A stretch of DNA of 64,000 bases, from NCBI GenBank assembly GCA_016218365.1, contig JACREF010000011.1, positions 9,094 through 73,093 on the forward strand, written 5' to 3'. This document shows, piece after piece, positions 1 through 64,000 of this stretch. The DNA is from Gammaproteobacteria bacterium (lineage in GTDB: Bacteria; Pseudomonadota; Gammaproteobacteria; SZUA-140). Both the position numbers and the translations under genes were made by a program. The notes beneath the pieces were generated by a model, which had not been told where the DNA came from, ran no database searches, and saw nothing but the letters and a program-made list of their open reading frames with translations. The stretch's first letter is position 1, and every line of letters begins with the position of its first letter.

Positions 1-812
1 AGGCGCATGGCTATGACAGGCCATTGTTGATCAATCTGCAGGCGCGGGGCATGGATACCGTCACCGAGACGGTGTTCTTTGACAAATCACTGCGGTTGTT
101 TGCCTTTCAGTTTGGCCAGTCGGACAGCGGGCGTGATATCGGCTATGAGATCGGTCAGCGGATGATGCCGAGCCTGGCGGTGGCGATCCCGGTGTTTGTC
201 ATCGGCCTGCTGGTGAATATCACCGTCGCGATGCTGCTGGTGTTCTTTCGCGCCAGTTATCTCGATATCGGTGGTGTCGTGCTGCTGGTGGTGCTGATGT
301 CGATCTCCAGCCTGTTTTATATCATTGGCGGCCAGTATCTGGTCGGCAAGCTGTTTCAGCTGGTGCCGATCTCGGGCTTTGCCGACGGGGTCAGCGGCTG
401 GCGCTTCATCATGCTGCCGGTGGCGATCGGTGTCGTCAGCGGGCTGGGGTCCGGGGCGCGCTGGTACCGGACGATCTTTCTGGAAGAGGGCGGCAAGGAT
501 TATGTGCGGACCGCGCGGGCCAAGGGACTGTCCGAGCTGTCGGTATTATTCAAACACGTCTTACGCAATGCGCTGATCCCGATCCTGACCGGGGCGGTGG
601 TGGTGCTGCCGCTGCTGTTCATGGGCAGCCTGATCCTGGAGTCGTTCTTCGGCATCCCGGGGCTCGGCAGTTATGTCATCGATGCGATCAATGCCCAGGA
701 CTTCTCCATTGTCCGCGCGATGGTGTTTCTGGGTTCGGTGCTGTATATCGTAGGCCTGGTGCTGACGGATATCTCCTACACCCTGGCTGACCCAAGGATC
801 CGCCTGACATGA
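1..812 (+). CDS. yejB: ABC transporter permease, YejB/DppB-like (5'-truncated by window edge)
   Basis: Hydrophobic multi-TM protein with the ABC permease EAA-like loop; 4-nt overlap with the next permease gene, followed by a double-ATPase gene (yejBEF arrangement). Confidence 0.75.
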   Translation, partial: AHGYDRPLLINLQARGMDTVTETVFFDKSLRLFAFQFGQSDSGRDIGYEIGQRMMPSLAVAIPVFVIGLLVNITVAMLLVFFRASYLDIGGVVLLVVLMSISSLFYIIGGQYLVGKLFQLVPISGFADGVSGWRFIMLPVAIGVVSGLGSGARWYRTIFLEEGGKDYVRTARAKGLSELSVLFKHVLRNALIPILTGAVVVLPLLFMGSLILESFFGIPGLGSYVIDAINAQDFSIVRAMVFLGSVLYIVGLVLTDISYTLADPRIRLT

Positions 813-2296
813 AGGCGCTGATGATCCCTCTGTTTATCCTGTTGACCACCGTGGCGATCAGTCTAGGGGTGACTGGCCTGTTTGATGTACGGCCGGTGCT
901 GTTGTGGACCGACGCGCTGATCATGTTGCTGTTGCTGGTGCTGGTATTCTTCATCGTCCAGGTCCGGGCCTCGGCAGAACGTCGCGCGACGTGGCGGCAG
1001 GTGCTGCGCAGCCGCATCGGCATGGCAACGGCGGTGATCCTCAGCTGTTATGTGCTGGTGGCCGCACTTGATTCGGTGCACTTTCGTCCGGCGGCACAGG
1101 ATGCAGCCGGCACGGCGCAGCGCAGCGGATTCTATTCGATGGAGGTGATCAGTGTGCTGGACCTGTTGATCATGCCCTTGCATGACCAGATGGAGAAGAG
1201 CTACTCGGCCCCTTTTGCCACCCGTTTGTACAGCAAGGAGGTGGTGGTGATGGCAGACGGCAGCCAGCAGCGGCTCTATCCTCGCCTGCAATACGGCGGC
1301 GCGCATCTGGCAGATCATGAAGAACGGCGCGGCACGGACATCGCCTGGCGGGTAGCACAAGGGGCAGTGGCCGGAACGGTGCTGGCAGTGCTGCTGTGTG
1401 GTGCCGGAGTGCTGCTGGTGGCGCGCCGGGCCGGCATCTTGCCGGGTCAGTTATCGGGGGTGTTGTGCGGACGTGGCGGGCATCTGCCCTGGCATGTGAT
1501 GATGCTGACGCTGTCAGTCATCATCGTGTTGATTGCAGTGGCCTTCATGCTGGCCTCCGGTTATCACATCTTTGGTACCGACAAGGTCGGGCAGGATGTA
1601 TTCTATCAGTCATTGAAAAGCATACGCACGGCGCTGGCGATCGGTACACTGACCACCTTGATCATGTTGCCGTTTGCGCTGGCACTGGGGCTGATGGCAG
1701 GGTATTTCCGCGGCTGGATCGATGACGTGATTCAGTATCTGTATACCACGCTGAATTCGATCCCTGGCGTGTTGTTGATCGCGGCGGCGGTACTGATGTT
1801 GCAGGTCTTCATGGCGGGACATCCCGAGATGTTCGAGACCGACGCGGCCCGTGCCGATATGCGCCTGTTGTTTTTATGCATGATCCTCGGCATTACCAGC
1901 TGGACCGGCTTGTGCCGGCTGCTGCGCGGTGAGACGCTGAAGGTACGGGAGTTCGATTATGTCCAGGCCGCAACATCGTTCGGGGTTGGTCATCTGCAGA
2001 TTATCACCCGGCATGTGATGCCGAATGTGATGCATATCGTGCTGATCTCGGTGGTGCTGGATTTCAGCGGCCTGGTACTGGCCGAGGCGATCCTGTCCTA
2101 TGTCGGGGTCGGGGTCGATCCGTCGATGTTCAGCTGGGGCAACATGATCAATGGTGCGCGGCTCGAACTGGCCCGTGAACCTGTAGTATGGTGGTCATTG
2201 CTGGCGGCCTTTTCCTTCATGTTCGTGCTGGTGCTGGCAGCCAATCTGTTTTCTGATGTAATACGCGATGCCTTTGATCCAAAGATGCGCGGCTAA
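809..2296 (+). CDS. yejE: ABC transporter permease, YejE/DppC-like, with long N-terminal extension (495 aa)
   Basis: Multi-TM permease; C-terminal half is typical DppC-type; start overlaps the yejB stop (ATGA). Confidence 0.75.
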   Translation: MKALMIPLFILLTTVAISLGVTGLFDVRPVLLWTDALIMLLLLVLVFFIVQVRASAERRATWRQVLRSRIGMATAVILSCYVLVAALDSVHFRPAAQDAAGTAQRSGFYSMEVISVLDLLIMPLHDQMEKSYSAPFATRLYSKEVVVMADGSQQRLYPRLQYGGAHLADHEERRGTDIAWRVAQGAVAGTVLAVLLCGAGVLLVARRAGILPGQLSGVLCGRGGHLPWHVMMLTLSVIIVLIAVAFMLASGYHIFGTDKVGQDVFYQSLKSIRTALAIGTLTTLIMLPFALALGLMAGYFRGWIDDVIQYLYTTLNSIPGVLLIAAAVLMLQVFMAGHPEMFETDAARADMRLLFLCMILGITSWTGLCRLLRGETLKVREFDYVQAATSFGVGHLQIITRHVMPNVMHIVLISVVLDFSGLVLAEAILSYVGVGVDPSMFSWGNMINGARLELAREPVVWWSLLAAFSFMFVLVLAANLFSDVIRDAFDPKMRG

Positions 2297-2313
2297 CGTT
2301 CCGGGGTGACGAG

Positions 2314-4347
2314 TTGATGAATGATTTGGTGCTGAAGGTCGAGGGTCTGACCACCTGTTTTGACACCGCTTCCGGCAGTTTGTATGCGGTGGACGGGGTC
2401 GGCTTCGAGATCTGCCGTGGCGAGACGCTGGCGCTGCTCGGCGAGTCCGGTTGTGGAAAATCGCTGACCGCCTTTTCGCTGATGAGGTTGTTGCCAACGC
2501 GCCAGGCGCGGATCGCGGCAGGACGGGTGGTGCTGGGGGGCGATGACCTGCTGGCCTTGCCGGAGCTCAGGATGCGGGATATCCGCGGCAACCGGATGGC
2601 GATGATCTTCCAGGAGCCGATGACCTCGTTGAATCCGGTCATGACAGTCGGTGAGCAGATTGCCGAAGCGGTGGTTCGGCACGGCAAGCTGCGGGGACGT
2701 GCACTCGCATCCAGGGTCATCGAGTTGCTGGATGCGGTCGGGATACCCGATGCCGCGCAGCGCAGTAACGAATATCCGCACATGCTGTCTGGAGGCATGA
2801 AGCAGCGCATCATGATCGCGATGGCGCTGGCAGGCGAGCCTGATCTGCTGATTGCCGATGAGCCAACAACGGCGCTGGATGTGACGATCCAGGCCCAGGT
2901 GCTGGAGTTGATGCGTGATCTGCAACGCAGCAAGGGCATGGCCATCCTGCTGATCACCCATGACCTGGGTGTCGTGGCGGAGATGGCGGACCGGGTGGCG
3001 GTCATGTATGCCGGGCAGATCGTCGAGCAGGCAGAGAGCCGGGATTTCTTTGCCAGTCCCTGCCATCCGTACAGTCGCAAGCTGTTTGATTCATTGCCGA
3101 CGATCGCCAAACGTCATCAGCCTTTGGCCATCATCAAGGGCAATGTGCCACCGTTGACCGCCGCCGGATACAGTGGCTGCCGTTTTGCCACGCGCTGTGA
3201 TATGGCCAAGGCGTTGTGTGAGGGGGAGATACCGCAGTTGCAGGACGCCGGGCCGGGCCGGGCCGTGCGTTGTTTTGCCTACGATGATCGCTATCGCGGC
3301 CAATGGGGCGATGGTGCATCTGCGATAATCCCTGCTGCAGCTGCCCGGCCGCAGCAGCAGGAGAGCGGCGCAGACGGTGGTCTGCTCGCTGTGCGGGATT
3401 TGAAGGTGTATTTCAAGATCCAGAAGGGGCTGTTCAAGCGGACCGTCGGCCATATCAAGGCGGTGGACGGGGTGTCGATCTCCATCGGCCGCGGCCGCAC
3501 GCTGGCCCTGGTCGGCGAATCAGGCTGTGGCAAGACCACCGTGGCCAAGGCCATCCTGCAGTTACAGCGTCCTACCTCGGGGTCAGTATTGTTTAATGAC
3601 GTAGAACTGACGACCTTGGGTGGTGAGGCCTTGCGGCGCTCGCGGGCTGATTTTCAGATCATCTTCCAGGATCCGTATTCTTCGATGAATCCACGGATGC
3701 TGGTGGGTGATATCATCCAGGAAGGCATGATCGCCCTGGGTGTTGAACCCGATCCGAAGCGGCGCGCACTCAAGGTTGACGAATTGTTACAGCAGGTGGG
3801 CCTGCCGCCGGAGGCAAAGGGCCGCTATCCACATGAGTTTTCCGGCGGTCAGCGCCAGCGTGTCTGTATTGCCCGGGCGCTGGCGGTCAACCCCAAGCTG
3901 ATCATCTGCGATGAACCGACCAGTGCGCTGGATATCTCGGTGCAGGCGCAGATCCTGAATCTGCTGCAGCAGCTGCAACGTACCACCGGGGTGTCCTATC
4001 TGTTCATCACCCACAATCTTTCGGTCGTCGCCTATCTGGCGGACGAGGTGGCGGTCATGTATCTGGGCAGGATCGTCGAGCAGGGTAGGGTGTCTGATGT
4101 ATTAACTGCGCCGCGGCATCCCTACACCCAGGCGCTGATTTCAGCCATCCCGGTGATCGATGCCGGGACGCGACGCGAGACCATTCGTCTGGAAGGTGAT
4201 CTGCCATCTCCGGCCAATCCGCCCACCGGTTGTCACTTTCATGTGCGCTGCCCACAGGCACGGCCAGAATGCAGCCTGCAGTATCCGGAGGCTGCCATAC
4301 TGGAAGATGGCCGGATGGTACGCTGTGTGCTGTATCCGCGTCGCTGA
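2314..4347 (+). CDS. yejF: ABC transporter ATP-binding protein with two fused ATPase domains (YejF-like)
   Basis: Two Walker A motifs (GESGCGKS and GESGCGKT), two [13 protein letters not shown] signature motifs and two Walker B/D-loops; 677 aa. Confidence 0.85.
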
Positions 4348-4359
4348 GGATCAAACAAC

Positions 4360-4388
4360 ATCTGGCGCAGCACCATGCTGCGCCAGAT
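4360..4388. terminator. Perfect 13-bp-stem hairpin between convergent yejF and the small minus-strand ORF
   Basis: atctggcgcagcaccatgctgcgccagat inverted repeat immediately after the yejF stop; no strong U-run. Confidence 0.35.
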
Positions 4389-4403
4389 TTCAGGGTGGTA
4401 GGA

Positions 4404-4634
4404 TCAGGGCTGGTTGGCGGCCTCGGAGTATTCGCCGTCCTCGTCAATATCAAAAAACGTCAGGTGATCTCTGAGCCTTCTCTTTTCCAGATACTTGTCC
4501 AGGGCCTTGCGGGAATTACGGTGCACCGGACGGGTGACTACTGCTTCCTGTTCTTCAATAAAGACCTCAACGTTGCTGTTATTGAGCGGCGTGAGCCCGC
4601 TGTCGTCATGATGGATGTCGGTCGTTTTTCCCAT
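4404..4634 (-). CDS. Small acidic protein, PA3496-family-like (hypothetical)
   Basis: 76 aa; acidic ends and central basic helix (SRKALDKYLEKRRLRDHL...FFDIDEDGEY) reminiscent of the PA3496 small-protein family. Assigned from memory only. Confidence 0.3.
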   Translation of the reverse strand: MGKTTDIHHDDSGLTPLNNSNVEVFIEEQEAVVTRPVHRNSRKALDKYLEKRRLRDHLTFFDIDEDGEYSEAANQP

Positions 4635-4785
4635 GGTGCCCCCCGATGAATTCTTCTGTGTATGGTATCGGCCCTACCCCCACAATCTATGCAGGGCCAG
4701 GTTTTGTTTCTGTGATTAACTTCACATATATGCAACTTGCTGGCCGATATGCTGGAATTGCACGAATATTCAACGGGGTGGGACG

Positions 4786-5286
4786 ATGAAGGAACATGTG
4801 ATTCATATCGACTGGTCAGGGCCTTATACGCGGCGCAAGATGGAGCGGTTCAAGAATAAGGAAGATATTGGTATTTACCAGGTCTATGGCAAACACCAGG
4901 TCTATGGCGACGATGTCCTGCTATATATAGGTGCGGCGCGTGGCCAGGCCTTTTTCCAGTCCATCAAGGCAGAAGGCTGGAATTACGAACGCAGCACCGG
5001 CAAGGGCACCTTCTTCTGTCTGGGCCGGTTGCGTGTCGACGAGGCGGCCTCACCATCCCATATTGACCGGGAGATCCTGCTGGCAGAGAAGCTGCTGGTG
5101 TTCGCCCATATGCCGGTTTACAACTCTTGCAGGATCATGATGGTCCCGGACAAGCGGTTACGTTACCTGCACGTACAAAACTGGGGGCAGTACGCATCGA
5201 TGATGCCCGAGGTGTCCGGGGCGCGTTGGGTGTCGGCCTATGATGCGGCCCATGGCAGTGGCGAGCCCAGCTATGATAGCCACTGA
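4786..5286 (+). CDS. Hypothetical protein with GIY-YIG-like motif
   Basis: IGIYQVYGKHQVYGDDVLLYIGAARGQ: GIY...YIG spacing, then conserved-looking R, E (REILLAEK) and N (YNS). AT-rich upstream region 4650-4785. Confidence 0.4.
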   Translation: MKEHVIHIDWSGPYTRRKMERFKNKEDIGIYQVYGKHQVYGDDVLLYIGAARGQAFFQSIKAEGWNYERSTGKGTFFCLGRLRVDEAASPSHIDREILLAEKLLVFAHMPVYNSCRIMMVPDKRLRYLHVQNWGQYASMMPEVSGARWVSAYDAAHGSGEPSYDSH

Positions 5287-5387
5287 TCCGGTTACGGTCG
5301 CCGACTCCCGATTATTTATTTTCAGCCGCCCGGGGTTCCGGTATAATCGCGCGACAACGTCGGCAGTTATTCGGGATAGCCAATATC

Positions 5388-6638
5388 ATGAGTTGCATCA
5401 CTGATGAAAAGTTTGCAGTAGCCTATTACACCAGCAACAGAAAGACCGGTTCGATATCGATAGTTGATTTTGCTGGTGGCAAGCACACGGTGACCCGGTT
5501 GCCGGTGGCGGCCGAGACTGGCCTGGCCAAGGAGCTGAAGCCGCTGCTGGTCGGGCTGACCGAGTCGCGCCAGGTGATCCTGCTTGACCCCAAGACCAAG
5601 AAGATCCAGATCCAGCCGGCGTTGCCTGCCGACGCCTTTCCGGCGCACATCTACACCGATAGCCAATCCGGTCGTGACTGGTTCATGAACGACGGGGACA
5701 AGGAGACCGGTAACGATGTGCTGAACTGCGGCGACAAGGGTTCATCGGTAACCATCATCGAAAATACTGCCAGCAACTCGGCCCGCTATCTGCAAACGCT
5801 GTGTGTTGGTCGCGGACACCATCAGGCAAATTTCAGCTATCCGTCGCCGCAGGCCCCGGCGGTTCCACGTCAGGCCTATATCAGCAATCTGAAGGACGGC
5901 ACGTTGTCGGTCATCGGTAATGATCCGGCCCGGGCCTCTGATTACCTGCAGGTGCTGGCGACGATCAATCTCGCCGAGATCGAACGCGAGGAAGGCATGA
6001 CAGCACCGGCGGTGCCCAATAATTCTTTTCCACACGGACTGGTGTATTCGCAGGTTTCCGGCAAGGTCTATAACCTGAACAACGGCTATGGCACCGTGGC
6101 GGTCATCGATCCGCACACCCACCAGATCGAGCAGCGCCTGGGGTTCAAGGGCCACAGCAACCTGCTGATTACACCGGACGGCCGCTTCATCATCGGTCGT
6201 GGCGCCGACCGTAAATCGGATCCGGCCCATGTGCTGGCGAATCTGACTGTCATGGATGCCGCTATGCTGGCTGTTGTCGACAAGCAGCTGCTGAAGGATA
6301 TCTATATCAGCAAATATTTCTTCAATGCCGAGGGTAGCAAGTTGTATCTGACGACCGGTGTCTCCGGTAGCGATGAGCAGGTTGCAAACATCAAGGGCGA
6401 TGCCTTGCTGGTGTTCGATCTGACGGGGCTGCCGACGCTGCGCCTGAAAAAGGAGCTGCGTCTTGGCGCATCGTCAGGTTCCATTGATTTTCTGGTTCGC
6501 GATGGCAAGACCCGGCTGGTGCTTTCATCCAATTCCGAGCTGGGAACGCTGACGGTCATTGATGCAGTCAGTGATGAGATCCTGGAAACCGTCCATGTTG
6601 GTGACAGCGCCAGTCATTCGCGGGTCTGGGTGCTGTAA
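5388..6638 (+). CDS. YVTN-family beta-propeller repeat protein (no obvious signal peptide)
   Basis: Recurrent G-x-V-x-V-ID / LxxxG...DG beta-strand repeats typical of 7-bladed YVTN propellers; TATAAT-containing promoter candidate at ~5315-5350. Confidence 0.55.
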   Translation: MSCITDEKFAVAYYTSNRKTGSISIVDFAGGKHTVTRLPVAAETGLAKELKPLLVGLTESRQVILLDPKTKKIQIQPALPADAFPAHIYTDSQSGRDWFMNDGDKETGNDVLNCGDKGSSVTIIENTASNSARYLQTLCVGRGHHQANFSYPSPQAPAVPRQAYISNLKDGTLSVIGNDPARASDYLQVLATINLAEIEREEGMTAPAVPNNSFPHGLVYSQVSGKVYNLNNGYGTVAVIDPHTHQIEQRLGFKGHSNLLITPDGRFIIGRGADRKSDPAHVLANLTVMDAAMLAVVDKQLLKDIYISKYFFNAEGSKLYLTTGVSGSDEQVANIKGDALLVFDLTGLPTLRLKKELRLGASSGSIDFLVRDGKTRLVLSSNSELGTLTVIDAVSDEILETVHVGDSASHSRVWVL

Positions 6639-6957
6639 CTGCTGCAGGATGATGGGCCTGATATGTCTGTGATGTTGATGGCTGAGTCCCTATAAAAATA
6701 GTTGAACCCACTGCTGTAAGCGCGCAGCGGCCGTCTTGACTGCCCGGCGTGGCTATCCTCATTCCAAACCACCCTATAACCGCCGGGCCATCGCGGTGCT
6801 GGTATGTAAATTCCCTATTTTCCAGCTTGTTATTATGCCCTATAGGCCAAGCAGGCTGGTCGATGAGCAACAGTTCTATAAAATAATTACTTGTACTGCC
6901 GAAATATATCCCAGAGGTTAGTCGTAACGTTTCGATTCATTCCATAGGCAGGGGTAT

Positions 6958-8565
6958 ATGACTATAAAACAACGATTTGGGGTGTTGAGCGCCTCCCTGA
7001 CCGCGGTCGTGATTATTTCGACTGTCATGATGTTATGGGGAAATAGTGCGATTCGTACCCAATCAGTCGAAATTGATCAGCGTTATGTCCCGATGTTGAA
7101 GAAGGCCCATGAGCTCAAGCTGGCGGTGGTGCAGGTCCAGCAGTGGTTGACCGACATCAGCGCCACCCGCGGCCTGGATGGCTTGGCGGATGGTTATGAT
7201 GAGGCCGAGGCCAACGCCAAGAAGTTTTCCAGCCTGATTGCTGAACTCAAGCAGCTTGATCCGGAAAATGTTGATAAGTATCAGGCGATGATCCCGGTAT
7301 TTGATGCCTATTATACAACCGGCAAGAAGATGGCGGCTGCCTACATCGAGTATGGGCCGGCTGGCGGTAACAAGATGATGGCCGAATTTGATACTGCCGC
7401 GGCGGCGATGTCTGAACAGGTGGAAGCATTCGTTACCGACACGGAATCGAGGGTCACGGCGGTGACTGCGCAGCAGACAGCTGGGACGATACGTAATCTG
7501 CTGGTATTGCTGTCGGGCTTCATCCTGGTTATCGGCGGGGTACTGGTGGTGTATCTGATTATGTCCCGTACCCTGGCCCAGCTGCCGGTAGTGGTTACGT
7601 CCCTGCAGAAGGTCGCTCACGGGGATTTGAGGGAGATTGAACGGACCGGCAATGGTCTGCGCAATGATGAGATCGGTGATCTGTATCATGCCATGCATGA
7701 CATGGGGGCAAAGCTGCGCAATGCGCTCGCAGGGGTGACGGAGTCATCAAAGAATCTGACCGTATCATCGGAGGAAATGGCTGATTTTGTCAAAGAGACG
7801 CGGCAATCGATCTCTCATCACGAGATTGAGGTGGCTCAGGTAGCAACCGCTATGACCGAGATGTCGGCCAGTGCCCGCGAGGTAGCGAATAATGCTGGGC
7901 AGGCGGCGACCTCGGCCCACGACGCAAACAGCGAGGCAAAGCAGGGTATGGGTCTATTACAGGATTCTGTCGACGCTGTGTCAAAACTTGCTGACAGTAT
8001 CCGTGATTCGTCAACGGCGATCCAAGCCTTGGCAAAGGAGAGTCAGGATATCGGCAGGATCCTGGAGGTGATCCAGGGGATCGCCGATCAAACCAATTTG
8101 CTAGCGCTGAATGCGGCGATTGAGGCAGCTCGGGCCGGCGAGCAGGGGCGGGGCTTTGCTGTGGTCGCAGATGAGGTGCGTACATTGGCGTCCCGGACCC
8201 AGGAGTCTACGCATGAAATCCAGCAGATGATTGCACGGTTGCAGCAGGGTGCCGGGACTGCGGCCAAGGACATGAGCCAGAGTTGTGAACATACCAATCT
8301 GACGGTTACCAAGTCACAAGAGGCCTATGAGAAGCTGAAGCTAATAGAGCAGGCAATTAGCCAGATCACAAACATGAACAACCAGATAGCTGCAGCCTCG
8401 GGTGAGCAGAGCAGTGTCGCCGAAGAGGTCTCACGCAACATCAATAACATCAGCAGGGTTGCAAATGAAACAGCCGAAGGTGCGAGGAATATGGAAAAAT
8501 CAACGGATCAGGTAGCCAAGATGGCTGTCAAGTTGCATGAGGTCGTATCACAGTTCAAGGTGTGA
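6958..8565 (+). CDS. Methyl-accepting chemotaxis protein
   Basis: N-terminal TM, periplasmic region, second TM, HAMP, then the highly conserved MCP signalling domain ([21 protein letters not shown]...[31 protein letters not shown]). Confidence 0.9.
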
Positions 8566-8585
8566 CAAGGTATCTGTGTTTGTAA

Positions 8586-8619
8586 GCAAAAAGACCAGCC
8601 TGTGGGCTGGTCTTTTTGC
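8586..8619. terminator. Bidirectional intrinsic terminator between convergent MCP and mshN
   Basis: gcAAAAAGACCAGCC-tgtg-GGCTGGTCTTTTTgc: 13-bp perfect stem flanked by A-run and T-run on both sides. Confidence 0.6.
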
Positions 8620-8657
8620 TTAGTGAGATCATGGTGAGCAGAAACCGTAAATGTCAG

Positions 8658-9797
8658 TTAATCAGGTTTCTCGGTGAGCTTGGTTTCGACCAGTGCCTTG
8701 CGTTGTGTTGCATAGCTGGAAAGATTTTGCTCCAGCCCGTTTGCCAGGGCACTGTCATAGGCACGCAGGGCATTTCCCCAGTTTTTCGTGGCCTCCAGTG
8801 AGATGGCTTTCCCCAGCCACCATTTTCCTTCCAGCGGCTTTTTATACAGCGCCTTGGCGTAGGCCTGAATCGCCTCCTTATGCTGGGAGTTTCTCTGATA
8901 GGCGGTGGCCAGCAGCGCCAGGTAGTCGGCGTTCCTCGGGGCATAGTGGAGGTTTTTCTCAAGAATGAGCACTGCATTGGCAATCTGATTTCTCTCCATC
9001 AGGACGCGCGCCAGTAACTGGCAGTAACTGGTGTTTTCTGGGGCGATTGCCATGCCATCAGACAGGATTTCCTGCGCCATCTGCAGCTGTTGCTGATTGA
9101 TAAGCAAGGTCGCCAACTGGTGACGCGCCAGGTGATGTTCTGGCATGGACAGCAGCGCCTGGCGTAATTTTATTTCAGCCTCCGTTGGCCGCTCCTGATC
9201 CAGCAGCTGCAGCGCAGTTTGATAATGCTGTTCTGCAAGCTCACGCGGGGTTGGGGTGTGTCTGACGATGATTACCGGTTCATTATGTGTTTTGGCGGAA
9301 TGGACTGTATTGTTAACAGCCGGTGGCTGGCGATGGGGCGGCGATTCCATTATTGGCTGTTCGCCAGCGCTGCTCTGGGTAGACGCAGCAGCGCCGAGGC
9401 CGGCTGCTATCGGATTCATTGCGAGCACATTCTCCGCAGGTTTTTCCGCGAGTGGTGTCTCAGTGACAACGGCGGCGATTGCTGGCTGCGGGTCTGCTAC
9501 AGAACGTGCGGCGAGTGTTGGTGGCCGGGCTGTAACCGCAACGGGCGGGGTGGATGACGAGAGAGGGCGCTGCTGCGACAGGCCATCAATCAGCTCCAGG
9601 ATATGGTCGCGGGCGCCATAGCCTGCAGCAAGCAGGCCAGCCACGATGGCGAGATTCAGCAGTGTAGGTCTGGAAGGGCGACGCGATCCTGGTAACGGGG
9701 CGGTCGCCACCAGTCTTGGACCCGGTGTCGACAGTGTCTGTCCCTGTTCGGGATGGCGCTGATCCAGCTCCAGCAGCATCTGATTGATCAGGCTCAT
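8658..9797 (-). CDS. mshN: MSHA biogenesis protein MshN-like (TPR repeats, proline-rich middle, one TM)
   Basis: Start moved to the internal ATG (MSLINQMLLELDQRH...), 2 nt after the mshM stop; C-terminal TPR repeats; last gene of the mshIJKLMN block. Confidence 0.65.
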   Translation of the reverse strand: MSLINQMLLELDQRHPEQGQTLSTPGPRLVATAPLPGSRRPSRPTLLNLAIVAGLLAAGYGARDHILELIDGLSQQRPLSSSTPPVAVTARPPTLAARSVADPQPAIAAVVTETPLAEKPAENVLAMNPIAAGLGAAASTQSSAGEQPIMESPPHRQPPAVNNTVHSAKTHNEPVIIVRHTPTPRELAEQHYQTALQLLDQERPTEAEIKLRQALLSMPEHHLARHQLATLLINQQQLQMAQEILSDGMAIAPENTSYCQLLARVLMERNQIANAVLILEKNLHYAPRNADYLALLATAYQRNSQHKEAIQAYAKALYKKPLEGKWWLGKAISLEATKNWGNALRAYDSALANGLEQNLSSYATQRKALVETKLTEKPD

Positions 9798-9799
9798 GT

Positions 9800-10759
9800 C
9801 TATCCTCCGATCAGCGCCGAGCCGGTGGCCAGCAATAGTAATGAAGTGGTGATAACCGAGGCAATGATCAAAAAACGGTATCGTGGTGGCCTTTCCTTGT
9901 GGATGGCGCATTCAGTGTCGGCGATGGCGCGTTTCATGTGCATCCTGGTGATCCGGGTGTCACCCTTGCCATAGGCGCTCATCAGTGACTTGTGAGCGAG
10001 GATATTGACCAGGCGCTGCGTGCCACCACTGGCCCGATAAAGCAGACCCAGTGCCGGCGTGGTGAATGGAGACGGACCCTGGTAGCCGGCGATCTGTAAG
10101 CGATGCATGACATAACTGTCCAGTTCGACCTTGTGCAGCGGTTTCAGTTCGTAGGAGAAGCCAATGCGCTGTTTCAACTGACGGATCAATGGCTGGTCAA
10201 GTCTTTTATCAAGCTCAGGCTGGCCAAACAATACGATCTGGATCAGTTTGCGCTGCTGGGTCTCGAGGTTGCTGAGCATGCGCAGCACATCCAGTGTCTC
10301 GATAGGCATCGCATGGGCCTCGTCAAAGCACAGGACGATGGTATGCCGACGCTGGGCATAGGTGTCGATGATGAACTTGTTGAGTTTCTTCAGCAGTTGG
10401 TGTTGATGGACATTTTCCGGGTAGTCGATGCCGAATTCATCAGCGATGGCTGTCAGCAGTGTCAGTGGCTCAAGATAAGGGTTTGGAATATAGGCGACCA
10501 GGTAGCGGCCGCGCAGGGTATTGATCAGCATGCGGCACAGCAGGGTCTTGCCGGTGCCGATCTCGCCTGTGATCTTGATGAAGCCCTCGCCACTGTGCAG
10601 GGCGATCAGCAGTGTATTAAGCGCGATGCTGTAAGAATTATGTTGATAGATAAATTTTGTATTGGGGGTCAGCGAGAACGGGTGTTCGCGCAGACCGAAG
10701 TGCCGTGAATACAGCCAGGTCTGGTCATGCGCGCTTATCGAGTTATCTGGCTGAAGCAT
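9800..10759 (-). CDS. mshM: MSHA biogenesis protein MshM (ExeA/GspA-like AAA ATPase)
   Basis: Walker A GEIGTGKT; ExeA-family layout; position between secretin and TPR protein. Confidence 0.8.
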   Translation of the reverse strand: MLQPDNSISAHDQTWLYSRHFGLREHPFSLTPNTKFIYQHNSYSIALNTLLIALHSGEGFIKITGEIGTGKTLLCRMLINTLRGRYLVAYIPNPYLEPLTLLTAIADEFGIDYPENVHQHQLLKKLNKFIIDTYAQRRHTIVLCFDEAHAMPIETLDVLRMLSNLETQQRKLIQIVLFGQPELDKRLDQPLIRQLKQRIGFSYELKPLHKVELDSYVMHRLQIAGYQGPSPFTTPALGLLYRASGGTQRLVNILAHKSLMSAYGKGDTRITRMHMKRAIADTECAIHKERPPRYRFLIIASVITTSLLLLATGSALIGG

Positions 10760-10768
10760 GGTTCTTGT

Positions 10769-12469
10769 TTACGGTGATGATGACATCTGGCTGGTACGTT
10801 CCATGGTGTCGTTGATCATAGAGCTCCAGGTCGAGGCATTTTCGATCACGGTTGGCTTTAACAGGATGACCAGTTCCTTTTTGATGCGCGTCATCTTCTG
10901 GTGTTTGAACAGATTGCCGAGCAGCGGGATGTCGCCGAGCAACGGAATCGACGCGTCCGCGTCGCTGCTGGCCTCTTTCATCAGGCCGCCGATGATCACC
11001 ACCTGACCGTTCTTGGCGCGCACCATGTTGTCGGATTCCTGGATGCTGCTGAAGGCCAGTGGCAGGCTGAACTTCTGGTCGCTGACGGTGAAGGTCTTGT
11101 CGCGCTGCGTGACATCACTGACCGTTGGATGAATATGCAACGTGATGTTGTTGTTCTGGTCAATCTGTGGGGTGACGTCCAGGGCGATGCCGGAGAAGAA
11201 GGGGGTCAATTCAACCTCCGGGGCGCTGGTAGTGCTGGCGCCACTGGAGATCTGGCTGTTGCTGAGGCGGGTGACGAAGAATTCATCACCCCCGACCTTG
11301 ATCACGGCCTTCTGGTTGTTGACGGTGGAGATGCGCGGGCTGGACAGTACATGTACGCTGCCCTGGGTCTGCAGCATTTCGATAAAGGCCGCGAAGCCGG
11401 CCGCCTTCATTGATAGTGTGAAGATGCCGCCAAAGGCGGTGGTCTGTGCCGAATCGATCGGCAGATAGCCGGTACCCGGATTGAGGTCGCCTGCTGATCC
11501 GGCGATATTGCTGAGGCGGGTGCCGCCGAGCAGTGTCCCGCCGCCGATCTGCGATGCGGTGATGCTGGTGCTTGATTCGTTACCCAGCCCCCCCCAGTTG
11601 ATGCCGCTTTGAAATGAATTATTGAGCTCAACCTCAATGATCTTGGCCTCAAGGATAACCTGACGATTGACATTTAGTTGAGTAAGATTGAGAAAACGTT
11701 CGACCAGTTCCAGCTCGTTGGGCAATGCGTGGACGATGACCAGGCCAGCCTGGGGGTTGACCAGGGTCTTGCGGCCATCCTTGTCACCAATCAGCGCCGT
11801 CAATGAGCCCTGCAATTCCTTCCAGAAATCGCTATTTGATTTGGTCTCGACTTTGATGTTGTCATTCTGTGATGTCTGTGTACTGGCAGCTGTGGAGCCG
11901 CTGCCGGAGGACTGGGTCAGCTCGCCACCGCCCACTCGGGTCTGAGACTGGCCGCTACGGTTGAGGTTGAGGTAATCAACATGATAGATACGGGTCTGCA
12001 TTCCTTTACCCAGAATGACAAAGTTGTTGCCGTCACGGCTGTAGTCATAGCCGTATACACGCTTGATGGTCTTGAGTGTCTCTTCGATGGTCACATTTTT
12101 CAGATGTAGCGAGATCGATCCGCTGACCGAAGGATGGAAGGCGATGCTGTACGGGGTATCCTTGACCAGGCTGATCAATAGATCACGGACTGGCGTATTG
12201 TTGGTGGCCAGGTCAAAGCGCAGTTCCTTTGCCAGATGCTGCTTGCCCTTGGACGCACTGTTGAGTGGCGGCAGCATGGCCTGGCTGACGCTTTCCGGCA
12301 CAGTGGCTTCGGCGGCTACCGCATCCTGGTGGGCACGTTGCAGCATCGAGGTGATCTTTTTATGGGTCTGATCGCTCCACTGTCCGGGGTTGCTGGCGCA
12401 GCCGAACAACAGGGCCGTCGCAGCCATTATGCAGGATAAGGCGAACAATGACTTGATGGATCTGTTCAT
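10769..12469 (-). CDS. mshL: MSHA secretin MshL (GspD/PilQ family), lipoprotein signal
   Basis: Lipobox LLFGC; N0/N1-like domains; C-terminal secretin motif (VIIGGL...IPLLGDIPLLGNLF). Confidence 0.85.
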   Translation of the reverse strand: MNRSIKSLFALSCIMAATALLFGCASNPGQWSDQTHKKITSMLQRAHQDAVAAEATVPESVSQAMLPPLNSASKGKQHLAKELRFDLATNNTPVRDLLISLVKDTPYSIAFHPSVSGSISLHLKNVTIEETLKTIKRVYGYDYSRDGNNFVILGKGMQTRIYHVDYLNLNRSGQSQTRVGGGELTQSSGSGSTAASTQTSQNDNIKVETKSNSDFWKELQGSLTALIGDKDGRKTLVNPQAGLVIVHALPNELELVERFLNLTQLNVNRQVILEAKIIEVELNNSFQSGINWGGLGNESSTSITASQIGGGTLLGGTRLSNIAGSAGDLNPGTGYLPIDSAQTTAFGGIFTLSMKAAGFAAFIEMLQTQGSVHVLSSPRISTVNNQKAVIKVGGDEFFVTRLSNSQISSGASTTSAPEVELTPFFSGIALDVTPQIDQNNNITLHIHPTVSDVTQRDKTFTVSDQKFSLPLAFSSIQESDNMVRAKNGQVVIIGGLMKEASSDADASIPLLGDIPLLGNLFKHQKMTRIKKELVILLKPTVIENASTWSSMINDTMERTSQMSSSP

Positions 12470-12852
12470 TTATGTGCGACCCATTGTTTTATTATAGTGT
12501 TGTCAACGATGGACAGTGTACGGGTGACGCCCTGGTAGATGATCGTGGCCTCATTGTTGCGCACCGCCAGCAGCTTCGCGCCTTCGATAGTCATGCCCAC
12601 CGGTATGGCATGGCCATTGATGACGGCCAGTTTGCGATCGGCGGAGATGATCGTGGATTGCAGCTCCAGCCGCGACGCGGCATCAGAACGCTGCGCACCA
12701 TCTGTCTGTGGCTTGAGGGTCATGAAATGCAGCGGGTCGGGCAGAGTGTCGATGCCGTCATTGTCAGCCGCCCGCAGCGCCGCGTGCGGCGCCAACAGTG
12801 CCACGGTCAGCAGCGATAAGATCATGATTATATGTATAGTTGATCGCGACAC
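12466..12852 (-). CDS. mshK: MshK-like small secreted pilus biogenesis protein
   Basis: 128 aa with signal peptide, immediately upstream of the secretin with a 4-nt overlap. Confidence 0.5.
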   Translation of the reverse strand: MSRSTIHIIMILSLLTVALLAPHAALRAADNDGIDTLPDPLHFMTLKPQTDGAQRSDAASRLELQSTIISADRKLAVINGHAIPVGMTIEGAKLLAVRNNEATIIYQGVTRTLSIVDNTIIKQWVAHK

Positions 12853-12855
12853 CTG

Positions 12856-13539
12856 CTATACCTCCAGCCAGGTCTGTTGCGTGCTCAGCGTATAGAGCTC
12901 GAGGGTGATGATTGAGTAGGGCGCGGTATCTGAGCGCACGGTGGCGCTGCGCAGCAGCATCCTTTGCTGTTGTGATTCGATGCCGCGCAGAAAGCGGACA
13001 ATGTGGCTGAAATCTCCCTTCAGCGTGACGGAGACGCCATGTCGATATAGCTGTTGAATAGTGTGACCGGGCGCGGTGCTAAGATCCTTCGCGGCCGGGT
13101 CAGTAACGGCGATCGGTTGCGGGGCGCTGTTTTTTAGCGCCAATACTGTCAGCTGATGGGTCGTGCCAGTCAGTTCCCTGATCAGTGTTGTCATCTGCTC
13201 CGGCGTGGTCAGGGTGCGGGTGAGTCCTGCCAGTGCTGCCCGTGATTGTTGCAGCTGTTGTTGCAGTTCAGTCAACCGTTGCTGGCGGGCAGCGAGCTGG
13301 CTGCCAGGCGCCGTAATCAGGCTTGATGTCATGACAGACAGCTTCTGCTGCGCAGCATCCGCCAGCGCCTGGCGGTTTTTATGCGCGGCAGTCAATGGCG
13401 AGAATAGCAGCGCGTCTGCCACGGCATACAGGATCGCAATGCCTGTCAGCAGCAGTATGATGCGCTCGCGGGCCGAGCGTTTGTTCAGCTGCTCGCTGAT
13501 AATCTCCAGAGATGACCGGGTCTCGGTCTGCATGGTCAA
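12856..13539 (-). CDS. mshJ: MshJ (PilO-like) single-TM inner-membrane pilus assembly protein
   Basis: N-terminal TM (RIILLLTGIAILYAV), coiled-coil then C-terminal domain; synteny. Confidence 0.6.
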   Translation of the reverse strand: MTMQTETRSSLEIISEQLNKRSARERIILLLTGIAILYAVADALLFSPLTAAHKNRQALADAAQQKLSVMTSSLITAPGSQLAARQQRLTELQQQLQQSRAALAGLTRTLTTPEQMTTLIRELTGTTHQLTVLALKNSAPQPIAVTDPAAKDLSTAPGHTIQQLYRHGVSVTLKGDFSHIVRFLRGIESQQQRMLLRSATVRSDTAPYSIITLELYTLSTQQTWLEV

Positions 13540-14138
13540 CCCTCGTCACCCTTGTTGTTGAGAGTGAACTGGATCATCGGTGTGGCCTTGTTATCCTGTT
13601 GTTCGGGTGTCGATATCGTCAGCGCATTGAACCCGGTGCCGGACAAGACGGCCTCCCGGGTCAGGTTCCCGATGTATTGCGGGATCAGCTCGGCCAGCGT
13701 GGATTCCCCGGCCAGGCCGGCCAGCCGGGCATTGCCTTCGATGTCGATGCCGGTAAGGCGCAGACCGTCGACATGCTGCCTGGCCAGTGCAATCAGCGCC
13801 TCGGAGTATTTGCCGCTGGCCGTGGGCAGTTCGGCGGCAATGGCTGCACGGGTATGGTTCAGTGCGGCCAACTGCTGTTCGTGCTGGTCGATGTCGCGGT
13901 TGATGTCCTGCAGTCGCTGTTGCGGATTGTTCAGGCGCAGACTCTCGACCGTGGCATCGATACTGGCAGTGGTCGCGGCGAGCTGCCGGTCCAGCGTCCG
14001 TATCGCCTGGACCTGGTAAGCAACGAGCGCCAGCCCCGGCGTGATGGCGAGCAGGGCGATCAGCAGCAGCATTTTGCCCTGGCGTTGCAGCGTGCCGGCG
14101 CCGCTGGCGGGTCGGAACAGGTTGATCTCGGTGCTCAT
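13536..14138 (-). CDS. mshI2: MshI C-terminal part / PilN-like protein (separate ORF)
   Basis: Start at MSTEINLFRPA...; single TM (MLLLIALLAITPGLALVAY) plus coiled coil; ATGA overlap with the upstream PilM-like ORF. Confidence 0.55.
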   Translation of the reverse strand: MSTEINLFRPASGAGTLQRQGKMLLLIALLAITPGLALVAYQVQAIRTLDRQLAATTASIDATVESLRLNNPQQRLQDINRDIDQHEQQLAALNHTRAAIAAELPTASGKYSEALIALARQHVDGLRLTGIDIEGNARLAGLAGESTLAELIPQYIGNLTREAVLSGTGFNALTISTPEQQDNKATPMIQFTLNNKGDEG

Positions 14139-15127
14139 GCTGTAACACTTCCCTTGCGCAAGGCGGCGCCGATGGCGGTGAAATAGCGGTGTTGTTCGGC
14201 GAGCGGCAGCGGTTGTCGGCATTCTATCAACGTGCCGAGATCCAGCAGTTCGGCACTGACGCCGAGACTGGACCGGATCTGTTCGAGCAGATCAGGCATC
14301 TGTTCCGGCAGCGGGGCTACGGCAAGGTGCTTGATCGCCGGCATCCGGAAGTGGCTTTGGTAAAAATCCAGCGTCCGTTGTATCTCGAGCAGCATGCTTG
14401 CGATGGCCTCATCGCGGGTGGTGGTATCGAGCAAAAATTCGCCGCTGACCGAAAGATGCCGGCACAGATAGAGTTCACCGCCGCGGGTAATGGTCAGGAT
14501 GCCATCGTGTTTGTTGATCCTCAGCAGCGCGACGCCGTGGGCGTCATCGGCCAGCAATGTGGCGATATTGCGTTGTGCCAGCTCGACGATATCGATGATC
14601 TGCAGATTGATCCCGGCAGACGTGATCTGGGACACGGCCTTTTGCACCACATCATTCTTGGCGGCTACCACATAGACCTGTGCCGGGGCCGAGCTGTTCT
14701 CCGGCTGCGGGATCCGGATGGTATCCAGCGTCAGATTGTCCTCCGGGATATTGACCAGATCCTTGATCTTCCAGCGCATCGCCGAGCGCAGCTCATCGTC
14801 GTTGACGGCCGGGGCGTCGGTCAGCAGCAATTTGTAGCCCTGTTGCTCCAGTGCCGTGGTGCAGCGGGCATGTTTGAGGTTATGGTTGCGACTGATGTTT
14901 TTCAGCAGCGTCTGCACGTCATCACAGCCGGCATACGGATAATATTCGCAGTAATCGAGGACCGGCGGACGTTCGTGCGCGCCCGGTCTCGTGGCCAGGC
15001 CACGCCGTTCCGGGCGACGGGTGATATGGGCTGCGACGATGCCATGCGGGCCGAAATCGAGCCCGGTCAGGCCAACCGTTGTTTTGTTTTTATTTAGTGA
15101 AAATAACAAGTTATTTCCCTGCGCCAT
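14135..15127 (-). CDS. mshI: MshI N-terminal part / PilM-like actin-fold ATPase-like protein
   Basis: TTVGLTGLDFGPHGIVAAHI resembles the PilM/FtsA phosphate-1 motif; synteny before PilN/PilO-like genes. Confidence 0.6.
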   Translation of the reverse strand: MAQGNNLLFSLNKNKTTVGLTGLDFGPHGIVAAHITRRPERRGLATRPGAHERPPVLDYCEYYPYAGCDDVQTLLKNISRNHNLKHARCTTALEQQGYKLLLTDAPAVNDDELRSAMRWKIKDLVNIPEDNLTLDTIRIPQPENSSAPAQVYVVAAKNDVVQKAVSQITSAGINLQIIDIVELAQRNIATLLADDAHGVALLRINKHDGILTITRGGELYLCRHLSVSGEFLLDTTTRDEAIASMLLEIQRTLDFYQSHFRMPAIKHLAVAPLPEQMPDLLEQIRSSLGVSAELLDLGTLIECRQPLPLAEQHRYFTAIGAALRKGSVTA

Positions 15128-15233
15128 GGTTCCATGTGTTTTTGTCGCGCAACATCAGCTTCTTGTCGTATGAATTATCGACAGCTGAAAAATTAACTTG
15201 ATTTTCTGCAGTGTTGGGGGAAGCGGAGGCGTT

Positions 15234-16211
15234 TTACCAGCTGATGACCTCGACGATACCGGGGCCGGTCAGCGAGACATCGTCAAAATAGAGGTAACTG
15301 CTGGCGCCGACACCACCGCAGCTGCTGCTGCAATTGCGCAGGTGATAAGCCAGCCGGACCTTGTTGATGGTCTTGCCGGCCGGCACGGTCCACGTGAACG
15401 GGGCGACGTTGGTCCAGGCCAGCGTATTGATCGCACAGTCGCTGGTCCAGGGCCGGTACAGCGTGCCGTCGGTGGCGACCAGGTCCAGGCCGTAGTCGAA
15501 GGTTCTCGGCGTTGGCGAACCGATGCTTCTGCTGTGCGCCAGGCTGATGGTGATGTTGGCATATTCACCGAGCGGGACGCCGAGCGTCGCCTCCCGGTAG
15601 CCGGCCATGCGGCTGCCATTGGTGTTGGAGGTCAGCGTAACCCTCAGCGAGCCGCCGCTGGAGCCGGTGTTATTGCTGGCGTTATAGGCGACCGCGCCAT
15701 TGCTGCCATTGCTGGTGTTGGAACTTGAAAGCGGTATGGGGCAAAAGTCCCGGCGTACCGTGGAACTGCTGCTGCCCCAGTTGGCGATATTCGGGAACGG
15801 TTCAACCAGGCTGCCATACCAGCCGCGGTTGAAGATGGCATCGACGGTGCTGGACAGATTGGCCGGGCTGGCGGTGATGCTGGCGGTGCTGAGCAGCCGG
15901 ATCTGGCCGGCTGGCAGGGCGGCGCCGCTGCGGTCTAGCGCACTGGTGGTGACGGTGAAGGTACCGAGGCCATAGTTGACCGGACCGGCCCCGCTATAAC
16001 TGGTCGGCGCCAGGCCCCAGCCGCGCGCGCCGTATTCCAGGCCCGCCTCGGCGATGTACAGGGCAGTGGCAGACTGGCGATGGCTCAGCGCGGTGCGCAG
16101 GCTGTCGGTGAACATGGCGGCCAGTGCCGTGCCCAGCAGGCCTACTACCACGATCAGCGCCAGTGTCACGAGCAGCAGTGAGCCGCGCTGGCTGTCACGG
16201 CTGCGACTCAT
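15234..16211 (-). CDS. Pilin-like protein with PilX N-terminal domain and Ser/Asn/Gly-rich C-terminal region (MshP/MshQ-analogue, candidate tip adhesin)
   Basis: QRGSLLLVTLALIVVVGLLGTALAAM = PilX_N-type hydrophobic segment; C-terminal half is low-complexity S/N/G/T-rich. Confidence 0.5.
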   Translation of the reverse strand: MSRSRDSQRGSLLLVTLALIVVVGLLGTALAAMFTDSLRTALSHRQSATALYIAEAGLEYGARGWGLAPTSYSGAGPVNYGLGTFTVTTSALDRSGAALPAGQIRLLSTASITASPANLSSTVDAIFNRGWYGSLVEPFPNIANWGSSSSTVRRDFCPIPLSSSNTSNGSNGAVAYNASNNTGSSGGSLRVTLTSNTNGSRMAGYREATLGVPLGEYANITISLAHSRSIGSPTPRTFDYGLDLVATDGTLYRPWTSDCAINTLAWTNVAPFTWTVPAGKTINKVRLAYHLRNCSSSCGGVGASSYLYFDDVSLTGPGIVEVISW

Positions 16212-16717
16212 AGCCTTCTCGGATGGACGGTGGTCTGGAAGGTCCGGCTGTTGGCGTCGACGGTGAACGCCAGCGTGGCGATGACATAATAGACGCTGCT
16301 GCGGGTGCTGGTGACCGTCTTGCCGTCATTCTGCACATAGCTGAAGCCCAGGCTGGTGATATTGTCGGCCAGTGGCTGGCTGTTGCGCATCAGCGTGGCC
16401 CCGCTCTTCCAGTATCGGATTGTGGTGCCGTACAGATCGACAAAAGTGATCTCGGTCGTCGGGCTGATGGTCAGATCACCGCTCGCGGTGGAGCGGATGT
16501 TACGCAGATCGCTGCTCAACCGCGTTATCGCCAGCTGGCCCTGCCAATCGATCTCGTTGAGATTCTTGGTGGTGGTCCAGCCGCCGAGCCCGCGTTCCAG
16601 CATCCGGTAGCCGATGCTGGCGACGATGGCCAATATCATGATGGTGACGATGAGCTCGATCAGCGTGAAACCACGGCTAGAGGCAGCAGCACGGTCATGA
16701 CGGTGGCGGGACATCAT
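16208..16717 (-). CDS. MSHA minor pilin (prepilin-type N-terminal cleavage/methylation domain)
   Basis: SRGFTLIELIVTIMILAIVASIG prepilin signature; 4-nt overlaps with both neighbours. Confidence 0.6.
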   Translation of the reverse strand: MMSRHRHDRAAASSRGFTLIELIVTIMILAIVASIGYRMLERGLGGWTTTKNLNEIDWQGQLAITRLSSDLRNIRSTASGDLTISPTTEITFVDLYGTTIRYWKSGATLMRNSQPLADNITSLGFSYVQNDGKTVTSTRSSVYYVIATLAFTVDANSRTFQTTVHPRRL

Positions 16718-17115
16718 TGTTGCAGGTCCGTGACCAGGGCCTTCAGCGTCGCATCCCCCTTGCCCGAGACCGTCACCGTGATGTCACGGTAATTGCTGCT
16801 GCCGGACCAGGTGGCCGCATAGCTGCTGGTCACGGTGTAACCGCTGGGGATCGGGGTGCAGGCGCTATGGGTCGCGGCCGGTGCACTGGTGCAGGGATCA
16901 AAATTGGCGTTGGTAAAGGTGGTCAGGCCCATGGCCTTGCGGCGCTGGCCGAGGATCAGTTCCATGCGTTCCCGGGCCAGACCGGTGGCGACCAGGGTCT
17001 GGCTGGGACGGCTGCTGCCAAACAGGGTGTTGGTAAAGGTCTGCATCAGGCCGATGGCGAGGATGCCGACCACCATAATGAAGATGATCAATTCGATCAG
17101 CGTAAAGCCCTGCAT
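16714..17115 (-). CDS. MSHA minor pilin (start set at MQGFTLIELIIF; the ORF track extends it to 17172)
   Basis: G|FTLIEL prepilin cleavage motif immediately after the internal Met. Confidence 0.55.
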   Translation of the reverse strand: MQGFTLIELIIFIMVVGILAIGLMQTFTNTLFGSSRPSQTLVATGLARERMELILGQRRKAMGLTTFTNANFDPCTSAPAATHSACTPIPSGYTVTSSYAATWSGSSNYRDITVTVSGKGDATLKALVTDLQQ

Positions 17116-17168
17116 GGGGGCCACGGATCGCCGACGGCCGGCGGCAGCGGGCATGGCCTGTATCGACG

Positions 17169-17753
17169 TCACTGCAGCGCCACCCGGCCGGTTTCCGGAC
17201 TGATCGTCAGCTGGCGCGTCTCACTGCCCTGGGTCAGCGTGACGGTGGCCGTGCTGGCCAGGGCCGTACCCGGCAATGTGGTGGTGGTATACGGGATGCC
17301 GCTGGAATCGAAGACGATCTGGCTGTAGGGGGCGCTCAAGGTCATGGTGGCGGGCAGCGTTACCTGGCTGGCGCCGCTGGAGGGCTGGGCGATCACCGTA
17401 CCAACGCGGTCCTTGAGGGCATAATTGCCGGCGGCGAACACGATCTGGTAGCGCATGTTCTGCCGCGTCATCGCCAGCGACTGGGTGTAACGGATATCGG
17501 CGGCCAGCTGCCTGATCTGGCCATCCAGTTTCAGTGTGGCGGCCGGCCAGCGGGCGATGATGCTGACCGAGATGACGGCGATGATCACCATCACCATGAC
17601 CAGCTCGATCAGCGTGAAGCCATTTTCGGTAGTGAAAAAAGAGGCCCGGCGCTGCCAGCATCGCGGGACGGTGGCAGCGGCCGGGCGGCCAACGGACGCC
17701 TGGTCTCCAGGCGATGCGCTAGCTATCACATCGGGAACACCTCTCCATGACAT
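17169..17753 (-). CDS. MSHA minor pilin, GspH/FimT-like; start codon unresolved
   Basis: ENGFTLIELVMVMVIIAVISVSIIA prepilin motif, but no in-frame ATG within ~45 codons upstream. An adjacent frame has an ATG and would join after a 1-nt change in a T6 tract. Confidence 0.45.
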   Translation of the reverse strand: MSWRGVPDVIASASPGDQASVGRPAAATVPRCWQRRASFFTTENGFTLIELVMVMVIIAVISVSIIARWPAATLKLDGQIRQLAADIRYTQSLAMTRQNMRYQIVFAAGNYALKDRVGTVIAQPSSGASQVTLPATMTLSAPYSQIVFDSSGIPYTTTTLPGTALASTATVTLTQGSETRQLTISPETGRVALQ

Positions 17754-17766
17754 GGGCGATCATGTA

Positions 17767-18150
17767 TCAGTTGACGCCCAGCCCGACAAAGGTCGCGGTG
17801 TTGTCCGGGGTCTGATTGTCGTGCAAGGTACAGGTGGCCGCTGCGTCGGCGGCGATCGCCCCGGCGGTGATCGTCCAGCCCGTCGGCAGCGGTGACTGCA
17901 GGGCACTTGACACATCGGTACAGTTGGCAACCGCTACGCCCTTGGCCGAGTTGGCCGAGCGGGCGGCATAATTGATCGCCGAGGCGGAACCCAGTCCGCC
18001 AGCGACGCCGGCAACGCTGGCGGTGCGGGCGTCGGCCGTCAGGTTAATGAATTTCGGGATGGCGACAGCAGCCAGGATACCCAGGATGACGATGACCATG
18101 ACCAGTTCGATCAGCGTGAAGCCCCGTTGTCTGTTAAGTTGCTTGTTCAT
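17767..18150 (-). CDS. mshA: MSHA major pilin MshA
   Basis: MNKQLNRQRGFTLIELVMVIVILGILAAVAIPKFINLTADAR: classic type IVa/MSHA prepilin leader and N-terminal helix. Confidence 0.8.
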   Translation of the reverse strand: MNKQLNRQRGFTLIELVMVIVILGILAAVAIPKFINLTADARTASVAGVAGGLGSASAINYAARSANSAKGVAVANCTDVSSALQSPLPTGWTITAGAIAADAAATCTLHDNQTPDNTATFVGLGVN

Positions 18151-18256
18151 AGTGTTCCTCTGAAAGTATGTTCCAGCAGTGATAAATGCCCCATGCGCAG
18201 AATATGTCGGTATAAATCAGCCAAACTTTAGGCGGTTTTGACCGGCGCGTGCCCGG

Positions 18257-19480
18257 CTAATGCATCGCGGCCGCCCCCAGGCCCCACATCGGCAGGAAGA
18301 CGCCCAGCGCCACCACCAGGATGATGGCACCCAGTACGGTGATCAGGATCGGCTCGATCGAGGTGCTGAGGGTGTCCAGTTGCTGGTCGACCTCCCGGTC
18401 GTAATAGGCGGCCAGTTCATTGAGCACCGTCTCCAGCGCACCGCTTTGCTCGCCGACGCTGATCATCTGGATCGCCAGCGCCGGAAAGGCCTGGGTCAGC
18501 GTTGCCGCCCGGGAGATCGAAGTACCATTTTTTATTTCACTCTCGATGGCGAAGATCTTTTCGGCCAGAAAGCGGTTATCGATGGTCTTGCCGGTGATGT
18601 TCAGTCCGAGATTGACCGGGACCCCGGCAGCCGTGGTCGTCGAAAGTGTGGTGGCAAAGCGCGACATCGCGCTGTTGTACAGGATCAGGCCGATCAGCGG
18701 GATCTGCAGTTTGTAGCGGTCCCAGCGGTAGGCCCCCTGCTCGGTGGCGAGATATTTCCTTGCCGCGACGACGGCGATGACGGCGGCCGCGATCAGCAGG
18801 TAGCTGTAATGGACCATCAGGTCGGAGAAACCGATCATGATCCGGGTGATCAGCGGCAGTTCGGAGTTGAACTGGCGGAAGATATGGGCAAAGGCCGGCA
18901 CAACGAATACGTTGATGACAATCAGCGCGAAGAACAGAAAGGTCACGACGATGATCGGGTAGCGCAAGGCGGAGCGTGCCTTGGTGGAGGCGCCCTGTAC
19001 TTTTTCCAGATAAGTGACCAGCTGCAGGAAGGCACGGGGCAGGTTGCCGCTGGATTCGCCGATCTCAATGATGCCGGTGATCATCAGCGGGAAGACATCG
19101 CTGCGGTTGCGCATCGCCGCGGTCAGCGACAGTCCGCTGTCCAGGCCGTTGATGACGTTATGGATGACGCTGTTGAGGCTGGGGTTGCTGGTTGAGTCAT
19201 TGATGATGTGCAGTGCCGAGATGATCGGGACGCCGGTGCGCAGCAGCGTATGCATCTGGCGGAAGAAGAAGATCAGGTCGCGCTGTTTGATCGGATGGCG
19301 CAGCCGGGCCAGTGCGGCCTGGAACTGCAGGCCCGAATGGCTGACAGTGGCAGTGATATCTATCGGAATGATGCCGCGCTGATTGAGGTAACCGGCAACG
19401 GCCATCTTGTCGCTGGCATCAAGCTGACCGGTGACGAGCTGGCGGCGGTGATCGCGCCCGCTGTAGGAAAAGACCGGCAT
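18257..19480 (-). CDS. mshG: MSHA platform protein MshG (GspF/PilC family)
   Basis: Start at MPVFSYSGRD... overlapping the mshE stop; two GspF repeats, 3 TM. Confidence 0.85.
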   Translation of the reverse strand: MPVFSYSGRDHRRQLVTGQLDASDKMAVAGYLNQRGIIPIDITATVSHSGLQFQAALARLRHPIKQRDLIFFFRQMHTLLRTGVPIISALHIINDSTSNPSLNSVIHNVINGLDSGLSLTAAMRNRSDVFPLMITGIIEIGESSGNLPRAFLQLVTYLEKVQGASTKARSALRYPIIVVTFLFFALIVINVFVVPAFAHIFRQFNSELPLITRIMIGFSDLMVHYSYLLIAAAVIAVVAARKYLATEQGAYRWDRYKLQIPLIGLILYNSAMSRFATTLSTTTAAGVPVNLGLNITGKTIDNRFLAEKIFAIESEIKNGTSISRAATLTQAFPALAIQMISVGEQSGALETVLNELAAYYDREVDQQLDTLSTSIEPILITVLGAIILVVALGVFLPMWGLGAAAMH

Positions 19481-19482
19481 CG

Positions 19483-21186
19483 TCAGTCTTCCATGCCGAA
19501 GCAGACGCGTTCCGCCTCGTCCATGGTGGTGATCCCCTTGATGGCCAGTTCCATGGCCCGCCACTGGATGCTGCGATAGCCGGGTTGCCGGGTTGCCAGC
19601 TGGTTGAGCTCAGCGATGTTGCGGTTGTGCAGTGCCTGGGAGATGGTCGGGTCAATCTCCAGCAGTTCATAGACCGGCATCCGGCCATGGTATCCGGTAT
19701 TGTCGCACTGGCTGCAGCCCTGGCCTTTCCTGAACAGCGCCTGTTTGGGCAGGCCGCCGGCGATCTTCTTGATCAGTTCCAGGTGAGGTGCCGAGGGCTG
19801 GTCGGGTGCGGCACAGTGGCTGCAGATCTTGCGCAGCAGACGTTGTGACAGGATGCAGCGTAATGTCGCGGCGATCAGATACGATTCGGCGCCCATGTCG
19901 ATCAGGCGCAACATGGTGGATACGGCATCGTTGGTGTGCAAGGTCGACAGCACGGTGTGGCCGGTCATCGCGGCACGCAGCGCAATCTCCATCGTTTCCT
20001 GGTCACGCATTTCGCCGATCAGCAGGATGTCGGGGTCCTGACGCAGCATGGAGCGCAATACCCTGGCAAAGGTCAGATCGATCTTGGGCTTGATCTGGAC
20101 CTGCATGATGCCGGGCAGATGATATTCGACCGGGTCCTCGGCGGTGATGATCTTGACGTTGGGGGTATGCAGTTCATTGAGCGCGGCATAGAGTGTCGTG
20201 GTCTTGCCGCAGCCGGTCGGGCCGACGGCCAGGATCATGCCATGTGGCTGATGGATGATCCTGCTGAACGAATCGCGGATCCGGGCCGGCATGCCCAGCT
20301 TGTCCAGCCCCAGTATCGCCTTGGACTGGTACAACAGACGCATGACGACGGTCTCATGATGCAGCAGCGGCATCGTCGACAGACGCACATCGAGCTGCTG
20401 GTTCAGGATATGGATCTTGAAGCGGCCGTCCTGGGGCAGGCGTTTCTCCGAGATATCAAGCTCGGACATCAGTTTCAGGCGTGAGATCAGTGCCGGGACC
20501 AGCTGTGCGGGGATGACGTTCTTGATCACCAGGATGCCGTCGACGCGAAAGCGTATCCGCAGTTCTTCATCGTGTGGTTCCAGGTGTATGTCCGAGGCCT
20601 GTGCCTTGACGGCATCCTCGAGGATGTCGGTCAGCAGCTTGTTGACGGGTGTCAGTTCGTCTGTCTTGGGCTGCGCCTGCTCCGGCATGGGTGTTGCGCG
20701 TTTCAGATCATTGATCTGCTGCGTCAGCGCGGCCGTGGCGCTGCTGTGGCGGTAGATGTTATCAAAGACCTGCAGCAGCGCATGTTCACTGACCAAGGTG
20801 ATCTGCAGCGTTTGTTTTAGCAGCAGCCTGATCTCGTCGCAAGCAAGGACATCGGTCGGATCCGACATACCGACCAGGATGTCTTTCCCTTTCCTGTCGA
20901 TGGCAATGGCGCGGTAGCGGCGTGCCTGGACCTCCGGGATCAGGTGACTGACGTCGGGTTTGATCGGATATTGCTGCAGATCGGTGTAGGGTATGCCCAG
21001 CTGACTGGCGGTCGTTTCAAGGATCGTCTGCTCGTCGATCGCACCCATGTTGATCAGGATCTGGCCGATCTTTTCCTGTCCGGATTGATGCGCCAGCGCA
21101 TAGTTGAGCTGATCGGCAGTGATCAGCCCTTTTTGCAGCAGGAGATCGCCGATACGTATTTTTTGAATTTTATGTTGTGCGGCCAT
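19483..21186 (-). CDS. mshE: MSHA extension ATPase MshE (GspE family, N-terminal T2SSE_N/MshEN domain)
   Basis: N-terminal IGDLLLQKGLITADQLNYALAHQ...RLGQILINMGAIDEQT (MshEN-type c-di-GMP-binding repeat); Walker A GPTGCGKTTT; tetracysteine motif. Confidence 0.9.
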   Translation of the reverse strand: MAAQHKIQKIRIGDLLLQKGLITADQLNYALAHQSGQEKIGQILINMGAIDEQTILETTASQLGIPYTDLQQYPIKPDVSHLIPEVQARRYRAIAIDRKGKDILVGMSDPTDVLACDEIRLLLKQTLQITLVSEHALLQVFDNIYRHSSATAALTQQINDLKRATPMPEQAQPKTDELTPVNKLLTDILEDAVKAQASDIHLEPHDEELRIRFRVDGILVIKNVIPAQLVPALISRLKLMSELDISEKRLPQDGRFKIHILNQQLDVRLSTMPLLHHETVVMRLLYQSKAILGLDKLGMPARIRDSFSRIIHQPHGMILAVGPTGCGKTTTLYAALNELHTPNVKIITAEDPVEYHLPGIMQVQIKPKIDLTFARVLRSMLRQDPDILLIGEMRDQETMEIALRAAMTGHTVLSTLHTNDAVSTMLRLIDMGAESYLIAATLRCILSQRLLRKICSHCAAPDQPSAPHLELIKKIAGGLPKQALFRKGQGCSQCDNTGYHGRMPVYELLEIDPTISQALHNRNIAELNQLATRQPGYRSIQWRAMELAIKGITTMDEAERVCFGMED

Positions 21187-21354
21187 ACCTGGGTCAAGGA
21201 GTAATCAGGGTTACACAGCGGTTAGCGACTTTCTGCAATAAAACTTTATTATCTGGAATGTTGGAGCGGGTGGCGCGTCGCCCGTAAGGTCAAGGCACGG
21301 CGGACCGGGTCGATAAGGATTGCAGGGTTTGCCGGGGCAATAGCATGGTGGTGA

Positions 21355-21726
21355 TTGAGTATGAGTAATACGGTATTGATCGTTGATGATTCTACGGTGG
21401 CGCGCAAGATGATGATCAAGGCGCTGCCGGAGGGTTTTCAGTGTGCGGTGACCGAGGCTGCAGATGGCCAGAAGGCGCTGGAGTTGTGTCGGCAGCAGCA
21501 TTTTGACGTGATCTTTCTCGACCTGACGATGCCGGTGCTGGATGGCTATGCCACGCTCAGGGCGTTACAGGAGGCTGGATATCAGTCCTTTATCTGTGTG
21601 GTGTCGGCAGATGTCCAGCCGCAGGCCCGCGACAGTGTATTGGCGCTGGGTGCCCGTGCCTTTCTGAAAAAGCCGGTATGGACCGAGGAGCTGGCGACGG
21701 TGCTGCGTGAAAACGGCTTCATGTAG
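21355..21726 (+). CDS. Single-domain CheY-like response regulator
   Basis: VLIVDDS...D(55-equivalent)...K receiver fold; 123 aa; divergent from mshE. Confidence 0.85.
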   Translation: MSMSNTVLIVDDSTVARKMMIKALPEGFQCAVTEAADGQKALELCRQQHFDVIFLDLTMPVLDGYATLRALQEAGYQSFICVVSADVQPQARDSVLALGARAFLKKPVWTEELATVLRENGFM

Positions 21727-21744
21727 AGATGATTTTTTACCGGG

Positions 21745-22395
21745 ATGATATGTAATGTTAATAAAGACTGTTTTGTGACTTCTGAGGCAGATCGCCTGTT
21801 CAGGCCGAGGCCGGTGCTGGATGACGAGGCGCAGTCGCTGTTGCGTGAGCTGGCAAACATGGCGGTGGGGACGGGTGTGGCCGAGCTGGCCAGACGTTCC
21901 TTGACATTCATTTGTCTTGGTGTGCCGCATCTGAAGATTATGCCTTCGGCTGAGGTGTCGGACTGGCTGGGGCGTTTCGATGAACAGGGGCGTCATATGG
22001 CCATGTGCCGGGTATTTCTCGATCCGGTCATCTGTGAGGCATGGGTAACACTGGATGACGGATTTTGCCGCGAGGTCAACCGCGAATCGCCGGCAACGGA
22101 TGGCAGCGGGCAGCCCGCAGATGCCATGGCCCACGAGTTGCTGCAGCGCTTTCTGGTCGTGATCCGCAATCTGCTGGAAACAGGGCACACTATCGATGAC
22201 GACCATGCGCTGGAGACTGAGACGGTCTTGTCCGGGCTGTCATCACCGTTGCTGAAATCCTGGGGTCAGGTGGTGGCGGTGGAGATGAGCTTCAAGATAT
22301 CCGCGATAGGATGTGGCGGACGGTTTGTCATGGCCTTTTCTGGCCAGGGCGGGGTCAGCCTGTCCGAGGTCGGCAGAAAGCGCCTGATTGGTTGA
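21745..22395 (+). CDS. CheX/CheC-family CheY-P phosphatase-like protein (start uncertain)
   Basis: Exact match to the CheC-family active-site motif S-x3-E-x2-N-x22-P (SLLRELAN...22 aa...P); one motif only, as in CheX; 19 nt downstream of the response-regulator gene. Confidence 0.5.
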   Translation: MICNVNKDCFVTSEADRLFRPRPVLDDEAQSLLRELANMAVGTGVAELARRSLTFICLGVPHLKIMPSAEVSDWLGRFDEQGRHMAMCRVFLDPVICEAWVTLDDGFCREVNRESPATDGSGQPADAMAHELLQRFLVVIRNLLETGHTIDDDHALETETVLSGLSSPLLKSWGQVVAVEMSFKISAIGCGGRFVMAFSGQGGVSLSEVGRKRLIG

Positions 22396-22575
22396 TTTTC
22401 AGTCCCCCGTTACCCTGCATTGCCGGCAGTCTTGTCGTTCTTTCCACCGGGCCTGGCCACGGACCCCATCGCATCGCCTTACCCTGCCGATCGCCGGTTG
22501 GCGGGCAGAAATTGCCATTGCATTGGCAGCCGGAAAACAGTGAGAATTGGCCTTTTTACCCCGAGACATGCAACT

Positions 22576-23070
22576 ATGAAGATTGAGAAGGGCAAGGTGG
22601 TGACCATGCATTATTGTTTAAGTGAGCCGGGTCAGCAGGTCATCGAGGATTCGCGTCAGCAGCAGCCGGTGGTCTACCTGCATGGCTATCATGGCATGCT
22701 GGAGGGCCTGGAGCAGGCGCTGGAAGGCAAGCAGGCTGGGGATACCCTGTCGGTGACGCTGAGTCCGGAGCAGGCCTATGGCCAGCGCTCGGATCAGGCC
22801 CTGCTGCGCGTGTCCAAGAGCCACATCATGGGTGGGCGGGGCAGCAAGCAGGTGTTCAAGCCCGGCATGGTGGTGCAGATCAATACCAGCGATGGGCCAC
22901 GGACCGTGATGGTGCTGAAGGTGGGGTTGAAGTCGCTGGATGTCGATGCCAACCATCCGCTGGCCGGTCGTACGGTGCAGTTTGATATCGAGGTGGTGGC
23001 GCTGCGCGATGCCAGCGCCGAAGAGCTGGAGCATCAGCATGTGCATGGCGACGGTGGCCATCATCACTGA
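22576..23070 (+). CDS. slyD: FKBP-type peptidyl-prolyl isomerase SlyD
   Basis: MKIEKGKVVTMHY..., LAG(R/Q) motif, C-terminal His-rich tail (HQHVHGDGGHHH); ORF-track N-terminal extension rejected. Confidence 0.85.
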   Translation: MKIEKGKVVTMHYCLSEPGQQVIEDSRQQQPVVYLHGYHGMLEGLEQALEGKQAGDTLSVTLSPEQAYGQRSDQALLRVSKSHIMGGRGSKQVFKPGMVVQINTSDGPRTVMVLKVGLKSLDVDANHPLAGRTVQFDIEVVALRDASAEELEHQHVHGDGGHHH

Positions 23071-23082
23071 GCGGGCTGCTGC

Positions 23083-23970
23083 GTGCATCTGCTGACCTTT
23101 GCCGAGGGTGGTCGGACACGGATCGGCGTGCTGGATCGGCCGCGGGGCGAGGTGGTCGACCTGCAACAGGTCGACCCGGAGTTGCCGCAGACGATGCTGG
23201 GGCTGATTGCATCGGGTGCCCCGGCACTGCAGGCCGTGACGACGGCCGTGTCCTCCGGGCAGGGCAGGGTGCCGCTTGAGGCGCTCACGCTGCTGGCGCC
23301 GATCCCGCGCCCACCCCGCAACATCTTTTGTGTCGGCAAGAATTTTCGTGACCATGCGCGCGAGGTGCGCTCCTTGATTGCCTCCGGCACTGGGGCGGAT
23401 GTCGAGCCGCCTTCGCCTATCATCTTTACCAAGGCCACCTCGGCGGTCATCGGGCCGGGGGCGGCGATCCCGGCCAGCCTGGACCCGACGCAGTCCGTGG
23501 ATTATGAAGGCGAGCTGGCGGTCGTCATCGGCTGCGGCGGCCGCGGCATTGCCGGTGATCAGGCGCTGTCTCATGTGTTCGGCTACACCCTTATCAACGA
23601 TGTGACGTCACGGCGCCTGCAGCAGCGTCATCAGCAATGGTTCCTCGGCAAGAGCCTGGATGGCTTCTGCCCGATGGGGCCGTGTCTAGTGACGCGCGAT
23701 GAGCTGCCCGATGTCCGTCAGCTGCGGATCCAGACCCGCGTCAATGGCGAGCTGCGGCAGGACGGCTGCATCGCCGACCTGATCTTTGATATCCCGACGT
23801 TGATCGAGACGCTGTCGCGGACGATGACACTGGAGTGCGGAGACATCATCGCCACCGGGACACCGGCCGGGGTTGGTATGGCCATGACGCCGCCACGATT
23901 TCTGCAGCGCGGCGACCGGGTTACGATCACCTTCGAGCCGATCGGGCGGCTGGAGAATCCGGTGGACTGA
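23083..23970 (+). CDS. Fumarylacetoacetate hydrolase (FAH)-family hydratase/isomerase
   Basis: FCVGKNFRDHAREV...IFTKATSAVIGPG...YEGELAVVIG...GTPAGVG motifs. Confidence 0.8.
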   Translation: MHLLTFAEGGRTRIGVLDRPRGEVVDLQQVDPELPQTMLGLIASGAPALQAVTTAVSSGQGRVPLEALTLLAPIPRPPRNIFCVGKNFRDHAREVRSLIASGTGADVEPPSPIIFTKATSAVIGPGAAIPASLDPTQSVDYEGELAVVIGCGGRGIAGDQALSHVFGYTLINDVTSRRLQQRHQQWFLGKSLDGFCPMGPCLVTRDELPDVRQLRIQTRVNGELRQDGCIADLIFDIPTLIETLSRTMTLECGDIIATGTPAGVGMAMTPPRFLQRGDRVTITFEPIGRLENPVD

Positions 23971-23992
23971 AGCCGGGTTGTTTCCGCACGCC

Positions 23993-24424
23993 CTAGCGCA
24001 GCATCAGCAGGCCGAGCAAGGTGGCCGCCAGCCCCAAGGCCAGCACCAGCCAGTCACTGTGCTGGCCAGGCTCCAGCGTTGCTTGCTCCGGCCGGGCCGG
24101 ATCGAAGTAGACCACGACCACGGCACCATCGGGATATTTCTTCAGGTAGCTGGCAGTGAGCTCCGGGCTCGGGCAGGTGCCGGACGGGAACTCCAGCCGC
24201 CGCTGGTAGTCACAGCCGTTGACGCGATAACTGAACAGGATGTCCGGCAGCAGGTCATCGCGGGCCTGTTCCTGTTCGGGCGAGGTGTGGCCGATGATGC
24301 ACCCCGGGGTGCGCTGCCAGCGACGGCGCGCCCTGGATTGGGCCAGGATGGTCCAGCCCCAGACGGTGGTTGCCAGGCCGCCGACGATGAACAGCGCAAT
24401 GATGATGCCATAGCCGAGATACAT
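23993..24424 (-). CDS. DUF3592-like two-TM membrane protein
   Basis: N- and C-terminal TM helices flanking a soluble ~90-aa domain. Confidence 0.45.
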   Translation of the reverse strand: MYLGYGIIIALFIVGGLATTVWGWTILAQSRARRRWQRTPGCIIGHTSPEQEQARDDLLPDILFSYRVNGCDYQRRLEFPSGTCPSPELTASYLKKYPDGAVVVVYFDPARPEQATLEPGQHSDWLVLALGLAATLLGLLMLR

Positions 24425-24655
24425 GGCCGGGCATTATTGCAGAAAGTCGCCGGGGCGGGGAGGGCGGTCGCCGCGATGGCCGGGGCGGCTCGGCACAGTA
24501 TTTTTTCACCCATGCATCAAGCGCTTTGGGGCAGCGGTCGTTATTTGTAGACCTTGCTCAGGGATGCCGGGAGTCCCGATGGCTGGACAACAGGATCGGG
24601 TCTCGGGCATAATTGGATGTTTCATAAGGTTTTTAGCCAGGTTCAGGGGGTTTAC

Positions 24656-25693
24656 ATGTCTTGGGATAATACGAAAGACGGTGGTGACAGCTGGGGCGTG
24701 CCGGGTGGCATGGACCCGATGAAGGTGATGCAGGTTGCATCGTCCTACTGGCACTCCTGTGTACTGCATGCAGGCAATCGCCTCGACCTGTTCAATCTGA
24801 TGGATGGCAAGGGCAAGGATCTGGATACGCTGGTCAAGGAGACCGGGGCCGATCGCCGCTGCCTCGATACGCTGCTGAGCGCGCTGGTATCGATCGGTTT
24901 TCTCGAGCGTGACGGCGACCGGTTCTGGAACAGCCCGCTGAGTCAGACCTTTCTGACGACGTCGAGCAAGTATTACCAGGGTGGCATCGTCTACATGTTC
25001 GAGAACTGGTACAAGGCCTGGGGCGGTCTGTACGAGACCGTCAAGACCGGCAAGCCGACGGCCTTGATGCACAAGGAATACTCCGACCAGGAGACCCGCG
25101 ACTACATGATGGGCATGCACAACCGCGCACTGTCACAGGCGGATGTCTTGACCAGCATGTTCAACCTGACGGGCAAGAAGCAGTTGATGGATGTCGGCTG
25201 TGGCCCGTCAACCTTTGCCGTCAAGTTCTGTGAGGCCTATCCGGGCCTGAACGCGGTCGCGATGGACCGCGAGCAGAACCTGAAGATCGCCAAGGAGATC
25301 GTTGATATGTATGGCATGCAGAGCCGCGTCAAGCTGCAGCCGGGCGACTACAACACCGACAGCCTCGGCACGGGCAACGATGCGATGCTGCTGTCATCGA
25401 TGACCAACCAGGAGTCGCCGGACAATGTCCGCAAGCTGCTGAAGAAGTGTTATGACTCGATGAACAAGGACGGCGTCATCATGATCCAGGAGCAGCTGCT
25501 GCACGCCGACAAGAAGGGTCCGCAGCTGGCGGCGATGATCGGTGTCAACCAGATCATCAACACCACGCTCGGCAAGTCGTATTCGACCGCCGAGATGGAA
25601 TCGATCCTGCGCGATGTCGGTTTCGTCGACGTCAGCTCCAAGCAGATGGAGCCGCCGAGCCCGTTCATCATGGTCAGCGGTTACAAGCGTTAA
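24656..25693 (+). CDS. Class I SAM-dependent O-methyltransferase (family 2, dimerisation + OMT domains)
   Basis: Start at MSWDNTKDG (GGGGG RBS 7 nt upstream); LMDVGCGPSTFA SAM motif I; C-terminal OMT-like residues. Confidence 0.7.
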   Translation: MSWDNTKDGGDSWGVPGGMDPMKVMQVASSYWHSCVLHAGNRLDLFNLMDGKGKDLDTLVKETGADRRCLDTLLSALVSIGFLERDGDRFWNSPLSQTFLTTSSKYYQGGIVYMFENWYKAWGGLYETVKTGKPTALMHKEYSDQETRDYMMGMHNRALSQADVLTSMFNLTGKKQLMDVGCGPSTFAVKFCEAYPGLNAVAMDREQNLKIAKEIVDMYGMQSRVKLQPGDYNTDSLGTGNDAMLLSSMTNQESPDNVRKLLKKCYDSMNKDGVIMIQEQLLHADKKGPQLAAMIGVNQIINTTLGKSYSTAEMESILRDVGFVDVSSKQMEPPSPFIMVSGYKR

Positions 25694-25796
25694 CAGCGCG
25701 TCACCAAGACCCCTTCCGCCTGCCGGCGGGAGGGGTTTTGTCTTTTTGGGTTATGGTGGTTTGGCCCGGTGATTTGATGCACGAAGGCGGCAGCAT

Positions 25797-27011
25797 ATGA
25801 CGACACAACCTCTGGACCCCAAAGGCATCTCAGCATTTGCGATCGGGCGTTTGCCGCGGATCGAGTTTGGCCGTGGCAGTTTTGCCCGGCTGGCACCGCT
25901 GGTGGCGCATTACGGGCGGCGGGTACTGCTGGTTACCGGCCGGCATTCGTTTCCGTCCTCACCCTATTTTCAGCAACTGCTGGCGGCCTTTGATCACCAC
26001 GGCCTCAGCCATCTGCATGTCACCATCGACGGTGAGCCCTCGCCGCAGCTTATCGACGCGCTGGTGATGCGCCATGCCGAGTCGGGCATCGAGGTCGTCG
26101 TCGGGATCGGCGGTGGCAGTGCGCTGGATGCGGCGAAGGCACTGGCCGGGCTGTTGCCGCTGCGCCAGTCGGTGATGGATTTTCTCGAAGGCGTCGGCCC
26201 CGAGCTGGCCTATCCCGGGCCGGCGCTGCCGCTGATCGCGGTGCCGACGACGGCCGGCACCGGCAGTGAGGTGACCCGGAACGCCGTGCTCAGCGTGTTT
26301 GGTCCCAACGGTTTCAAAAAATCATTTCGTGATGAACAACTGGTCGCCGAGGTCGCGATCATCGATCCGGCGCTGCTGGCCAGTTGTCCGCCGGCGGTGA
26401 TCGCCGCCAATGGCATGGACGCATTGACCCAGTTGCTGGAATCTTATGTATCGACCCGGGGCAATCCGCTGATCGACGCGCTGGCGCTGAGTGGGCTGCA
26501 GGCGGTCGGCGGCAGTCTGCTGGACTGGTACCGCGATGGCGAGCAGGCCACGGCGGCGCAGCAGCAGATGGCCTATGCCGCCATGCTGTCCGGCATCACG
26601 CTGTCGCAGGTCGGGCTCGGCAGTGTCCACGGGCTGGCGGCACCGCTCGGTGCCTTCTGCCCGATCCCGCATGGTGTGGCCTGCGGCACGCTGGTCGCGG
26701 CGGCGACCCGGGTCAATATCGAGGCCCTGAAGGCGCGGCTGCCGGACAGCCCGGCCTTGCCACGGTATGCACAGGCGGCCAGGGTGTTGAGCGGCCAGTC
26801 CCTGGTCAGCGCTGAACAGGCGCGCACGGTACTGATAGAGTTGCTCGCCGACTGGCGGCAGCAGCTGCAGCTGCCGGGGCTGTCTGACTACGGCGTCCGC
26901 CGTGAACATCTTGATCACATCGTTGCCCATGCCCGCGGCAACAGCATGAAGACCAATCCGGTCCATTTGCTGGACGACGAACTTCGCGTGATACTTGAGC
27001 AGTGCCTGTGA
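25797..27011 (+). CDS. Iron-containing alcohol dehydrogenase family oxidoreductase
   Basis: GIGGGSALDAAKA NAD-binding motif; Fe-ADH His-rich segment (GLGSVHGLAAPLG...HG). Confidence 0.85.
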   Translation: MTTQPLDPKGISAFAIGRLPRIEFGRGSFARLAPLVAHYGRRVLLVTGRHSFPSSPYFQQLLAAFDHHGLSHLHVTIDGEPSPQLIDALVMRHAESGIEVVVGIGGGSALDAAKALAGLLPLRQSVMDFLEGVGPELAYPGPALPLIAVPTTAGTGSEVTRNAVLSVFGPNGFKKSFRDEQLVAEVAIIDPALLASCPPAVIAANGMDALTQLLESYVSTRGNPLIDALALSGLQAVGGSLLDWYRDGEQATAAQQQMAYAAMLSGITLSQVGLGSVHGLAAPLGAFCPIPHGVACGTLVAAATRVNIEALKARLPDSPALPRYAQAARVLSGQSLVSAEQARTVLIELLADWRQQLQLPGLSDYGVRREHLDHIVAHARGNSMKTNPVHLLDDELRVILEQCL

Positions 27012-27036
27012 ATGACATGGTTGTCAGGAGGGGGCG

Positions 27037-27333
27037 GTGAAACAACCGGCGGTCCATATCCTGTATGCCGAGCTGACGCTGCAGCTGCCGGCCGCTCATT
27101 CATTGAAGGACAAGCGCCGTGTGCTGGCCAGCCTCAAGGACCGGGTGGCCAATCATTACAATGTCTCGCTGGCCGAGATCGCCAGCCACGACGACTGGCA
27201 GCAGGCCGTGCTGGGTCTGGTGATGATCAACAACAGCCGGCCGCACCTGAGTCAGGTGCTGGAGGCGCTGCACGGCCAGTTGCAAGCGCTCGGTGATATC
27301 CGGGTGCTGTCGCTGACCCAGCAGTGGCTGTGA
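27037..27333 (+). CDS. DUF503 (YlxP-like) small protein
   Basis: 98 aa; HILYAELTLQLPAAHSLKDKRRVLASLKDR pattern typical of DUF503. Confidence 0.45.
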   Translation: MKQPAVHILYAELTLQLPAAHSLKDKRRVLASLKDRVANHYNVSLAEIASHDDWQQAVLGLVMINNSRPHLSQVLEALHGQLQALGDIRVLSLTQQWL

Positions 27334-27470
27334 CATAAATTTATTGCAAGTCATAAGGATAAATATTACTGCTGAGGGTCAGCATCAGCTGCTGGAAGGC
27401 AGGCCGGGGCATGATGTTTGGCCCGCAATTGTGTACCATAGGCGGACTTATCAGACAGCAGGGGGCAGAG

Positions 27471-27794
27471 ATGGCATCGGCAAAAGATGACGTGATCGAT
27501 GTACCGAAGTGGGATGTGGCGCTGGAGTCGCTGGTCGGCGATGAATACCGCAGCAAGGGCAGCGACCTGCTGATCGATGACTTCAACCGTTTGGCCCAGG
27601 TCCATGCGATCCGTTTTGATGACATCATGGAGACGGTGTTCAAGCTGTGCATCTACGGCCGCTGGCAATATCGTGATACCGCAGGCCGGTTGACGCCGAT
27701 CACGCAGCAGACCGTCGATGAGCTGTACGTCAATGCGCGGCTGCAGGGCAAGGACCTGCGCCATTTCACCGGCGGCTGGCGTCCGCAGAAATAA
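27471..27794 (+). CDS. Hypothetical protein (start set at internal ATG with AGGGGG RBS)
   Basis: ORF with good RBS; no recognisable motif. Confidence 0.3.
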   Translation: MASAKDDVIDVPKWDVALESLVGDEYRSKGSDLLIDDFNRLAQVHAIRFDDIMETVFKLCIYGRWQYRDTAGRLTPITQQTVDELYVNARLQGKDLRHFTGGWRPQK

Positions 27795-27804
27795 AGGGGC
27801 AGGC

Positions 27805-28437
27805 ATGAGCGCATTGATGCACGACACCCGCAGTTTCGAGTCCTCGGCCCAGGCGCTGGTGCGCGTCGGTCAGCAGGCCTTTGCCCAGGGCTGGGTCCCG
27901 GCGACCAGCGGCAACTTCTCGTGCCGGCTCGACGACGAGACGGTTGCGATCACCGTCTCCGGCAAGCACAAGGGTTTTCTGACGCTCGACGACATCATGC
28001 TCGTCGATTACAGCGGGCGTTCGCTCGATGGCAAGCGGCCATCGGCCGAGACCTTGCTGCACCTGCACCTGTACCGCCGTGAGCCGAAGATCGGTGCAGT
28101 GCTGCACACCCATTCGATCAGTTCGACGGTGTTGTCGCGTGCCGCCGCCGATCATCTGGTGCTCGATGGCCTTGAGGTGCTGAAGGCCTTCGATGGCATC
28201 GATAGCCATGAATCGCAGCTGACGGTGCCGGTGTTTGCCAATGACCAGGACATCGCGCGCATGGCCAGCATGGTCGATGACTATATGGACAAACACCCGC
28301 CGATCGCCGGTTATCTGATCGCCGGCCACGGCCTGTATACCTGGGGACGCAGCGTCAATGATACGCTGCGTCATCTCGAGGCATTCGAATTTCTGTTCCA
28401 GTGTGAACTCGAATTCAGGAGGATCAAGGCGTCATGA
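27805..28437 (+). CDS. mtnB: Methylthioribulose-1-phosphate dehydratase (class II aldolase fold)
   Basis: Start at MSALMHD...; PATSGNFS, HTHS and His-ligand motifs of MtnB; immediately followed by mtnD/mtnC. Confidence 0.85.
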   Translation: MSALMHDTRSFESSAQALVRVGQQAFAQGWVPATSGNFSCRLDDETVAITVSGKHKGFLTLDDIMLVDYSGRSLDGKRPSAETLLHLHLYRREPKIGAVLHTHSISSTVLSRAAADHLVLDGLEVLKAFDGIDSHESQLTVPVFANDQDIARMASMVDDYMDKHPPIAGYLIAGHGLYTWGRSVNDTLRHLEAFEFLFQCELEFRRIKAS

Positions 28438-28997
28438 GTGAATTGAGGATCTATGCCGACGGCAGCGCACAGCTGTTGCAGCGCGTCACCGACGGCCAGA
28501 CGATTGCCGCCAGTCTGGCTGCGATCAACGTCACGTTCGAGCGCTGGCAGGCCGATCGCAAGCTCGATGCGACGACCAGTAACGATGACATCATCGCCGC
28601 CTACCGGCCATCGGTCGATCGTTTGATGAAGCAGTATGCGTTCCAGTCGGTCGATGTGATCAGCCTGCGGCCCGATCATCCAGAGCGCGAGATGCTGCGC
28701 AACAAGTTCCTCAGCGAGCATACCCACAGCGATTTCGAGGTGCGGTTCTTCGTCGACGGCCGCGGCCTGTTCTTCATCCATGACCAGGGCAAGGTCTACG
28801 GCCTGCTGTGCGAGGCCGGTGACCTGATCAGCGTGCCGGCCCATGTCCGTCACTGGTTCGACATGGGTGCGCGTCCGGATTTCAAGTGCATCCGCTTGTT
28901 CACGACGCCGGAAGGCTGGGTGGCCAACTATACCGGCGACGACATCGCCAAACGCTTCCCGCGCTTCGACGATTATCTCGCCAGCCACGCCGCATGA
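28434..28997 (+). CDS. mtnD: Acireductone dioxygenase (cupin)
   Basis: HTHSDFEVRFFVDGRGLFFIH...VPAHVRHWF cupin metal-binding motifs; ATGA overlaps on both sides. Confidence 0.85.
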   Translation: MSELRIYADGSAQLLQRVTDGQTIAASLAAINVTFERWQADRKLDATTSNDDIIAAYRPSVDRLMKQYAFQSVDVISLRPDHPEREMLRNKFLSEHTHSDFEVRFFVDGRGLFFIHDQGKVYGLLCEAGDLISVPAHVRHWFDMGARPDFKCIRLFTTPEGWVANYTGDDIAKRFPRFDDYLASHAA

Positions 28998-29671
28998 TCC
29001 GCGCCATCGTCACCGATATCGAGGGCACGACCTCGTCGCTGTCCTTTGTCAAGGATGTGCTGTTTCCATATGCGCGCCAGCACATCGGCAGCTTTGTTCG
29101 CGATCACGCGACGCAGCATGATGTGGCGCCGTTGCTCGGTGATGTCGCCGCGCTGGCCGGGCGGCCATTGTCGATCGCCGACACCGTCGCCCAGCTCGAG
29201 CGCTGGATCGACGAGGACCGCAAGGTGACACCGCTGAAGACGCTGCAGGGCATGTTATGGGCGCGTGGTTACCGTGACGGCGCGTTTCAGGGTCATGTCT
29301 ATGACGATGCCGTGGTTGCATTGCAGGCCTGGCGTGATGCCGGCATCCGCTTATATGTCTATTCGTCGGGGTCGGTGCAGGCGCAGAAGCTGCTGTTCGC
29401 CCACACCGGTCGCGGCGATCTGACGCCGTTGTTCAGCGGCTATTTCGATACCCATATCGGCGCCAAGACCGAGGCCGAATCGTATCACCGCATCGCACTG
29501 GCGGTCGGGCTGCCGCCGGTGCAGCTGCTGTTTCTGTCGGATATTGGCCCGGAGCTGGATGCGGCGCGCAGCGCCGGCCTGCACACGGTGTGGCTGGTGC
29601 GCGGCGCCGTGCCCGACCCGTCGGCGGTGCATCGCCAGGTCAACTCTTTTGCGGAGGTTGAGCTGCAATGA
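28994..29671 (+). CDS. mtnC: Enolase-phosphatase E1 (HAD family)
   Basis: IVTDIEGTTS (HAD motif I DxxGT), C-terminal LFLSDI motif; start at MIRAIVTD. Confidence 0.85.
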   Translation: MIRAIVTDIEGTTSSLSFVKDVLFPYARQHIGSFVRDHATQHDVAPLLGDVAALAGRPLSIADTVAQLERWIDEDRKVTPLKTLQGMLWARGYRDGAFQGHVYDDAVVALQAWRDAGIRLYVYSSGSVQAQKLLFAHTGRGDLTPLFSGYFDTHIGAKTEAESYHRIALAVGLPPVQLLFLSDIGPELDAARSAGLHTVWLVRGAVPDPSAVHRQVNSFAEVELQ

Positions 29672-30018
29672 ACCCCGGCCGCTGGTTCAGACCTGTCATC
29701 GGCGTGCTGCTGGCTGGCCTGCTGGCGGCCTGCGGCAGGGCGCCGGACGCACCGCCATGGCTGCTCGGCAGCTGGACACTGACCCATAACCCGAACCACG
29801 ATGACAATGACTCGTTGAGCTTTTTGCCACATGGCAAGGTGCAGATCAGGACCGAGGACGGCCGGACGCTGGACGGCGTCTATCAGCTCAGTGACCAGGC
29901 GCTGGTCATCAGCATCATGAACGGCCAGCGACCGGTCGAGGCGCGCTTCACTGTCTCCTCCGATCATGCCCGGCTGCAGTACAGCAACGGTGCCTATTAC
30001 ACCCGTCAGGGTAAGTAA
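29668..30018 (+). CDS. Small lipoprotein (hypothetical)
   Basis: Signal peptide plus lipobox LLAAC|G. Confidence 0.5.
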   Translation: MNPGRWFRPVIGVLLAGLLAACGRAPDAPPWLLGSWTLTHNPNHDDNDSLSFLPHGKVQIRTEDGRTLDGVYQLSDQALVISIMNGQRPVEARFTVSSDHARLQYSNGAYYTRQGK

Positions 30019-30044
30019 GGAATAGCTGATTCATTTGTATGATC

Positions 30045-30131
30045 GTCATTCCCGCGCAAGCGGGAATCCAGCAGGGCACTGAACTGAAGACCCTGGATTC
30101 CGGGTCGCAGCTTACGCTACGCCCGGAATGA
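30045..30131. repeat. Compound palindromic repeat with ATTCCC-N8-GGGAAT (dRS3-like) cores
   Basis: gtcATTCCCgcgcaagcGGGAATccag (30045-30071) and its inverted partner ctggattccggg...cccggaatgac (30094-30131); the same 27-mer recurs inverted at 43586-43612. Confidence 0.6.
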
Positions 30132-30177
30132 CATATTGTTTGGCTGCTGCGCCCGTTTTAACGGTCTGCTGATTTTT

Positions 30178-30337
30178 ATTAACAGGATGTTGAAAAAGGC
30201 CGTCCATGGCCTCCTCAACCCGCACAGCAAAAAATGTGATTTTTGCTGTGCGCCATTTTTCAAGCTGATAAACCCGGCTTGAAAAATGGCGGCGCATCCA
30301 TGCGCCGCACACAGGCTGTTTTTCAACAGCCTGTTAA
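30178..30337. mobile_element. MITE-like non-coding element, copy 1 (~160 bp, ~19-bp terminal inverted repeats TTAACAGGATGTTGAAAAA)
   Basis: Near-identical direct copy at 43349-43508; several internal hairpins (gcggcgcatccatgcgccgc; agcaaaaaatgtgatttttgct; caggctgtttttcaacagcctg); ends in TTAA. Confidence 0.7.
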
Positions 30338-30340
30338 CTG

Positions 30341-30733
30341 CTATGGCAGCATCGCATCATGTGGCGTTGCGACCCGTCTGGAGAGTTGCAGCGCATGGTC
30401 GTCGTTCCCGTACGACCATGTCACCTCGACCCCGAGCTGGCGGGCATCGGGTAGCGCCGCATCGCTTGTGACCGTCCACTGCCGGGTATAGCGCACACCA
30501 TTTTCATCGGCCTGGTCACTGCCGGGCATCAACTGATCGATGCCGCCGGTGGCGGTCTGTTGTTGCAGCAGCTCGATCTGCTGCTGCGCCAGGTTCAGCG
30601 CGGCGCCCTGTTGGCGGCTGTATTGCAGCTGCAGCCGGCTGTCGATGACCAGCGACAGCAAGGCCAGCAGGCCGATGGTCATGATCAGCATCGTCACCAG
30701 CGCCTCGATCAGGGTAAAGCCGTTGCGCATCAT
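30341..30733 (-). CDS. pilV: Type IV pilus minor pilin PilV-like
   Basis: MMRNGFTLIEALVTMLIMTIGLLALLSL prepilin-type N-terminus. Confidence 0.65.
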   Translation of the reverse strand: MMRNGFTLIEALVTMLIMTIGLLALLSLVIDSRLQLQYSRQQGAALNLAQQQIELLQQQTATGGIDQLMPGSDQADENGVRYTRQWTVTSDAALPDARQLGVEVTWSYGNDDHALQLSRRVATPHDAMLP

Positions 30734-30735
30734 GG

Positions 30736-31206
30736 TCAGAAATCCCGCCAGGTACCCGGCAGCTGCGACACCTGCCAGCGGCCGTTGTACGGCGTTCGAT
30801 ACAGATACTGCTGTTGTATCATGACACCCTCATCGACCGTCAGCGGTGATTGTACGCTGACCAGCAGATAATCCGGGTAGCGGCGGTCGCGCGTCAGCTG
30901 CAGCGTTGCCCCGGCAGATGGGGCAGGGATCATGGCCTGCTGGGCGTAGCTGTCGATGTCCAGCCAGACCGGATCATTCATGCGCAGCCATTGCACCGCA
31001 TACTCAAACGCCGAGTCGGCCGCGGCCTGTGCCCGACGCAGCTGATGTTCATTACCCTGCATCCGTGTCGTCGCCAGCGTGTTGCTGGCAACGACCTGGA
31101 CCAGCAGCCCGGCGGCGAGCAGCATCAGCAGTGCGATGACCAGCGTTGTGCCGCCATGCTGGCGGTGGTGGCGATCAGAGGCGACTGAGCAGTGGATTGC
31201 GCACAT
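30736..31206 (-). CDS. pilX: Type IV pilus minor pilin PilX-like (PilX_N domain; exact start uncertain)
   Basis: QHGGTTLVIALLMLLAAGLLVQVVASNTL hydrophobic PilX_N-type segment. Confidence 0.45.
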   Translation of the reverse strand: MCAIHCSVASDRHHRQHGGTTLVIALLMLLAAGLLVQVVASNTLATTRMQGNEHQLRRAQAAADSAFEYAVQWLRMNDPVWLDIDSYAQQAMIPAPSAGATLQLTRDRRYPDYLLVSVQSPLTVDEGVMIQQQYLYRTPYNGRWQVSQLPGTWRDF

Positions 31207-31849
31207 GGATCTGTTCCTGCAGCGTATGACGGGTATGCGGCTGACCCTGCAGCTGGCCAGCGAGCGTGATGCCGATCAGCATGTCACCGACGCATGCTGC
31301 GCCCGTGCTGCAAGGCGAGCTCGTTGCCATCGCGTGATGGACGGTGTCGAGTGTGAATTGCAGCGTGGTGATCTCGATACCGGCCGTCGTGATGTCCTGC
31401 CACTGGCCGCTGCTGCAGGCGGCGGCGCTCGCACTGCTGCGGGTCTCCAGTGCGCCGCTGCGCTGCCGGTACCCGAACAGTTCCAGGCTGCCATCGTTGA
31501 CGAGGCCGTCACCGTCGAGGTCATAACTGAACGTGATGCAGGAATCGGCCGCCTCGCTGACGGTGGCGCGCGCCAGCCGCGGCCGGGTGGCGGGCTGCAG
31601 AAACGGGTTGTCATACAGTGACGCGGCGGAGCCCGGTTGCCAGTGCCAGTAACCGGCGCGGCGCAGGTCACGGGTCATCAACAACACGGTGCTGCGCAGT
31701 TCATGTTCAAGGCGTAACTGGCCCAGCTGCCGCTGACTGCTTGCGGCAAGCTGCAGCCAGGCATTGAGCAGCGTGGCGAGCAGCAGCAGGCCGAGCAGGC
31801 TGCCGAGCAGCAGTTCAATCAGCGTCATCCCGCGTTGCCGGGTCAACAT
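31175..31849 (-). CDS. pilW: Type IV pilus minor pilin PilW-like (start set at MLTRQRGMTLIELLLG)
   Basis: Prepilin-type N-terminus; ORF-track upstream extension lacks pilin features and overlaps the FimT-like gene. Confidence 0.55.
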   Translation of the reverse strand: MLTRQRGMTLIELLLGSLLGLLLLATLLNAWLQLAASSQRQLGQLRLEHELRSTVLLMTRDLRRAGYWHWQPGSAASLYDNPFLQPATRPRLARATVSEAADSCITFSYDLDGDGLVNDGSLELFGYRQRSGALETRSSASAAACSSGQWQDITTAGIEITTLQFTLDTVHHAMATSSPCSTGAACVGDMLIGITLAGQLQGQPHTRHTLQEQIHVRNPLLSRL

Positions 31850-32397
31850 AGCGGATAGCCATTGAATAATGACGTGCTGGCCGGATTGCAGATGCGCACC
31901 CGACCCGGCAGGCTGACGCGCACCTGCAGGCTGTCGGCATATTGATTTTTCAATACCACGGTGCCAAAGCCGGCGGTAGCGCGCAGCGGTGCAAACGTCG
32001 TGTAACGCTGGGTGCCAAAGCGGGCCTGCGGCATCGCGATGCCGGGGTAGTCGGCGGCCTGGCCGGTCATCATTTCCACCGTGCCATGGCGCTGCAGCTG
32101 GCAACGATTGCTCAGTGCGCCAGCGCTGCAATCACAGTCCGGCAGCTCGCCGATGCCATAGCACCACGGCCCGGTATCGCCGGGGCGAAAGCTGACATGC
32201 AAGGCTTGATTGCGCCGCAGCGCCTCGGAGCGGGTGAACTGCAGTGTGCGGGTGATGTCCTGCGCCGCCGCGGCCAGCCGCTGGCGGCCGACCAGCCGGC
32301 CATAGGCCTCACCGCCAGCCAGCGTCAGCACGGCGAGCACGATCAAGACCAGCAGCAGTTCGGCGAATGTGACGCCGCGTTGTACATCCTGGTACAT
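31843..32397 (-). CDS. fimT: FimT/FimU (GspH-like) minor pilin
   Basis: QRGVTFAELLLVLIVLAVLTLAG degenerate prepilin N-terminus; GspH/FimT-type downstream helix (AAAAQDITRTLQFTRSEALRRN). Confidence 0.55.
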   Translation of the reverse strand: MYQDVQRGVTFAELLLVLIVLAVLTLAGGEAYGRLVGRQRLAAAAQDITRTLQFTRSEALRRNQALHVSFRPGDTGPWCYGIGELPDCDCSAGALSNRCQLQRHGTVEMMTGQAADYPGIAMPQARFGTQRYTTFAPLRATAGFGTVVLKNQYADSLQVRVSLPGRVRICNPASTSLFNGYPLC

Positions 32398-32500
32398 ATA
32401 AGGCGCGCCTCCATGCGCGAAGAAACAAAAATACGCCGATCCTGCGTTGCCGGCAAGTGCCGGATGGTCTGTTATACTGCGTCGACTACGGAGAATCCTG

Positions 32501-33538
32501 ATGGCGCAGCTGCATATCGTAATGTCGGACCTGCTCGGCAGCTGGCCGGCGCCACAGTTAAAGGCGGCGAGCGCCGGGCTCGACGTGTCGTTGCTCGAGC
32601 GTGTATTGTCGCGCGCCGTTTGTCATGAAATCTCCGGCCCACCGGCTCACCTGCCGTTGCTGACGAGGCTGTTTGACTGGCCAGCTGATCAAGACGTGCC
32701 GGTCGCGGCACTGACATCCTTGATCGACCGGCCCGGACACAAGGCCGCTTATACGTTGCGCGCCGATCCGGTGCATCTGAAGGCTGACCGTGACCGCGTC
32801 GTGTTGTACCGGGCGCGCGATCTCGCGGTCACTGACACAGAGGCGCAGCAGCTCGTGACCGACATCAACACGCAGCTGGCCGAACCCGGCTGGCAGCTCA
32901 GCGCAGATCATCCGTCACGCTGGTATGTCGATGTGGTTGCACCGCCGGAGGGCCTGATTACGCAGCCGCCCGATGCGGCGCTGGGCCAGGACATCTTCCC
33001 ATGCCAGCCGTCCGGGGCATCCGGCGGCCTGTGGCGCCGCCGCATCAACGAGATCCAGATGCTGCTGCATGAGCATCCGCTTAACGTTGCGCGTGCCGCT
33101 CACGGCCAGCATGAGATCAACAGCCTGTGGCTGTGGGGCGGCGGAGTATTACCAGAGTCCGCACCGCGATTGGCGTGGCACCAGGTTTTCACGGCTGATC
33201 CGCTGGCCGCGGGCCTGGCGCGATGTTGTAACATCCGCTTGATCGATCAAGCCATGACTGCCGAGCAGTTGTTGTCACATCTGCAACCCGGCGCGCCGCA
33301 GTTGCTGATCATTGAACGCGGGCCCGAGGCGATCGCACTCGGCGACGGAGTGTCGTGGCGGCAGCGGCTGGAACAATGGACCAACGACTGGCTGTCACCG
33401 TTACTGAAGGCGATGACGCATGGCGAGATCGAAGAATTAATCCTCTATCCCGGCAATGGCCGCAGCTACCAACTGACCCGCTGGCGCTGGCGGCTCGGTT
33501 GGCGGCCGCGGCCGCTGGCGGGGTTTGCAGCGGGTTGA
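32501..33538 (+). CDS. Hypothetical protein (345 aa)
   Basis: ATG with GGAG RBS; no confident motif assignment (LWLWGGG segment noted); small hairpin cgggttgaacccg overlaps the stop. Confidence 0.4.
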   Translation: MAQLHIVMSDLLGSWPAPQLKAASAGLDVSLLERVLSRAVCHEISGPPAHLPLLTRLFDWPADQDVPVAALTSLIDRPGHKAAYTLRADPVHLKADRDRVVLYRARDLAVTDTEAQQLVTDINTQLAEPGWQLSADHPSRWYVDVVAPPEGLITQPPDAALGQDIFPCQPSGASGGLWRRRINEIQMLLHEHPLNVARAAHGQHEINSLWLWGGGVLPESAPRLAWHQVFTADPLAAGLARCCNIRLIDQAMTAEQLLSHLQPGAPQLLIIERGPEAIALGDGVSWRQRLEQWTNDWLSPLLKAMTHGEIEELILYPGNGRSYQLTRWRWRLGWRPRPLAGFAAG

Positions 33539-33583
33539 ACCCGGTTACTGATTGCAGTCACAGGTATATTATAGAAAATTTTT

Positions 33584-34348
33584 CTATGATCCCGGTTTTG
33601 TTTTTTTATTTCTCGGCTTCTTCCGTGGCGTTCTTACTGTAAGCTGATCATTTGATGACTCTTGGTGGGCCAGAAAGATTGAATCCACTAGTCGACTGCA
33701 GCTTGAAGTAACGCGAGCGAGCACTTTTATTTGTTCCCTGCATGACAAGCTATCAGCCTTTAGAGGGTAGTTAATTTGATGGTCAACTTCACCCCATACC
33801 TCTTCCATGAGCGTGCGTACCTGTATCTCGCAGGTCAGCTCAGTTCTGGTATTGGGCTGTACCACGTAGTGTACGCTGGTGTACATAGTTTTAGAATCTT
33901 CAGTAGCAACTCCGATTTTGGAAAAGTATTCGCGAGATTCATCGTCCCAGGTTCGTGCGCATGGCCCCTCTATTATCAGCCATCTCTGTTCATTAAAGAT
34001 CTCCAAAAGCACGGAATTAATATCTTCAATTTGCTTTGTGTGAAGGTGAAGAATTCTAAAGCCAGCTAAATCGTTAATTTCTTTGAATAGATTTTCGAGA
34101 GTGTAAGGGAATTCTGTAGATTTAGTCTTTGCTTCTAGTCCTTTGCGAATCAATTTTTCGCGAAGATGTTCAGGATCTTTGACTCTCCCTTTCACGGAGT
34201 GAGCAAGTTTCTTCAGCTTCGTGGAAGTTTCGACGTAGCCCGCCAGCTGGGATAGCAACAAAGTAAAGCTTGGCTGGTTATCAACATAATGTTGCACCAA
34301 TCTGTCTATCAGTTTCAATTCAGCTGCGCGAAGCTTGGATGGCATCAT
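33584..34348 (-). CDS. RelA/SpoT-domain nucleotidyltransferase (small alarmone synthetase / toxSAS-like), Lys-rich C-terminal tail
   Basis: G-loop HSVKGRVKDPEHLREKLIRK; catalytic DLAGFRIL; TMYTSVHYVV; EIQVRTLMEEVWGEVDHQINY (canonical synthetase motifs in order); low-GC codon usage; ATGA overlap with the ParA-like gene. Confidence 0.8.
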   Translation of the reverse strand: MMPSKLRAAELKLIDRLVQHYVDNQPSFTLLLSQLAGYVETSTKLKKLAHSVKGRVKDPEHLREKLIRKGLEAKTKSTEFPYTLENLFKEINDLAGFRILHLHTKQIEDINSVLLEIFNEQRWLIIEGPCARTWDDESREYFSKIGVATEDSKTMYTSVHYVVQPNTRTELTCEIQVRTLMEEVWGEVDHQINYPLKADSLSCREQIKVLARVTSSCSRLVDSIFLAHQESSNDQLTVRTPRKKPRNKKTKPGS

Positions 34349-35370
34349 GAGTCCGTCGGGATGATCTCTGTGCGCTGGATGATGTGTTTGGCGATACGTT
34401 CGAATTCTGCTTTTGCTTCCGTTTTCTGCGCTTGGGTTCCGCCATTCACCAATGCAAAAGGCTGCCCCTGTTCTTGTGCAAGGGTTGCTAATCCTCCAAA
34501 ATCCTTTACTTGACCGAGTTTATTCTGGCTAAAAGATGCGCTTGCCAAGTCTTTATCAATTCGGCGAAGAACGGTAGCAATCTCGCTGTTGGCAGTTTTC
34601 TCCAGTTTTGCAACATATGGCGCAAAACTTCCGGAGATCGCTCCTCCATACATGCGGAACTTTTGCAGTATATAGCCCATAAATTTTGGTCTCCCTGGCA
34701 GTAGCATCATTCCGTCAGGCGCTAGCTGAGAAATCACCTGCCAATCTTTAATCCATGACGAGAGAGAGTGCCCAAGTGTGCTAAGCGCTCTGGTCGAAAA
34801 AAGGTCGCATGCAGCCGGGACGATGAAATAGTCGCAATCAAGCAGTACCACGCGATTTAGGGCGCCAATATTCGGGCCGACATCGTAGAAAACGAAGTCA
34901 GCTTTGATTTGTGTCGCAACTATATTTACTACTTCGCTTATTGCAGATGCGCCACGAAAGCCGCGCATCTTTCTTTGCAAACATTCAGTCCAAATTAGCT
35001 GCAAGTCTTGTTCAAATTCTGAGAGGCGAATATCTCCAGGTATTAGAAATATATTCTTTAGGCGTTCAGGAGGCTTTACTTCGCGAACTTCTCCCGTCGA
35101 TTCTGCGATAGGCTTGATTGAAGACCAAATGGTGACTCCAGTTTCCGAATCCGAATTATCGAGCCAGTCATCAACCACGCCTGGTTCGACTAGATATGAA
35201 GTGAGATTACATTGAGGATCTGCGTCAACTAGTAGGACACGCTTTCCAATATCTGCGAGGGCTGAAGCAATGTTAACAGTTAGCGTAGTTTTACCTACGC
35301 CGCCCTTATGGTTGTATAGGGCCAATCGTATAGATGGGTGACGAGAATCTCGAAGGGATTTACGCGCCAT
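34345..35370 (-). CDS. ParA/MinD-family deviant Walker A ATPase with ~90-aa C-terminal extension
   Basis: KGGVGKTT deviant Walker A, VDADPQ A' motif, hydrophobic-D Walker B (FVFYDVGPN); TAATG overlap with upstream ORF; no parB/centromere partner. Confidence 0.85.
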   Translation of the reverse strand: MARKSLRDSRHPSIRLALYNHKGGVGKTTLTVNIASALADIGKRVLLVDADPQCNLTSYLVEPGVVDDWLDNSDSETGVTIWSSIKPIAESTGEVREVKPPERLKNIFLIPGDIRLSEFEQDLQLIWTECLQRKMRGFRGASAISEVVNIVATQIKADFVFYDVGPNIGALNRVVLLDCDYFIVPAACDLFSTRALSTLGHSLSSWIKDWQVISQLAPDGMMLLPGRPKFMGYILQKFRMYGGAISGSFAPYVAKLEKTANSEIATVLRRIDKDLASASFSQNKLGQVKDFGGLATLAQEQGQPFALVNGGTQAQKTEAKAEFERIAKHIIQRTEIIPTDS

Positions 35371-35954
35371 TATTCATTTGCGCTCTTGAGCGTTTTTGTT
35401 TGGGGTTTGCGCGACTTTCGCTTTTTGCGTATTCCTTCGGTGCCGGACTTCGCGGCATCGCGGTCGGGTAGATGTTGTATGTAGAGTTCTCCAGCCGCGC
35501 TTATTTGCTTGTTACCCTTAACCGCTTGAACAAGTAGCCCGGCCTTGGCGGCATTGTCAACAGCAATCGACGCATTTGAAAATTTAGGTTGAGCAGCCTC
35601 AGTATTTAAGGTGCTTATATCCAAGGTTTTAAAGTAAGGGGTTTCACGATAATGCGTGAGATAGTATGCAAGGCAAGTAACTCTTTCCACATCAGTGCGA
35701 GGAGCTTTTTCGCGCATAAAATCCTTCGGCGAGACAGTTCTATCTTCAGAGAAAGTTGAACTGTTAAAAGGAGAGCTTATAACTGATGAGGAGGGTGAGG
35801 CCGTCCTAGATGGGCTATGATTTCCCTGCAGAGAGAGATCGAGGAACGTTGCCACAGCTTGTAAAGTTCTCTGTTGGTCTTCCTTGCTCAGCTTTTTTAG
35901 AGCAGCAATTATCTCAGTCAATATATCGAAATCATTAGGGGAGACTGGGTCCAT
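35370..35954 (-). CDS. Hypothetical protein: N-terminal helical segment, S/P-rich linker, C-terminal domain with Lys/Arg-rich tail
   Basis: First gene of the low-GC operon; GAGG RBS; KKRKSRKPQTKTLKS tail suggests nucleic-acid binding. Confidence 0.5.
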   Translation of the reverse strand: MDPVSPNDFDILTEIIAALKKLSKEDQQRTLQAVATFLDLSLQGNHSPSRTASPSSSVISSPFNSSTFSEDRTVSPKDFMREKAPRTDVERVTCLAYYLTHYRETPYFKTLDISTLNTEAAQPKFSNASIAVDNAAKAGLLVQAVKGNKQISAAGELYIQHLPDRDAAKSGTEGIRKKRKSRKPQTKTLKSANE

Positions 35955-36171
35955 ATTTTTGCCTCATTAAAGAGTGATTTTTGTATATGCTTCAAAACTA
36001 CCTGATTATATTATATATATCAATACGACAATGAAGAAGTAGCGGAAATTATCCGGGACAGCCCCTCTTTGTTTTGTGAGCGATTGCATGAGAATCCGTG
36101 TCAGAGAGGATTTTTTCGTATTAGCAATATTTGTTTTCTGTCCTGGTTTTTTTGCACAAAAAATACAAGTT

Positions 36172-36957
36172 CTACTTCGTGCTGACCGGCTTGCGGAACT
36201 TGAACAAGAACTTGTCGGTCTTGCCGCGGATCGCCGGGTCGAACACCTTGGCGCTATGGTCGTCGTCGGCGTTAAGCAGCGCATCGGACTGGCCGGCCAG
36301 TTCAAAGCCGGCGGCCAGCACCTCGGCCTTCACGGTCGCGGCATCGATGCGGTGCAGTGTCTCGGTGTCGCGCAGGCCTGAGCCTGGCGCGGCGGCGTGG
36401 TCGACGATGACATACAGCCCGCCGGGTTTCAGCGCATCGAAGATCGCCTTGTTGACCTTTGCCAGATCGGCCGGGCCGAAGAAGCTGTCATGCAGGTCAT
36501 GGTAGTTCATCGAGGTCCAGACCACGTCGAGTGTTTCGGGTGCCTTGAAGGCATTGACCGCTGGCTTGATGACGGTGACATTCGCATAGTGCGGGTCGGC
36601 GGCGATGGCGGCGACGGCCGCATCGGCGTTCTTCCGCATCCCGAACAGCTCTTCGGGCACCACGGCATACACATGACCATGTTGGCCGACGATGGTTGAA
36701 AACAGCCGCGTGACGTAGCCACCACCCGGGATGAAATCCGCCACCCGGTCACCCGGCTTGATGCCGGTGAACGTCAACACCGCTAGCGGTTTGCGCTCGG
36801 CATCCTGTGCACGGTCGGTGTCCGGCCGCGCGGGATCGGCGATCGCCGCGGCGATCTGGTCCTGCGCGCTCGCCGCCGAGCCGGCCAGCGCCAGCGGAGA
36901 CAAGAGTGAAAGCAGCACGGCAGTGAACAATAAAGCTCTGGATGTATTGTTAATCAT
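36172..36957 (-). CDS. Secreted class I SAM-dependent methyltransferase-like protein
   Basis: Start at MINNTS with AAGGAGG RBS; signal peptide; FTGIKPGDRVADFIPGGGY SAM-binding-like motif. Confidence 0.65.
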   Translation of the reverse strand: MINNTSRALLFTAVLLSLLSPLALAGSAASAQDQIAAAIADPARPDTDRAQDAERKPLAVLTFTGIKPGDRVADFIPGGGYVTRLFSTIVGQHGHVYAVVPEELFGMRKNADAAVAAIAADPHYANVTVIKPAVNAFKAPETLDVVWTSMNYHDLHDSFFGPADLAKVNKAIFDALKPGGLYVIVDHAAAPGSGLRDTETLHRIDAATVKAEVLAAGFELAGQSDALLNADDDHSAKVFDPAIRGKTDKFLFKFRKPVSTK

Positions 36958-37152
36958 CGATTCCTCCTTGGGGTGCGCGGGATGGCGGTACACATGGACG
37001 CCCGGCCTATCACTTTCAACTGCGATCGAGTGTGCCATGAGCAGGCTGCTTTTGCAAAAAACCGGCTCAGGGCCAATCCGTTGCAAATGAAGGTTTTTTA
37101 ACCTGACCGCGGCGCAGAAAACCGCCTATAATGCCAGCATGAGGTCACAACC

Positions 37153-38892
37153 ATGACAACGACCCGAACCATCATCCGCCGTGACGCAGCTGATGCCGGT
37201 CTGCCGTGGCCGGATGATGCGCTGCACCCGGTGCTGGCGCGCGTTTACCGGCAGCGCGGCATCGAGTCGCCGCAGCAGCTGGAGCGTTCGCTGGATCGCT
37301 TGCTGCCGTATCAGTTGCTCGGTGGTCTGAATGAGGCGACGGCGCTGCTGTATCAGGCGCTGGTCGAACACTGGCGGGTCATCGTCATCGGTGATTTCGA
37401 TGCCGACGGCGCGACCAGCACCGCGGTCGCGGTGCGTGCGTTGCGGATGATGGGCGCGGCCGATGTTGATTTCCTGGTGCCGAACCGCTTTCGTTTTGGT
37501 TACGGGCTGACGCCGGAGATCGTCGAGGTCGCGGCGCAGCGCCGACCGCAGCTGATTATCACCGTCGACAACGGCATCGCCAGCCACGCCGGTGTGGCGG
37601 CCGCCAATGCGCTGGGCATTCGCGTGCTGGTCACCGATCACCACCTGCCGGCCGACACGCTGCCGGCGGCCGAGGCGATCGTCAATCCGAACCTGCCCGG
37701 CGATCCATTTCCGAGCAAACACCTGGCCGGTGTCGGCGTGATCTTCTATGTGATGCTGGCCTTGCGTGCCTTGCTGCGCAGCACTGGCTGGTTCGCCGCG
37801 CGCGGCCTGGCCGATCCGAACCTGGCGCAGTTGCTCGACCTGGTCGCGCTCGGCACCGTCGCCGATGTCGTGCCGCTCGATCAGAATAACCGCATCCTGG
37901 TCGGCCAGGGGCTGGCGCGCATCCGCGGTGGCCAGGCCTGCGCCGGCGTGCGCGCCTTGATCCGGATTGCCGGTCGCGATGCGAGCCGGCTCAGCGCCGC
38001 GGACCTGGGGTTCGCGCTCGGGCCGCGGCTCAATGCCGCCGGCCGGCTTGAAGACATGTCGCTGGGGATCGCCTGTCTGCTGTGCGACGATGAACCGCGC
38101 GCGCTGGGCATGGCCGGGCAGCTCGATGTGCTGAATGTCGAACGGCGCCGCATCGAGCAGGACATGAAGGACGAGGCGCTGGCCGGCCTCGCCGGCTTGC
38201 AACTGGACGACGCGGAGCTGCCGTATGGGCTATGCCTGTACGATCCGGCCTGGCATCAGGGCGTCATCGGCATCCTGGCCTCGCGGATCAAGGAGCGCTT
38301 TCACCGCCCGACGGTGGTGTTTGCCAATGGCGATGACGGTGAGATCAAGGGTTCGGCGCGCTCGATCCCGGGGCTGCCGATCCGCGATGTGCTGGAGGCG
38401 GTCGCGACCCGCCATCCGGGGCTGCTGAGCAAGTTCGGCGGTCACAGCATGGCGGCCGGGCTGACATTGCCGGTTGCGCGTTATGACGATTTCTGTCAGG
38501 CCTTTGAGCACGAGGTGCGGCAGCGGCTGACGGCCGCCGACCTGCAGCCGGTGGTGCACAGCGACGGCGAGCTGGCGCCCGACGAGCTGACGCTGGACCT
38601 GGCCGAGCTGCTGCGCAGCGCCGGGCCGTGGGGTCAGGGCTTTCCGGAGCCGACCTTTGACGGCCGGTTCGAGGTGCTGGAGCGGCGGGTGCTCAACGAG
38701 CGCCACCTCAAATTACGGGTGCGGCCGCAGGGCGGCGGTCAGGCGCTCGATGCGCTGGCCTTCAACGCCGATGCCCGCGATCTGCTCGGCGGTGACCAGC
38801 CGGCGCTGCGGCTGGCCTACCGGCTGGATGTCAATGAATACCGCGGCCAGCGCAGCGTACAGCTGATCGTTGAGCACCTCGAGGCGGTGTGA
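37153..38892 (+). CDS. recJ: Single-stranded-DNA-specific exonuclease RecJ
   Basis: DHH motifs (VIGDFDADGATS, DHH in VTDHHLP), DHHA1 and C-terminal OB domain. Confidence 0.9.
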   Translation: MTTTRTIIRRDAADAGLPWPDDALHPVLARVYRQRGIESPQQLERSLDRLLPYQLLGGLNEATALLYQALVEHWRVIVIGDFDADGATSTAVAVRALRMMGAADVDFLVPNRFRFGYGLTPEIVEVAAQRRPQLIITVDNGIASHAGVAAANALGIRVLVTDHHLPADTLPAAEAIVNPNLPGDPFPSKHLAGVGVIFYVMLALRALLRSTGWFAARGLADPNLAQLLDLVALGTVADVVPLDQNNRILVGQGLARIRGGQACAGVRALIRIAGRDASRLSAADLGFALGPRLNAAGRLEDMSLGIACLLCDDEPRALGMAGQLDVLNVERRRIEQDMKDEALAGLAGLQLDDAELPYGLCLYDPAWHQGVIGILASRIKERFHRPTVVFANGDDGEIKGSARSIPGLPIRDVLEAVATRHPGLLSKFGGHSMAAGLTLPVARYDDFCQAFEHEVRQRLTAADLQPVVHSDGELAPDELTLDLAELLRSAGPWGQGFPEPTFDGRFEVLERRVLNERHLKLRVRPQGGGQALDALAFNADARDLLGGDQPALRLAYRLDVNEYRGQRSVQLIVEHLEAV

Positions 38893-39128
38893 GCGTGTTG
38901 CACAAAAAGATGTTGGGCTTCATGCATTCTGCCCAACCTACGGTATGACGAAATGAGGTGTAGGTTGGGCTGAACGTGTGAAGCCCAACGTCCTGACCCG
39001 TCAAGCCATCCCCGGATTGCGAAATCACATCGGATGCGGGTTAACTTGCTGCCACCCAGCTCCAGGCGCAACGTTTCGCCGCGCGCCGGGATGGAGTAGA
39101 ATGCGGACTTTTCCCGGGATCCATCATC

Positions 39129-40227
39129 ATGCTCGAACTGAACCTGCACTTTCAGCACCTCAAGGACATGCAAGGGCGCCTCGACACCCTTAGGGGGTAT
39201 CTTTGACGTCGAGGTCAAGCAGGAACGGCTGACCGAGGTCGAGCGCGAGCTGGAAAATCCCAACGTCTGGAACAATGCCGAGAACGCCCAGGCGCTGGGC
39301 CGTGAACGTGCCGCGCTGAAGGATGTTGTCGACACCTTCGCGCAGCTGCAGGCCGGCATCAGCGAAGAGGAAGAGCTGCTGCAGCTCGCCGATGAAGAGA
39401 ACGATGCCGCCACTGCGCAGGCGGTGCTCGGCGATATCGAAAAGATTGAAAAGCGGCTGGCCGAACTCGAATTCCGCCGCATGTTCTCCGGCGAGATGGA
39501 TCCCAACAACGCCTTCCTCGACATCCAGGCCGGCTCCGGCGGCACCGAGGCCCAGGACTGGTCCGAGATGCTGTTGCGCATGTATCTGCGCTGGGCTGAA
39601 CGCCGCGGCTTCGAGACCGAGCTGGTCGAGGCCTCGGCCGGTGAAGTCGCCGGCATCAAGAGCGCCACCGTCAAGATCACCGGCCCCTATGCCTTTGGCT
39701 GGCTGCGCACCGAGACCGGCGTGCACCGGCTGGTGCGCAAGTCGCCGTTTGATTCCGGCAATCGCCGCCATACCTCGTTCGCCGCGGTGTTCGTGTCGCC
39801 GGAGATCGATGACAACATCGACATCGAGATCAATCCGGCCGACCTGCGCGTCGATGTCTACCGCGCCAGCGGCGCCGGCGGCCAGCACGTCAACAAGACC
39901 GAATCGGCGATCCGCATCACCCATGAACCGAGCGGCATCGTCGTACAGTGCCAGAGCGACCGCTCGCAGCACAAGAACCGTTCCACCGCGATGAAGCAGT
40001 TGCGCGCCAAGCTGTATGAGATGGAGATCCAGAAGCGCAATGCGTCGCAGCAGGTGATCGAGGACAACAAGGCCGACATCGGCTGGGGCAGCCAGATCCG
40101 CTCCTATGTGCTCGACCAGTCGCGGATCAAGGATCTGCGCACCGGCGTCGAGAAGGCCAATACCCAGGCGGTGCTCGACGGTGATCTCGACGACTTCATC
40201 GAGGCCAGCTTGAAGAGCGGCCAGTAA
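39129..40227 (+). CDS. prfB: Peptide chain release factor 2, programmed +1 frameshift (join 39129..39203, 39205..40227)
   Basis: Frame 0 [28 protein letters not shown]; site AGGGGG UAU CUU UGA C; +1 frame continues DVEVKQERL... into the RF2 body with SPF and GGQ motifs. Confidence 0.9.
39192..39207 (+). promoter_or_regulatory. prfB: prfB programmed +1 ribosomal frameshift site (internal SD AGGGGG + CUU UGA C)
   Basis: Read directly from the sequence; matches the classic RF2 autoregulatory recoding signal. Confidence 0.9.
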
Positions 40228-40244
40228 TCAACAGGATCATTTCC

Positions 40245-41768
40245 ATGAGTGAACAGAAGGCCGATGCCGGCACAGCCGCCGAGACAGTACTGGACGAGAA
40301 TGAACAGATCGCGCAACGCCGCGCCAAGCTGCAGCAGCTGCGTGAGCAGGGCAATCCATTCCCGACCGATTTCCGCCGCAACGTCATCACCGGCGAGCTG
40401 CATGCGCGCTACAGCGCGCTGAACAACGAACAGCTCGAGGCCGACCCGGTGCGCGTCAGCATCGCCGGGCGGATGATGACGCGGCGGCTGATGGGCAAGG
40501 CCAGCTTCGTCCATCTGCAGGACATGTCGGGGCAGATGCAGGTCTATATCCAGCGTGACGGTATCGGTGAGGCGGCCTATGAAGACTTCAAGCGCTGGGA
40601 CATCGGCGACATCATCGGCGTCGATGGCATGATGTTTCGCACCAGGACCGGCGAGCTGTCGGTCAAGGCCGACAAGATCCGGCTGCTGACCAAGGCGTTG
40701 CGGCCGTTGCCGGCCAAGTTCCACGGCCTGACCGATCAGGAGGCGCGCTACCGCCAGCGTTACCTCGATCTGATCATGAGCGAGGTCACGCGCAACACCT
40801 TCCGCACCCGCACCGCGATCATCGCCTACATCCGCCATTTCCTCATCGATCGCGGCTTCCTCGAGGTCGAGACGCCGATGATGCAGGCGATCCCCGGTGG
40901 CGCAACGGCGCGGCCGTTTGCGACCCATCATAATGCGCTGGACATGCAGCTGTTCCTGCGCATCGCGCCCGAGCTGTATCTGAAGCGGCTGGTGGTCGGC
41001 GGATTTGAGCGCGTGTTCGAGATCAACCGCAATTTCCGCAATGAAGGGCTGTCGACACGCCACAACCCTGAATTCACGATGCTGGAGTTCTATCAGGCCT
41101 ACGCCGACTATCATGACCTGATGGACCTGACCGAAGAGATGCTGCGCGGATTGGCGCAGCAGGTGCTGGGCACCACGACGGTCGAGTATCAGGGCCAGCA
41201 GTTCCATTTCGGCCAGCCATTCACCCGGCTGACGATGAAGCAGGCGATATTAAAGTTCAATCCATCCGTGCAGGCCGGCGATCTGGATCGACTCGACAGT
41301 GCGCGCAGGGTCGCGGACGCGCTCGGCATCCACATCGACAAGGCCTATGGCATCGGCAAGGTGCAGCTGGAGATCTTCGAGAAGACCGTCGAGTCGCGGC
41401 TGATCGATCCGACCTTCATCACTGCTTATCCGACCGAGGTGTCGCCGCTGGCGCGGCGCAGCGATGCCGATCCGTCATTGACCGACCGTTTCGAGATGTT
41501 CATCGGCGGCCGCGAGATCGCCAATGGCTTTACCGAGCTCAACGATGCCGAGGACCAGGCCGAACGCTTCCGCAGTCAGGTCGAGGCCAAGGAGGCCGGC
41601 GACGCCGAGGCGATGCACTTTGATGCCGATTATATCCGCGCGCTGGAGCACGGCATGCCGCCGACGGCCGGCGAGGGCATCGGCATCGACCGGCTGGTGA
41701 TGCTGTTCACCGATGCGCCGTCGATCCGCGATGTGCTGCTGTTCCCGCACATGCGCCCCGAGGGCTGA
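40245..41768 (+). CDS. lysS: Lysyl-tRNA synthetase (class II)
   Basis: N-terminal OB anticodon-binding domain, class II motifs (FRNEG, GIGIDRL); conserved prfB-lysS synteny. Confidence 0.9.
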
Positions 41769-41789
41769 GGCCGCCGGCCGCCATTATCT

Positions 41790-42250
41790 ACCCTTCGATA
41801 CGCGCTGCGCGCTACTCAGGACAGGCCCTTCGATACGCGGCTGGCGCCGCTACTCAGGGCGAACGTTTTCCCTGTCAGTTCCATGGCATCGGCGGACCGT
41901 TCGCTCTGCGTAGCGCTGTGCAGCAGCGCGTACCGCGTATCGAAGGGCACCTGCTTACCACATTCGGTCTCTATCCCGAATGGCACTTACTTAAGGAACC
42001 TCTGATCAATTCAGAGGTTCCTGCGGCACAGGGATGTGCCGCCACTACAATGACAGCAGGTCATGGTAGTGAAGGAAAGTGAAAACCACGTTTTCCGCTT
42101 TCCGTGCTCTGAGAATTCCAGGATGGAATTATTCAGAGCTTCCTTAAGTGCCATTCGTCTCTATCCCCGCTCGTCCTGAGTAGCGATGCGGAGCATTGCG
42201 TATCGAAGGATCGAAGGGGCCTGAGTAACGGCGTAGCCGCGTAGCGAAGG
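41790..42250. repeat. REP-like palindromic unit cluster (5+ copies of CCTTCGATACGCG-N5-9-CGCTACTCAGG, both orientations) plus inner long inverted repeat
   Basis: Units at ~41791, 41824, 41921(inv), 42175(inv), 42210(inv); inner inverted pair gaatggcacttacttaaggaacctctga / tcagagcttccttaagtgccattc; perfect 11-bp hairpin ggaacctctga-tcaat-tcagaggttcc; between convergent lysS and HDOD gene. Confidence 0.6.
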
Positions 42251-42252
42251 AA

Positions 42253-43113
42253 TCAGCCCTTGAACAGCTGCTGGATCTGCACCAGTTCTTCGCGGGCCTC
42301 GCGGATGCTGGCGATGGTCTCTTCCGGCATCAGGTTCAGGCGCCGGAAGGACGGGATATTCGCCCAATCGACGGGGGGCTGCGGACGGTGCTGGCGGCGG
42401 TTGAGCAGGCTGCTCAGCAGGTTGGCGGTGATGACCAGGTCGGTGTAATTGGCGGTGATGCCGACCGGGTTATACGCCTTCAACTCGTGGTCGGCCACGG
42501 CCGAGACCAGGGCCGGGGCAAACTCCCATGTCCTCAGGATCATCTCGCCGACGCGGGGATGCAAGGTCATGATCACCTGATGCAGCAGCGTGTCGTCTTT
42601 CAGCAGCTCCGGATACAACTCGGCGTATTCAAGGATCGGCAAGGTGCCAATGTCGTGGATCAGGCCGGCGAGCATTGCTTCATCCGGGTTCAGCAGGCCG
42701 GTCTTGCGTGCCAGGAAATAGGCGATCGACGCCACGACCAGGCTGTGTTCCCAGGATTCGACCAGCAGCTTCCTGATCTGCGGTGGCAGGCTGCATTGAT
42801 AGAGTGTCTGCATCGCCAGGTTGGTGACGATATGACGCACCGTCAGATTGCCGAGGCGCGTCACCGCCGTCCGGACGTCGTCGATGTGTGAGCTGCCGCG
42901 GTACAGCGGGCTGTTGGCGACGCGGATCAGCCGCGTCGTCAGCACCGCGTCGGCGCTGATCGCCCGCGCGACCATATTGGCGTTGGTATTCTGGTTGTCG
43001 AGCAGCTTGCGGGTCTTTAGCGTGATCTCCGGCAGCGACGGCAGCGCGATCCGGTTCTTGCGGATGTCCTCGGACAGGTCTTGCCAGAATTCCTCGATAA
43101 AGTTTGCGTCCAT
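42253..43113 (-). CDS. HDOD (HD-related output domain) signalling protein
   Basis: LAGLIHDIGTLPIL and downstream helices typical of HDOD. Confidence 0.75.
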   Translation of the reverse strand: MDANFIEEFWQDLSEDIRKNRIALPSLPEITLKTRKLLDNQNTNANMVARAISADAVLTTRLIRVANSPLYRGSSHIDDVRTAVTRLGNLTVRHIVTNLAMQTLYQCSLPPQIRKLLVESWEHSLVVASIAYFLARKTGLLNPDEAMLAGLIHDIGTLPILEYAELYPELLKDDTLLHQVIMTLHPRVGEMILRTWEFAPALVSAVADHELKAYNPVGITANYTDLVITANLLSSLLNRRQHRPQPPVDWANIPSFRRLNLMPEETIASIREAREELVQIQQLFKG

Positions 43114-43348
43114 TACTTCCTTTGTAATCGCTCAGCGCTGGACTGGCTCAATCCATGCGATGGTTATAACGTGACAGTGTGCGGCTGGCAATCTGTAATA
43201 TCGCCTTGCTACGGGGCAATCTTAAGGGATTTTACTTGGGCAGTGTCAGAAATTATTGCTGACCAGCTCGCCATACCGGGAGCGGTGAAGAAATAATCCA
43301 TGGCCTCCGCAAGCGCGGGGCTGGGCGAACGAGTTAAGGAGGCTCTGA

Positions 43349-43508
43349 TTAACAGGATGTTGAAAAAGGCCGTCCATGCCCTTTTTCAACCCGCAAAGCA
43401 AAAAATGTGATTTTTGCTTTGCTCCATTTTTCAAGCAGATAAACTCGGCTTGAAAAATGGCGGCGCGTCCTTGCGCCGCACACAGGTTGTTTTTCAACAA
43501 CCTGTTAA
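43349..43508. mobile_element. MITE-like element, copy 2 (direct repeat of 30178-30337, ~90% identical)
   Basis: Same terminal inverted repeats and internal hairpins; followed by nested palindromes at 43521-43568 and 43586-43612. Confidence 0.7.
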
Positions 43509-43585
43509 TTCGTATTGTCGTCATGCCCGCCCCCGATCGGGGGCGAGGGCAGGCTCCAGCGGGCATCCATGAATGCCTGTAATAC

Positions 43586-43612
43586 CTGGATTCCCGCTTT
43601 CGCGGGAATGAC
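43586..43612. repeat. dRS3-like palindrome ctggATTCCCgctttcgcGGGAATgac (inverted copy of 30045-30071, 1 mismatch)
   Basis: Direct comparison of the two 27-mers. Confidence 0.6.
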
Positions 43613-43646
43613 GGTCGTGGTAATTTTCGAATTAATCAGAGTTTCC

Positions 43647-44693
43647 TTAATCCTTGGCGAGCGGGGCGAAGGCATAGGGTGGCGGCATAAGCTGCAAGGC
43701 ATTGCCGTCAGGGCCACCATGACACAGCGGCTGATCGCTGTGCTCGACGGTGACGACGGCCAGGGCCTCGAAGCCGCCGTCCGGCGCGGCGGCGACACTG
43801 ACCAGGTGGCCGCTGGCTTGGGCCTCACCGCAGACATGGACCGGGTCGCCGGCGTCGGGCGGCGTCGTGGCGTTGATCCGGGCATGGTACATCCGGCGCT
43901 TCAACGTCCCACGGTATTGCAGCCGGGCGACGATCTCCTGACCGGTATAGCAGCCCTTGCGGAAGTTGATCGCGTCAAGCTCGCGCAGGTTCAGCATCTG
44001 CGGGATGAACTGGTTCGAGGTCGCCAGCACCACCTCGGGCTGGCCGGCGCGGATATCGAGCAGCCGCCAGGCCTCCGCCCCGACCGGTGCGCCATGGGCG
44101 GCCAGCCGGTCCCACAGAGGGTGCACGGCATCGAACGGGCCGCTGATCAGGAAACGCGGCGGGTCGCCGGCCAGGCGCAGCACGGTCAGTGATGCGTGGC
44201 GGCACACCTCGCCCGCTGTCGCGGGTAGCGAGGGCAGCTGCCCGGCCAGCACCCGGGCCAGCTGCGGACCCGAGACACCGATGTGCACCGTGTCATCACT
44301 GCGGTCGCTGAGCGTGACCTTCGAGCGCAGCACAAACATCCGCAAGCGGCCCAGCATCGGCAGCAGCAGATCCGCCGGCAGCAGCAGGTGATAGCCATCG
44401 GCATCGGCGAGGATACGGAACAAGGCCAGCAGCCGTCCCTGGGGATTGCAAAAGCCGCTGAGCTGACTGTGTGTGGCGCTGACCGCGTGGATATCATTGG
44501 TCAGCTGACCCTGCAGGAAGGTCGCGGCATCGTCACCGCTGACCAGCAGGTCTGCGAGGTGGCTGAGATCGGTCAGCACATCCGCGGAGCCGGCCAGCTG
44601 GCGTTCGGCCTGAGGATTGCCGAAATGCTGCAGCCGGCCGCCCTCGATGACAGCCCCGTTTTCAATAAGGAAATCCTGCCATTGTTTGTGCAT
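43647..44693 (-). CDS. ygfZ: Folate-binding tRNA-modification / Fe-S cluster repair protein YgfZ
   Basis: Invariant KGCYTGQE motif; GcvT-like fold; divergent from the sdh operon. Confidence 0.8.
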   Translation of the reverse strand: MHKQWQDFLIENGAVIEGGRLQHFGNPQAERQLAGSADVLTDLSHLADLLVSGDDAATFLQGQLTNDIHAVSATHSQLSGFCNPQGRLLALFRILADADGYHLLLPADLLLPMLGRLRMFVLRSKVTLSDRSDDTVHIGVSGPQLARVLAGQLPSLPATAGEVCRHASLTVLRLAGDPPRFLISGPFDAVHPLWDRLAAHGAPVGAEAWRLLDIRAGQPEVVLATSNQFIPQMLNLRELDAINFRKGCYTGQEIVARLQYRGTLKRRMYHARINATTPPDAGDPVHVCGEAQASGHLVSVAAAPDGGFEALAVVTVEHSDQPLCHGGPDGNALQLMPPPYAFAPLAKD

Positions 44694-44784
44694 CGTCGGT
44701 CCGGTTCGCTGGTGTCGGATGAAGATAGTATATTATTTGACGATTGGACAGGGTACGTTACACTAACAGCTTGTTGAAAAACGC

Positions 44785-45174
44785 ATGGGTATGGCACTGA
44801 ATAATAATAACAGGCCTGTCTTTCTGGACCTGACCCGGATCCATCTGCCGGTGACGGCAGTCCTGTCCATCGCCCATCGCCTGGCCGGTGTGCTGCTGTT
44901 TCTGTTCATCCCGCTGTCGATCTATCTGCTGCAGCGGTCGTTGCGCGATGCACAGGGCTTTCAGTCGGTCGTCGCCACCCTCGGCCATCCTGGCTGGCGT
45001 GCGCTGCTGATCATGCTGATCTGGGCCTTTGCCCACCACCTGTTTGCCGGCCTGCGTTTCCTGTTGCTGGATATCGAGGTCGGTGTCGATCGTGACCGCA
45101 GCCGCCACAGCGCATGGCTGGTGATCATCGCCGGTATTGCCATGACATTGTTTGCCTCGGTGTGTCTGGTATGA
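44785..45174 (+). CDS. sdhC: Succinate dehydrogenase cytochrome b556 subunit
   Basis: 3-TM membrane anchor with HR heme-ligand motif (SIAHRLAG); operon position. Confidence 0.85.
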   Translation: MGMALNNNNRPVFLDLTRIHLPVTAVLSIAHRLAGVLLFLFIPLSIYLLQRSLRDAQGFQSVVATLGHPGWRALLIMLIWAFAHHLFAGLRFLLLDIEVGVDRDRSRHSAWLVIIAGIAMTLFASVCLV

Positions 45175-45509
45175 GCCGCCAGCTGTCAGGGCTGAAGGCC
45201 TGGTTATGGCAACGCCTGACCGCAGTCTATATGGCGCTGTTCACCGGCTATTTCCTGCTGACGCTGGCCACGCTGCCGGCACCGCTGCACTATTACCATT
45301 GGCATGACTGGTTGTCGGCCACCGGGCCGGCGGTGGCGCTGGCGCTGTTTTATGTGGCGCTGCTGTTGCACGCCTGGGTCGGTATCCGCGATGTGGTCCT
45401 CGATTATGTCCATAATGCCGCGCTGCGTGCTGCGCTGCTGGGTCTGCTGGTCATCGCGCTGTTTGCTGCGGGCCTGTGGGTGGTGAAGATTCTGTTGATG
45501 GTGGTGTGA
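45171..45509 (+). CDS. sdhD: Succinate dehydrogenase hydrophobic membrane anchor
   Basis: Start MSRQLSGLKAWLWQRLTA; 3 TM; ATGA overlap with sdhC. Confidence 0.8.
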   Translation: MSRQLSGLKAWLWQRLTAVYMALFTGYFLLTLATLPAPLHYYHWHDWLSATGPAVALALFYVALLLHAWVGIRDVVLDYVHNAALRAALLGLLVIALFAAGLWVVKILLMVV

Positions 45510-47287
45510 TGACCGGGATAGTCAAACAGATTGAACGGCGGCGCTTTGATGCGCTGGTGATCGGCGCCGGCGGTGGCGGGCTGCGCGCCGCGCTGCAACT
45601 GGCGCAGGCCGAGGCCGATGTCGCCGTGGTGTCCAAGGTGTTCCCGACCCGCTCCCACACCGTGGCGGCGCAGGGCGGCATCAATGCCGCACTGGCCAAC
45701 GTCCGTCCCGACAACTGGCACTGGCATATGTACGACACCGTCAAGGGCAGCGATTACCTCGGTGACCAGGATGCGATCGAATACATGTGCCGGGCCGCCT
45801 CACGGCTGGTCTATGAACTTGAGCATTTTGGCGTGCCGTTTTCGCGCCTCGACAACGGCAAGATCTACCAGCGGCCATTTGGCGGCCAGAGCCAGAACTT
45901 CGGCGGCGAGCAGGCAGCGCGCACCTGCGCCGCGGCCGATCGCACCGGTCACGCGATCCTACATTCGCTGTATCAGCAGAACATCCGCGCCAAGACCCAT
46001 TTCTTCGACGAATATTTTGCCATCGACCTGCTCAGCGATCCGGAAGGGTATGTGCAGGGCGCGCTGGTGCTGTGCATCGAGACCGGCGAGCCGCTGATCA
46101 TCGAGGCCAAGACCACGCTGCTGGCGACCGGCGGCGCCGGTCAGATCTACCGCACCAACACCAATGCCAGGATCAACACCGGTGATGGCATGGCGATGGC
46201 GCTGCGTGCCGGCATCCCGCTGCAGGATATGGAGTTCTTCCAGTTTCATCCCACCGGTATCGCTGGCAAGGGCATGCTGATCACTGAAGGGTCACGTGGT
46301 GAAGGTGGCTATCTGGTCAACAAGGATGGCGAGCGCTTCATGGAGCGTTATGCGCCGACCGCCAAGGATCTGGCGAGCCGCGATGTGGTCAGCCGCTCTA
46401 TTTTTACCGAGGTCAAGGAGGGGCGCGGCTGCGGTCCCAATGGCGATCATGTGCTGCTGAAGGTGGATCACCTCGGTGCTGATGTCATCAAGAGCCGCTT
46501 GCCGGGTATCCGTGACATGGTGCGGACCTTTCTGCATATCGATCCGATCGACAGCCCGATCCCGGTATATCCGACCGCCCACTATACGATGGGCGGCATC
46601 CCGACCAACCGTTTCGGCCAGGTCGTGGCCCCTGAACATCACGGTGCTGAAGAGCCGGTGCCGGGTCTGTATGCGGTCGGTGAATGTGCCTGTGTGTCGG
46701 TGCACGGCGCCAACCGCCTCGGTGGCAACTCGCTGCTCGACATCGTGGTGTTCGGCCGTGCCGCCGGTAACCACATCATCGAGGTGCTGAAGGAGAGTCG
46801 CTATCACCGTCCGCTGGATCAGGCCAGCCTTGACCGCGCGCTGGCGCATCTGGCGCGCTGGGAGCGCACCGGTGGCAGCGAGACCGTCGACAGCCTGCGC
46901 ACTGACCTGCAGCGCACGATGGAGGACTACTGCGGTGTGTTCCGGACCCAGGATGTGCTCGATGAGGGGGTACGCAAGGTCAGGGACATCGAGCGGCGGC
47001 TGGCCGATGTGACGCTGCAGGATCACAGCCGGGTGTTCAATACCGCGCGTATCGAGGCCTTCGAACTGGAGAATCTGGTCGATGTCGCACTGGCGGCGGT
47101 GACCTCGGCGGCGGCGCGCCACGAGAGCCGTGGTGCCCATTCGCGCATTGATCATCCCACGCGCGATGATGAACACTGGCTGAAGCATTCGCTGTATTTC
47201 CGTGACGGTGGCCAGCTCGACTACAAGCCGGTGCGGACCAGGCCGCTGACCGTCGACTCATTCCCACCGAAGGCGAGGGTGTACTGA
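45509..47287 (+). CDS. sdhA: Succinate dehydrogenase flavoprotein subunit
   Basis: FAD-binding GAGGGGLRAAL, covalent-FAD His region (RSHTVAAQGG), HPTG and catalytic RxxxR motifs. Confidence 0.95.
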   Translation: MTGIVKQIERRRFDALVIGAGGGGLRAALQLAQAEADVAVVSKVFPTRSHTVAAQGGINAALANVRPDNWHWHMYDTVKGSDYLGDQDAIEYMCRAASRLVYELEHFGVPFSRLDNGKIYQRPFGGQSQNFGGEQAARTCAAADRTGHAILHSLYQQNIRAKTHFFDEYFAIDLLSDPEGYVQGALVLCIETGEPLIIEAKTTLLATGGAGQIYRTNTNARINTGDGMAMALRAGIPLQDMEFFQFHPTGIAGKGMLITEGSRGEGGYLVNKDGERFMERYAPTAKDLASRDVVSRSIFTEVKEGRGCGPNGDHVLLKVDHLGADVIKSRLPGIRDMVRTFLHIDPIDSPIPVYPTAHYTMGGIPTNRFGQVVAPEHHGAEEPVPGLYAVGECACVSVHGANRLGGNSLLDIVVFGRAAGNHIIEVLKESRYHRPLDQASLDRALAHLARWERTGGSETVDSLRTDLQRTMEDYCGVFRTQDVLDEGVRKVRDIERRLADVTLQDHSRVFNTARIEAFELENLVDVALAAVTSAAARHESRGAHSRIDHPTRDDEHWLKHSLYFRDGGQLDYKPVRTRPLTVDSFPPKARVY

Positions 47288-47991
47288 TGGCCACGGTCAA
47301 GTTCTCGATCTACCGCTACAACCCCGAACAGGGCGGGGCGCCGGTGATGCAGCAGTACACGCTGGACCAGATCGAGCCCGGCATGATGGTGCTCGACGCC
47401 TTGAAGCGGATCAAGGTGCTGGACGAGTCGCTGAGCTTTCGCTACTCGTGCGGCGAGGGGGTGTGCGGCTCGGATGGACTCAATATCAACGGCATCAACC
47501 GGCTGTCGTGCATCACCCAGCTCGACGGGCTGGGCGGCCGGGTCGAGATCCGGCCGTTGCCGGGCCTGCCGGTGATTCGTGACCTGGTCATCGATCTGAG
47601 CCTGTTCTACCAGCAATACCGCGCCGTCAAACCCTATCTGGTGCGCACCGATCCTGAACCCGAGGTCGAGGTGCTGCAGAGTCCGCAGCAGCGCGGCAAG
47701 CTCGATGGCCTGTATGAGTGTGTGTTGTGCGGGTGCTGTTCGACCGCCTGCCCGTCGTTCTGGTGGAACCCGGACAAGTTCCGCGGACCAGCCGCGCTGT
47801 TGCAGTCCTACCGTTTCCTGGCCGACAGCCGTGATCAGATCACCGAACAGCGGCTCGATGAGCTCGAGGATTCCTACAAGCTGTTTCGCTGTCATAGCAT
47901 CATGAACTGTGCCCAGGTCTGTCCGAAGGGGTTGAACCCGACCGAGGCGATTGGCCGCATCAAGCAGATGATGCTCGGCAAGATGATCTGA
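47287..47991 (+). CDS. sdhB: Succinate dehydrogenase iron-sulfur subunit
   Basis: 2Fe-2S (CGEGVCGSD), 4Fe-4S and 3Fe-4S cysteine clusters (CVLCGCCSTACP, CHSIMNCAQVCP). Confidence 0.95.
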   Translation: MATVKFSIYRYNPEQGGAPVMQQYTLDQIEPGMMVLDALKRIKVLDESLSFRYSCGEGVCGSDGLNINGINRLSCITQLDGLGGRVEIRPLPGLPVIRDLVIDLSLFYQQYRAVKPYLVRTDPEPEVEVLQSPQQRGKLDGLYECVLCGCCSTACPSFWWNPDKFRGPAALLQSYRFLADSRDQITEQRLDELEDSYKLFRCHSIMNCAQVCPKGLNPTEAIGRIKQMMLGKMI

Positions 47992-47995
47992 GGGT

Positions 47996-48259
47996 GTGAT
48001 GAGCGATCCCGATACCGTCCATGCCGTGGCCTTGCGTCGCCTGCAGTGGAAGTGCCGGCGCGGCATGCGCGAGCTCGATGAGTTATTGCAGGGATATCTG
48101 CAGCAGCACGGTGCCGGACTGACGCCGGATGCGCTGCAGACGTTTGATCAGTTGCTGGAGTATTCCGACCAGCAGTTGCTGGAGATCCTGATGGGACGTG
48201 AGGTCCCCGAGCGCCAGGGATTGGCCGATGTCGTCGAGCGTATACGCGCAGCCGCTTGA
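47996..48259 (+). CDS. sdhE: FAD assembly factor SdhE (YgfY/CptB)
   Basis: 87 aa; RGMRELDELL and EYSDQQLLEIL resemble the SdhE RGxxE/DLL motifs. Confidence 0.75.
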   Translation: MMSDPDTVHAVALRRLQWKCRRGMRELDELLQGYLQQHGAGLTPDALQTFDQLLEYSDQQLLEILMGREVPERQGLADVVERIRAAA

Positions 48260-48686
48260 GCTGTCTCCGGGGCGATCAAGGTTGCTGCAGCTCTATCTGC
48301 TGGCGAGCCATGGCGGTGCCTTGGCACTGCTGCTGGTGCTGGATATCAGCGTCATCTACCGCATGTTACTGGTGCTGCTGATCGTCTGCAGCCTGGCCGT
48401 GTTGTATCGGAACCAGCAGTTAAGGCTGGGGCGGCGCGTGATCCATCAGGTGCTGTGGCGGCCGGATGGCAGTTGGCGGCTGGACATCGGTGGCAGCGTG
48501 ATCGAGGGGGCCGTATTGTGTCCGGACACCTTTGTCCATCCGTGGCTGATCGTGCTGCGCTTCGCCGCCAGGCGGCGCGGCTACACGCTGGTGCTGTTGC
48601 CGGACATGCTGGACCCGCAGACCTTGCGCAGATTACGGGTCAGATTGCGGCATCAGGCCCGGTGTGGTGCCGATAAAGAGAAATAA
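48228..48686 (+). CDS. ygfX: YgfX (CptA)-like inner-membrane protein
   Basis: Two N-terminal TM helices then W/R-rich soluble domain; overlaps the sdhE 3' end as in E. coli ygfY-ygfX. Confidence 0.5.
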   Translation: MSSSVYAQPLELSPGRSRLLQLYLLASHGGALALLLVLDISVIYRMLLVLLIVCSLAVLYRNQQLRLGRRVIHQVLWRPDGSWRLDIGGSVIEGAVLCPDTFVHPWLIVLRFAARRRGYTLVLLPDMLDPQTLRRLRVRLRHQARCGADKEK

Positions 48687-48767
48687 TGTCCTCCGCCGGG
48701 TGTCCACTGTGCTAGAATAGCCCCTCAATTCACAGCCTCTTCTTGCAGCAACGCTGCCCCCGAGCCC

Positions 48768-50615
48768 ATGTCCAATACTGAAAATACTACACCGGGTTTT
48801 GCCGACCTGGCCCTCAGCCCGCAGGTGTTGTCGGCGCTGCAGCGCGTCGGTTATGAAACACCGTCGCCGATCCAGCAGCAGATGATCCCGTTGATCCTGG
48901 CCGGCCATGATGTCATCGGCCAGGCCCAGACCGGTACCGGCAAGACTGCGGCCTTTGCGTTGCCGTTGCTGTCTCAGATCAATCTTGCCGAACGCCGGCC
49001 ACAGGTGATGGTGCTGGTGCCGACTCGCGAACTGGCCTTGCAGGTGGCAGAGGCCTTTCAGAAATACGCTGCAGACATGCCGGGTTTTCATGTATTGCCG
49101 ATCTATGGCGGACAGGGCTATCGCCAGCAGTTGCAGCCGCTGGAGCGTGGCGTTCATGTGGTGGTTGGCACACCGGGGCGGTTGATCGATCACCTGAAGC
49201 GTGGCACCTTGCAGACCGATTCGTTGCGGGCGCTGGTGCTCGATGAGGCCGACGAGATGCTGCGCATGGGGTTCATCGATGACGTGCAGTGGGTCATCGA
49301 GCAGTTGCCGGAGCAGCGCCAGATCGCGCTGTTCTCGGCCACGATGCCCAAGGTGATCCGCGACATCGCCCATCGCCATCTGAACCAGCCGCGTGAGGTG
49401 GCGATCCGCTCCAAGGCCACGACCGGGGATAACATCCGGCAGCGGGTGTGGCAGGTGCAGGGTATGGACAAGCTCGATGCCTTGACCCGGTTGCTGGAGG
49501 CCGAGCCCTTTGATGCGATGCTGATCTTTGTCCGTACCAAGACCGCGACGGTTGAGCTGGCTGAAAAACTCGAGGCACGCGGCTTTGCCGCCTCGGCGCT
49601 GAACGGTGATATCGTCCAGGCACAGCGCGAGCGCATCGTTGACCAGTTGCGCAAGGGACGGCTCGATATCGTCGTCGCCACCGATGTGGCGGCGCGCGGC
49701 CTCGATGTTGAACGCATCAGCCATGTCGTCAATTTTGATATCCCGTATGACACCGAGGCCTATGTGCACCGCATCGGCCGTACCGGCCGGGCCGGCCGTC
49801 GTGGTGATGCGATCCTGTTTGTGGCACCCCGCGAGCGGCGGCTGCTGATGGCGATCGAGAAGGCCACGCGCCAGACCCTGGAGCCGCTGGTGCTGCCGAC
49901 CGTCGATGATGTCAACGATCAGCGGGTGGCCCGCTTCAAGCAGCGGATCATCGAGTCGCTGAACGTCGAGGGTCTGGAGATGTATCAGCGGATCATTGCC
50001 CAGATCCAGCAGGAGCAGGGCATGGAGGCCGAGACCATCGCCGCCGCACTGGCGCGCATGGTGCAGGGTGACAAGCCGCTGCTGCTGGAAAAGAAGGCGC
50101 GGCGCGAGGCGGCTCGCGACCAGGCGCCGGTCCCATCCGCCAGACATCAGGAAGGAAAGGGCCGGCCGCGTGACAGCGGCGGGATGGATGCCCCGCGGCG
50201 CAAGCGTCCTGAACGCGGCGATGGCGACACCCGTCCAGCGCGTGAGGCGGTCCGCAGCCGTCCGTTTGAGGACCAGGGCGAGCGTAACAAGCCGTTGCGC
50301 AAGTCCGAGCGTCCGACACTGTCAGTCAAGGGTGCGGCGCGCGGCGGCCCAGCGCGCCGTGACATCGAGATGGAGCGCTACCGGATCGAGATCGGCAAGG
50401 TGCATGGTGTCAAACCGGGGCAGATCGTCGGTGCGATCGCCAACGAGGCCGGGCTCGACGGCGCCCACATCGGCCGCATCGAGATCCATGATGAATACAG
50501 CACGATTGATCTGCCGCAGGGCATGCCCAAGGATATCTTTCAGCAGTTGAAAAAGACCTGGGTCGCCGGCCGCAAGCTGATGCTGACCAAGGAGCCGGGC
50601 AACAAGTCAGACTGA
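48768..50615 (+). CDS. deaD: DEAD-box ATP-dependent RNA helicase DeaD/CsdA
   Basis: Q motif, [25 protein letters not shown]; C-terminal RG-rich linker and DbpA-like RNA-binding domain. Confidence 0.9.
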
Positions 50616-52247
50616 TCCGGTCTTGCGGCCGGGTGACAGCGGTGTCAGGCCGGGCGACAGGATGGTGTTGTGCGGTGGCCGGCTGTCGTCGCTCTGCGGA
50701 TAATCCCTGATGTAATGCAGGCCACGGCTCTCGCGCCGCAGCAAGGCCGAACGGATGATCAGGTCGGCGACCAGCACCAGGTTGCGCAGTTCGATCAGGT
50801 CGGCGGTGATGCGGAAGTTGCCGTAATATTCCATGATCTCCTGCGTCAGCAACTCGGTACGGTGTTGTGCACGTTGCAAGCGCTTGTCGGTGCGGACGAT
50901 GCCAACATAGTCCCACATGAAGCGGCGCAGCTCATCCCAGTTGTGCGACACGACGATCTCTTCATCCGAGTCGGTGACCCGGCTTTCATCCCAGTCTGGC
51001 AACTTGCCGGGCAGCGGGGTCTGCGCGTGCTGCGACTGGATATCCTGGGCCAGTGCCTGGGCAAACACTACACATTCCAGCAGCGAATTGCTCGCCATGC
51101 GGTTGGCGCCGTGAACCCCGGTATGCGCGGTCTCGCCGACGGCGTACAGACCGGGCAGATCGGTGCGGCCGCGCAGGTCGGTCATGATGCCGCCGCACAG
51201 GTAATGCGCTGCCGGCACCACCGGGATCGGCTGGCGGGTGATGTCGATAGCGAATTCCAGGCAGGTGGCATGGATGGTCGGGAAATGCTCGCGGATGAAC
51301 CCGGCGGGTTTGTGACTGATGTCCAGATAGACACAGTCGATACCGAGGCGTTTCATCTCATGGTCGATGGCGCGGGCCACGATGTCACGCGGCGCCAGTT
51401 CACCGCGGGCATCGAAACGCGCCATGAAGCGGGTGCCGTCCGGCAGCAACAGCTTGCCGCCCTCGCCGCGGATCGCCTCGGTGATCAGGAACGACTTGGC
51501 ATGCGGATGATACAAACAGGTGGGGTGGAACTGGATGAATTCCATATCGGCGACGCGGCAGCCGGCGCGCCAGCCCATCGCGATGCCGTCGCCGGTCGCG
51601 GTGTCGGGGTTGGTGGTATACAGGTAGACCTTGCCGCTGCCGCCGGTCGCCAGCACGGTGTGGCGGGCGGCAAAGACGTGGACCCGATGTCTGCGGTTGT
51701 CCAGCACATGGGCACCGAGGCAGCGATTGTGGGCCAGGCCGAGCTTGGCGCCGGTGATCAGGTCGACGGCGATATGGTTCTCGAAGATGTCGATGTTCGG
51801 GTGACGGCGGACCTGGGCCTCCAGCGTCAGTTCGATCTCGCGCCCGGTGGCGTCGGCGGCGTGGATGACACGGCGATGGCTGTGGCCGCCTTCACGGGTC
51901 AGATGAAAGTCACTGGAGCCGTCAGCGCGCTGTTCACGGGTGAAGGACACGCCCTGATTGACCAGCCAGTCCACGGCCTCGCGGGCCTGATGGACGATGT
52001 ATTCGACGGCCTTGCGGTTGCACAGACCGGCGCCAGCATTCAGCGTGTCCTCGATGTGTGATTCGGCGGAGTCGTTCTTGTCGTGGACCGCGGAGATCCC
52101 GCCCTGGGCGTAGAGCGTGGACCCTTCAGTAAGATTCTTTTTTGATATCAGGGCAATACGGTTATGCTCGGCCAGCCGTAATGCCAGTGCGAGGCCGGCG
52201 GCGCCGCTGCCGATGATCAGGATGTCATGCTGGTATTGGGTGCTCAC
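50607..52247 (-). CDS. nadB: L-aspartate oxidase
   Basis: [19 protein letters not shown] motif; fumarate-reductase/SdhA-like catalytic residues; divergent from rpoE. Confidence 0.9.
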
Positions 52248-52333
52248 CGGGTCAGCTTAAACCTATTAGTGAAATCTACAACTTATTATATATAATGGAG
52301 TTTGTTTATGTGAAAGATATTTATTGCCAGGGT

Positions 52334-52361
52334 GGAACTTCACCACCGGGGCGCGGTCTAC
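52334..52361 (+). promoter_or_regulatory. rpoE: Sigma-E (sigma-24) dependent promoter: GGAACTT-N16-TCTAC
   Basis: Near-exact match to the E. coli sigma-E -35 GGAACTT and -10 TCTAA at 16-bp spacing, ~25 nt upstream of the likely rpoE TTG start. Confidence 0.65.
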
Positions 52362-52384
52362 TGGTTCATAAAAGGGTAACCCCG

Positions 52385-52972
52385 TTGGAAGAAGGTACGG
52401 CCCAGGCGGGCGACAGGCAGGCTGACCAACAACTGGTCGAGCGTGTGCAGCAGGGTGATAAACGGGCCTTTGACCTGTTGGTGATCAAGTACCAGCATCG
52501 TGTGGTCAAGCTGGTGATGCGCTATGTTGGCGACCGCGACGAGGCGCAGGATATCGCGCAGGATGCCTTCATCAAGGCATACCGGGCGTTGCCGGGGTTT
52601 CGGGGTGAGAGTGCGTTTTATACCTGGCTGTACCGGATTGCGATCAATACGGCCAAGAACTGGCTGGTGACGCAGGGCAGGCGACCGAACAATATCGACA
52701 TCGACGAGCTCGAAGAGCTCGGGGGTGCCGCGGAATTGCGGGACCTGGCGACGCCGGAGACCCAGTTTCAGAGGAATGAAGTACAGCAGGCGGTTGTGGC
52801 AGCCTTTGAGGCCCTGACCGAGGATCTGCGTCAGGCGATCGTGTTGCGCGAGTTGCAGGGGCTCAGCTACGAGGAGATTGCCGAGCAGTTGCAGTGTCCG
52901 ATCGGGACGGTGAGGTCACGGATCTTCCGGGCCCGTGAGTCGATCAACAAGGCGCTGGAGCCTTATGTGTAG
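52385..52972 (+). CDS. rpoE: ECF sigma factor sigma-E (RpoE); TTG start proposed (ORF track uses ATG at 52295)
   Basis: Alignment to E. coli RpoE begins at QQLVERVQQGDKRAFDLLVIKYQHRV; TTG with AAAAGGG RBS gives 196 aa versus 191 in E. coli; the longer ORF would contain its own sigma-E promoter. Confidence 0.8.
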   Translation: MEEGTAQAGDRQADQQLVERVQQGDKRAFDLLVIKYQHRVVKLVMRYVGDRDEAQDIAQDAFIKAYRALPGFRGESAFYTWLYRIAINTAKNWLVTQGRRPNNIDIDELEELGGAAELRDLATPETQFQRNEVQQAVVAAFEALTEDLRQAIVLRELQGLSYEEIAEQLQCPIGTVRSRIFRARESINKALEPYV

Positions 52973-53054
52973 CGGTATGGTGTGAATATCTGAAGATGAT
53001 TTCGCGTGGTTAACTTGGATTATGGCGTCAGGCAGCAAACAGGAGCTTGTATAG

Positions 53055-53714
53055 ATGGCAACTGAAAAGTTCGAAACCTTGTCTCGGTTCATGGATAACG
53101 ATGTCAGCGGTCAGGATGCCGATCTGTTGTTGGGTAAACTGTCCGGTGATCGCGAGCTGCAGCAGCGTTGGGCCCGTTATCACCTGATCGGCGACGCATT
53201 GCGCAACGAGCTGCCGGCGGCGATGCCGTCAGCGGCATTTAATACCCGGCTGCAGCAGGCACTGCAGCAGGAGCCGGTCCATTTCCATCCGGCGCGGCGC
53301 CGGACGGGCGGGCAGCGTGAATGGGTGGGGTTTGCGATGGCGGCCTCGATCACCGCGGTGGCAGTGGTTGCAATGTTGAAGATGAATGACGTGGATCAGG
53401 GCGCCGGGCCTGCCTCGCAGACGCTGGCAGCCGCCATGCCGGCGGCGATCGATGATGCCCGGCCGGTGGCCCAGCTGGCGGCGCGTGTCACCACGGCCGC
53501 CAAGGTCGACTTTGTTGCCAGTCACCAGCAGGGCAGCGATACACCGCTGATCCAGATGGCCTCGGCCGGTGAGATGGTCAATATGCAGGCCGAACATAGC
53601 CGTGCCGTCAATTTCGAGACGTCGATGTATGACTATCTGGTCGATTACACCCGCTATGCCGTTGCGACACCGCTGGAGGGTGCCAGCATCGTAGGTTACT
53701 ACTCACAGAAATGA
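53055..53714 (+). CDS. rseA: Anti-sigma-E factor RseA
   Basis: N-terminal cytoplasmic helices with W-x3-YHLIGD motif, central TM, periplasmic C-terminus. Confidence 0.75.
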   Translation: MATEKFETLSRFMDNDVSGQDADLLLGKLSGDRELQQRWARYHLIGDALRNELPAAMPSAAFNTRLQQALQQEPVHFHPARRRTGGQREWVGFAMAASITAVAVVAMLKMNDVDQGAGPASQTLAAAMPAAIDDARPVAQLAARVTTAAKVDFVASHQQGSDTPLIQMASAGEMVNMQAEHSRAVNFETSMYDYLVDYTRYAVATPLEGASIVGYYSQK

Positions 53715-53795
53715 TCGCGGCAGTTGTTTCCGCAGGCAGAAGGCCGTTCGTTGTAACGGCCTTTTGCATGATAAGATACCGGGCAGCGGACAGGA

Positions 53796-54284
53796 GTGGC
53801 CTGCATGGTTGAAGAACAGGCGACAATCATTGATATCGAAGACGGTTATGCCTGGGTGCAGACCCGGCGCGTCTCGGCGTGCACGGCCTGTTCTGCCAAC
53901 AAGGGTTGCGGGACCGGCACCATCGCCAGGATCTTTCCCGAGCGTGTGGCACGGATGCAGGTGCTGAATCCGCTGCAGGCCGGCATTGGCAGTGAGGTGG
54001 TGGTGGGGCTGGATGAGCAGATGCTGATCCGGGGATCACTGGCAGCGTATGGTGTGCCTTTGCTGGCAATGCTGGCCTCTGGCATGGTTGGTCATCAGCT
54101 GGCGCTGAGCCGGTTCCCGGGCCACGAAGAACCCGCGAGCATCATCGCGGCACTGGCAGGACTGGGACTGGGGTTGCTGTGGCTGAGTTATTTTACCCGC
54201 CGTATCCGCGGTGACCGGCGTTACCAGCCGGTGATCCTGCGTGTGGTTGAGCCACCGCAGGGACAGATCATGCGACGATTTTGA
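53796..54284 (+). CDS. rseC: RseC/SoxR-reducing-system protein
   Basis: Cys cluster (ACTACSANKGCG) followed by 2 TM; architecture matches E. coli RseC. Confidence 0.7.
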   Translation: MACMVEEQATIIDIEDGYAWVQTRRVSACTACSANKGCGTGTIARIFPERVARMQVLNPLQAGIGSEVVVGLDEQMLIRGSLAAYGVPLLAMLASGMVGHQLALSRFPGHEEPASIIAALAGLGLGLLWLSYFTRRIRGDRRYQPVILRVVEPPQGQIMRRF

Positions 54285-54303
54285 ACAGGCAGGGAGACTG
54301 ATA

Positions 54304-55791
54304 ATGGTGGCAGGTATGGGTATCGTGGTGGCGGGATGGGGGCAACGCATCGGGGCGGGCATCATCGCACTGGGTTTGATGATGTCGGGAGCGGATGCGC
54401 TGGCGGCAGCACGTGAACTGCCGGATTTCACCAAGCTGGTTGAGCAGCATAGTGCGGCAGTGGTGAATATCAGCACCACCCAGAAACACCGTGCCCAGGG
54501 GCCGTCCTCTGACGAGGCCCCAGCGCCACCACGCAACCTGCCGCCGGGTGTGCCTTTTGATGACTTCCTGCGCCGTTTCTTTGGTGATGGCCATGGCGGA
54601 GGTGGTCACGGTGGCGGTCGCGACGGCGGTCCGGATTTTGACAGTGAGTCATTGGGCTCCGGTGTCGTCATCTCCAGGGAAGGTTACATCCTGACCAATC
54701 GCCACGTCATCGATGAGGCCGACGAGATCGTGGTGCGGCTCAGTGATCGCCGCGAGTTTCTCGCGACCGTGGTCGGTTCCGACAAGCGCAGTGATGTGGC
54801 GCTGCTGAAGATCAAGGCCGACAATCTGCCGGTGGCGAAGATCGGCCAGTCGCGCAACCTGAAGGTCGGTGAGTGGGTGCTGGCGATCGGCTCGCCGTTC
54901 GGCTTCGATCATACGGTCACGGCCGGTATCGTCAGTGCGATCGGCCGCAGCCTGCCGAACGAGAATTATGTGCCGTTCATCCAGACCGACGTGGCGATCA
55001 ATCCGGGTAATTCCGGCGGGCCGTTGTATAACCTGGACGGTGAGGTGATCGGGATCAATTCCCAGATCTATAGCCGTACCGGTGGTTTCATGGGCCTGTC
55101 GTTTGCGATCCCGATCGACATGGCGATGAATGTCGTCGATCAGTTGAAATCCTCCGGGCACGTCAAGCGCGGCTGGCTCGGCATCCTGATCCAGGATGTG
55201 ACGCGGGAGCTGGCCGAATCATTTGGCATGGCCAAGCCCAGCGGGGCGCTGGTGGCCAAGATCCTGCCCAACAGCCCGGCCGGCAAGGCCGGCCTGCAGG
55301 TGGGTGACGTGGTGGTGGAGTTCGATGGCCATGAGGTGGGAAGTTCCTCGGAACTGCCGCCGCTGGTCGGTGGCAGCCGGATCGGCGCCTCGTTGCCGGT
55401 CAAGATCATCCGTAATGGCAAGCCGCTGACGCTCAGCATCGTCATCAACGAACTGCCGGAAAATGATGATATCGAGCTCAGCGACGATGGCCGGCGCGAG
55501 CTGAAGCTGCCGCGGCTGGATATCGCCATCGCTGACATGACCAGTGAGCAGCAGGCCGAATATGAAGACCTGCAGCAGGGCGTATTCGTCACCCAGGTCG
55601 ATAACGGGGCCGGGGCGCATGCCGGGCTGCGCCGGGGGGATGTCATCGTCAAGCTGAACAACGTCGATGTCAAGGACGCCCAGCAGCTGAAAAAGATCGT
55701 CGATGAATTGCCTGCCGGCAAGTCAGTCCCTATACTTGTGATGCGCCGCAGCGGGCCGGTATTCCTGGCGATCCGGATCCCGAAGAACTGA
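54304..55791 (+). CDS. degQ: Periplasmic serine endoprotease DegP/DegQ (HtrA family, two PDZ domains)
   Basis: Start MVAGMG (GGGAGA RBS); catalytic triad motifs (TNRHV, DVALLKI, GNSGGPL); two PDZ domains. Confidence 0.9.
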
Positions 55792-55856
55792 CAGACCAGG
55801 TAGTGAAGGTTATCGAAAGGGGGCCCTGGCCCCCTTTCTTGGTATTGGCGGGCCCG

Positions 55857-57650
55857 ATGAAGCAGATACGTAATTTTTCAATCATTGCCCATATTGACCA
55901 CGGCAAATCGACGCTCTCTGATCGCCTGATCCAGTTGTGCGGCGGCCTCAGCGCCCGTGAGATGTCGGAGCAGGTGCTCGACTCGATGGATCTGGAGCGC
56001 GAACGCGGCATCACCATCAAGGCGCAGAGCGTGGCGCTGGAATACAAGGCCCGTGACGGTCAGGTCTATCAGCTGAACTTCATCGATACCCCGGGACATG
56101 TCGATTTTGCCTATGAGGTGTCGCGCTCGCTGGCGGCCTGTGAAGGGGCGCTGCTGGTGGTCGATGCCTCGCAGGGGGTTGAGGCCCAGACCGTCGCCAA
56201 CTGTTATACCGCACTCAACCAGAAGCTGGAGGTGGTGCCGGTGCTGAACAAGATCGACCTGCCGACCGCCGATCCCGAGCGGGTGATCCAGGAGATCGAG
56301 GACATCATCGGCATCGAGGCCAGTGATGCGGTGCGGATCTCGGCCAAGACCGGCGAGGGTGTCATTGATCTGCTGGAACAGCTGGTTGAACGTATCCCGT
56401 CACCGCGAGGCGATGCCGCGGCGCCGCTGCAGGCGCTGATCATCGATTCGTGGTTTGATAATTATATGGGCGTCATCTCGCTGGTGCGTGTTGTCAACGG
56501 CACGCTGGAGACCGGACAGGCGGTGACGGTGATGTCGACCGGGACCAGTCATCTGGTGACGCAGCTCGGGGTATTCACGCCCAAGGCGCAAAAGCGGCCA
56601 CGGCTCAGCGCCGGTGATGTCGGTTTCATCATCGCCGGCATCAAGGAGGTCGACGGCGCGCCGGTCGGCGACACGCTGACGACGACGCGTAATCCGGCCA
56701 GCACTGCACTGCCGGGGTTCCAGACCGTCAAGCCGCAGGTATTCGCCGGGCTGTTTCCGATCAATGCCGAGAATTACGAGGATCTGCGCGAGGCGCTGGG
56801 CAAGCTGCGGCTCAACGATGCCTCGCTGTTCTACGAGCCGGAGACCTCGCAGGCGCTGGGGTTCGGCTTCCGCTGCGGTTTCCTTGGCATGCTGCACATG
56901 GAGATCATCCAGGAACGGCTGGAGCGGGAATATGATCTGGACCTGATCACCACGGCGCCGACGGTGATCTACGAGGTGCTGACCACCTCTGGCGAGGTGA
57001 TGCAGGTCGACAACCCGTCGCGGCTGCCCGATCCGGCGCGCATCGCCGAGATCCGTGAACCGATCATCCAGGCCGACATCCTGGTGCCGCAGGAATATCT
57101 CGGTGCCGTGATCACGTTGTGTATCGAGAAACGCGGCCGTCAGGTCAAGATGCTGTATCACGGCAAGCAGGTGGCGCTCAGTTATGAACTGCCGCTCAGT
57201 GAAGTAGTGATGGATTTTCATGACCGGCTGAAATCGGTGAGCCGCGGTTTCGCCTCGATGGATTATAACTTTCTGCGCTTCACTGCCGCCGATCTGGTCA
57301 AGGTGGATATCCTGATCAATGGCGAGAAGGTCGATGCGCTGTCACTGATCGTGCACCGCGAGCGCTCGTTGTCGCGTGGCCGCGAACTGGCAGACAAGAT
57401 GCGCGAGCTGATCCCGCGCCAGATGTTTGATGTCGCGATCCAGGCCGCGATCGGCTCCCATGTCATTGCGCGCGAGACCGTCAAGGCGCTGCGCAAGAAC
57501 GTGACCGCCAAATGTTACGGCGGAGACATGACGCGCAAGCGCAAGCTGCTGGAGAAACAGAAGGAAGGGAAGAAGCGCATGAAACAGGTGGGACGGGTGG
57601 AGATCCCGCAGGATGCGTTTCTGGCAATATTACAAACAGGAAAGAAATGA
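55857..57650 (+). CDS. lepA: Elongation factor 4 (LepA)
   Basis: Start [20 protein letters not shown]; G1-G4 GTPase motifs; LepA-specific C-terminal domain. Confidence 0.95.
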
Positions 57651-58471
57651 TGAATCTCGATTTTCAGGCGCTGATGGCGCTGGTATTGCTGGTGACGGGT
57701 GTGATCTGGGGACTGGATGCCTGGCTGTGGGCGCCGAGGCGCCGTGCCGCAGCGGCCGCGCTGCAACAGCAGCAGCTCGGTGAAGACGTGGTGCAGAAGG
57801 CGATACGTGTGCCGGTGTATGTCGAGTGGTCGCGGTCGTTCTTCCCGATCATCCTGGTGGTGCTGGCCTTGCGTTCGTTTGTCGTCGAGCCGTTCCGCAT
57901 CCCGTCGGCGTCGATGATGCCGAGTCTGCTGGTGGGGGATTTCATCCTGGTGAACAAATATGCCTACGGGCTGCGCCTGCCGGTGACCGAGACCAGGATC
58001 CTGGAGACCGGCGAGCCGCAGCGTGGTGATGTCATCGTATTCCGCTATCCGGAAAACCCGTCGCTCGATTACATCAAGCGCGTGGTCGGGTTGCCAGGTG
58101 ACCGGATCAGCTACTACAACAGGGTGCTGTATGTGAACGGCGAGCCGATGCCGCAGCAGGTGATCGGAGAGTATGTCGGCATCGGTGCCGGCGCTAATGC
58201 CACCGGCTGGAGCCATCGCCGCGAGAACCTTGGCGGCGTCGAGCATCAGATCCTGCTGCGTCCCGGCCGTTCGATGCTCGAGGGTGACTATATCGTTCCG
58301 GAAGGAAACTATTTCGTCATGGGCGACAACCGTGACAACAGCAATGACAGTCGGGTCTGGGGCACGGTACCGGAGGCCAATCTGGTCGGGCGCGCCTTCA
58401 TGATCTGGATGAACTGGGATGCGGCCGGCGGCGGCGTGGACTGGGGCCGGCTCGGCACCATGATTCACTAA
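57647..58471 (+). CDS. lepB: Signal peptidase I
   Basis: Start MMNLDFQ overlapping the lepA stop; catalytic S (IPSASMMPS) and K ([12 protein letters not shown]) boxes, GDNRDNSND box. Confidence 0.9.
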
Positions 58472-58494
58472 CGAACACGGGAGGTGCTGCTATC

Positions 58495-58881
58495 ATGACA
58501 TCAATGATGATGCGACAGCGCGGACTCAGCGCGATCACGCAGATCGTGATGCTGTTTCTGGTTGGCATCTTTATCTATGTGGTGATCAAGACCGTCCCCC
58601 ATTATTACGAAGACTCGCTGATCGCAGTGGCGGTCGAGAAGGTCGAGACCGACTACCAGGCCGGCACGCTGCAGGCCAGTGAGATCCACTCGCGGCTGCT
58701 GAAGAATTTCCAGATGAATAATATCAATGTGATCACTGCCGACGATATCAGGATTGCACGTGGCGACAAGGGGACCGAGCTGATCATCGACTATCGGGTG
58801 GAGGAACCAGTGATGGGCAATCTGCTGCTGGTGCAGGTGTTCTCCCATCATGTAACCTTGCTCGAAACCGAGAAACCTTGA
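58495..58881 (+). CDS. DUF4845-like small membrane-anchored protein
   Basis: N-terminal TM; conserved position between lepB and rnc in gammaproteobacteria. Confidence 0.55.
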   Translation: MTSMMMRQRGLSAITQIVMLFLVGIFIYVVIKTVPHYYEDSLIAVAVEKVETDYQAGTLQASEIHSRLLKNFQMNNINVITADDIRIARGDKGTELIIDYRVEEPVMGNLLLVQVFSHHVTLLETEKP

Positions 58882-59567
58882 AGCCATCTGCCGACAAGCT
58901 GTGTCGGGTGCTTGACTACCGCTTTGCCGAGCCATTGCTGCTGCAACAGGCGCTGACCCATCGCAGTGCCGATGCTGTCAACAATGAGCGGCTGGAATTT
59001 CTCGGCGATGCGATCCTGGGGCTTGTCATTGCCGACCTGCTATATCAGCGGTTTCCGGACATTGGCGAGGGCATGTTGAGCCGGGCGCGCGCCACCCTGG
59101 TCAAGGGCGAGACACTGGCCATGCTGGCACGGCAGCTGGCACTGGGCGATTATATGATCCTGGGCAGCGGCGAGCTGAAGAGCGGTGGTCATCGCCGCGA
59201 TTCGATCCTGGCGGGGATGCTGGAGGCGATCATTGGTGCCATCTATATCGATGGCGGGATCGAGCCGGCACGTCATGTCATCGGCGGGCTGTACCGCGTC
59301 ACGCTGCAGGATTTTTCCGCCGATGATATCACCAAGGATCCGAAGACCCGGCTGCAGGAATACCTGCAGGCCCGGCAGCTGCCGCTGCCCCAGTATGAGG
59401 TGACGGCGATCAGCGGTTATGAACATGAGCAGATGTTCTCGGTGCAGTGCCGGATTGCCGGTATTGCTGGTGCCGGTGCCGGACAGGGCGGTAACCGGCG
59501 TCGCGCCGAACAGCAGGCGGCGCAACAGATGCTGGAGATTCTTATGCAACAACAGAATGGTGGCTGA
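58878..59567 (+). CDS. rnc: Ribonuclease III
   Basis: RNase III signature ERLEFLGDA; C-terminal dsRBD. Confidence 0.9.
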   Translation: MKPSADKLCRVLDYRFAEPLLLQQALTHRSADAVNNERLEFLGDAILGLVIADLLYQRFPDIGEGMLSRARATLVKGETLAMLARQLALGDYMILGSGELKSGGHRRDSILAGMLEAIIGAIYIDGGIEPARHVIGGLYRVTLQDFSADDITKDPKTRLQEYLQARQLPLPQYEVTAISGYEHEQMFSVQCRIAGIAGAGAGQGGNRRRAEQQAAQQMLEILMQQQNGG

Positions 59568-59568
59568 G

Positions 59569-60456
59569 ATGTCAGTGCAGCATTGCGGCTATGTCGCGAT
59601 CATCGGCCGGCCGAACGTCGGCAAGTCGACGTTATTGAACCGTATCCTCGGTCAGAAGATCGCGATCACCTCACGCAAGGCCCAGACCACCCGCCACCGT
59701 ATCCTCGGCATCAAGACCCACGACCACGTGCAGGCGATCTATGTCGACACCCCGGGCATCCATCAGGCAGGCAAGAAGGTCATGAACCGGCTGCTCAACA
59801 AGGCAGCCCTCGACAGTCTGCATGATGTCGATCTGGTGGTGTTCGTCGTTGATGGTACCCGTTGGCTCGATGAAGACCAGTACATCCTTGATAAGCTGGG
59901 CAAGTTCAAACAGCCGATCCTGCTCGCCGTTAACAAGATCGATCAGATCGATGATCGCGAGGTCTTGCTGCCGCACCTGGAGTTTCTGTCCAGCCAGTGC
60001 AACTTTGCCGCGATCGTACCGATCTCGGCGCAAAAGGGCGAGAATCTGGCGGCGCTGGAGCGCGAGGTCGAGGCCCGGTTGCCGGCATCGCCGGCGTATT
60101 TTCCCGAGGATCAGATCACTGATCGCAGTCAGCGTTTCCTGACTGCCGAGTTGATCCGGGAGAAACTGACCCGCAATCTGGGTCAGGAGCTGCCGTATTC
60201 ATTGACAGTGGAGATCGAAAAATATGACGATCAGGGCGAGCTGGTCAGCATCTATGCGCTGATCTGGCTGGAGCGCGAATCGCAGAAGGCCATCGTCATC
60301 GGCAAGAATGGCCAGCTGCTGAAAAAGGTTGGAACCCAGGTGCGGCTGGAGCTGGAGCGCAACCTGGAGCGCAAGGTCTATCTGCAGCTGTGGGTCCGGG
60401 TCAAGGACAGCTGGGCCGATGATGAGCGCGCATTGCGGGATTTTGGTTACGAGTAA
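59569..60456 (+). CDS. era: GTPase Era
   Basis: Start [22 protein letters not shown] (aligns with E. coli [24 protein letters not shown]); KH domain at C-terminus. Confidence 0.9.
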   Translation: [295 protein letters not shown]

Positions 60457-60517
60457 TGGCGGCGCTGCATCATTCCGCCCAGCCGTATCCGGGCCGCATC
60501 AGGCGCGAGGGGGTGTG

Positions 60518-61330
60518 ATGGGGGCGACACAGATCAGTCTACAACCCGCGTTCATGCTGCACGGCAGGCCCTATCGTGACACCAGCCTGTTGCTTGATAT
60601 CCTGACGCCTGATCATGGCCGCGTCAGCCTGGTGGCGCGCGGCGTGCGCCGGCCGCGCTCGGCCTTGCCGGCCTTGCTGCAACCGTTTACGCCGCTGTTG
60701 ATGTCATGGACCGGTCGTCATGAGCTGAAGACGATGATCTCCGCCGAGCGTGACGGCGCGCCGTGGCGTTTGGCCGGGCGGCAGATGGCCAGCGGCTTCT
60801 ATGCCAATGAATTGCTGCTGCGGCTGCTCGGCCACGAGGATCCGCATCCCCGGCTGTTTGACCATTATGGCCGGTTGCTCGGACGTCTGCTGCAATCGCC
60901 ACAACTGGCCGCAGACCCGGCGGCGCTGCTGCGCCATGAAGAGCAGGCGCTGCGCGTGTTCGAGAAGTATCTGCTCGATGAACTCGGTTATGGCCTGCAG
61001 CTGGAGCGGGATGCGGTCAGCGGCATGCCGTTGCAGCCCGGTCAGCATTATAATTACCATCTGGACCATGGGCCGGTGATCCTGGGCGGTGCCGATCCGC
61101 TTGGCAATGAGCCGTCGATCGCGATCAGCGGCGCCGCGTTGCGGGCGCTGGCTATGGATACCGTGCTGGAGCCGCAATGCTTGCAGCAATGCAAGCAGCT
61201 GATGCGCATGGTGCTGAAGCCGCTGCTCGGCGAGCGGCCGTTGTACAGCCGCCAGTTGTTCCGCGGCCTGCACACGCCGGTGGAGCCGGCGACAAACAGT
61301 GAACAACACCCATCAACGATTGAGGCATGA
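60518..61330 (+). CDS. recO: DNA repair protein RecO
   Basis: Start MGATQISLQPAFMLHGRPYRDTSLLLDILT (RecO N-terminal OB fold). Confidence 0.85.
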   Translation: MGATQISLQPAFMLHGRPYRDTSLLLDILTPDHGRVSLVARGVRRPRSALPALLQPFTPLLMSWTGRHELKTMISAERDGAPWRLAGRQMASGFYANELLLRLLGHEDPHPRLFDHYGRLLGRLLQSPQLAADPAALLRHEEQALRVFEKYLLDELGYGLQLERDAVSGMPLQPGQHYNYHLDHGPVILGGADPLGNEPSIAISGAALRALAMDTVLEPQCLQQCKQLMRMVLKPLLGERPLYSRQLFRGLHTPVEPATNSEQHPSTIEA

Positions 61331-61336
61331 TACGTA

Positions 61337-62071
61337 ATGGCTGAAGGCATCCTGCTCGGCGTCAATATCGACCATATCGCCACCTTGCGTCAGGCGCGCG
61401 GCACCCGTTATCCGGATCCGGTGCAGGCTGCCTTCGAGGCCGAACAGGCCGGGGCCGACAGCATCACGCTGCACCTGCGCGAAGATCGCCGTCACATCCA
61501 GCAACGCGATGTCGAGGTCATGAAGGGTACGCTGCAGACCCGGATGAACCTGGAGATGGCGGTCACCGACGAGATGCTACGCATCGCCGCACAGCTTCGG
61601 CCCGAGAACTGCTGTCTGGTGCCGGAGCGGCGCGCCGAACTGACCACCGAAGGGGGGCTCGATGTGCGCGGCCAGCAGACCCGGCTGCGTGAGGCCTGCC
61701 AGCGGCTGCATGACGCCGGCATCATCGTGTCGCTGTTCATCGATGCCGACCTGGAGCAGATCGATGCGGCGTTGCGCTGCGGGGCGCCGGCGATCGAGAT
61801 CCACACCGGTCAGTATGCCGAAGGCGTGACGCCGCAGGCCCGCCAGGCCGAGCTGCAGCGCATCACCGCGGCCGTGGCCCATGGCCGTGCCGCCGGCCTG
61901 CAGGTCAATGCCGGACACGGACTCAATTACACCAATGTCGAGGCGGTGGCGGCGATCCCCGGCATCGCCGAGCTGAACATCGGTCATGCGATCATCGCCC
62001 GGGCCTTGTTCACCGGCCTGCAGCCGGCGGTTGCCGAGATGAAGCGGCTGATGCGCGAGGCACGGCGTTGA
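61337..62071 (+). CDS. pdxJ: Pyridoxine 5'-phosphate synthase
   Basis: [17 protein letters not shown] and HLREDRRHI motifs. Confidence 0.9.
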
Positions 62072-62460
62072 TCCACGGCATCGGCACCGACATCGTCGCC
62101 GTCAGCCGGCTGCAGCACGGGCTGAAGCGGTTTGGTGAACGGTTTGCACAGCGCCTGCTGACGCCCGGTGAGTGGCAGACCTATCAGCGTCAGGCGCATC
62201 CGGCGCGCTTTCTGGCCAAGCGTTTTGCCGCCAAGGAGGCCTGCGCCAAGGCGATGGGGCTGGGTTTCCGTGATGGTATGAGTCTACGTGACATCGCAGT
62301 GATTAATGATCCGCTGGGGCGGCCGCAGCTGCAGTTCAGCGGCCGGGCCGCCGAGTTGCGGGTGCAGCTTGGGATCGGCGATGCACATCTCAGTTTGTCT
62401 GATGAGCAGGAGTATGCAATTGCATTTGTTACACTGCTGAAGTCCGGGTGCTGCGCCTGA
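62068..62460 (+). CDS. acpS: Holo-[acyl-carrier-protein] synthase
   Basis: [10 protein letters not shown]-terminal motif; FAAKEA; TTG start overlapping the pdxJ stop. Confidence 0.85.
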
Positions 62461-62467
62461 TTGCACC

Positions 62468-62496
62468 TTGCAAGCCCGTGACCGGGCTGGTATAGT
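62468..62496 (+). promoter_or_regulatory. metY: Sigma-70 promoter for tRNA-fMet (TTGCAA-17-TATAGT)
   Basis: Read directly; 17-bp spacer; ~14 nt upstream of the tRNA 5' end. Confidence 0.6.
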
Positions 62497-62510
62497 GCGC
62501 ACGCAATCGA

Positions 62511-62587
<77 letters not shown>

Positions 62588-62638
62588 CATCTTTTTGCAT
62601 AATCCGCTTCACAATCTGTTTCTAAATTTATGATCGGT

Positions 62639-63055
62639 CTAGACCTGTTCGGACACATCCCTGTGGTCGTGGCCGGTCTGTGTCTGCTTGATCTTCAGGT
62701 ATGACACGATCTCGTCGATGGTCTCGGCATCGAGCAACTCGACATAAGGCGCTACTTTATTAAGCAGATGCAGCGTTTGCAGCGGCTGGCCGTGGGTCTG
62801 GCCGGTCAGGAAATAGTGTTCGTCGCAGCCGGTCAGCCGGCAGACCCGGGTGATGTAGCGATGCGGCAGCAGCGAGCGGTTTTCGTATTTCGGGTAGGTT
62901 GTGGCCGGTATCCCCAGGGCCTTGGCAAAGTCGGTCATCCGCTCGTAGCCGGCCTTCAGCCGCAGTTCCTTCAGACGGCTGCAGACGGATTCCTTGAACT
63001 GTCCCGGTGTGATCTCCAGTGACATGGCAGGCCCTCCGTGCGCATGGACTGACAC
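62639..63055 (-). CDS. XRE/Cro-type helix-turn-helix DNA-binding protein (probable true start ~63025 at MSLEITPGQ)
   Basis: LKELRLKAGYERMTDFAKALGIPATTYPKYE HTH_XRE signature; sits between metY and rimP. Confidence 0.55.
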   Translation of the reverse strand: MSVHAHGGPAMSLEITPGQFKESVCSRLKELRLKAGYERMTDFAKALGIPATTYPKYENRSLLPHRYITRVCRLTGCDEHYFLTGQTHGQPLQTLHLLNKVAPYVELLDAETIDEIVSYLKIKQTQTGHDHRDVSEQV

Positions 63056-63186
63056 TATTATCGGCTATTCGCACTGCTCCGGACATTCCCTCTTGGCAAT
63101 ATGTCTCGATGTAGCCGGTGGCGCAAGGGATTTTTTGCCGCTGGACCGGGTTTACAAGGCATGGATTTTGAAGGTGAAACTGTATG

Positions 63187-63215
63187 TTGCAGAATTATTG
63201 AATCACTCATATAAT
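63187..63215 (+). promoter_or_regulatory. Near-consensus sigma-70 promoter TTGCAG-17-TATAAT
   Basis: Read directly; predicted TSS ~63222. Confidence 0.6.
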
Positions 63216-63253
63216 AAGGCCCGGTTGTTCTGGGGTCTGCTGGTCGCCGAAGT

Positions 63254-63276
63254 ACCTCCGTCAGGGGGTTTTTTTT
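63254..63276 (+). terminator. Intrinsic terminator (ACCUCC-GUCA-GGGGGU stem + U8)
   Basis: 6-bp GC-rich stem (one G-U) followed by eight T. Confidence 0.55.
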
Positions 63277-63312
63277 CGCGGCCGTTCCAGAGCGGTGAAT
63301 GTGGTTTTTCAA

Positions 63313-63336
63313 GATGGGCCTAGGGCCCATTTTTTG
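63313..63336 (+). terminator. Intrinsic terminator (AUGGGCC-UA-GGCCCAU + U6)
   Basis: Perfect 7-bp stem followed by TTTTTTG; second of two tandem terminators upstream of rimP. Confidence 0.6.
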
Positions 63337-63353
63337 TTTCGAGTACCTGGGAA

Positions 63354-63812
63354 ATGGAACGTCAGCTGCACGAGCATCTGCAGCAGTTGCTGGAACCGGC
63401 GGCCGCGGCCGTGGGTTGCGAACTGCTCGGTATTGAGTTCCAGATCCAGGGACACCGTCCGGTGTTGCGGCTGTTCATCGACCGGGACGAAGGGATTACG
63501 CTGGAGGATTGCGAGCGCGTCAGTCACCAGGCCAGCGGGGTGCTGGATGTCGAGGACCCGATCCGCAGCCACTATGCGCTGGAGGTGTCGTCGCCGGGGC
63601 TGGATCGCCCGCTGTTCAAAGAGGCGCATTTTGCCCGCTTTACCGGTCAGCTGGCCAGGGTGAAGCTGCTGAAGGCGATTGCCGGGCGGCGCAATTTCAC
63701 CGGCCGTTTGCGCGGCGTGCACGACGGCAAGGTGCGCATGGAAGTGGAAGAAGAGATTGTGGAGTTCGAGGTCGATCAGATCGACAAGGCCAGACTGGTA
63801 CCGGAATTATAG
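63354..63812 (+). CDS. rimP: Ribosome maturation factor RimP
   Basis: 152 aa; EVSSPGLDRPL motif; upstream of nusA. Confidence 0.85.
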   Translation: MERQLHEHLQQLLEPAAAAVGCELLGIEFQIQGHRPVLRLFIDRDEGITLEDCERVSHQASGVLDVEDPIRSHYALEVSSPGLDRPLFKEAHFARFTGQLARVKLLKAIAGRRNFTGRLRGVHDGKVRMEVEEEIVEFEVDQIDKARLVPEL

Positions 63813-63845
63813 GTTTAGCTGCGGATAGTTTAAGGGCGTACGGAC

Positions 63846-64000
63846 ATGAGCAAAGAGATTCTGATGGTGGTGGATGCGGTCTCCAACGAGCGTGGGCTCG
63901 ACAAGGGGACCATCGTCAGTGCGATCGAGGCGGCGCTGGCGGCAGCCACCAAGAAAAAACATGGCGGCGAGATCGAGGTGCGGGTCGCGATCAATCGCAG
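63846..64000 (+). CDS. nusA: Transcription termination/antitermination factor NusA (N-terminal fragment, runs off window)
   Basis: [38 protein letters not shown] matches the NusA N-terminus. Confidence 0.85.

Follow-up and report, generated by a model that had tools for sequence, protein, structure and literature searches.

Several toxic small alarmone synthetases (toxSASs) have been described, namely FaRel, FaRel2, PhRel, PhRel2 and CapRel (Jimmy et al., 2020; PMC7229694), and toxSAS toxin-antitoxin (TA) systems had been predicted from conserved, overlapping operons of small alarmone synthetases (SASs) (PMC7229694). Their antitoxins include small proteins, Panacea/DUF4065 proteins, SAH hydrolase and fused pseudo-ZFD domains, and the absence of toxicity has been validated for RelP and RelQ (PMC7229694). 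In PANGU type I, a YejK-like nucleoid protein (Pag1A) and a GRel toxSAS (Pag1B) are encoded bicistronically; the SAS bears an acidic DNA-mimic C-terminal domain, and the DNA-binding partner activates or licenses the SAS rather than neutralising it (bioRxiv 10.64898/2026.04.06.716658).

Here, we analysed a 64,000-nucleotide stretch of a Gammaproteobacteria bacterium genome (GCA_016218365.1, JACREF010000011.1:9094-73093; hereafter the window), in which a RelA/SpoT-fold SAS (C) is encoded together with a ParA-class ATPase (B) and a predicted winged-helix protein (A). As in toxSAS systems, a small synthetase of the RelA/SpoT fold whose catalytic motifs are intact is found in a tight, often overlapping operon of two to three genes, which occurs in many phyla and on mobile DNA including prophages. 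However, a ParA-class ATPase and a winged-helix protein take the place of the described antitoxins, and C is nearer RelQ/RelP than the solved toxSAS structures. With PANGU, which comes nearest in concept, the trio has in common a SAS effector and a DNA- or nucleoid-binding partner, and licensing of this kind could equally be exerted by a ParA ATPase bound to the nucleoid. Membership in PANGU was rejected: neither A nor B has a match to a YejK/NA37 family, A being a MarR/PadR-like winged helix, C is single-domain with a basic or absent tail, and there are three genes (B and C in prophages) versus two.

The order of a DNA-binding regulator, a middle protein and an enzyme toxin is also that of omega-epsilon-zeta (pSM19035), a tripartite TA system whose omega partners the ParA-type ATPase delta. 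This system is plasmid-borne and has a small antitoxin instead of an ATPase in the middle; the gene order is the same as in A-B-C, whereas the protein families are unrelated. AbiE (type IV TA) is similar in that a winged-helix first gene (the AbiEi antitoxin) is followed by a polymerase-beta-superfamily nucleotidyltransferase effector (AbiEii), and AbiE pairs adjoin some trio loci. Unlike the trio, AbiE has no ATPase, and membership was rejected because A has no AbiEi match and C no AbiEii match (Pfam, PADLOC), C belonging to PF04607 and not to PF08843.

No catalogued system in PADLOC-DB v2.0.0 was matched by A, B and C: A had no match, B matched only PDC-M28B over 42 Walker-A residues, and the matches of C were weak (E >=4e-4). 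Scans of the three proteins against Pfam, NCBIfam and PHROG also returned no catalogued system, and we found in the papers searched neither a description of a SAS coupled to a ParA-type ATPase nor a validated precedent for a ParA-type ATPase as antitoxin or sensor. A first-pass annotation of the window, made from the sequence alone, had named no described system of this kind and had suggested a search of the defence catalogues; both PADLOC v2 and the papers searched agree with it. That PADLOC shows no relation to any validated system, and that no such precedent for a ParA-type ATPase was found, count against reading the operon as a TA or abortive-infection module. The trio looks like a previously undescribed and widespread kind of SAS-based module with a ParA-class partner.

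The low-GC island and its three genes

The island (33539..36171, no strand assigned) is bordered on either side by the 3' end of a host gene, the two genes being convergent, and interrupts neither of them, one being a plus-strand ORF with its 3' end at 33538 and the other a minus-strand class-I SAM methyltransferase-like ORF with its 3' end at 36172. In the window composition scan, GC was 0.40-0.49 over 33600-36199 versus 0.60-0.70 in the flanks, and among the 1-kb bins of the 64-kb window the island kilobases (0.455 and 0.450) were the minimum, all others being at least 0.53. The AT-rich island between intact convergent genes proposed at first pass is therefore confirmed, as is the claim that it holds no integrase, transposase, parB or centromere-like repeat. 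No repeat array or replication gene was found inside the 2.6-kb island either; repeats within it were at chance level, direct or inverted repeats flanking it did not exceed chance, and neither target-site duplication nor terminal inverted repeats were found as insertion scars. The methyltransferase-like ORF had weak Pfam matches, and its fold-level likeness to another methyltransferase was confirmed. As a candidate module member upstream of A it was rejected, for its likeness to the neighbour at locus L094 is that of the generic class-I fold (32% over 127 aa).

All three genes are on the minus strand, and their coordinates and overlapping junctions were confirmed as first read. Gene A (35370..35954, 194 aa) is the first gene of the operon, and its stop codon overlaps the start of gene B (34345..35370, 341 aa) in a TAATG (35368..35372); the stop of B in turn overlaps the start of gene C (33584..34348, 254 aa; 253 aa from the NCBI start one codon downstream) in an ATGA (34345..34348). 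These overlaps had been taken to mean obligate co-translation, which goes too far, since overlap is only the commonest state: in 65 loci most junction gaps fell between -11 and +12 nt, -4 being the most frequent value, and the B-C junction had this family mode of -4 in 15 of them.

The AT-rich 5' leader (35955..36171, minus strand, GC ~0.40) is the presumed promoter/operator region and probably acts as the operon promoter. A strict sigma-70 scan gave no site in 35955-36171, and neither an intrinsic terminator nor a canonical sigma-70 promoter was convincing for the operon. No conserved operator was detected upstream of A, as 7-, 8- and 10-mers were at shuffle level and no palindrome was conserved in 65 upstream regions.

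Features of the three proteins

C matched RelA_SpoT (PF04607, E = 2e-17), and all of its catalytic motifs (RxK, DxxGxR, YxxxH and ExQxRT) align to RelQ/RelP, in agreement with its initial assignment to the RelA/SpoT synthetase fold. The DxxGxR Mg/ATP motif is DLAGFR (residues 93-98, 34055..34072, minus strand; D93, G96 and R98 invariant), and the ExQxRT catalytic motif is EIQVRT (residues 174-179, 33812..33829, minus strand; E174, Q176, R178 and T179 invariant); together with these, R55, K57, Y156 and H160 are invariant or nearly so. The protein is a single domain with no extra C-terminal domain. Its nearest solved sequences are RelQ/RelP (2be3, 3l9d, 6fgk and 6ewz), and whether the single C sequence or a profile was used, no solved toxSAS chain was found at E<0.01, whereas RelQ/RelP did reach this level. 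In Foldseek with the AlphaFold2 model (pLDDT 80), RelQ (5ded/5dec) and RelP (6ewz) were on top and CapRel was at rank 40. In sequence and fold, C is nearer housekeeping-type RelQ/RelP than the solved toxSASs.

This position among validated non-toxic enzymes (PMC7229694) favours an accessory signalling role, in which C would be a regulated RelQ/RelP-like (p)ppGpp synthetase that tunes stress tolerance, persistence or biofilm, with B and A timing it, and in which the operon would have spread horizontally through host benefit, not as a toxin or immune system. Housekeeping genes as the majority of neighbours, and the absence of an antitoxin-like small protein and of an alarmone hydrolase, also fit such a role, which we nevertheless consider rather unlikely in view of the distribution described below.

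Many C homologues stop directly after LVDSIF, and the Lys-rich tail is no family feature of C. Lys-rich tails of both A and C had been the first-pass argument for nucleic-acid, possibly tRNA, binding; the tail is conserved in A, but the argument fails for C because its tail is not.

B is a long ATPase of the ParA/MinD deviant Walker-A class, as first proposed, with Pfam matches to AAA_31 (8e-29) and CbiA (7e-18). PHROG 164 aligns to it over the full length (2e-42), and its top PDB match is 3PG5, an uncharacterised protein of 361 aa (2e-32). The deviant Walker A motif KGGVGKTT with the signature lysine (residues 22-29, 35284..35307, minus strand) is invariant in the family, the Walker A, A' and B motifs are invariant or nearly so, and in 65 sequences the conservation of KGGVGKTT, DxDPQCN, GPNxGxLN and DLFSxRAL is 95% or higher. 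Both enzyme active sites, that of B and that of C, are under selection. Orphan long ParA genes on plasmids show ~30% identity to B over 93-96% of its length, and their length and C-terminal extension, like those of 3PG5, are common with B. Although B carries every motif of the ParA class, the trio, unlike ParA/MinD positioning systems, has no ParB, centromere or plasmid context, and B is strictly coupled to a SAS.

A had zero family matches in Pfam, NCBIfam, PADLOC and PDB sequences, and is predicted to be a novel protein of DNA-binding type; 1979 homologues and 1282 clusters at 50% identity were counted. Its N-terminal two-helix hairpin (residues 9-37, 35844..35930, minus strand; AlphaFold2 pLDDT 81-86) is conserved and is kept in A-like proteins without B-C. 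Residues 76-172 (35439..35729, minus strand) form a winged-helix domain, MarR/PadR-like in fold, which contains the invariant LNTEAAQPK segment. The Lys/Arg-rich C-terminal tail (residues 176-190, 35385..35429, minus strand) is conserved and predicted to be disordered, the last 25 residues of A having a family mean of 8.8 K+R. A role of this tail as ParA-stimulating peptide was weakened, as A-like proteins without B retain it. That C is nearest to the non-toxic RelQ/RelP and that A has no conserved operator also count against the TA or abortive-infection reading.

A ParA-family ATPase adjoining the gene of a small, predicted DNA-binding protein, with AAA_31/CbiA matches and KGGVGKTT as in type I ParABS, would fit an integrated element with an ordinary partition or positioning system, made up of ParA and a centromere-binding protein, in which the SAS would be an unrelated passenger. 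However, A was found on 0 of 72,556 plasmids, its profile had no match in 2.9 million viral contigs, and a later viral scan with the C profile found A on only one contig; the trio sites are chromosomal and scattered. The island is only 2.6 kb long without replication or integration genes, it has no centromere repeats, and no k-mer or motif is conserved upstream of A (65 loci). The DNA-binding gene comes first, the opposite of type I par operons, B-type ATPases on plasmids accompany a separate genuine ParA/ParG pair, and C co-evolves with A and B (see below). Plasmid partition, which had been named at first pass as the plain alternative, does not describe this locus; partition in general is largely refuted by these observations, and we regard it as highly improbable.

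Distribution and mobility of the trio

Outside the window, the trio is conserved in varying contexts: A-B-C are closely spaced and keep the same order in 69 of the 78 species-level genomes with A, which represent at least 15 phyla. Correlation of the A, B and C distance matrices gave r = 0.54-0.61, whereas permutation reached at most 0.22. C has evolved together with A and B, and A-B-C is one conserved mobile unit. Its spread is patchy over at least 15 phyla at 55-80% identity. In 50 of 59 hosts the trio has a lower GC content than its flanks, and in none a higher one (median difference -8.7 points). The immediate neighbours are unrelated housekeeping genes that vary by genome, no conserved fourth gene lies beside the trio, and IS-disrupted or inactivated copies occur. 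The initial suggestion of horizontal acquisition is upheld by this composition and these neighbours, and the island as a horizontally acquired, self-contained element is supported. The module was found in no complete E. coli genome, which makes E. coli a clean heterologous host.

Genes of defence or TA type lie near a subset of loci, including SRA-HNH with Imm11, an integrase with a faint HEPN match, HigB/HTH_37, and CBASS with GmrSD, and Type I restriction-modification is directly 3' of the trio in some loci. Among the 250 nearest neighbours, AbiE, restriction-modification, DarG, SoFic and SNF2 defence helicases were present; defence-type genes made up ~15-20 of the 250, a raw count without a matched control, with housekeeping neighbours at most loci. 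Neither an alarmone hydrolase nor a small antitoxin of the classical kind was detected beside the trio. This, the predominance of housekeeping neighbours and the uncontrolled count speak against the TA or abortive-infection reading, whereas the defence- and TA-type genes near a subset of loci favour a conflict role.

A diverged pair of B-like and C-like genes without A was identified as cargo in P2-like prophages, between gpV and gpS and on the opposite strand to them. Its motifs are intact, it has the same ATGA overlap as the window operon, and its GC is 0.36 versus 0.62-0.65 in the flanks. The gpV-gpS place is a classic moron position, being empty in phage ENT90 and having a different gene in a Yersinia phage; it is absent from the hotspots named in the P2 hotspot literature. 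Since A is missing from this pair, the core of the module is B plus C.

On the other hand, A is also found with other cargo. At one syntenic site it is the leading gene before B-C-hsdMSR, before hsdMSR without B-C, or before an unknown protein of 223 aa. An independent pairing of A with Type I restriction-modification was weakened, because the same clade also has A-B-C-hsdMSR and loss of B-C explains A-hsdMSR equally well. A HEPN identity of the alternative cargo proteins is no more than a lead: the Rx4-6H motif is present, yet Pfam and NCBIfam gave no support even at E<=10. Because the prophage versions do without A, and A also heads other cargo, it looks like an accessory DNA-binding regulator and not an equal partner of B. 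The first-pass annotation had proposed that A and B sense or neutralise C; in the reading preferred here, B would be the direct partner of C and A an accessory.

The same observations bear on the remaining alternatives. A patchy spread over at least 15 phyla at 55-80% identity with consistently foreign GC, AT-rich cargo in P2-like prophages, adjoining defence and TA genes, an A protein common to restriction-modification cargo and IS-inactivated copies are traits of a conflict cassette, and they disfavour the accessory signalling role. It was also considered whether the module could be directed against other mobile DNA and not the host, B being a decoy or competing ParA that disturbs the partition or positioning of incoming plasmids or phage-plasmids, with A as DNA adaptor and C adding a nucleotide signal. 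Nothing indicates that the module interacts with the Par systems of other elements, A is missing from the prophage version, and it would be left unexplained why the coupling to a SAS with intact catalytic motifs is so strict; such interference is very unlikely. The toxin or defence role proposed initially is favoured by the neighbours in a subset of loci and by the B-C prophage cargo, but not by the nearest relatives of C, which are RelQ/RelP and not the solved toxSASs.

Possible mechanism and implications

Based on these sequence comparisons, we consider it somewhat probable that the operon is a self-contained, horizontally mobile three-gene module of TA or abortive-infection type. C would be the effector, a catalytically intact RelA/SpoT-fold nucleotide pyrophosphokinase which, when unleashed, would cause growth arrest via alarmones ((p)ppGpp or (p)ppApp) or via pyrophosphorylation of another acceptor. 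B would be the direct partner of C, an ATP-dependent dimerisation switch that restrains or licenses it and is probably nucleoid-bound while acting, as ParA proteins are. A would be accessory, binding DNA with its winged helix and basic tail, and would most likely control the operon, or tether or adapt B. We infer the toxicity of C, its neutralising or activating protein, the trigger and the substrate.

More tentatively, B may be an infection sensor, which in the ATP-bound state on the nucleoid would silence C and upon a phage-induced change of state would license it, leading to cell shutdown. Such a change might follow phage-driven degradation or remodelling of the nucleoid, ATP depletion by the phage or the arrival of a phage protein that binds ParA, and B would then be a ParA-based, independently evolved counterpart of the nucleoid-integrity sensing of PANGU. 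The A family might serve as a shared winged-helix adaptor or regulator through which varied effectors, namely SASs, Type I restriction-modification and the unknown Rx4-6H proteins, come under one kind of control.

If the trio is a toxin or defence system as preferred here, it would be a widespread SAS-based addition, with at least 15 phyla, thousands of C homologues and ~1,300 clusters of A (50% identity). Control would lie with an ATPase of the ParA type, a class known for positioning DNA or protein cargo on the nucleoid and not for immunity. This would extend the recent idea that alarmone synthetases can be licensed by nucleoid-bound sentinel proteins. Two uncharacterised groups would also gain a function, namely the long "orphan ParA" subfamily (PDB 3PG5, IncX plasmid genes) and the A proteins, a family without any annotated domain.

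The island and its operon

The island, part of a 272,597-bp contig from a Gammaproteobacteria MAG, is the most AT-rich portion of the window at 1-kb resolution, with a GC content of 0.40-0.49 versus 0.60-0.70 in the flanks on both sides. It starts beyond the 3' end of a plus-strand ORF (33538) and is bordered on the right by the 3' end of a minus-strand methyltransferase-like ORF (36172). ORF calls placed three minus-strand genes within it, encoding A (194 aa, 35370-35954), B (341 aa, 34345-35370) and C (254 aa, 33584-34348), whose stop and start codons overlap as TAATG at the A/B junction (35372-35368) and as ATGA at the B/C junction (34348-34345). The AT-richness relative to the flanks, the three ORFs and both overlaps had been described in the first-pass annotation, whose statement that the island holds no integrase, transposase or parB also proved correct. 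The public annotation of C (MBI5450618.1, 253 aa) starts at the second of two consecutive ATGs (34343-34345 versus 34346-34348), and with this start B and C would overlap by 1 nt (TGATG) and not by 4 nt (ATGA).

In the surroundings, several minus-strand ORFs at 30700-32400 show, by eye, hydrophobic N-terminal stretches resembling those of type IV pilins or pseudopilins (MTLIELLLGSLLGLLLL and VTFAELLLVLIVLAVL are examples), which suggests that minor-pilin genes are clustered immediately upstream of the gene to the left of the island. To the right of the methyltransferase, a 579-aa plus-strand ORF (37153-38892) encodes, judging by its sequence, a putative single-strand exonuclease RecJ and is overlapped by long antisense ORFs, a common feature of high-GC DNA.

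Conservation and mobility of the trio

The trio forms a genuine operon with clear limits and a wide distribution. Homologues in a set of 5.8 billion proteins numbered 1979 for A and 3551 for C, with repeated agreement in length between the contigs carrying the two, and the A profile search yielded 1282 clusters at 50% identity. When conservation was checked across genomes, as had been proposed earlier, a scan covering a single genome for each species identified 78 loci, distributed over at least 15 phyla, and the order A-B-C was kept in 69 of them. Both junctions were mostly between -11 and +12 nt, with -4 the commonest value (65 cleanly parsed loci). Pairwise distance matrices of the three proteins were correlated (r = 0.54-0.61 versus a permutation maximum of 0.22), which, together with the conserved order and motifs, indicates that the three genes travel together. 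In an Acidobacteriota MAG (L027:10524-12883), B is split by an IS element (transposase ORFs at 10987-12330), and this locus is a decaying copy. The sole archaeal-labelled match, a 2.8-kb contig assigned to Candidatus Micrarchaeota archaeon (L021), carries a bacterial-type trio, and its label probably reflects faulty binning, not a true presence in archaea.

The trio is also mobile. Its GC content was more than 3 points under that of the flanks in 50 of 59 hosts and above it in none (median difference -8.7 points). The immediate neighbours, taken two to a side (250 ORFs), belonged to unrelated housekeeping families, with no conserved fourth gene among them; a minority encoded integrases or transposases, AbiEii or HigB/HTH_37. 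Strong PADLOC matches among these neighbours included AbiE pairs, Type I and Type II R-M components, an SNF2 defence helicase, DarG, SoFic and mad2. About 15-20 of the 250 were defence matches, a raw count with no matched control, so that the presence of defence genes beside the trio is at most suggestive. Individual loci contained SRA-HNH and Imm11 (Stenotrophomonas), an integrase (Paraflavitalea), HigBA (Gallionella) and, in one further genome, CBASS and GmrSD. Complete E. coli genomes gave no match to the module at the DNA level.

Proteins B and C and their relatives

Both active sites are under selection, the catalytic residues of C and the ATPase motifs of B all being invariant or near-invariant across the trio family. 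C is a RelA/SpoT-fold synthetase (PF04607, 2e-17). The RelQ/RelP small alarmone synthetases are its closest solved relatives in searches with the single sequence and with the family profile; neither search matched a toxSAS chain among solved structures at E<0.01. Similarly, the top Foldseek matches of its AlphaFold2 model (pLDDT 80) were RelQ and RelP, with CapRel ranked 40th. Because of this closeness, the trio might instead be a non-toxic signalling module, which we regard as rather unlikely, and it would also fit a PANGU-like model, with a SAS that stays inactive unless it is licensed (bioRxiv 10.64898/2026.04.06.716658). The trio itself is not a PANGU system, since it lacks the YejK-like protein and the acidic DNA-mimic domain and is not bicistronic. 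Its architecture has the defining traits of toxSAS operons (PMC7229694), but the toxSAS antitoxins are absent from it, and the comparisons of C with solved chains gave no assignment to a validated toxic subfamily. An identity with AbiE was rejected. The first-pass annotation had allowed that the module might already be catalogued and knew of no described coupling of a SAS to a ParA-type ATPase; PADLOC v2 contained no matching system, and a literature search of incomplete coverage found no paper on such a coupling. The trio appears to be undescribed so far.

B is a ParA/MinD-class deviant Walker-A ATPase (Pfam AAA_31, 8e-29; KGGVGKTT motif). The closest solved structure is 3PG5 (2e-32), an uncharacterised protein of 361 aa, with Soj/ParA far behind. 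Full-length relatives (about 30% identity over 93-96% of B) occur on 204 plasmids, and these long ATPases are not the partition ATPases of their plasmids. On an IncX1 plasmid, for example, the long ParA adjoins a genuine ParA/ParG pair. The gene in question, a 354-aa orphan of E. coli plasmid NZ_CP135690.1 (WP_012291478.1, L097:3492-4556), shares about 29% identity with B across 93% of the length of B, and approximately 150 further E. coli, Salmonella and Klebsiella plasmids carry an orphan of this kind. Other B-type ATPases lie near an Abi family gene (Pantoea plasmid) or near Fic-type "mobile mystery" genes and a Type I R subunit (Vibrio plasmid). On Burkholderia gladioli plasmid NZ_CP031451.1 (L096:3995-5952), a B-like AAA ATPase gene and a 311-aa hypothetical gene share 4 nt, with an H-NS gene on either side; this pair may be a second two-gene module built on the ATPase subfamily of B.

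A plain partition system based on this ParA-class ATPase is effectively excluded. Confinement of the trio to plasmids had been raised earlier as a sign of such a system, and A had no match in 72,556 PLSDB plasmids. Repeat analysis of the island found none above chance level, and no conserved sequence that could serve as an operator was found upstream of A. The correlated distances of A, B and C and the separate ParA/ParG beside a plasmid B-type ATPase also argue against partition.

The pair of B and C is carried by prophages as well. The C profile matched five IMG/VR viral contigs, one of which (IMGVR_UViG_3300031813_000821, L099:205-2647) has the full A-B-C at the very start of the 'viral' contig, in a segment that may be phage DNA or host flank; the A-pattern scan of viral contigs had overlooked this trio. 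Three others (L100-L102) are P2-like prophages, and their gpJ shares 87% identity with its counterpart in Erwinia phage ENT90. Between gpV and gpS, on the opposite strand, they carry diverged B-like (31% identity) and C-like (39%) genes (L102:3877-5666) with an ATGA overlap, intact catalytic motifs and a GC content of 0.364 versus 0.62-0.65 in the flanks. In ENT90 (L104), gpS directly adjoins gpV with no cargo, and in Yersinia phage vB_YenM_31.17 (L105) the site holds an unrelated 354-aa hypothetical gene (20564-21628), indicating a variable cargo site. We take it to be the orf30 site of P2; in two papers on P2 hotspots, the cos-proximal and Z/fun sites are the only ones named. Another B-like/C-like pair occurs in a fourth prophage type (L103). 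No A gene lies beside any of these prophage pairs, so A is dispensable for B and C, which are the core of the module.

Protein A and the reading of the module

A had no match in Pfam, NCBIfam, PADLOC or PDB sequences. Its structural model (pLDDT 71.5) shows an N-terminal helical hairpin (residues 9-37), a disordered Ser/Pro linker and a disordered basic tail. Lys-rich tails had been noted on both A and C: that of A is a family feature (on average 8.8 K+R within the last 25 residues), and that of C is not, as many homologues stop after LVDSIF.

As the leading gene, A is semi-independent. One clade of sponge-associated Gammaproteobacteria has A-like genes at the head of B-C-hsdMSR, of hsdMSR alone or of a gene for a 223-aa uncharacterised protein. 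The first arrangement is found in L048 (A-B-C at about 10001-12254, followed by three ORFs that reach 18358) and in L094, where an IS element interrupts hsdM. In two loci without B-C (L062:9977-16689 and L092:8001-14789), the A-like gene directly precedes a complete Type I R-M operon (hsdM, hsdS, hsdR), and in L069 (10007-17335) a frameshifted copy of the 223-aa gene lies between A and hsdMSR. This 223-aa protein is the sole cargo after A in L093 (8602-9273), which shares one syntenic site with L092. Elsewhere, the A-like gene is followed by a 247-aa protein with a weak PADLOC PD-T7-3 match (L078:10600-11343; E = 1e-5) or by a 187-aa protein (L082:10753-11316), whose homologues are at L081:4293-4802, again preceded by an A-like gene, and L032:14100-14597. 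The three small proteins replacing B-C in L093, L078 and L082 are mutually unrelated, and all contain Rx4-6H (RRNSLVH, RNSCGH and RNNRDVAH). This motif recalls HEPN RNases, an assignment unsupported by Pfam and NCBIfam. Orphan A-like proteins retain the hairpin, the LNTEAAQPK segment and the basic tail; hence, these features are not specific to B.

On balance, we lean towards a mobile toxin-antitoxin or abortive-infection-type module with C as effector, B as switch and A as accessory. C would act as a nucleotide-pyrophosphokinase effector, B as an ATP-dependent switch in direct control of C, and A as an accessory DNA-binding regulator or adaptor. The toxicity of C, the direction of control (neutralising or licensing), the trigger and the substrate are putative parts of this scheme. 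A role of the ParA-type ATPase as a sensor, if true, would raise the interest of the module.

Follow-up and report, generated by a model that had tools for sequence, protein, structure and literature searches.

Organization of the locus

The window analyzed here, a stretch of 64,000 nucleotides from a gammaproteobacterial contig, contains a low-GC islet of 2.6 kb (33545..36171) that holds a three-gene cassette only, as judged from the composition profile, the ORF map, and the sequence of both junctions. The islet is bounded by a host ORF ending at 33538 and another ending at 36172. Between 34 and 36 kb the GC content is 45.0-45.5%, whereas the flanks have 64.6-65.4% and the host about 62-65%. 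The first-pass annotation had described the codon usage of the third gene as foreign to the host, and the base composition (~45% in the islet vs ~65% in the flanks) agrees with this; horizontal acquisition of the gene is supported. No tRNA or integrase gene was found near the islet. An AT-rich palindrome with 11-nt arms and a 1-nt spacer (33568..33590), detected by a repeat search and confirmed in the sequence, lies at the islet edge and overlaps the stop codon of the third gene.

All three genes are encoded on the minus strand, in the order A (194 aa, 35370..35954), B (341 aa, 34345..35370), and C (254 aa, 33584..34348). The start of gene B overlaps the stop of gene A by 1 nt, and the start of gene C overlaps the stop of gene B by 4 nt. 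A consensus scan found no sigma-70-type promoter upstream of gene A. Gene C, which encodes the RelA/SpoT synthetase-domain protein that is the subject of this analysis, had previously been called stand-alone. This description does not hold, as C comes last in an operon of overlapping genes and is translationally coupled to the two genes upstream of it, with which it forms a cassette conserved across phyla.

The synthetase encoded by gene C

The synthetase domain of C (PF04607) covers residues 54-196 in the Pfam coordinates (33761..34189, minus strand). It scores 63.7 bits against a gathering cut-off of 27 (E=2.3e-17) and aligns with profile positions 1-110 of 113, a match far above what chance would give. 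Because PF04607 is the only domain above its cut-off in the Pfam scan, C has no hydrolase, TGS, or ACT domain. Its architecture is that of the small alarmone synthetases (SAS), in which the synthetase domain occurs without HD hydrolase, TGS, ACT, or ribosome-binding domains. A protein from a gammaproteobacterial MAG (P0001) is 100% identical to C and is annotated from the second Met, with a length of 253 aa.

The four signature blocks claimed in the first-pass annotation are all present in the translation and in the expected order. They correspond to the RSH motifs RxKxxxxxxxK (R55/K57/K65), DxxGxR (D93/G96/R98), YxSxH (Y156/S158/H160), and ExQxRT (E174/Q176/R178/T179). The first block had been labeled the G-loop. 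In line with the established structural literature on RSH enzymes, we take this block to be the ATP-phosphate-binding motif and assign the G-loop to Y156-x-S158-x-H160. Across 64 homologues of C, D93 is nearly invariant and all the other residues listed are invariant. The catalytic residues are likewise unchanged throughout the 80 genomic loci collected, with T179S in locus L036 as the single exception. A phmmer alignment with RelQ (2be3) reveals a family-specific insertion, GPxARTWDDE, at residues 127-137 just upstream of the G-loop, in which W134, D135, and E137 are invariant among the 64 homologues. Judged by its sequence, C truly belongs to the small RelA/SpoT-type synthetases; its active site is intact, and it is predicted to be active. 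The single-domain, SAS-type reading of the 254-aa protein is upheld by the Pfam scan, by residue conservation, and by the AlphaFold model.

This model (pLDDT 85.6) has a small-alarmone-synthetase fold in which helices at the N-terminus precede the catalytic core and a single helix follows it. The best Foldseek match is RelP (6ewz, E=1.7e-10), with RelQ (5ded) at 1e-9, and CapRel (7ztb, E=1e-6) is a weaker fold match than RelP. When the C family profile is searched against PDB sequences, only RelP/RelQ are retrieved, and the other solved toxSAS are not detected. On both counts C lies nearer to the non-toxic RelP/RelQ than to CapRel, and the solved toxSAS in general resemble it no more than RelP/RelQ do; these comparisons did not place C in any of the validated toxSAS subfamilies. 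Membership of C in the RelQ/RelP (YjbM/YwaC) group is nevertheless rejected on three grounds: its score against the NCBIfam equivalog NF053588 (GTPPhKinYjbM) is 36.7 bits with a cut-off of 320, its identity to solved RelP/RelQ is only ~19-22% (phmmer E ~2e-6), and its genomic context differs. The earlier statement that C is not a housekeeping RelQ/RelP protein therefore stands. RelQ and RelP (SAS1/SAS2) agree with C in motif order, are single-domain proteins of similar size, and are its best solved matches. Unlike them, C carries the GPxARTWDDE insertion and a basic tail, and it is accessory, mobile, and embedded in an operon rather than part of the core genome.

The C-terminal part of the protein consists of one long helix (residues 201-238) followed by a disordered, low-confidence, and non-conserved stretch (239-254). 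The basic tail, as noted previously, is real: residues 227-254 (33587..33670, minus strand), which include the end of the helix and the disordered, variable stretch, carry a net charge of +6 at a pLDDT of 45-65, and the family median is +5. No Cys/His pattern was found in the tail. Structure prediction had been proposed as a check for a pseudo-zinc-finger/antitoxin domain like that of CapRel; the AlphaFold model and the alignments contain only the helix and the variable tail, and such a domain is rejected. The pI of the synthetase core has a median of 8.6 in the family and is 6.7 in the window protein, a property that does not separate nucleotide from tRNA acceptors.

The partner proteins B and A

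Gene B encodes a P-loop ATPase of the ParA/MinD type whose C-terminal extension, ~130 aa long, is specific to the subfamily. In Pfam it matches AAA_31 (E=7.7e-29) and CbiA (6.5e-18), and its closest solved relative is an uncharacterised protein, 3pg5 (E=1.7e-32), with Soj/ParA at ~1e-11. The motifs KGGVGKTT, DxDPQxN, and DxGP are invariant across 70 homologues of B. The first of these is a deviant Walker A motif, read from the translation as K22-G-G-V-G-K27-T-T (35284..35307, minus strand). The signature lysine in a deviant Walker A is typical of dimerising ParA/MinD ATPases.

The A protein is built of a helical hairpin (residues 8-37), a disordered linker (44-67), a winged-helix domain (76-172; 35439..35729, minus strand), and a Lys/Arg-rich tail (173-194). 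Its fold was obtained from structure comparison only, and sequence searches in Pfam, NCBIfam, PADLOC, and PHROGs assign it to no family.

Distribution and genomic neighborhoods

The genes A, B, and C are collinear and overlapping in ~72 of the 80 loci, and most of the exceptions are contig ends. These loci span more than 12 phyla, including Proteobacteria, Bacteroidota, Acidobacteriota, Myxococcota, Chloroflexota, Planctomycetota, Actinomycetota, Verrucomicrobiota, and Nitrospirota; the toxSAS-like family to which C belongs counts thousands of homologues, likewise in more than 12 phyla. The identities of the three proteins co-vary (r ~0.7). The flanks show no such conservation; every other gene family is limited to three of the 80 loci at most.

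The surroundings of the cassette are patchy. In S. maltophilia it adjoins an SRA-HNH restriction enzyme together with Imm11 and XVIPCD genes, and in X. arboricola it sits on an islet at the 3' end of aceE. In Gallionella it lies beside a Gp49/HTH_37 toxin–antitoxin (TA) pair, and in Paraflavitalea an integrative mobilisable element carries it. Roughly 12 of 136 immediate neighbors match defense models at E 1e-10 or better, a rough estimate made without a background control that consequently offers weak support only. Most immediate neighbors are ordinary housekeeping genes, and integrases account for 2 of the 136. The cassette is rare on plasmids, with one diverged copy on a chromid, and rare in phage collections, with one IMG/VR contig; carriage by phages or plasmids is a weak argument for a defensive role. 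No cassette protein matches a named system in PADLOC-DB v2. The best matches of C are weak (Cas11b, 18.4 bits; PDC-S33, 15.7 bits), that of B is PDC-M28B at 31 bits over the P-loop only, and A has none.

A further group of loci concerns the state of C where B or A has been lost. Many loci with an apparently broken B are long-read MAGs prone to frameshifts, and the real orphans number two: L042, with an IS insertion upstream, and L052. Both lack A and B and are catalytically intact. Since orphan copies keep their catalytic residues, C on its own may do no harm, in which case neither B nor A would be a classical, indispensable antitoxin.

Exchange of effectors on B-type ATPases

ATPases of the B type also occur in two-gene modules with other partners, in which the genes overlap by 1-4 nt. 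In B. glumae, the partner is a HEPN_RiboL-PSP protein, and the ATPase can be aligned with the whole of B, the C-terminal extension included. In V. ponticus the partner is SIR2_2, and in B. gladioli it is an uncharacterised 311-aa protein. The SIR2 dyad is also found in V. cholerae, S. marcescens, P. phytofirmans, and S. baltica, in unrelated contexts. The ATPases paired with HEPN_RiboL-PSP, SIR2_2, and the 311-aa protein share 30-32% identity with B across 92-96% of the B sequence, and a profile of the C-terminal extension of B matches them with E-values of 1e-8 to 1e-12. Gene A is absent from the HEPN and SIR2 dyads. A dyad of a ParA/Soj-like ATPase and a HEPN protein (the MAE_18760 family) was predicted earlier to be a TA pair with the ATPase as antitoxin (Anantharaman et al. 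2013, PMC3710099). The exchange of effectors, together with the mobile, restriction, and TA neighbors, points to a conflict module in which C is the growth-arresting effector.

Relation to known systems

The toxSAS families (FaRel, FaRel2, PhRel, PhRel2, and CapRel; Jimmy et al. 2020, PMC7229694) resemble the cassette in having a single-domain synthetase with an intact active site in a small, overlapping, mobile operon. The logic developed for them, in which TA-like synteny predicts toxicity, applies here as well (PMC7229694), and on this genomic logic a toxin-like role of C is plausible. The partners differ: the known antitoxins are SAH, Panacea-type, and small proteins, whereas C is accompanied by a ParA-like ATPase and a winged-helix protein, types that are new for toxSAS-like operons. 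C also differs from CapRel in lacking a fused pseudo-Zn-finger antitoxin domain. With the ParA/Soj and HEPN dyad (PMC3710099), the cassette shares a ParA-like ATPase of ~340 aa whose gene lies directly upstream of, and overlaps, a gene for a toxin-type effector. It differs in that the effector is a RelA/SpoT protein instead of a HEPN RNase and in that a third gene, A, is present.

PANGU type I, composed of the nucleoid-associated protein (NAP) Pag1A and the GRel toxSAS Pag1B, is similar in coupling a toxSAS effector genetically to a DNA-binding partner (preprint 10.64898/2026.04.06.716658). It provides an experimental precedent for the control of a toxSAS by a DNA-bound partner: the PANGU synthetase is inert alone and is activated when its partner leaves damaged DNA (10.64898/2026.04.06.716658). 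Such a mode of activation is compatible with intact orphan copies of C and with the DNA-binding predictions for A and B. In architecture the two systems diverge. PANGU has two genes, a NAP that is a 40-kDa ring-forming dimer, a synthetase with an acidic C-terminal DNA-mimic (DMK) domain, and no ATPase mentioned, whereas the cassette has three genes and is built around a conserved ATPase; its synthetase ends in a basic tail without any additional domain, and its winged-helix protein has a mass of 21 kDa. Membership of the cassette in PANGU is rejected on this basis.

The AbiE system, in which the winged-helix antitoxin AbiEi accompanies the nucleotidyltransferase AbiEii, is a type IV TA and abortive-infection system. 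We take its likeness to the cassette to lie in the pairing of a winged-helix protein with a toxin of polymerase-beta-like nucleotidyltransferase fold in a mobile, defense-type operon. Unlike AbiE, the cassette has an additional ATPase, its transferase belongs to another branch of the superfamily, and no AbiEi/AbiEii homology is detectable (no PADLOC match).

Proposed mechanism

The cassette is probably an undescribed toxin or anti-phage module. The interpretation favored here, with moderate confidence, is that A, B, and C form a self-contained, horizontally mobile conflict module, either an abortive-infection defense or TA-like, with C as its effector. C would act as a RelA/SpoT-type pyrophosphokinase that causes growth arrest once unleashed. 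The arrest could proceed through the making or depletion of nucleotides, with (pp)pGpp or (pp)pApp as candidate products, or through pyrophosphorylation of the tRNA 3' end. B would be an ATP-dependent dimerisation switch of the ParA/MinD type, serving as a common chassis that holds or licenses the effector, as B-type ATPases may do elsewhere for SIR2 and HEPN effectors. A would tie the module to DNA as a sensor of the nucleoid or DNA state, as an autoregulator of the operon, or as both. B and A may either inhibit or activate C. Contacts with the ATPase or with nucleic acid may be made by the basic tails of A and C.

A broader and more tentative proposal, rated as possible though on the whole unlikely, concerns the ATPase family itself. 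B-type ATPases may constitute an unrecognised, widespread, and modular immune or conflict family, ATP-dependent and probably DNA-associated dimerisation switches that monitor the DNA or energy state and license swappable suicide effectors (RelA/SpoT pyrophosphokinase, SIR2 NADase, and HEPN RNase). The RelA/SpoT branch would add the histone-H1-like A, a winged helix with a basic tail, as a second DNA-coupled component, so that the synthetase would be switched on and not merely released.

Alternative explanations

The alternative that survives best, although it is rather unlikely, is a tripartite TA addiction module that stabilises mobile DNA, in which C would be constitutively toxic, B the antitoxin, and A a DNA-binding transcriptional autoregulator. 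Small overlapping genes in a mobile, patchily distributed cassette fit this arrangement, as do copies beside other TA pairs and inside mobile elements. The 2013 prediction of the ATPase as a HEPN antitoxin (PMC3710099) and the known three-gene toxSAS and regulator-containing TA operons (PMC7229694) favor it too. Against it count the orphan copies of C, which keep intact active sites without B or A, and the location of the cassette, which is seldom found on plasmids and mostly lies in chromosomes between housekeeping genes. B, at 341 aa and with hydrolysis motifs that are strictly conserved, would moreover be unusually expensive for an antitoxin and is more reminiscent of a switch or sensor.

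A non-toxic, regulatory alarmone synthetase is a distinctly less probable explanation. C would serve as an accessory stress regulator that makes (p)ppGpp or a related signal, and B and A would couple its activity or location to the nucleoid or the cell-cycle state. ParA-family ATPases classically position cargo on the nucleoid, which counts for this explanation. The closest solved relatives of C are the housekeeping enzymes RelP and RelQ, orphan C is tolerated, and most neighbors are housekeeping genes. Against these points stand the ~20% identity to RelP/RelQ and the failed YjbM equivalog. The foreign composition and the patchy spread across phyla, with no conserved host context, also speak against a regulatory enzyme, and the chassis formed by B carries SIR2 and HEPN proteins elsewhere, which are effectors and not signaling enzymes.

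A ParA–ParB-like partition locus left by an integrated plasmid, with A as centromere-binding adaptor, B as motor, and C as passenger, is highly improbable. In its favor, B matches ParA-type models, including the PHROG "ParA-like partition protein" (2e-42), and A has a fold of the DNA-binding type, its flexible basic tail loosely recalling the tails with which small ParB/ParG proteins stimulate their ATPases. Against it, the repeat search detected no centromere-like iterations within the cassette or next to it, and A is matched by neither ParB nor RHH models in Pfam, PADLOC, or NCBIfam. Furthermore, B falls below every curated NCBIfam partition equivalog (ParA_partition, for example, 58.4 vs 180 bits), the flanks hold no replication genes and are chromosomal and different at every locus, a separate bona fide ParA/ParG pair adjoins B-like genes on real plasmids, and C is strictly co-inherited, with SIR2 or HEPN replacing it in sister modules. 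Classification as a ParABS or type I partition locus is rejected.

Significance

Toxic SAS are a young field in which a handful of subfamilies and partner types have been characterised, and the idea that a partner may activate a toxSAS, beyond neutralising it, has just emerged. In the literature on toxSAS or RelA/SpoT proteins with ParA, MinD, Soj, SIR2, or HEPN, no published description of the cassette was found; the relevant reports are the 2013 HEPN–ParA/Soj dyad (PMC3710099) and PANGU (10.64898/2026.04.06.716658). The cassette represents a toxSAS-like family that is new and spans a very wide phylogenetic range, its pair of partners is without precedent, and the shared ParA-like ATPase links this RelA/SpoT family to the SIR2 and HEPN modules. 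If the cassette is defensive, it would be a new modular anti-phage family and would give ParA/MinD ATPases a new cellular role, distinct from positioning and partition. If it is a TA system, it would be the first case in which the antitoxin function predicted in 2013 for ParA/Soj ATPases could be tested. The broader proposal for the B-type family, if true, would extend the nucleoid-integrity sensing of PANGU to another protein chassis, one that is much broader.

Identity of the synthetase

The synthetase gene C is a 254-aa open reading frame on the minus strand at window positions 33584-34348, as the first-pass annotation had placed it, and all four synthetase blocks quoted there are found in its translation. 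An identical copy, with the second methionine as its annotated start, occurs on a 272-kb contig of a Gammaproteobacteria MAG. In the Pfam search, PF04607 (RelA_SpoT) scores 63.7 bits over residues 54-196 (cut-off 27, E=2.3e-17) and is the sole domain to exceed its threshold, which agrees with the earlier description of a synthetase domain without hydrolase or regulatory domains. In an alignment of 64 homologues, R55, K57, K65, G96, R98, Y156, S158, H160, E174, Q176, R178 and T179 are invariant and D93 is conserved at 90% or more; over 80 genomic loci the motif positions are constant, with the single exception of T179S. In RSH structures, the RxK...K block is the ATP-phosphate-binding motif and the YxSxH block is the G-loop. 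The first quoted block of C, formerly labelled G-loop, is taken here to be the RxK...K motif, the G-loop being the YxSxH block, whose tyrosine is conserved. C is a predicted pyrophosphokinase whose catalytic motifs are intact; the core pI has a family median of 8.6 (mildly basic) and is 6.7 in the window copy.

The AlphaFold model of C (pLDDT 85.6, pTM 0.77) has its best Foldseek matches among the RelP and RelQ small alarmone synthetases (SAS; E=1.7e-10 to 1e-9), followed by CapRel (E=1e-6) and an exported Streptomyces SAS (E=3e-6). When phmmer and a C family profile were run against all PDB sequences, RelP/RelQ-type SAS were the sole matches (E ~1e-6), with no toxSAS at E<=1. C is ~20% identical to any solved structure, and it scores 36.7 bits against the NCBIfam YjbM equivalog, whose cut-off is 320. 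The restriction of PDB matches to RelP/RelQ, together with a YjbM score so far below cut-off, places C on sequence grounds in a separate SAS subfamily. A family-specific insertion, GPxARTWDDE (residues 127-137), lies immediately N-terminal of the G-loop. The family alignment is conserved as far as ~residue 226, beyond which the protein is variable, basic (median tail charge +5) and length-polymorphic. A CapRel-like pseudo-zinc-finger or autoinhibitory C-terminus had been proposed; the model shows a single long helix (residues 201-238), then a low-confidence tail and no additional domain, and the proposal is abandoned.

Relatives of C at 32-35% identity, without a ParA partner, are found on a B. 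cereus plasmid (L083:3914-4996), on B. anthracis pXO1 (H13-H25), in Ralstonia phage YO102_1 (H26) and in a Vibrio tectivirus-like element (L084:4001-4492), so that their carriers include virulence plasmids and phages. The B. cereus relative is 360 aa long and consequently has a C-terminal extension, which could be a fused regulatory domain.

A three-gene cassette in a low-GC islet

C is not the stand-alone gene it was first thought to be. It is the third and last member of a same-strand set in which the stop codon of each gene overlaps the next start: gene A (35370-35954, 194 aa), encoding a winged helix with a basic tail, gene B (34345-35370, 341 aa), encoding an ATPase, and C. Together they occupy an entire 2.6-kb islet flanked by host genes, with a GC content of 45% at 34-36 kb versus ~65% in the flanks, in keeping with the foreign composition noted earlier. 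Neither a tRNA nor an integrase was found near the islet in the window. The basic tails of A and C keep their charge although their sequences vary, that of A being at least +5 in all cases.

The product of B belongs to the ParA/MinD-type P-loop ATPases (AAA_31, E=7.7e-29) but falls below the cut-off of every curated partition, MinD and BcsQ equivalog. Its motifs KGGVGKTT (deviant Walker A), DxDPQxN and DxGP are invariant among 70 homologues, and B is predicted to be an intact ParA-type ATP switch. Among solved structures the uncharacterised 3pg5 is nearest to B (E=1.7e-32), with Soj/ParA far behind (~1e-11).

An AT-rich palindrome, ATTATAGAAAA-T-TTTTCTATGAT (window 33568-33590), overlaps the stop codon of C at the islet boundary; a terminator-like hairpin, an operator and a recombination site are all conceivable roles for it. 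A type IV pilin/type II secretion minor-pseudopilin-like gene cluster (30341-32397), with a GspH match at 31843-32397, lies a short way upstream of the islet, and RecJ is encoded at 37153-38892. Pfam gives no match for either of the ORFs that border the islet (32447-33538 and 36172-37086).

Conservation and mobility of the cassette

A scan with one genome per species yielded 80 loci with C relatives at 44-76% identity. They are distributed over Proteobacteria (alpha, beta, gamma, delta), Bacteroidota, Acidobacteriota, Myxococcota, Chloroflexota, Nitrospirota, Planctomycetota, Verrucomicrobiota, Actinomycetota, Gemmatimonadota, Omnitrophota and others. According to tblastn, A and B stand directly upstream of C in nearly all loci, with order and orientation kept; the loci lacking them are mostly contig ends. 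Clustering of all flanking ORFs recovered C in 80/80, B in 77/80 and A in 72/80 loci, and no other family in more than 3/80. The identities of A, B and C co-vary (r ~0.7, 69 loci). The cassette is a self-contained module travelling as one unit.

Several loci depart from this pattern. Orphan C genes with intact catalytic residues occur at two (L042 and L052), and at the former an IS-type DDE transposase (DUF772 + DDE_Tnp_1; L042:3989-5296) stands in place of A and B, directly upstream of C. Caballeronia sp. NK8 chromid pNK81 (L082:3669-5639) carries a diverged B-C pair without A (C 44%, B 30% identical), whose ATPase reading frame is interrupted within the Walker A motif, either as a decaying copy or through sequencing error; the remaining loci with a broken B may be long-read assembly artefacts. 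A complete cassette, 55-61% identical to bacterial ones, is present on a 2.8-kb contig (DUGF01000021.1) that was assigned to a DPANN archaeon MAG, Candidatus Micrarchaeota. Contamination of the bin is the probable explanation, with cross-domain transfer as the lesser possibility.

The immediate neighbours over the 80 loci are mostly unrelated housekeeping genes (integrases, 2/136), and the cassette is seldom found on plasmids or in phage collections. The Paraflavitalea copy is carried as cargo by an integrative mobilisable element (relaxase, primase, HTH_17, integrase). In X. arboricola (L091:8428-12604) the cassette directly follows aceE (pyruvate dehydrogenase E1), and ~1.7 kb beyond C, past the islet, an ORF of 57 aa matches the C-terminus of aceE (Transketolase_C_1). 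This duplicated 3' fragment suggests site-specific integration of the islet into the aceE 3' end with target duplication. In S. maltophilia (L085-L090) the cassette again comes straight after aceE, and there it borders on Imm11 immunity genes, XVIPCD T4SS effectors and a ScoMcrA-like restriction enzyme (SRA-HNH); in Gallionella a Gp49/HTH_37 toxin–antitoxin (TA) pair adjoins it. Matches to defence models among the neighbours, ~12/136 at E<=1e-10 in a rough count not set against background, are suggestive of a defence context.

Exchange of effectors on the ATPase

A search with B retrieved full-length relatives on annotated plasmids (30-32% identity, 92-96% coverage). Since a profile of its C-terminal extension alone, a subfamily-specific stretch of ~130 aa, matches these relatives (E 1e-8 to 1e-12), they form one subfamily with B. 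The gene that overlaps them downstream is not of one type: it encodes HEPN_RiboL-PSP in Burkholderia glumae (37.7 bits, cut-off 28.4), an unknown protein of 311 aa in B. gladioli, and SIR2_2 in Vibrio ponticus (71.9 bits), the last also matching SIR2 effector models (ThsA, LmuA and Dsr2). Four further species, V. cholerae, Serratia marcescens, Paraburkholderia phytofirmans and Shewanella baltica, have the ATPase-SIR2 dyad as well, its genes overlapping by 4 nt; its flanks are unrelated between hosts, those in Shewanella being prophage-like with CI and Cro genes. No A-like gene was found in the HEPN, SIR2 or unknown-partner dyads. Some B-like ATPases are solo, next to "mobile mystery proteins", a type I R-M system, an Abi protein or PRTRC genes.

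RelA/SpoT, SIR2 and HEPN are established toxin or abortive-infection effector domains. A conserved ATPase chassis combined with one or another of them is what a conflict system would be expected to look like.

Proposed mechanism and alternative explanations

The toxSAS-like reading of C, shorn of its stand-alone gene and CapRel-like tail, is retained as the best hypothesis. B, as an ATP-dependent dimer probably associated with DNA like other ParA ATPases, would hold or license C, while A would tie the module to DNA as sensor, regulator or both. The switch would be flipped by some disturbance, for example when a phage attacks the nucleoid or the energy state, and C would then stop growth through alarmone synthesis, ATP depletion or tRNA pyrophosphorylation. 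In the PANGU system, a tetrameric toxSAS is switched on by a partner that binds DNA (bioRxiv 10.64898/2026.04.06.716658), and the two orphan genes (n=2) hint that C may similarly be inert when alone.

The strongest rival is an addiction module of the classical TA kind in which B serves as the antitoxin; though rather unlikely, it is plausible, and it draws on a described ParA/Soj-like ATPase-HEPN dyad, a predicted TA system for which the ATPase was proposed as antitoxin (Anantharaman et al. 2013, PMC3710099). A benign regulatory SAS fits poorly with the foreign, patchy distribution and with the SIR2 and HEPN sister modules, and we hold it to be distinctly improbable. A partition locus is scarcely credible, given that no centromere repeats were found, that there is no replicon, and that B falls below the cut-off of the curated partition models.

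Full-text literature searches turned up no account of a cassette that joins RelA/SpoT, a ParA-like ATPase and a winged-helix protein, and none of the PADLOC models covers it. With toxSAS modules and ParA/Soj-effector dyads already known, the cassette is a new combination of known ideas, the novelty being its tripartite form. The weight of the finding lies in the breadth of the family and in the testable link to the SIR2 and HEPN modules.

Related ATPase modules

The ATPase-SIR2 module, a ParA-like ATPase of ~330 aa followed by a ~288-aa SIR2_2 protein, occurs widely across Proteobacteria amid unrelated surroundings (L101:3004-4859 on the V. ponticus plasmid; L102-L108 in the four other species). 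Its ATPase is covered by no PADLOC system model, and the pair by itself has the look of a candidate defence system, as yet uncharacterised. On Burkholderia plasmids, the ATPase-HEPN and ATPase-unknown dyads are flanked by genes of the H-NS family (L100:1725-2048, L096:2542-2871 and L096:5865-6182); their presence may be coincidental, reflecting "stealth" H-NS of plasmids, or may connect the dyads with nucleoid-associated proteins, as in PANGU.
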